This document shows, one piece after another, positions 1 through 18,199 of a DNA stretch of 18,199 nt. Source of the stretch: Vulcanisaeta sp. AZ3 (lineage in GTDB: Archaea; Thermoproteota; Thermoprotei; Thermoproteales; Thermocladiaceae); contig JZWU02000030.1 of the NCBI GenBank assembly GCA_000960865.2, positions 1 through 18,199 on the forward strand, given 5' to 3'. A program made the translations under genes and the position numbers. How positions within the stretch are numbered: position 1 is the stretch's first letter; every line of letters begins with the position of its first letter. Under the pieces are notes generated by a model, which did no database searches, was not told the DNA's origin, and saw only the letters and a list, made by a program, of their open reading frames with translations.

Positions 1-62
1 GCATTTTCACGAGAGTCCAATAACCTATCAATATCATCACCGCTCACAATTCTTAACTTCAT
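1..62 (-). CDS. 5' fragment of a gene running off the left edge, possibly ornithine cyclodeaminase/mu-crystallin (archaeal alanine dehydrogenase) family
   Basis: Minus strand from ATG at 62 reads MKLRIVSGDDIDRLLDSREN with no stop to the edge. A minus-strand TATA-like CTTATAAA (88-95) lies about 27-30 nt upstream. The family call rests only on resemblance of this 20-aa N-terminus. Confidence 0.5.
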   Translation of the reverse strand, partial: MKLRIVSGDDIDRLLDSREN

Positions 63-202
63 GCTGCATCTATATCCTTCTGATGGATTTTATAAGCATT
101 ATTATCTATAGACATAAATTATTTATAATAATTATTAGGTATTACTATGCCATAGCGATAAATTTATTAATTCTAGTAATAAGTAAAATAATGGGTATAA
201 TT

Positions 203-490
203 ATGGAGATTAAATGTTCGAATTGCAGGTACTTTAGACTTCATGAGTTACGTGACAATATAGGCATGTGCATGAATAGGGATAGCCCGTTCTACATGAG
301 ATTGGTCATGACTGATTGGCAATGTCCACTCTTTGAAGAGATCAGTATGGATGAAGAGGATTTTTATTGGTGCATTGATTGCAAGACAGCGGTCCATAAA
401 TCATTATTACCTTTACATAAGGGACACAGAGTCGTCAAGGTTCCCTACATAGATGAAGACTCGCACCTAGAAACATATGTGGCTGATTAG
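203..490 (+). CDS. Small Cys/His-rich metal-binding protein (95 aa): N-terminal C-x2-C-x14-C-x17-C module plus a B-box-like C-x2-C...H-x2-H module
   Basis: The ORF track starts at 83, but 83-202 is very AT-rich promoter-like DNA giving an Ile-rich low-complexity translation. ATG 203 (or 191) begins MEIKCSNCRYF...GMC...WQCPLF...WCIDC...HKGH. Confidence 0.7.
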   Translation: MEIKCSNCRYFRLHELRDNIGMCMNRDSPFYMRLVMTDWQCPLFEEISMDEEDFYWCIDCKTAVHKSLLPLHKGHRVVKVPYIDEDSHLETYVAD

Positions 491-513
491 TACATATTTT
501 ATGATACGTTTCT

Positions 514-1131
514 TTAAAAACAGTATCTTCTTATAAATTCCTCAATTACTCTCGCGATGACCTTAATATCCTTACCCCTAGGCGTGTGTGACATTCCTTC
601 AATCCTAACGAGCTCTATGGTATTGCCCAGTGACTTAGCCTTCTCATAGTAGCTCTCAACTTGTTGAATATTAACTAACTCATCATTGATCCCGTGAATT
701 AATAGCATGGGCGGTAAGCCAGACTTAAGGTAATTAATTGGAGATGTCCTCCTCAGGAACCCTTCAGATACTTGCTCGCTACTAATCTTTAGTAACTCCT
801 CATACGTTCTCCGCCTAATACTGCCGGGCTCACCCTCACTTAACCACCTTACCTGAGCCCACCTATCTGTTGGTCCTGATACGGAAATTGCACAATTAAT
901 TCTCTCCATAGTGGATGCGGTGAGTAAGGCAATTGTACCGCCCATTGAGTGACCAGCAACTATAAAGTAATCACTGCTGCTTCTCACAATCTCATTAACC
1001 TTGTTAAGACCATCCCCAAAGTCCTTATATGATGGAACTAATACATCTAGGTTAAGCGTCCTTAATGGTCCTACTAGCCAATTTATCTTTTCAGGGCTTG
1101 AGCCGAAGCCGTGAAGCGCTATTGCTCTCAT
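514..1131 (-). CDS. Alpha/beta-fold serine hydrolase (esterase/S9 peptidase-like)
   Basis: Oxyanion motif LHGFGS, nucleophile elbow GHSMGG, acid residue in LIHGINDELV and catalytic His in GMSH. Confidence 0.9.
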   Translation of the reverse strand: MRAIALHGFGSSPEKINWLVGPLRTLNLDVLVPSYKDFGDGLNKVNEIVRSSSDYFIVAGHSMGGTIALLTASTMERINCAISVSGPTDRWAQVRWLSEGEPGSIRRRTYEELLKISSEQVSEGFLRRTSPINYLKSGLPPMLLIHGINDELVNIQQVESYYEKAKSLGNTIELVRIEGMSHTPRGKDIKVIARVIEEFIRRYCF

Positions 1132-1226
1132 CGTAGTGCGTTAATTGTTAGTAATTTTAAGATTTATTCCGAGGAGAGAGTTAGCCTTAATAACTAAATT
1201 TTAATTCATAGGTCGAGGCTGCCAAT

Positions 1227-1952
1227 ATGTCAAGGCCGAAAGAAAGGAAGAAGTCGCAAAGGCGTAGGGGAAGGTTTTTCTACATAGCATTAATCTTAGT
1301 GATCTTTGGTGAGGCAGTATTTATAGCAGTACAATTCCTGCCAGGCATAATAAATAGAGCAACAATTAGTAATATTCAGCCAGTGGAGCTTAACGCAACA
1401 ATTATTAATCGATACATGTTATCCACGTTAATAAATCCATATAATATGTCAATGATAAACCCCATGACGCTGGGCTTAGTAAATAATACAAGGCCATTGG
1501 CGATGTACTTAATAGTTAACGATCCATACTTGATACACGACACATGCAGCGTATGGCCTTTATTGTATAATGCCTCGATCTATCGAAACTATAAAGTCAT
1601 AGTTGTGGTGTTTCCAGAACCCGTAACCCAGGCTCCGGCTTCTTCGTCTGCGATTCAGCAATTCGATAATTATGTATATGAACTATGTGATGGCTTTAAT
1701 CTAGAATCCACAAACTTCCTAATTACTACAGCACTGTGGAACAATCTTACAAGTACTCAGGGCATCATAGTGGGTTATGGCGCATTACTACCAGAAATGC
1801 TCACGGAGCTTGGTATTAATGCAAGTCGTGTTTATTTTCCAATAATTATATTGATAGGCCCGCATAATAATGTGACAAGTGTGATATATGGCCCGCAACT
1901 AAATAATTCTACATATCTAAAGGAGTTACTCAGTCTTAATACCAGGACATAA
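1227..1952 (+). CDS. Membrane-anchored extracellular protein, possible degenerate thioredoxin-like (TlpA/ResA-like) fold
   Basis: Basic N-terminus then one hydrophobic helix (FFYIALILVIFGEAVFIAVQFLP), several N-x-S/T sequons, and C-terminal YFPIIILIGPHNNVTSVIYG resembling the cis-Pro beta-hairpin of Trx folds. Confidence 0.65.
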   Translation: MSRPKERKKSQRRRGRFFYIALILVIFGEAVFIAVQFLPGIINRATISNIQPVELNATIINRYMLSTLINPYNMSMINPMTLGLVNNTRPLAMYLIVNDPYLIHDTCSVWPLLYNASIYRNYKVIVVVFPEPVTQAPASSSAIQQFDNYVYELCDGFNLESTNFLITTALWNNLTSTQGIIVGYGALLPEMLTELGINASRVYFPIIILIGPHNNVTSVIYGPQLNNSTYLKELLSLNTRT

Positions 1953-2006
1953 TCTTCATGAGATTCTAATTAAGTATCTTCATACTTTATTTTTGTGACT
2001 TACTTA

Positions 2007-2768
2007 TTAGGTGAGGAATTTTGTGCAATTTATGGGTCCTTTGCCATTAATTATGTTATCTATGGATTTCAAGTCCCAAATTGCACATAGGTATGTCTCA
2101 GCGTATTTGGCTAACTCAAGGGCTGATTGTACCTTTCTCGTTAATCCACCGGTTACATCAATGTACTTAGAATCTTCTTCACTAATAGTAGGTCTTCCAC
2201 GTAGCTCTCTAATTACACCACCCTCTTTATTTAGTATTCCGGGTACGTCAGTTAGGAATATTGCGGCTGTGGGCCTTAATCTAATGCCAAGATCAAGCAT
2301 TATATCATCTCCGCTTATTATCGAGAAGCCTTCATCGCTAGGTACAACGTCTCCATAAAGCATCGGTATTACACCTCTATTGATTAATTCCATAATGTGC
2401 ATTACATCAATAAGCAGTTGTGGTTTGTTGTCCCTAATCACGTAGATGGATCCAGTCCTAAGTGAGTAGATGGGCAGGCCTGTGCTTGTTAGTGTGATTG
2501 TGATCTTCATGCTTAGGTAATTAAGTATTGCTGATGTTAGGGAAACCCCAACTAACTGTTCGTGATCTTTATACTTACTCAATCCATAGGCTAGGGCAAG
2601 CGGGTGGGCAAAACTACCTCCTCCATGAATCAATACGAATTTATTGCCTGCCCTTAAATGAACAAGTAATGCTTTACCTAGGTCTTTAACCCAGTCTTCT
2701 CTGTAGCTGAGCGGTCTCGACTTATCACTTATTGCACTACCTCCAAGCTTAATTAAATAGAGGTTCAT
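2007..2768 (-). CDS. ipk: Isopentenyl phosphate kinase (amino acid kinase family, archaeal mevalonate pathway)
   Basis: IKLGGSAISDK, HGGGSFAH (IPK-type His), GDVV, SGDD, TDVPG and DVTGG motifs. It lies 2 nt downstream of a prenyltransferase gene. Confidence 0.9.
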   Translation of the reverse strand: MNLYLIKLGGSAISDKSRPLSYREDWVKDLGKALLVHLRAGNKFVLIHGGGSFAHPLALAYGLSKYKDHEQLVGVSLTSAILNYLSMKITITLTSTGLPIYSLRTGSIYVIRDNKPQLLIDVMHIMELINRGVIPMLYGDVVPSDEGFSIISGDDIMLDLGIRLRPTAAIFLTDVPGILNKEGGVIRELRGRPTISEEDSKYIDVTGGLTRKVQSALELAKYAETYLCAIWDLKSIDNIINGKGPINCTKFLT

Positions 2769-2770
2769 CC

Positions 2771-3802
2771 TTAAAACTCCCTGGTTACTGTGAATCTTAA
2801 GATTTCTCTAAGATCTTCTACATACTCATTGTTATTCAATGATGCTAAGGCTTTCTCAGATTTCTCTGCAAATTCCATTGCCATCCTTAATGCGTTTTCC
2901 CTAGCGTTCGTCATCGATATTATCTCTACAGCTTTTTTAACATCATCATTAGTTACAGAACTCTTACCTAATACATCGAGCAGCTCCTCTCTATCTTTAG
3001 TATCTAAGTCCTTGAGGGCCATCACAATGACTGCATTACCTAGTTTATGCTCCTTAATATCCTTACCAATCTCTTTACCAAACTTCCTAACATCGCCAAA
3101 TATGTCTAGTACATCATCAAGCATTTGAAAGGCCAGGCCTAGGTATGTGCCATAGTCAGTCATAGCATTTATGCAGTGGGATGCATTGGCTGACATAGCT
3201 CCGAAGACTGCGGCAGCTCTGATTAGTGCTGCTGTCTTTAGGCTAATCATCCTAGTATACATGCCGTATAGATCCTCCCAATTGCTCAGTAATTTAGGCC
3301 CTAATTTATTCTCTGTGAAGTATGGATCTTTACGACCAGCATACTCAAGTAATATGTCTAGTCTCTCACCCTCATCTATCTCGCGGATAACCCTAGCCGT
3401 CTCTCTTGCGAAGTATTGCGGATCTCTCGTTTCAAGTATTGCTTCTTCAATGGCCTCTCTATACCATATGCCAATAAGTATCGCTGCATTATCGCCATAC
3501 TTAGCCCTAACCGTCGGCTTGTTCCTCCTCAATATTGCTTCATCAATTATATCATCATAGATCAAGGAGTAATTATGTATTAGCTCCACTATTGCGGCGG
3601 CTGGTAACGCATCCTTGTAATCACCACCACAAGCCCTAGCTGCCGTTAACGTTATTAAGGGCCTTAGCCTCTTACCACCAGTGGATATTTGGTAGACTAC
3701 TGCGTCCTTAAAATCCTCGCTGACATCCTTACTTAGGTACTTCATTAACTGATTATCTATCTCACGCCCATAAAGTCCATGAAGTTTCTCAAGTATGTCC
3801 AT
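2771..3802 (-). CDS. gds: Geranylgeranyl diphosphate synthase (short-chain trans-prenyltransferase)
   Basis: GGKRLRP, first Asp-rich motif YSLIYDDIID with bulky Tyr at position -5 (short-chain type), RRNKPT, KTAAL, second motif FQMLDDVLD and GKDIKEHK. ATG 3802 is preferred over the adjacent TTG 3805. Confidence 0.9.
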   Translation of the reverse strand: MDILEKLHGLYGREIDNQLMKYLSKDVSEDFKDAVVYQISTGGKRLRPLITLTAARACGGDYKDALPAAAIVELIHNYSLIYDDIIDEAILRRNKPTVRAKYGDNAAILIGIWYREAIEEAILETRDPQYFARETARVIREIDEGERLDILLEYAGRKDPYFTENKLGPKLLSNWEDLYGMYTRMISLKTAALIRAAAVFGAMSANASHCINAMTDYGTYLGLAFQMLDDVLDIFGDVRKFGKEIGKDIKEHKLGNAVIVMALKDLDTKDREELLDVLGKSSVTNDDVKKAVEIISMTNARENALRMAMEFAEKSEKALASLNNNEYVEDLREILRFTVTREF

Positions 3803-3821
3803 CAAGGATGCCCCAAGGCAG

Positions 3822-3841
3822 TTATTTAATGCATTTTCTCT
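3822..3841 (-). promoter_or_regulatory. BRE/TATA promoter of gds-ipk
   Basis: Minus strand reads GAGAAAATGCATTAAATAA, with the TATA box about 22-29 nt upstream of ATG 3802. Confidence 0.55.
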
Positions 3842-3913
3842 CCATGTCTCATTAATCGTCTATTAATTATTCGTCTGTAGTCTAACCTCTAATTAATAAA
3901 TAATGGAATGATT

Positions 3914-3924
3914 AAGGTTTAAAA
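3914..3924 (+). promoter_or_regulatory. BRE/TATA promoter of thiolase
   Basis: AAGGTTTAAAA centred about 27 nt upstream of GTG 3948, which is leaderless spacing. Confidence 0.6.
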
Positions 3925-3947
3925 TCATGAATTATTGATTATAATGT

Positions 3948-5144
3948 GTGAGTACGGATCAGGAAATTGTAATTACTGGTTTTGTCAGGGCACCTATTGG
4001 TAAGTTTGGCGGTGCTTTTAAGAACGTTAAGACACCATACCTCGCAGCTGAAGTTATTAAGGCTTTGATTAACAGGGTTGGTGTAGATGGTAAGTTAATA
4101 GATGAGATCATCTTTGGATCAACACTACAGGGTGGCATGGGGCAAAACCTCAGTAGGTTTGCCGCATTATTGGCAGGTCTACCTAATAGTGTTAGTGCAT
4201 TCACAGTTAATAGAGTATGTTCCTCAGGTATGCAGTCGATAATTGAGGCTGTTAGGGCGTTGAAGGTTGGCGATGTGAGCTTGGTAGTAGCTGGTGGTGC
4301 CGACTCTATGAGCACATCACCATTGGCCTTGAGCCATGAGGTTAGGTGGGGAGTTAAGCATCTAATTAATAAGGACCTCAAGTTCATGGACCTGATGGTC
4401 TATGATGGCCTAACAGACCCGACAAACATGATGCTCATGGGTCAGGAAGCAGATAAAGTTGCTATGGAACATGAAATTACTAGGGAGGAACTTGATGAGG
4501 TGGCGTATGAGAGCCAAATGAGAGCCTTGAAAGCCACTGGGAATAAGTACTTCCGTGAACTTGAGCCTATGGATACCGTAATAAATGGGGAAAAGGTATA
4601 TCTGGATAGGGATGAGGGGATAAGGCCTGATACGACTCTCGAGAAACTAGCTAAGCTAAGGCCTGCCTTTGGGCCTAATGGACTTCATACAGCAGGTAAT
4701 TCCTCACAACTCTCAGATGGAGCAGCTGCGTTATTAATAACCACGATGGATAAGGCTAAGGAATTGGGGTTAAAACCAATCGCAAGAATCGTTGGTTACT
4801 CATGGCATATGTTAGAACCTTGGAGATTTCCCGAAGCCCCGATTTATGCAATTAGGAAATTATTAGATAGAGTTGGTTGGTCAATAAGCGATGTGGATGT
4901 TTTTGAGATTAATGAAGCCTTCGCCGTTGTGAACGTGCTCGCCCATAGGGAACTAGGTATACCCTATGAGAAGATGAATATATTCGGCGGGGCCATAGCC
5001 CTAGGTCACCCGCTCGGTACTAGCGGCGCGAGAATCGTGACTACATTAATATCGGCATTAATGCACATAGGTGGTAGGAGAGGGGTAGCGGCTCTATGCC
5101 ATGGAACTGGCGGAGCCACTGCCGTGGCTTTAGAGATGCTTTGA
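3948..5144 (+). CDS. Acetyl-CoA C-acetyltransferase/3-ketoacyl-CoA thiolase (classical type)
   Basis: NRVCSSG (nucleophilic Cys), GNSSQLSDGAAA, EINEAFA, GHPLG and LCHGTGGA. GTG start. Confidence 0.95.
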   Translation: MSTDQEIVITGFVRAPIGKFGGAFKNVKTPYLAAEVIKALINRVGVDGKLIDEIIFGSTLQGGMGQNLSRFAALLAGLPNSVSAFTVNRVCSSGMQSIIEAVRALKVGDVSLVVAGGADSMSTSPLALSHEVRWGVKHLINKDLKFMDLMVYDGLTDPTNMMLMGQEADKVAMEHEITREELDEVAYESQMRALKATGNKYFRELEPMDTVINGEKVYLDRDEGIRPDTTLEKLAKLRPAFGPNGLHTAGNSSQLSDGAAALLITTMDKAKELGLKPIARIVGYSWHMLEPWRFPEAPIYAIRKLLDRVGWSISDVDVFEINEAFAVVNVLAHRELGIPYEKMNIFGGAIALGHPLGTSGARIVTTLISALMHIGGRRGVAALCHGTGGATAVALEML

Positions 5145-5183
5145 TTAGGCATACTAGGCCTTTTGATTTATCGTTTTACCTAG

Positions 5184-5202
5184 AACAAAAGGTTTTTAAA
5201 TA
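5184..5202 (+). promoter_or_regulatory. BRE/TATA promoter of aRF1
   Basis: AACAAAAGG followed by TTTTTAAA (5193-5200). The predicted transcription start is about 5222, coinciding with a GTG. Confidence 0.65.
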
Positions 5203-5253
5203 AAGAAACATCCACCATTTCGTGGACGTACTGGAATAAAGGATTTCTCAGAG

Positions 5254-6363
5254 TTGAAGGTGGTAATAAACCTACTTAAGAAGTATAGAGGTTATGCAAC
5301 AACACTCATAAGCCTATACATAAATAGCAATAGGCCTATACCCGATGTTGTATCAATGCTTAGACAGGAGTGGGCCTTAGCCAGTAATATTAAGGATAAG
5401 ACTACGAGGACTCATGTTCAAGATGCTCTCGAGAGGATAATAAACTCAATTAAGGGGATATCCAAGGCTCCTGAGAATGGATTAGCCGTGTTTGGAGGCT
5501 TTCATATGATTAACCCAGGTAATTATGAGTGGGTTTTCTATGCCCTAATACCGCCAACACAAATAACAATTTTCAAGTATATATGCGATACTTCATTTCA
5601 TACGGAAATACTTGAGTCCATGGTAAAGAGTAGCGATACGTATGGTATAATAGTTATTGAGAGAGGAGAGGCTGTGATCGCACTTCTGAGGGGTAATCAT
5701 TGGGAGATTGCTGATAAGGTTCAATTCTTTGTACCAAATAAGCACGCTGCGGGTGGGCAGTCAGCCCTGAGGTATAAACGACAGACGGAGCATTTGGCGG
5801 AGACCTTTTATAAGCTCGTTGCTGAGAGAGTCAATAAGATATTTAATGATATTCCGAATCTAAAGGGTATCGTAGTTGCAGGTCCTGGACCCACTAAAGA
5901 GGAGTTCCTTGAAGAAGACGGTCTTGATTATAGACTTAAGGATAAGGTCATAGCTGTAGTGTCGGCATGTTGTGCCGATATTGGTGGTATTCTTGAGGCT
6001 ATTAGGAACGCTGAGGATAAGCTTAAGGAGACTGAGTATGTTAAGGCTAAGAAGCTGATGGAAGAAGTGATGTACTTAGCTGTGAAGAAACCTGAATACT
6101 TAATATATGGTAAGGATGCTGTTCTAGACTCAATAAAGAAGGGTATTGCAAAGGTTGTTATTGTTAGTGAAGATGTTGGTGAGGAGGAGATCATGAACCT
6201 AACAGTAATGCTTAGAGGTAGAAGAGACGTGGAGCTATTCGTAATGCCTAAGTCGGTTGAGGAGAATTTAACATTAACTCAGACCTTCGGCGGTTACGTA
6301 GCAATACTATCATCACCCTCATGGCTAATGGAGAACTATGAAAATAATGAAAGCAACTCATAG
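5254..6363 (+). CDS. prf1: Peptide chain release factor aRF1 (true start probably GTG 5222, in another frame, see findings)
   Basis: TLISLYI, NIKD (NIKS-equivalent loop), YICDTSF (YxCxxxF), GGQS, GPGPTKEEF and C-terminal FGGYVAIL. Confidence 0.95.
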   Translation: MKVVINLLKKYRGYATTLISLYINSNRPIPDVVSMLRQEWALASNIKDKTTRTHVQDALERIINSIKGISKAPENGLAVFGGFHMINPGNYEWVFYALIPPTQITIFKYICDTSFHTEILESMVKSSDTYGIIVIERGEAVIALLRGNHWEIADKVQFFVPNKHAAGGQSALRYKRQTEHLAETFYKLVAERVNKIFNDIPNLKGIVVAGPGPTKEEFLEEDGLDYRLKDKVIAVVSACCADIGGILEAIRNAEDKLKETEYVKAKKLMEEVMYLAVKKPEYLIYGKDAVLDSIKKGIAKVVIVSEDVGEEEIMNLTVMLRGRRDVELFVMPKSVEENLTLTQTFGGYVAILSSPSWLMENYENNESNS

Positions 6364-6390
6364 ACATTTAAAGGCTTTAACCCATTAAAA

Positions 6391-6675
6391 TTAACCACCA
6401 CCGGCTGGTGGTAAAAACGTAACCTCATCCTCACTCGATAATTTCGTATCTAAGCCTTTGAGGAAGTCTATTGATCTACCGTTAATTAATACTACATATT
6501 GATCTCTTAGCTTGCCATTATCATCAAGGATAACTCTTGAGAAGTTAGGGCTTATTGCCTTATCGATTATTTGAATTAAATCCTTAACGGTGGCATTTTC
6601 AGGTACATTAACCTCTGCCTTGAGCACCTTAGTAACATCATATAACGAAGCAAGAAACTTAACCTGAACCTTCAT
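6391..6675 (-). CDS. MoaD/ThiS/SAMP(Urm1)-family ubiquitin-like sulfur carrier or protein modifier
   Basis: 94 aa beta-grasp pattern VKFLA...TVKDLI...VLINGR...LDTKL..EDEVTFLPPAGGG with a C-terminal di-glycine. TATA TTTTTAAG on the minus strand at 6700-6707. Confidence 0.9.
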   Translation of the reverse strand: MKVQVKFLASLYDVTKVLKAEVNVPENATVKDLIQIIDKAISPNFSRVILDDNGKLRDQYVVLINGRSIDFLKGLDTKLSSEDEVTFLPPAGGG

Positions 6676-6771
6676 CAATATCTAATGTACAACATATCGC
6701 TTAAAAACCTATTTTTAATGTGCGCATTTTATTACTTATAATGAATAAGCATTAAATAAGGGGTTAATACG

Positions 6772-7920
6772 ATGAATTCCTTAATGAGGCTTAGATGGGT
6801 TGGGCTTACCTTAGCCTCCACATCATTCTTAATGTCGTTGTTACTTAGGGTTTTTTGGGGACCATTAACCCCATTCATACTTAGAAGCGGAGTTAGTAGT
6901 TATATTATTGGATTAGTTGGTTCTGTGTTCTTCATTGGTTATGTCATAGCTCAGTTAATAGGTGGATTATTGGCTGATAGAGTAGGGGTAGGCGCGGTGA
7001 TGGGTATTGGGTTAATATTATCGGGTATTACTAACATGCTTTATGGCTTGTTTTCGGCAAGCTCATGGATTCTGTTATCAGCAATTATTGGGTTCTTTGC
7101 AGGATTTGAGTATGCACCTTCTGTTAAGGTAATTAGGGAATTATTCAGTGATACGCTTGAGAGAGCCATGGGTATATATGCCATAGCCTGGGCATTACCC
7201 TTCATGATTGCTGCGGCTATCGTGCCACCGCTTGCTTACTACTCAATTAAGTTTGTGTTCTATGTGATTGGCATTATGACAACCATAGTAGGTATTATTG
7301 ATATAGTCATGCTGAGAGGTATTAATGAGACGAGGACCGAGAGTATTATCAAGGCACTTGGTACGCTTAGGAATAGGAATGTATTGTTAATAGGTTTAGG
7401 TGGATTTTTCATACTATACATGAATTGGGTCATAGCTTACTGGCTCTATGACTACCTCGTAGACTCGGGCCTCAGTATCACTTATACATCACTATCCTTC
7501 ACAATATTTACAATAGCAGGGATAATAGCAATGCCACTTAGTGGTCAATTAGCCCATGTAGTTGGCGCCAGAAATATCCTCCTCATAGATATAATCGTCT
7601 ATTCACTAAGCGGCGTATTAATAGCGCTAATTCCTAAGTCGCCCTACGTATTTCTCTTGGCTGCATTGCTCGGTGTTGGTAGGTTCATAACTACGCCAAT
7701 GCAATCAACACTTATAGCGGTATCCGTCGATAGGAAGTTTGTATCGACAGCCACCGCCGCAGCTAACACCCTATGGCAATTAAGCGGAATATTAGCTCCA
7801 TATATGACATACCTAATTGCCTCAATATATGGTATGGAGACCTCAATAATTATATCATCATTATCACTACTGATTTCGCTAGCACCATATGCCCTTGTTA
7901 ACACCAAGCCTGGCAGATGA
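6772..7920 (+). CDS. Major facilitator superfamily transporter
   Basis: About 12 hydrophobic segments, with motif A in both halves (GLLADRVG and GQLAHVVGAR). Confidence 0.9.
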   Translation: MNSLMRLRWVGLTLASTSFLMSLLLRVFWGPLTPFILRSGVSSYIIGLVGSVFFIGYVIAQLIGGLLADRVGVGAVMGIGLILSGITNMLYGLFSASSWILLSAIIGFFAGFEYAPSVKVIRELFSDTLERAMGIYAIAWALPFMIAAAIVPPLAYYSIKFVFYVIGIMTTIVGIIDIVMLRGINETRTESIIKALGTLRNRNVLLIGLGGFFILYMNWVIAYWLYDYLVDSGLSITYTSLSFTIFTIAGIIAMPLSGQLAHVVGARNILLIDIIVYSLSGVLIALIPKSPYVFLLAALLGVGRFITTPMQSTLIAVSVDRKFVSTATAAANTLWQLSGILAPYMTYLIASIYGMETSIIISSLSLLISLAPYALVNTKPGR

Positions 7921-8015
7921 TTTCATATCTACCTGTAGGATATACAGTAATGGCAATCTTATGGAACTCATGGATAAAGCAAGGGTTTTAATACTGAGAC
8001 TTTGACAGCGTCTTC

Positions 8016-8486
8016 TTACTTAGATTGCTGCGATTGGGCACATTTACCCAGAGCCTTTAGTAGGGCTAGTGCAATGCCAAGCCCCCTCTGTACATCCTTA
8101 TCTCCCATGGCTCTCCAAAGACCCAATAATCCACCCACCGGCTGAACATTACTTAAATCAATACTCTTACCTAAACACCCACCCAGATCTTGCATCAAAC
8201 CCTTCAACTTAAGGACATCTTGAGTATCTAATCTATTCATCGTCTGTAGACTGCCATCTACTAATATGGACAATAATTTAAACACAGCGGGATCTTGGAA
8301 TAGATACTGTAGTACCTCGTCAAACCTATTAACTACGATCATTAACGCATCAATAACACCGCTTCTCTTCAATTCAAGTAATTGATCAAGCAAGCCTCTC
8401 ACATCATCAATATTTTCAACAAGTATATTCAGTGCTTCTGCAAGTTTCTCATCCGGGCTCTTCTCAACTTGTTGAGTCTGTGCCAT
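8016..8486 (-). CDS. DUF1641-family protein, partner of the SQR-like flavoprotein
   Basis: Helical protein with LLELKRSGVID and C-terminal VGGLLGLWRAMGDKDVQRGLGIALALLKALG, the typical DUF1641 signature. Located 11 nt downstream of the flavoprotein gene. Confidence 0.85.
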   Translation of the reverse strand: MAQTQQVEKSPDEKLAEALNILVENIDDVRGLLDQLLELKRSGVIDALMIVVNRFDEVLQYLFQDPAVFKLLSILVDGSLQTMNRLDTQDVLKLKGLMQDLGGCLGKSIDLSNVQPVGGLLGLWRAMGDKDVQRGLGIALALLKALGKCAQSQQSK

Positions 8487-8492
8487 GACGAC

Positions 8493-8499
8493 TCACCTC
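8493..8499 (-). promoter_or_regulatory. Shine-Dalgarno site of the DUF1641 gene
   Basis: Minus-strand GAGGTGA overlaps the upstream TGA stop and ends 6 nt before ATG 8486, supporting a two-gene operon. Confidence 0.75.
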
Positions 8500-9667
8500 A
8501 CATTGTTGTTGCAAGCCAGGTCTTATAAAATAGATCCTTAATTAACCTACCAAGTGGTGATGTCAATATGCTATAACAACTACCTATCCAAGCGGCCTTA
8601 TTATTATTAAGATCAAGCTTTACGTCGCAATTGAACATCATGCCTAAATCACCGTAGTCCATAGCGCATGCCATAGCATTTATTTGTGCGGGCTCTATGG
8701 GTTCACCAATTATTTCACCTGCTATTAATGTGGCACTGGCGAGAGATGTGAAGTGTACGGGCACACCTGCTGTTGGCAATCCAATGTATGGCATTGAATG
8801 CTCACCGGGTAGGTAAACATCATCATATTTAAGGCTCCTCCCAGTATATACATTTATGGCAGTCCACTTACCAACGGGTGTCTCTGCAATCAGTGGTGTA
8901 TCCTCAAATGGCTTGGGAAGTCTTGATGGTGGAACCACGATTAAGAGGTCATATTTGTATTTCTCGCCGTTAGCTAGCTCTACCACCTTCTCCTTATCAT
9001 TAACTGTTTCAGGTTTAATACCACCAACGTAATGTATGCCCTTCCTTGCAAAGGTCTCCTCCGTTATCTTAACGGCCTCAGGACCCAGGGGCTGTATTGG
9101 TTTTTCAAAAGGATGTAGAAGCGTTATCTCAACTCTATCCCTAATACCCCTCTTCCTAAAGAGGGTATCAAGTTGAGCAACCATTTCGAAGGGGTAAACA
9201 CCACATCTATAAACAGGCTCTGGCGTGAAGAGTACAACCTTACCACCATTGAATGATTTTAAGGCATCCTTAAGCTTCAATGCTCCATCAATTGTGAAGT
9301 TGTGATAACCAACCCCTAGATTGTATGATTGGAAGTCGAAGGATGTGCCTAGGCTTGCGAGTAAGTAGTCGTAGTTGAACTTTCCTTGGTCAGTCTCTAC
9401 AACCCTATTGTCGGGATCTATCTTAGTTACGGTGGCCTTAACGACCTTAACTCCCCTCTTGGTAATCATAGATAGAGGCAATTGGGCTTTACTAGGTTCC
9501 ATATCGCCGAATGCTATATTCACAAGTAATGGTGGCAGTAGATAGTAATCTGTATCGTTTATGAGCGTTATCTCCACATCGGCCCTACCGCTCACTCTCT
9601 CAGCTATTCTCTTGGCAGCAACAACACCACCAACACCACCACCAACCACCAATACCCTCTTGGGCAT
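8498..9667 (-). CDS. sqr: Sulfide:quinone oxidoreductase-like FAD-dependent oxidoreductase (type III SQR/FCSD-like)
   Basis: Rossmann VVGGGVGG, YDYLLASLG, first catalytic Cys in YRCGVYPFE (equivalent to CPxAPxE), second in MACAMDYG (equivalent to CxxExG), and a C-terminal amphipathic helix GRLIKDLFYKTWL. Paired with DUF1641. Confidence 0.75.
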   Translation of the reverse strand: MPKRVLVVGGGVGGVVAAKRIAERVSGRADVEITLINDTDYYLLPPLLVNIAFGDMEPSKAQLPLSMITKRGVKVVKATVTKIDPDNRVVETDQGKFNYDYLLASLGTSFDFQSYNLGVGYHNFTIDGALKLKDALKSFNGGKVVLFTPEPVYRCGVYPFEMVAQLDTLFRKRGIRDRVEITLLHPFEKPIQPLGPEAVKITEETFARKGIHYVGGIKPETVNDKEKVVELANGEKYKYDLLIVVPPSRLPKPFEDTPLIAETPVGKWTAINVYTGRSLKYDDVYLPGEHSMPYIGLPTAGVPVHFTSLASATLIAGEIIGEPIEPAQINAMACAMDYGDLGMMFNCDVKLDLNNNKAAWIGSCYSILTSPLGRLIKDLFYKTWLATTM

Positions 9668-9674
9668 ACGAACC

Positions 9675-9690
9675 GAGAAAGTGCTTTCTC
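9675..9690. promoter_or_regulatory. Palindromic candidate operator GAGAAAG-TG-CTTTCTC
   Basis: Perfect 7-bp arms with a 2-bp spacer, between the minus-strand TATA (CTTAAATA, 9699-9706) and ATG 9667. Confidence 0.55.
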
Positions 9691-9791
9691 CAAAGTACTA
9701 TTTAAGCATTTTCTTAATTCTTATTAAAATTATATTTTTACTTTAGTATCATGAAGTCAGAAAGCTTAATTAGAGACGTATTATTAAGCAT

Positions 9792-9850
9792 AATGTGGTG
9801 AGGGATTATCAGTCTGATTGTATTCATGACGAGGGAGGTGAAAACTGACT
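9792..9850 (+). ncRNA. Box C/D sRNA (2'-O-methylation guide)
   Basis: Box C GTGGTGA 9795-9801, 12-nt guide, D' CTGA 9814-9817, 8-nt loop, C' ATGACGA 9826-9832, 12-nt guide, D CTGA 9845-9848. Upstream AAAG-CTTAATTA (9761-9772) has promoter spacing. Intergenic. Confidence 0.72.
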
Positions 9851-9955
9851 ATTAATTCGATAAAAGGCTACAGATAACATTGCCTAACTTATTTTTAGAT
9901 ATTTAAGTGGGGAGCCTCACGATAATTATTAAAGGATTTCTTTTAGGCTCTTATT

Positions 9956-9973
9956 GTTAGAAGTGTTTTTAAG
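9956..9973 (+). promoter_or_regulatory. BRE/TATA promoter of the ABC permease
   Basis: GTTAGAAGTGTTTTTAAG, with the TATA box ending about 27 nt before ATG 10000. Confidence 0.6.
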
Positions 9974-9999
9974 TATGCGATCCGTGATTATACGATTGC

Positions 10000-11160
10000 A
10001 TGAGCTTAAGGACTCTCCTTACAATGTCCATTAGGAACCTTGGTAGTAGGAGGGTGAGGGTTATCCTTACAATGCTTGCTATAGTCTATAGTGTGGCTTT
10101 GATGATAACTCTTGAGACTCTAACCTACGGCTTTAAGATTGCTGTTGTTAATGAGGTTGAGAATATATTACCTACGGACCTTATGGTCTACTCAGAGAGT
10201 GTGTCAATACCTGAGGCTGTGACTCAAGTAATAGCGAAATTACCTCATGTTGCTTATGTAGTGCCAGCCATAATACTCAGTACAGCACAGGTAAATGGAC
10301 AGACGGTTACGTTAATTGGCATACCGAATAACTACTTCTCATACTTTGAAGTGCATATGGTGAGCGGTTCCTTACCCATGAGTAATGGTGAGGCGATAAT
10401 ACAAGATACATTGACTAATAAGGATAATCTTAGTATTGGCGATATTATATATGTTCAAGTACTCACGGGGATTCAAGGTGGCACTGAGGTAATACCACTT
10501 AAAGTCACCGGAACCTTCAGTAGTATATTGGGCGGATTCCTAGGCTTTCATTTAAACATGATTGTGACATCGATAACCACGTTACAGAGTGGCCTTGATG
10601 ATGAGGGCTTCGTGAATGCCATATTTATTAAGTTGACTGAGGAAAACCCCGAATACCTTAATCAACTGGCCACAGCTCTAAGTAAGTATTTCCCGAACGC
10701 CAATATTTACGAACAGAGTTCCGTGTTGAGTTCAATCTCTAATGCCGTATCTATGGTGAACTTGTTTTTCATCGTGATAATAGCCCTAAGTTTGATCGTA
10801 ACTGGGCTTAGTGTTGCTAATACTGCTATAATGAACGTTAGAGAGAGGACTAGAGAGATCGGCATACTGAAGGCCCTTGGGGCCTCCAATAGACAGGTAA
10901 TTATGATTTTCTTACTTGAGATCTTAATAATGAGCGTCATTGGCTCGGTGTTGGGGATAATCCTTGGTATAGCGGGTGCGTATCTAGCTAGGTACATAAT
11001 GATCAAGTTGAACGTACCAATAATAATACCCGTAATACTACTGCCAACACTCTATGTATACTCTTTAGTCATTGCTATAGCCACCTCTATCATGGCATCA
11101 GTACCATCTTTAATAGCTATAACGAGGATCAGACCCATGGAAGTCTTGAGGATTGAGTAG
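10000..11160 (+). CDS. MacB/FtsX/SalY-family ABC transporter permease
   Basis: N-terminal RNLGSRRVRVILTMLAI plus TM1, a large extracellular domain, then ANTAIMNVRERTREIGILKALGAS, three more TMs and terminal IRPMEVLRIE. Confidence 0.92.
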   Translation: MSLRTLLTMSIRNLGSRRVRVILTMLAIVYSVALMITLETLTYGFKIAVVNEVENILPTDLMVYSESVSIPEAVTQVIAKLPHVAYVVPAIILSTAQVNGQTVTLIGIPNNYFSYFEVHMVSGSLPMSNGEAIIQDTLTNKDNLSIGDIIYVQVLTGIQGGTEVIPLKVTGTFSSILGGFLGFHLNMIVTSITTLQSGLDDEGFVNAIFIKLTEENPEYLNQLATALSKYFPNANIYEQSSVLSSISNAVSMVNLFFIVIIALSLIVTGLSVANTAIMNVRERTREIGILKALGASNRQVIMIFLLEILIMSVIGSVLGIILGIAGAYLARYIMIKLNVPIIIPVILLPTLYVYSLVIAIATSIMASVPSLIAITRIRPMEVLRIE

Positions 11161-11162
11161 TC

Positions 11163-12524
11163 TCATGAGATTAAGTCCATACCGCTTATTATCCTTGAGT
11201 CAACCCTATATTTAATGCCCAACTCCTCACTTTCTATTAATTCACCAAATAATCTCTGTGGCGTGGCGTTGGTTATTTTGACTTTAACAAAGGCTCCTAC
11301 GTCAGCCTTCATAACGGCTATTGGTTTATAATTGTATGAACGTACCACGTAATTCTTACCCTTGAAATCAACCTCGCTTACTATACCCCACATAATCTTA
11401 TCAATGAACAGTTTATTTCTCTCTAAAGCTACGCTGTTGAAGATCTCAGTTGCCACCTTACTCCTCTCCTTTTTGACCTGCTCAGGCACCTGCTTCATGT
11501 ATGCGGCCTCGGTGAAGGGTCTACGGCTGTAACGGGCCAAATTAACTTTATCAATCCCCAACTCCTTAACTAACTCAATACTGGCCCAGAAATCCTCGTC
11601 AGACTCTCCAGGGAACCCAACAATTATGTCTATTGCAATCGTGGCCTCGGGTATTACTGACCTTATCCTCTTCACAATATCCTTGAAGAGTTCCACGGAA
11701 TACTTCCTCCTCATGAACATTAACATGCGATCACTACCGCTCTGCACGGGTATATGGAAGAACTTGTAAACCCTCCAATCATTCCTCACAATATCAAGGA
11801 GCCTATCTAATATTCGACTTAGTTCCAGTGGCTCCATCATCCCAAGCCTAACCATATATCTACCCTCGACCCTCCTTAACAACTCCTCAAGGAGATCAGC
11901 AAGGTCATAACCCTTATCACGACCATAAGCACTTATTTCCTGACCTGTTAGGTATATCTCACGGGCGCCCTTAATAACTGCGTTCTTAACGGCATTCACT
12001 ATGCTATCTTTATCATAGCTCTTGACAATACCGAAGCCCATTCTACCAATCTTAGTAACACAGAAGCTACAATTACCTAAGCAACCAATTTGTATTGGAG
12101 CCACGTATCTATGTCCATGGATTTCAGGATAATAAGTTGGTAGGTATCTCATTGGCCTATTACTATACACATGAATATCGGATGATGAATCCCTAACAAC
12201 CTCGTCAATGAACTCTGCACCATGTGATGTTACAAGTATTGCATCTGGTACGATTTCCTTTATTGTTGATGGCCTAACCCTTGTTAGGCAGCCAGTCACT
12301 ATTAACTTCTTATTAGGATCCTCCTTCCTTAACCTACTAAGTAACTTTAATTCATTCCTCTCTGCCTCCTCCCTAACGGCGCATGTATTGACAATAATGA
12401 CATTAGCATGCTTAGCATCATCCACGTATTCCCAACCTAATTCTTTAAGTCTCGTAATTATTATATCACTATCCGCCTTATTTAACCAACATCCAAATGT
12501 GATTACTGTAAATTTATCATCCAT
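11163..12524 (-). CDS. mtaB: tRNA methylthiotransferase, archaeal MtaB/CDKAL1-like (MiaB family radical SAM)
   Basis: UPF0004 cysteines TFGCWLN, NTCAVR and VTGCL, radical SAM motif CLGNCSFC, HIPVQSGSD, DIIVGFPGE, YSRRPFT and a C-terminal TRAM-like region. ATG 12524 fits the TATA TTTATAAG at 12551-12558 (minus). Confidence 0.9.
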   Translation of the reverse strand: MDDKFTVITFGCWLNKADSDIIITRLKELGWEYVDDAKHANVIIVNTCAVREEAERNELKLLSRLRKEDPNKKLIVTGCLTRVRPSTIKEIVPDAILVTSHGAEFIDEVVRDSSSDIHVYSNRPMRYLPTYYPEIHGHRYVAPIQIGCLGNCSFCVTKIGRMGFGIVKSYDKDSIVNAVKNAVIKGAREIYLTGQEISAYGRDKGYDLADLLEELLRRVEGRYMVRLGMMEPLELSRILDRLLDIVRNDWRVYKFFHIPVQSGSDRMLMFMRRKYSVELFKDIVKRIRSVIPEATIAIDIIVGFPGESDEDFWASIELVKELGIDKVNLARYSRRPFTEAAYMKQVPEQVKKERSKVATEIFNSVALERNKLFIDKIMWGIVSEVDFKGKNYVVRSYNYKPIAVMKADVGAFVKVKITNATPQRLFGELIESEELGIKYRVDSRIISGMDLIS

Positions 12525-12550
12525 GAACAATCATTAGTGGGCACAACGTA

Positions 12551-12585
12551 CTTATAAACCTAAGCAGGTTAGCAGTGTTTTTAAA
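12551..12585. promoter_or_regulatory. Back-to-back divergent BRE/TATA promoters (mtaB and surface protein)
   Basis: Minus-strand AGGTTTATAAG (12551-12561) and plus-strand TTTTTAAA (12578-12585), each about 25-30 nt from its ATG. Confidence 0.6.
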
Positions 12586-12608
12586 GGGGGACACCGTAAG
12601 TTCACGGA

Positions 12609-14576
12609 ATGATAATTACAGCATTGATATTGCAAGCGGTAATAATGGCGTTAGGCATAGATCCACAGACACCCATATCGGTTAGTAATGTAACGTTTTA
12701 CTACGGAATATACGCCGAACCAGTCATTAATAATACTGTGGTCTATACCGGCATCAATATAAATAATACCTTATCAATTATTGTGGTAAATAATGCGCAA
12801 TTACCAATAAATATGACATACACGCTTAATGTTGGCAATTACTTAAGCAAAGGGTCAAAAACACTACAGCCTGGGAGTAATGTAGTGAATATAACAGTAC
12901 CTGCCCTACCCCAGGGTACGTATAACGCGTCTTTAAGAATATCCGTAATTGGTTACTCCATCACTTATCACTTCACGGTGGTTTCTTTAGTACCAGGTAT
13001 AAAGGTGAGTAGTATGATTACAAAACTCTACAGTGGATTACCACAGCAAGTTAGTATTAGTATAATCAACGCGACACCAATACCGATAGACTCAGTATCA
13101 ATAGTAGTAATAGGGATTAACTCCGAGGTGAGTACTAGTACGATCAGTGCTAAACCACCAACTCAAATCAGAATGACAATAACACCAGGCTCCTACCTCA
13201 AAGGGAATGCAACACTCATGCTTAAGGCTGTGTATGTTGATGCAGGGGGATACACATGGACGCAGAACTATACCTTAGCATTTACAGTTGTACAAACACC
13301 AGTGAAACTTACGATAAATGCAACATCACCCGTAAGCTATGGAAGTAGCTTACCAATAACTATTAAGGCATTAACACCAATAGGACCGTTATCAAATCAG
13401 CAAATGCTTATATACGTCGATAATAATTACATAACATCAGTATTAACGAACAGCAACGGTGTGGCAACATACTCCTTACCAATTAATTATAGTGTTGGTT
13501 ATCATACATTAACTGTTGCCTTCACGAACACTACTTATTTCCAGAGGGCTACTGTTAATTATACATTCATAGTCGTACCAGGCACAGTGTACATAATTGC
13601 CTATACCAACAGTAGCAATATAATGTATGGAAACACTATTAGTATAAACATATGGCTATCACCACCAATATCAGGAGGTACATTGACAATTAGCTATGTA
13701 ATTAATGGGCAATCATCAACCATAGGGAGTTACACACCAGTTAATGGCCGAGTCCAAGTTACATGGACACCACCACAGGCTGGCACGTACATAATAACTA
13801 TCTATTATCAAAACCCACCAGATTATCTACCGAGCTCAACAAATCTAACGTTAACTGTGAATAAGGCGCTCTGTACATTATCAATATTGATAAGTGGAAC
13901 GCCTGAGGTATTCCATAGTGTATCAATAATAGGTATTATGAAGCCTGCAATAATTAATGCGGGAATTAATATATTGATTACAGGCCAAGGCTCTTCCTTC
14001 AGTGGCTTAATGTACATAAACTCCAGCGGGGTTGGTAAGTATGTATTCACGCCACAATTACCTGGACAATACAATATTGTCATATCATGGCCGGGAAACA
14101 TAAATTATAAGGCTTGTAGTAGTACCACACAGCTTAATATTGGAAAGGCTTCATTGAATATGACAATACATGAAGAAAGTAGGGGTTTAATCGCATCTGG
14201 TGGTTATATAACATTCCGCCTCAACTTAACCACAGATATACCCATTAATTATGTCAGCGGTAATATAATAATAATGGTTGAGAGAGGTAATAAGACTGTG
14301 AATACACTCACAGTACCAATCACGAGTAATAACTTAACGAGTACAATACTGTTTTACAAGCCGGGTAATTATAGGGTAATGATTATGTATCCAGGTAATG
14401 AGTATGTGAATTCAGTAACATATGGTCCTTATTATGTAACAGTTCTACCTGGTCTCTTCGGTATACCCTGGTACATACTCACGGCATACCTATTACCCCT
14501 AGGCCTCGGCATGATCATCGGCATTATGGTAAACCGTAAATTATACGAGGGCAATCGTGCTAGTAATCACGGCTAA
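12609..14576 (+). CDS. Membrane-anchored cell-surface glycoprotein with tandem Ig-like (Big-type) domains
   Basis: Hydrophobic N-terminal signal, beta-rich composition high in I/T/N/Y/S with few charges, about 20 N-x-S/T sequons, four repeats ending in a loose G-x-Y/H-...-Y/W/F-x-G-N-x2-Y pattern, and a C-terminal TM followed by a basic tail (NRK). Confidence 0.8.
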   Translation: MIITALILQAVIMALGIDPQTPISVSNVTFYYGIYAEPVINNTVVYTGININNTLSIIVVNNAQLPINMTYTLNVGNYLSKGSKTLQPGSNVVNITVPALPQGTYNASLRISVIGYSITYHFTVVSLVPGIKVSSMITKLYSGLPQQVSISIINATPIPIDSVSIVVIGINSEVSTSTISAKPPTQIRMTITPGSYLKGNATLMLKAVYVDAGGYTWTQNYTLAFTVVQTPVKLTINATSPVSYGSSLPITIKALTPIGPLSNQQMLIYVDNNYITSVLTNSNGVATYSLPINYSVGYHTLTVAFTNTTYFQRATVNYTFIVVPGTVYIIAYTNSSNIMYGNTISINIWLSPPISGGTLTISYVINGQSSTIGSYTPVNGRVQVTWTPPQAGTYIITIYYQNPPDYLPSSTNLTLTVNKALCTLSILISGTPEVFHSVSIIGIMKPAIINAGINILITGQGSSFSGLMYINSSGVGKYVFTPQLPGQYNIVISWPGNINYKACSSTTQLNIGKASLNMTIHEESRGLIASGGYITFRLNLTTDIPINYVSGNIIIMVERGNKTVNTLTVPITSNNLTSTILFYKPGNYRVMIMYPGNEYVNSVTYGPYYVTVLPGLFGIPWYILTAYLLPLGLGMIIGIMVNRKLYEGNRASNHG

Positions 14577-15201
14577 GCTTAACAATGACCTTAGGCAGTT
14601 CTGCGACGCTCCTGATAATGAGTTTTGTAGGGAAATTATTAGTCCATGTGGCAACGCCTATATTTATTGTGCCTAAGCCATTAACCATTAGTATGTCCCT
14701 TGGATGATCAGTTACATATACAGTCATTTGGGGCTCCGTGCCAAGCATATCCAAGGCCTTCCTAATAAGGTCACGTTTATTATGCCCTGGACCCAAGTCG
14801 CCTAGGGACACGCATCCCTCAATTAGTTGTGCAAATCCGTAATACCTAAGTTCATCAGTCATGCGCCAGCACTCTAGCTCTCTACCTGTGGCTATTAATA
14901 ACCTCTTACCCATATCATGGAGTGCACGGAGGGCGTCTAAGACTCTTGGAAATACTTGCCCATAATCTCTCTTCTTCATATATTCGAGCCAGCACTCATG
15001 CCAGAATTGGAAGTCATTGGATAGTTCCTGAAGTACCTCACTCAATGACGGATCCCTATAGTAAATACTCAGTAAATAATTAACACTTACATTGATCCTC
15101 TTACCATACTTTGCTGCATGTTCTATAACAATACTCAGGAACTTAGGTAATGTGTTAACTAGGGTCATGTCGAGATCTAATATTAATGCCTTAACGATCA
15201 T
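14560..15201 (-). CDS. HAD-superfamily hydrolase (phosphoglycolate phosphatase-like)
   Basis: Motif I LDLDMTL, motif II ATGR, motif III K in HNKRD and motif IV YVTDHPRD. 17-nt convergent overlap with the surface protein gene. Confidence 0.9.
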   Translation of the reverse strand: MIVKALILDLDMTLVNTLPKFLSIVIEHAAKYGKRINVSVNYLLSIYYRDPSLSEVLQELSNDFQFWHECWLEYMKKRDYGQVFPRVLDALRALHDMGKRLLIATGRELECWRMTDELRYYGFAQLIEGCVSLGDLGPGHNKRDLIRKALDMLGTEPQMTVYVTDHPRDILMVNGLGTINIGVATWTNNFPTKLIIRSVAELPKVIVKLSRDY

Positions 15202-15302
15202 GGTGAGGGAATATTCAGACCCCTATCTCACTAATAAACCATTCCCTATATTAATAGGTGGCGGGGCATAGTAATATAAATAAAATATTAACCTAAACCT
15301 TA

Positions 15303-16310
15303 GTGGGTCAGCCAAGGTTCAGGATTGAGGTTTTTCTTGAGAGGGATGGTAAGATAATAATGGATAGTATTACAGCGAGACTCCTTGAGAGCCTAGATAG
15401 GAGAGGCTCCTTGCTTTCCGTGGTTAGGGACCTTGGTTTGCCTTACTCAAGGGCTTGGGAATTGATTAATAAATTGGAGAACGGAATTGGAACTAAGGTC
15501 GTGAATTCTAGGAAGGGATATAGAGGCGGCATGAGACTGACAAATGAGGGTAGAGAAGTGCTGAGTACGTATATGTCAATAATGAAAAGATACTCTTGGA
15601 ATCCAGAGGGTTTTGTATGCGATACTGTATATGCCGGTAGTGATGATTGCATAGTTAGAGAGATAATAGAGGACATGAGAAACGAAGGCTACTGTATAGA
15701 TGCTCATTGGGTTGGCTCCATGGGAGGCCTTAACCTAGTAATGCTGGGTCTTGCTGATATTGCTGGAATACACCTACTGGATCCAACTAGTGGTGAGTAT
15801 AATGTACCCTATATAGGTTCAATGGGTGCGTGGGACAACGTGGTCCTAATTAGGGGTTATATGAGACTCTTGGGGCTAGTTCATAGGCCGCACCTAAGTA
15901 TAGGTGACGTAATGGACATACTGGGGTTAAAGATGGTTAATAGAAACCCAGGCTCAGGCACTAGGTTAGTAACAGAATTACTACTAAATGGTATTGCTAA
16001 GTACACAGGATATGATTATGATGAGATGAGAAGAGTGATTAGGGGTTATGATGATGTTGTTAAGACCCACGTAGAGGTTACTGAGAAGGTTATGAGGCGT
16101 ATTGCAGATTATGGAATAGCAATAGCAGGACAGGCACTAGCCATGGGACTAAGCATTAGGCCCTTAGTGCTTGAGGAATTCGATATAGTTGTTGCCAGGT
16201 CAAGTATGAATAAGCCTGCGGTTAGGGAATTCCTACGCAGAATAAGTAAGGTCAAACCAAGGCCTGGTTATATCATGCTCAGAAGCACAGGCGTTTCTTA
16301 CTCAAGATAA
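15303..16310 (+). CDS. ModE-type winged-HTH regulator fused to a molybdate/tungstate PBP-like domain
   Basis: ModE HTH LLESLDRRGSLLSVVRDLGLPYSRAWELINKLE...GG.RLT..G, then PBP-like motifs AGSDD, VGSMGGL, DIAGIHLLD and VNRNPGSGTR. GTG start. Confidence 0.85.
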   Translation: MGQPRFRIEVFLERDGKIIMDSITARLLESLDRRGSLLSVVRDLGLPYSRAWELINKLENGIGTKVVNSRKGYRGGMRLTNEGREVLSTYMSIMKRYSWNPEGFVCDTVYAGSDDCIVREIIEDMRNEGYCIDAHWVGSMGGLNLVMLGLADIAGIHLLDPTSGEYNVPYIGSMGAWDNVVLIRGYMRLLGLVHRPHLSIGDVMDILGLKMVNRNPGSGTRLVTELLLNGIAKYTGYDYDEMRRVIRGYDDVVKTHVEVTEKVMRRIADYGIAIAGQALAMGLSIRPLVLEEFDIVVARSSMNKPAVREFLRRISKVKPRPGYIMLRSTGVSYSR

Positions 16311-17068
16311 TCATAATCACTACCCCCAACATATATATTATGGAGAGTCCTGTAGAGCGTGTCGAGGCCCTCGCTAGTCTTGGCACTTATTGGTATTGGC
16401 TTTGGCACAGTCCCTATTGCTGACAATACATCAGTTATTCTAATGCTTAGATCCGTTTCAAGCTTATTGACTTGACTACTCAATAATGCCTCCCTAAGTA
16501 GGTCTATTTCTTCACTCCACTCTAGGATTTCCTCAAGAATTGATCTATCTAAGAGGTCAATCTTATTAATAACGTTTATCTGAGGCATATTAAACCTAAA
16601 TTGTGTTGATAGAGCTAAGAGCATTGAGGATACATAACCACTGGGTGTTTGAGCTTGAGTCGCGTCTATTACAAAGACCACGGCAGACCTATCCATGGCA
16701 AGCCTACTTACTAATACGGAACCCACGCTCCTAAAGGCAAAGAGCTCCATCTGGCCCGGAGTGTCAATGAGAACATAATTGGCACCGACATCCATCACTT
16801 GGTTCTTAATCTCCTGAGCTCTCACCGCAAGCATATCTATAGCTGCTAGTATTGAACCATTGGGACCAAGCTTATACTTTCTCATTAATTCCCTGGCGGA
16901 AACTACATCTCTAATGTCTATGTCCGGTACGTAGGGCACGTATTCCACAGCAGGGTCTAGGTTCACTATGGCTACATCGTACTGATTATCCTCAAGCCAC
17001 TCAGCAAAGCTATTGATAAGTGTTGTTTTGCCAGATCCAGCTGTGCCAACTATGAATACTGTAAACAT
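16298..17068 (-). CDS. GPN-loop GTPase (archaeal GPN)
   Basis: G1 GTAGSGKTT, NLDP, DIRD, LGPNG (GPN loop), DTPGQME, NKID and ISAK. It has its own TATA TTTTAAAT (minus strand, about 17092-17099). Confidence 0.93.
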   Translation of the reverse strand: MFTVFIVGTAGSGKTTLINSFAEWLEDNQYDVAIVNLDPAVEYVPYVPDIDIRDVVSARELMRKYKLGPNGSILAAIDMLAVRAQEIKNQVMDVGANYVLIDTPGQMELFAFRSVGSVLVSRLAMDRSAVVFVIDATQAQTPSGYVSSMLLALSTQFRFNMPQINVINKIDLLDRSILEEILEWSEEIDLLREALLSSQVNKLETDLSIRITDVLSAIGTVPKPIPISAKTSEGLDTLYRTLHNIYVGGSDYDYLE

Positions 17069-17110
17069 TCACAAACAAACTAAATGTCCCAATTTAAAAC
17101 TTCTTAATCA

Positions 17111-18199
17111 CTAAACACCCATGTAGAGCATGGATATGGCAGCCCTCGCGACAGCATCACCAAGAAGCATAATCCTAACACCCTCCTTTAAGCCTATGCG
17201 ATCGGAGACTAAGGTTACTAAAGCACCGCCCGTTAATGAACCTATCAAAGTACCAACACCGTAGAATAGGTTATAGAGGATAATGGCCGTCTTTTTATCC
17301 TCTGAATTGTCGTAAACGAAGGAGATATAGGCAATATTCGATGCGGAGTTTGTAAATCCAGCCACTGTGTTAGTTAGGTATATCACGTATACATTCGGTG
17401 CCAGAGCATAGGATAACGGAAATACTACAAGCAGGAACCTACCTAAGAACATTATTAATTTTCTATTTCTATCAAACCAAGAACCAACATGTCTCTGAAA
17501 TGCCATTGTAGAGAAGCCACTAATAAGATTTATTATTGCTAATTGCTCCAGGTTCATGTGAAAAATATAAAGCTGAGCCAGTGGAAATAGGGGCCAGGCG
17601 AAACTCCAGACCATGGCGAATAGCATATTTATGAGAAGAAACCTCGTAAGCTTACCATTACCTCTCAATAAACGTAATGGATTGCTCACAAACTGTGTCT
17701 CAGGATTTCTTAAACCAAATCCCCACACGTTGATGACATTCATGAATACTAAAAACCCGCTGGTCATGAATACGTATTGCATTAATGCGTAATTGCCACG
17801 AATCATGAATCCTGTTAGTAACGTAGCTAATAAACCACCTATTGAACCGTAAAAGGCATAGTTAGCTAGAACCCTACCCCTACTACCTCTGCTCAATTTC
17901 TCCATCACTAGGGACCAAGCGAAGGAATTGACCCCACTAATACACGCTATTGCCACGTATATCGCTAAGTACAGCATTGGATTGTCGTAGGCAAGGAGAG
18001 CCATCATGAACCATAGGACCGCGAGAAGGAGAGTTGATATCTTAAGCAGTAATTCAGCGCTCCTAATACGCCTTAGCGGCAGCTGTACGATACCGCCGAA
18101 GAATGATGATGCAGACGACACAATACTAACACCTAGGCTAGGTACACCTATTGCCGCGGCTAAGAAACTCATGAATGGTGATACTAATCCATTTGCAAG
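17111..18199 (-). CDS. MFS transporter, 5'-truncated by the window edge
   Basis: The frame stays open upstream of ATG 18172 to the edge (LANGLVSPF-MSFLAA...). Multiple TMs with MFS-like loops (SRGRVLA, GSWFDRNRK). Confidence 0.85.
   Translation of the reverse strand, partial: LANGLVSPFMSFLAAAIGVPSLGVSIVSSASSFFGGIVQLPLRRIRSAELLLKISTLLLAVLWFMMALLAYDNPMLYLAIYVAIACISGVNSFAWSLVMEKLSRGSRGRVLANYAFYGSIGGLLATLLTGFMIRGNYALMQYVFMTSGFLVFMNVINVWGFGLRNPETQFVSNPLRLLRGNGKLTRFLLINMLFAMVWSFAWPLFPLAQLYIFHMNLEQLAIINLISGFSTMAFQRHVGSWFDRNRKLIMFLGRFLLVVFPLSYALAPNVYVIYLTNTVAGFTNSASNIAYISFVYDNSEDKKTAIILYNLFYGVGTLIGSLTGGALVTLVSDRIGLKEGVRIMLLGDAVARAAISMLYMGV

Follow-up and report, generated by a model that had tools for sequence, protein, structure and literature searches.

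The gene for the release factor aRF1 in Vulcanisaeta opens one base out of register with a short leader ORF, and this offset is genuine. The early TAA and the −1 offset that an initial annotation of the locus had pointed out are present in all family genomes in which the N-terminus is covered, and we reject sequencing error as their source. From the comparison of these sequences, we propose that the synthesis of aRF1 probably depends on a programmed −1 frameshift of the ribosome where a leader ORF of two to six codons ends, with negative feedback. The balance of probability tilts slightly towards a broader statement, namely that the whole family makes its sole release factor only via a −1 shift at G_GAA_UAA on a leaderless or near-leaderless mRNA, with the factor setting its own level. 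All coordinates refer to the window, the whole stretch of 18,199 nucleotides that was analysed, and all features lie on its forward strand.

Anatomy of the aRF1 locus

A purine-rich, BRE-like AAAAGG is followed by the TATA-like octamer TTTTTAAA (positions 5187–5200, with the octamer at 5193–5200), both recognised by reading the sequence. The leader ORF occupies positions 5222–5239 and is composed of five sense codons and a stop: GTG (5222–5224), GAC, GTA, CTG and GAA, then TAA (5237–5239). The aRF1 coding frame spans positions 5236–6363 (375 residues), its stop codon being 6361–6363. It starts with ATA 5236, AAG, GAT, TTC, TCA and GAG before it reaches TTG 5254. Since codons of the leader frame start at 5234 and 5237 and a codon of the aRF1 frame starts at 5236, the required shift is −1. 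The proposed shift site, G_GAA_TAA, spans positions 5233–5239.

On its 5′ side, the aRF1 frame is shut by a TAA at 5197–5199, which lies within the TATA box and 13 codons ahead of ATA. ATG, GTG and TTG are absent from this frame between that TAA and TTG 5254; a frame scan thus bears out the claim of the initial annotation that the interval lacks a start. The BRE/TATA element, the leader from GTG 5222 and the −1 offset of aRF1, all described in the same annotation, were confirmed base by base. A second in-frame start candidate, GTG 5260, had gone unmentioned there; TTG 5254 and GTG 5260 (5254–5262) are the canonical codons that gene callers pick, and neither is conserved.

The closest solved structure to the gene product is 3agk, 'peptide chain release factor subunit 1' (E 1.9e-60), presumably that of Aeropyrum pernix aRF1. 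The protein scores 391.3 bits with the aRF-1 equivalog model TIGR03676 (cut-off 234.7) and 55.8 with the Pelota model, under the cut-off of 177.65 for the latter. Its translation contains NIKD, YICDTSF and AGGQS, which represent the NIKS-type, YxCxxxF and GGQ motifs (as named in excerpts of PMC3521657) and are invariant in the family alignment. The gene as a whole is strongly conserved across that alignment.

In genome G000 (90% complete), the aRF1 gene is the sole match to the eRF1_2 domain and hence single-copy, so that the stop codon of the leader is read by the product of its own gene. As in prfB, an early in-frame stop, here a UAA at leader codon 6, is recognised by the encoded factor.

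Conservation of the offset within the family

We compared the 5′ region of the gene across the family, which comprises 31 species genomes. Three were excluded, one without a match (54% complete) and two in which the gene is cut at a contig end. All 28 remaining genomes, from five genera, share the layout [ATG|GTG], zero to four codons and xxG GAA TAA, with aRF1 at −1. The alignment of Vulcanisaeta, Caldivirga and Thermocladium sequences that the initial annotation had suggested therefore shows a conserved start, a few codons, a stop and a −1 continuation. We also looked for relatives with an extra base and a continuous ORF from the GTG, and the offset was kept in 28 of 28 genomes.

The same layout is seen in 9/9 family genome-contig records with a covered N-terminus. 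A metagenome scan yielded 80 loci, 73 of them with a covered N-terminus; 27 are of the family type, all with the offset, and the remaining 46 open with an ordinary in-frame start codon. Over all routes, 66 of 66 family loci contain TG-GAA-TAA, and these represent 31 distinct sequences over positions −25 to +12 (some genomes were fetched twice, and L116, L154 and L158, chance matches from unrelated archaea, were removed). Because related genomes are non-independent, these counts describe conservation and are not statistics. The recurrence of the layout is nevertheless far beyond chance.

The initial annotation had considered a dropped base at least as likely as recoding. This explanation is rejected, since the offset occurs in every family genome examined, complete ones included, and in contigs of other sequencing runs. 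Contigs from three public runs (two studies) span positions 5206–5273 without inserted or missing letters; one of the runs may be the source sample of the window.

The seven bases of the shift site are identical in 31 of 31 distinct sequences. G(−1), GAA and TAA are all invariant, and AUA likewise, which gives a constant element of NTG GAA TAA in the leader frame that overlaps GGA ATA A in the aRF1 frame. Further upstream, the leader differs between lineages. Most Vulcanisaeta (genus code g1) have GTG GAC GT(A/C), or GCC as the third codon, followed by (C/T)TG GAA TAA. The V. distributa-like leader is ATG GTT GAT GCC CTG GAA TAA, and four codons ahead of ATA the aRF1 frame of these sequences contains a TGA. 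Caldivirga (g2) has GTG GA(C/T) GCN CTG GAA TAA and Thermocladium (g5) has ATG GAT GCA (C/T)TG GAA TAA. Of two further genera, g3 has ATG GGA GAT CTT ATG GAA TAA and g4 is reduced to ATG GAA TAA alone.

Two types can be distinguished by the distance from ATA to a conserved E-L: six codons in type A (53 loci) and thirteen in type B (13 loci; g3 and g4). Their shift sites are homologous at the nucleotide level. The additional 21-nt unit of type B lies downstream of the site and resembles the leader unit, but is in frame.

Selection acts on different frames on either side of the site

Conservation extends to the leader peptide, (V/M)-D-(V/A)-L-E, in which the 15 distinct type-A sequences differ by silent or conservative changes only. 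This applies to all six variable sites before GAA when they are read in the leader frame (GAC/GAT, GTN/GCN, CTG/TTG and GTG/ATG). The aspartate is invariant and encoded by GAC or GAT, the V/A position is found with all four third bases, and the leucine is invariant and encoded by CTG or TTG. Read in the aRF1 frame, the same changes would give R/C and, at a single position, any of T/P/L/A/I/S, and 3 of the 15 sequences would contain a TGA stop.

After ATA, the aRF1 frame is free of stops and both other frames carry them. Over the 13 codons that follow ATA in type B, third codon positions vary at 12 sites, first positions at 5 and second positions at 3, and the coding signature of the aRF1 frame starts directly after the shift site. 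Also, the stretch after ATA in g3 and g4, IKSGVYEIKSLNEL, aligns with the aRF1 N-terminus of Pyrobaculum/Thermoproteus, NGVYYVKTPVEL, whose start is an ordinary ATG or GTG. The substitution pattern on either side of the site argues for translation in the leader frame as far as GAA and in the aRF1 frame after that, beginning with ATA.

Two other ways of connecting the frames were ruled out. Readthrough of UAA would run into further leader-frame stops, which are present in 18/18 type-A and 9/9 type-B distinct sequences. A hop from GAA to a downstream GAG or GAA (the Glu of the conserved E-L) would skip codons that carry the coding signature of the aRF1 frame.

Promoter spacing places the leader at the mRNA 5′ end

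The block AAAGG-TTT(A/T)TAAA also precedes the gene in relatives. As a stricter BRE+TATA pattern gave too few matches, we scanned genome G000 for TATA-like octamers and found 186 ahead of the first start of ORFs of at least 150 codons. The gap between octamer and start is 20–26 nt in 78 of the 186, with a mode of 21–22, and this peak is the picture expected for leaderless mRNAs. Measured in the same way, GTG 5222 lies 21 nt, ATA 5236 35 nt and TTG 5254 53 nt from the octamer. GTG 5222 thus sits on the genome-wide mode for first starts. As judged from this spacing, a leaderless mRNA probably begins with the leader start, 21 nt past the octamer. Leader-start gaps are 21–25 nt in all Vulcanisaeta and 19 nt for the ATG of g3.

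Other lineages depart from this arrangement. In the Thermocladium type (L032, L034 and 5 more loci), the aRF1 frame contains a GTG at the leaderless position, with a gap of 19; this GTG could yield aRF1 without a shift, and the lineage may not need one. A one-base difference in the sister species L033 places the leaderless-position GTG in the leader frame. In Caldivirga, the start at the leaderless position opens a conserved 3-codon ORF, which is closed by TAG just before the leader GTG, and the leader GTG itself is situated 30–31 nt past the octamer. The leader ATG of g4 is about 30 nt past the TATA (hand count), with 33 for L028. With such spacing, a simple leaderless mode does not account for initiation on the leader in Caldivirga and g4.

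A proposed −1 slip at G_GAA_UAA

On the proposed frameshift, transcription would start approximately 21–25 nt past the TATA, and the mRNA would begin at or next to the leader start (GTG 5222 in the window). The ribosome would initiate on the leader and make (M)-D-V-L-E, which would bring UAA into the A site while peptidyl-tRNA-Glu(UUC) occupies GAA in the P site. When aRF1 is plentiful, the pentapeptide would be released. When it is scarce, the A site would stay empty and tRNA-Glu would slip one base back onto GGA. After the slip, Ile-tRNA would read AUA, giving full-length aRF1 with the leader residues at its N-terminus, and aRF1 would thereby repress its own synthesis. Since the waiting stop is cleared by aRF1 alone, termination and slipping would compete, with the outcome set by the supply of aRF1.

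The prfB-like recoding put forward in the initial annotation has gained comparative support from the frame-specific substitutions, the unconserved canonical starts and the position of the leader start, where a leaderless mRNA would begin; the slip itself and the feedback by aRF1 are what we infer from this pattern.

Re-pairing from GAA (5234–5236) to GGA (5233–5235) would involve G-C, G·U and A-U pairs, with the G·U at the middle position, as derived from the codon and the UUC anticodon. tRNA-Glu(UUC) is found in G000, and both tRNA-Glu species are present. In the codon use of this genome, CTG is the rarest Leu codon (6%; TTG, 14%), GAA is the minor Glu codon (30%) and ATA is the major Ile codon (49%). 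The rare Leu and minor Glu codons of the leader fit a constraint at the nucleotide level. Third positions that neighbour the fixed codons of the leader drift freely.

The site does not conform to either of the well-described patterns. The initial annotation had noted the lack of an X-XXY-YYZ heptamer, and indeed neither CTG_GAA nor G_GAA_TAA fits the canonical −1 arrangement X_XXY_YYZ for tandem slippage. The +1 site of prfB, CUU_UGA_C (YTT_TRA_C), is not found either, the shift being −1 and the site G_GAA_TAA. We know of no experiment that shows −1 slippage on G_GAA_UAA.

No conserved stimulator was detected, neither a stem-loop nor a pseudoknot 5–9 nt downstream as is typical of canonical −1 sites. 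The predicted fold of positions 5222–5320 is no better than that of shuffled sequences (z = −0.68), RNAalifold returned an empty consensus structure over 38 distinct sequences, and Rfam gave no match at E up to 1 within 5100–5450. Some Vulcanisaeta sequences contain a hairpin that is lost in others. With respect to the 16S tail GGATCACCTCC, no Shine-Dalgarno-like stimulator is consistent across the genera; AGGTG occurs upstream of the site in Caldivirga only and is absent from Vulcanisaeta and the other genera.

Initiation at AUA

The leader and aRF1 frames could also be connected by termination and reinitiation, or by direct initiation, at the invariant near-cognate AUA that overlaps the stop, in which case the protein would begin at the Ile at 5236. 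We regard this as unlikely, if a serious contender. ATA is among the start codons of NCBI translation table 11, overlapping stop and start codons are a common coupling device, and AUA is the codon from which the aRF1 frame shows its coding signature. The codon is invariant in 31/31 distinct sequences and so shares part of the conservation on which the frameshift proposal draws. However, with GAA and UAA fixed, AUA is fixed automatically, and its invariance is thus not independent evidence.

The conservation of G(−1), GAA and the leader peptide serves no need of initiation at AUA. If TAA were mutated to TGA, an in-frame ATG would result, but this variant is seen in 0 of 66 loci. Among the same 66 loci, we found no canonical start that overlaps or abuts the stop (ATGA, TAATG), only the near-cognate ATA. 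Also, no consistent Shine-Dalgarno-like site lies ahead of AUA. Finally, more aRF1 would mean more termination and hence more reinitiation, which would result in a positive and not a homeostatic loop.

Canonical starts and public annotation

The first in-frame ATG, GTG or TTG past the site is located at residue 29–35 in 8 of 39 distinct sequences, in or beyond the invariant KKYRGYATTLISLY...RP block, and five of these eight are also without any in-frame start upstream. A first start 29–35 residues into a conserved domain implies that non-standard decoding is needed. The doubts that the initial annotation raised about TTG 5254 hold as well: in most relatives, the aligned codon is CTT, TTA, CTA or CTG.

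Public gene calls for the family place the start at no fewer than six different positions, some of them upstream of the promoter. The database protein for the window itself (P0001) begins at GTG 5260, and another (P0006) begins at an in-frame Met upstream. Every public N-terminus of aRF1 in the family appears to be wrong or arbitrary.

These data bear on a plainer reading of the locus, in which the leader is a mere small uORF, regulatory or accidental, and aRF1 is made from the next canonical in-frame codon (TTG 5254 or GTG 5260 in the window). The choice of gene callers agrees with it, and 26 of 39 distinct sequences have a canonical start among the first 4 aligned residues (L031, at −2, is counted; L057, at −8, is not). 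Nevertheless, we consider it quite improbable. The aligned codon is a non-start in most relatives, and initiation at residue 29–35 in the eight sequences would delete the invariant block. The 6–13 codons that precede the canonical start carry the coding signature of the aRF1 frame, and those of g3 and g4 align with the Pyrobaculum/Thermoproteus N-terminus (SGVYEIKSLNEL versus NGVYYVKTPVEL). Solved aRF1/eRF1 chains mostly have 9–15 residues before the aligned point (5 to 37 among the matches listed).

A correction at the RNA level, in which slippage of the polymerase or editing adds a base in GGAATAAAG and standard translation proceeds from GTG 5222, would result in the same protein as the frameshift. 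Excerpts of PMC5009743 and PMC3711429 state that known transcriptional slippage requires long homopolymer runs. The longest run here is AAA, and Caldivirga has AA followed by C; moreover, the strict retention of the stop codon would be left unexplained, and we therefore find this route very hard to credit.

The probability of a decaying pseudogene or a sequencing or assembly error is negligible: one missing base would look identical in a single assembly, and three drafts of the genus (G002, G003 and G009) do have frame breaks elsewhere in the gene, but these mid-gene breaks differ between species, unlike the 5′ offset, whose layout is the same in all 28 genomes, complete single-contig ones included, and free of indels in the contigs of three runs from two studies, and the gene is single-copy and strongly conserved.

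Relation to known recoding systems

Release factors that control their own synthesis through a frameshift at a stop codon are a textbook example of recoding, although, to our knowledge, only bacterial RF2 and two giant-virus genes are known to do so. The frameshift that we propose for aRF1 resembles that of prfB, which encodes RF2, in several respects: a release-factor gene has an early in-frame stop read by its own product, a single P-site tRNA would re-pair imperfectly with a G·U while the A site waits, and the site is conserved in many taxa. Re-pairing in prfB relies on G·U pairs too, and its shift site is found at about codon 26. The aRF1 site comes earlier, at codon 2–6 of a probably leaderless mRNA, and in contrast to prfB, the locus has no detected Shine-Dalgarno-like stimulator, the stop is UAA and the factor is the single, omnipotent one of an archaeon. 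The proteins are unrelated, with an aRF1/eRF1 fold on one side and RF1/RF2 on the other. The direction differs as well: Vulcanisaeta aRF1 would use −1 on G_GAA_UAA, whereas prfB uses +1 on CUU_UGA_C, a site whose wide conservation is described in excerpts of PMC3711429 and PMC12421855.

Mimivirus R726 and Megavirus mg280 are closer in terms of the protein, since they are aRF1/eRF1-type factors that need recoding at internal stops. According to excerpts of PMC3521657, they require a frameshift and a readthrough, which was interpreted as autoregulation. They differ in being viral, in having two recoding events and in their long 5′ UTR. The same excerpts describe such autoregulation as absent from eukaryotic and archaeal homologues, and a cellular archaeal case would thus be new relative to that paper.

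In ornithine decarboxylase antizyme, a shift at the stop of a short first ORF into the main ORF likewise serves as a feedback sensor (excerpts of PMC1874602). However, antizyme is eukaryotic, shifts by +1, senses polyamines and not the gene product, and has known downstream stimulators. The fucA1 gene of Sulfolobus solfataricus provides a −1 ribosomal frameshift in a crenarchaeal cellular gene, which has been studied experimentally (excerpts of PMC1616953). It differs from aRF1 in that it joins two long ORFs away from a stop codon and has no known feedback role. The fucA1 shift is said to take place on an A-rich heptamer.

At 'shifty stops', such as that of Bacillus subtilis cdd, a P-site tRNA slips by −1 with a stop codon in the A site. 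These tRNAs re-pair perfectly on homopolymeric bases, and cdd has an upstream Shine-Dalgarno-like element, whereas re-pairing at G_GAA_UAA would include one G·U and we found no stimulator.

If the proposal is correct, no cellular factor of the aRF1/eRF1 type before aRF1 of this family would have been described with feedback like that of prfB; it would be independent of the bacterial one, opposite in direction and based on a new kind of shift site. The same control logic would then have arisen convergently on an unrelated fold and a different ribosome, and the very short list of cellular −1 frameshifts in archaea would gain a second member. G_GAA_UAA would represent a new shift site that works without a heptamer or downstream structure, and the locus would offer a natural system for the study of frame maintenance in the first codons of leaderless mRNAs.

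Full-text searches of the literature turned up no archaeal precedent; the supplementary GeneTack cluster tables of PMC3711429, which could list the gene, are outside this scope. In excerpts, aRF1 is unmentioned in a 2021 review of archaeal recoding (PMC8211752) and a 2016 review of frameshifting (PMC5009743), and archaea are unmentioned in a 2025 survey of prfB (PMC12421855). The only paper found that pairs Caldivirga with release factors, PMC2613156, makes no mention of frameshifts in its excerpted text.

Distribution outside the family

We did not detect the offset in any of 15 genomes from the family of Pyrobaculum and Thermoproteus or in 2 genomes of a third family in the order. The same holds for 19 genomes that represent ten other families of the class, a sample drawn from the 84 genomes with a match among 86 searched. 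The simplest history would have the offset arise once, in the ancestor of the family.

Within genome G000, we inspected all 660 GGAAT(AA|AG|GA) sites, and only at that of aRF1 does a short leader lead into a long −1 ORF without a nearby in-frame start. There are two other matches to the pattern, one on contig C5 and one on contig C1 in the gene of an iron-sulfur protein, but ordinary in-frame starts follow 2 and 11 codons later, and both are therefore chance matches.

A 'TAG inside match' in two Pyrobaculum-like genomes proved to be an ordinary C-terminal stop. In 20 of 20 sampled genomes (one of them from the Pyrobaculum/Thermoproteus family), an in-frame start is present ahead of helix 1; 18 of them have an ATG there, and the other 2 have just GTG or TTG.

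Initiation distances and upstream start codons

In G000, the 90%-complete genome that we scanned genome-wide, the gap from the TATA-like octamer to the first start codon has its main peak at 20–26 nt and a small second cluster of 16 cases at 29–31 nt. This second distance is the one at which the aRF1 leader starts in Caldivirga, Thermocladium and genus g4, and the cluster may correspond to mRNAs whose 5' leaders are about 8–10 nt long.

The 12 nt preceding the leader GTG in Caldivirga hold a conserved mini-ORF of the form (A/G)TG GTG NNN TAG, which is in the leader frame (aRF1 loci L010–L013, L044, L054, L068 and L069). Its TAG directly abuts the leader GTG, which has a gap of 30–31 nt to the TATA box; the mini-ORF itself starts at the leaderless distance, with a gap of 18–19 nt. 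These two successive tiny, stop-closed ORFs may indicate that initiation in this genus is two-step or follows a different route.

Loci of the Thermocladium type (L032, L034, L059, L094, L095, L097 and L104) carry a GTG in the aRF1 frame with a gap of 19 nt to the TATA box, and this frame is open up to the ATA. The public annotation (database protein P0045) uses this GTG as the start. At L033, from a sister species, this GTG falls in the leader frame instead, owing to a one-base difference.

Sequence changes around the shift site and within aRF1

In type-B genes (genera g3 and g4), which have thirteen codons between the ATA and the conserved E-L instead of the six of type A, a unit of approximately 21 nt resembling the Vulcanisaeta leader is present in two tandem copies (L030:1441–1489 and other g3/g4 loci). 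Copy 1 contains the shift site, and copy 2 is in frame (SGVYEIKS), with GAG ATA AAG or GAG ATT AAG at the position of GAA TAA AG in copy 1. The tandem leader-like units suggest that sequence around the shift site was duplicated, or else that it was deleted in type A.

Additional mid-gene frame breaks or stops are found in the aRF1 matches of three Vulcanisaeta drafts that are 63–67% complete (G002, G003 and G009), and locus L036 has a lengthened G run within the KYRG codons of aRF1. All of these have the appearance of common assembly errors, in contrast to the conserved 5' offset.

Neighbouring genes

Judged from their translations, the neighbours of aRF1 encode three proteins. The first is thiolase-like (3948–5144, plus strand), and its ORF ends 78 nt upstream of the start of the aRF1 leader. 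The second (6391–6678, minus strand) has 95 residues and, like ubiquitin-like sulfur carriers, ends in Gly-Gly-Gly. The third resembles a transporter with multiple helices (6772–7920, plus strand).
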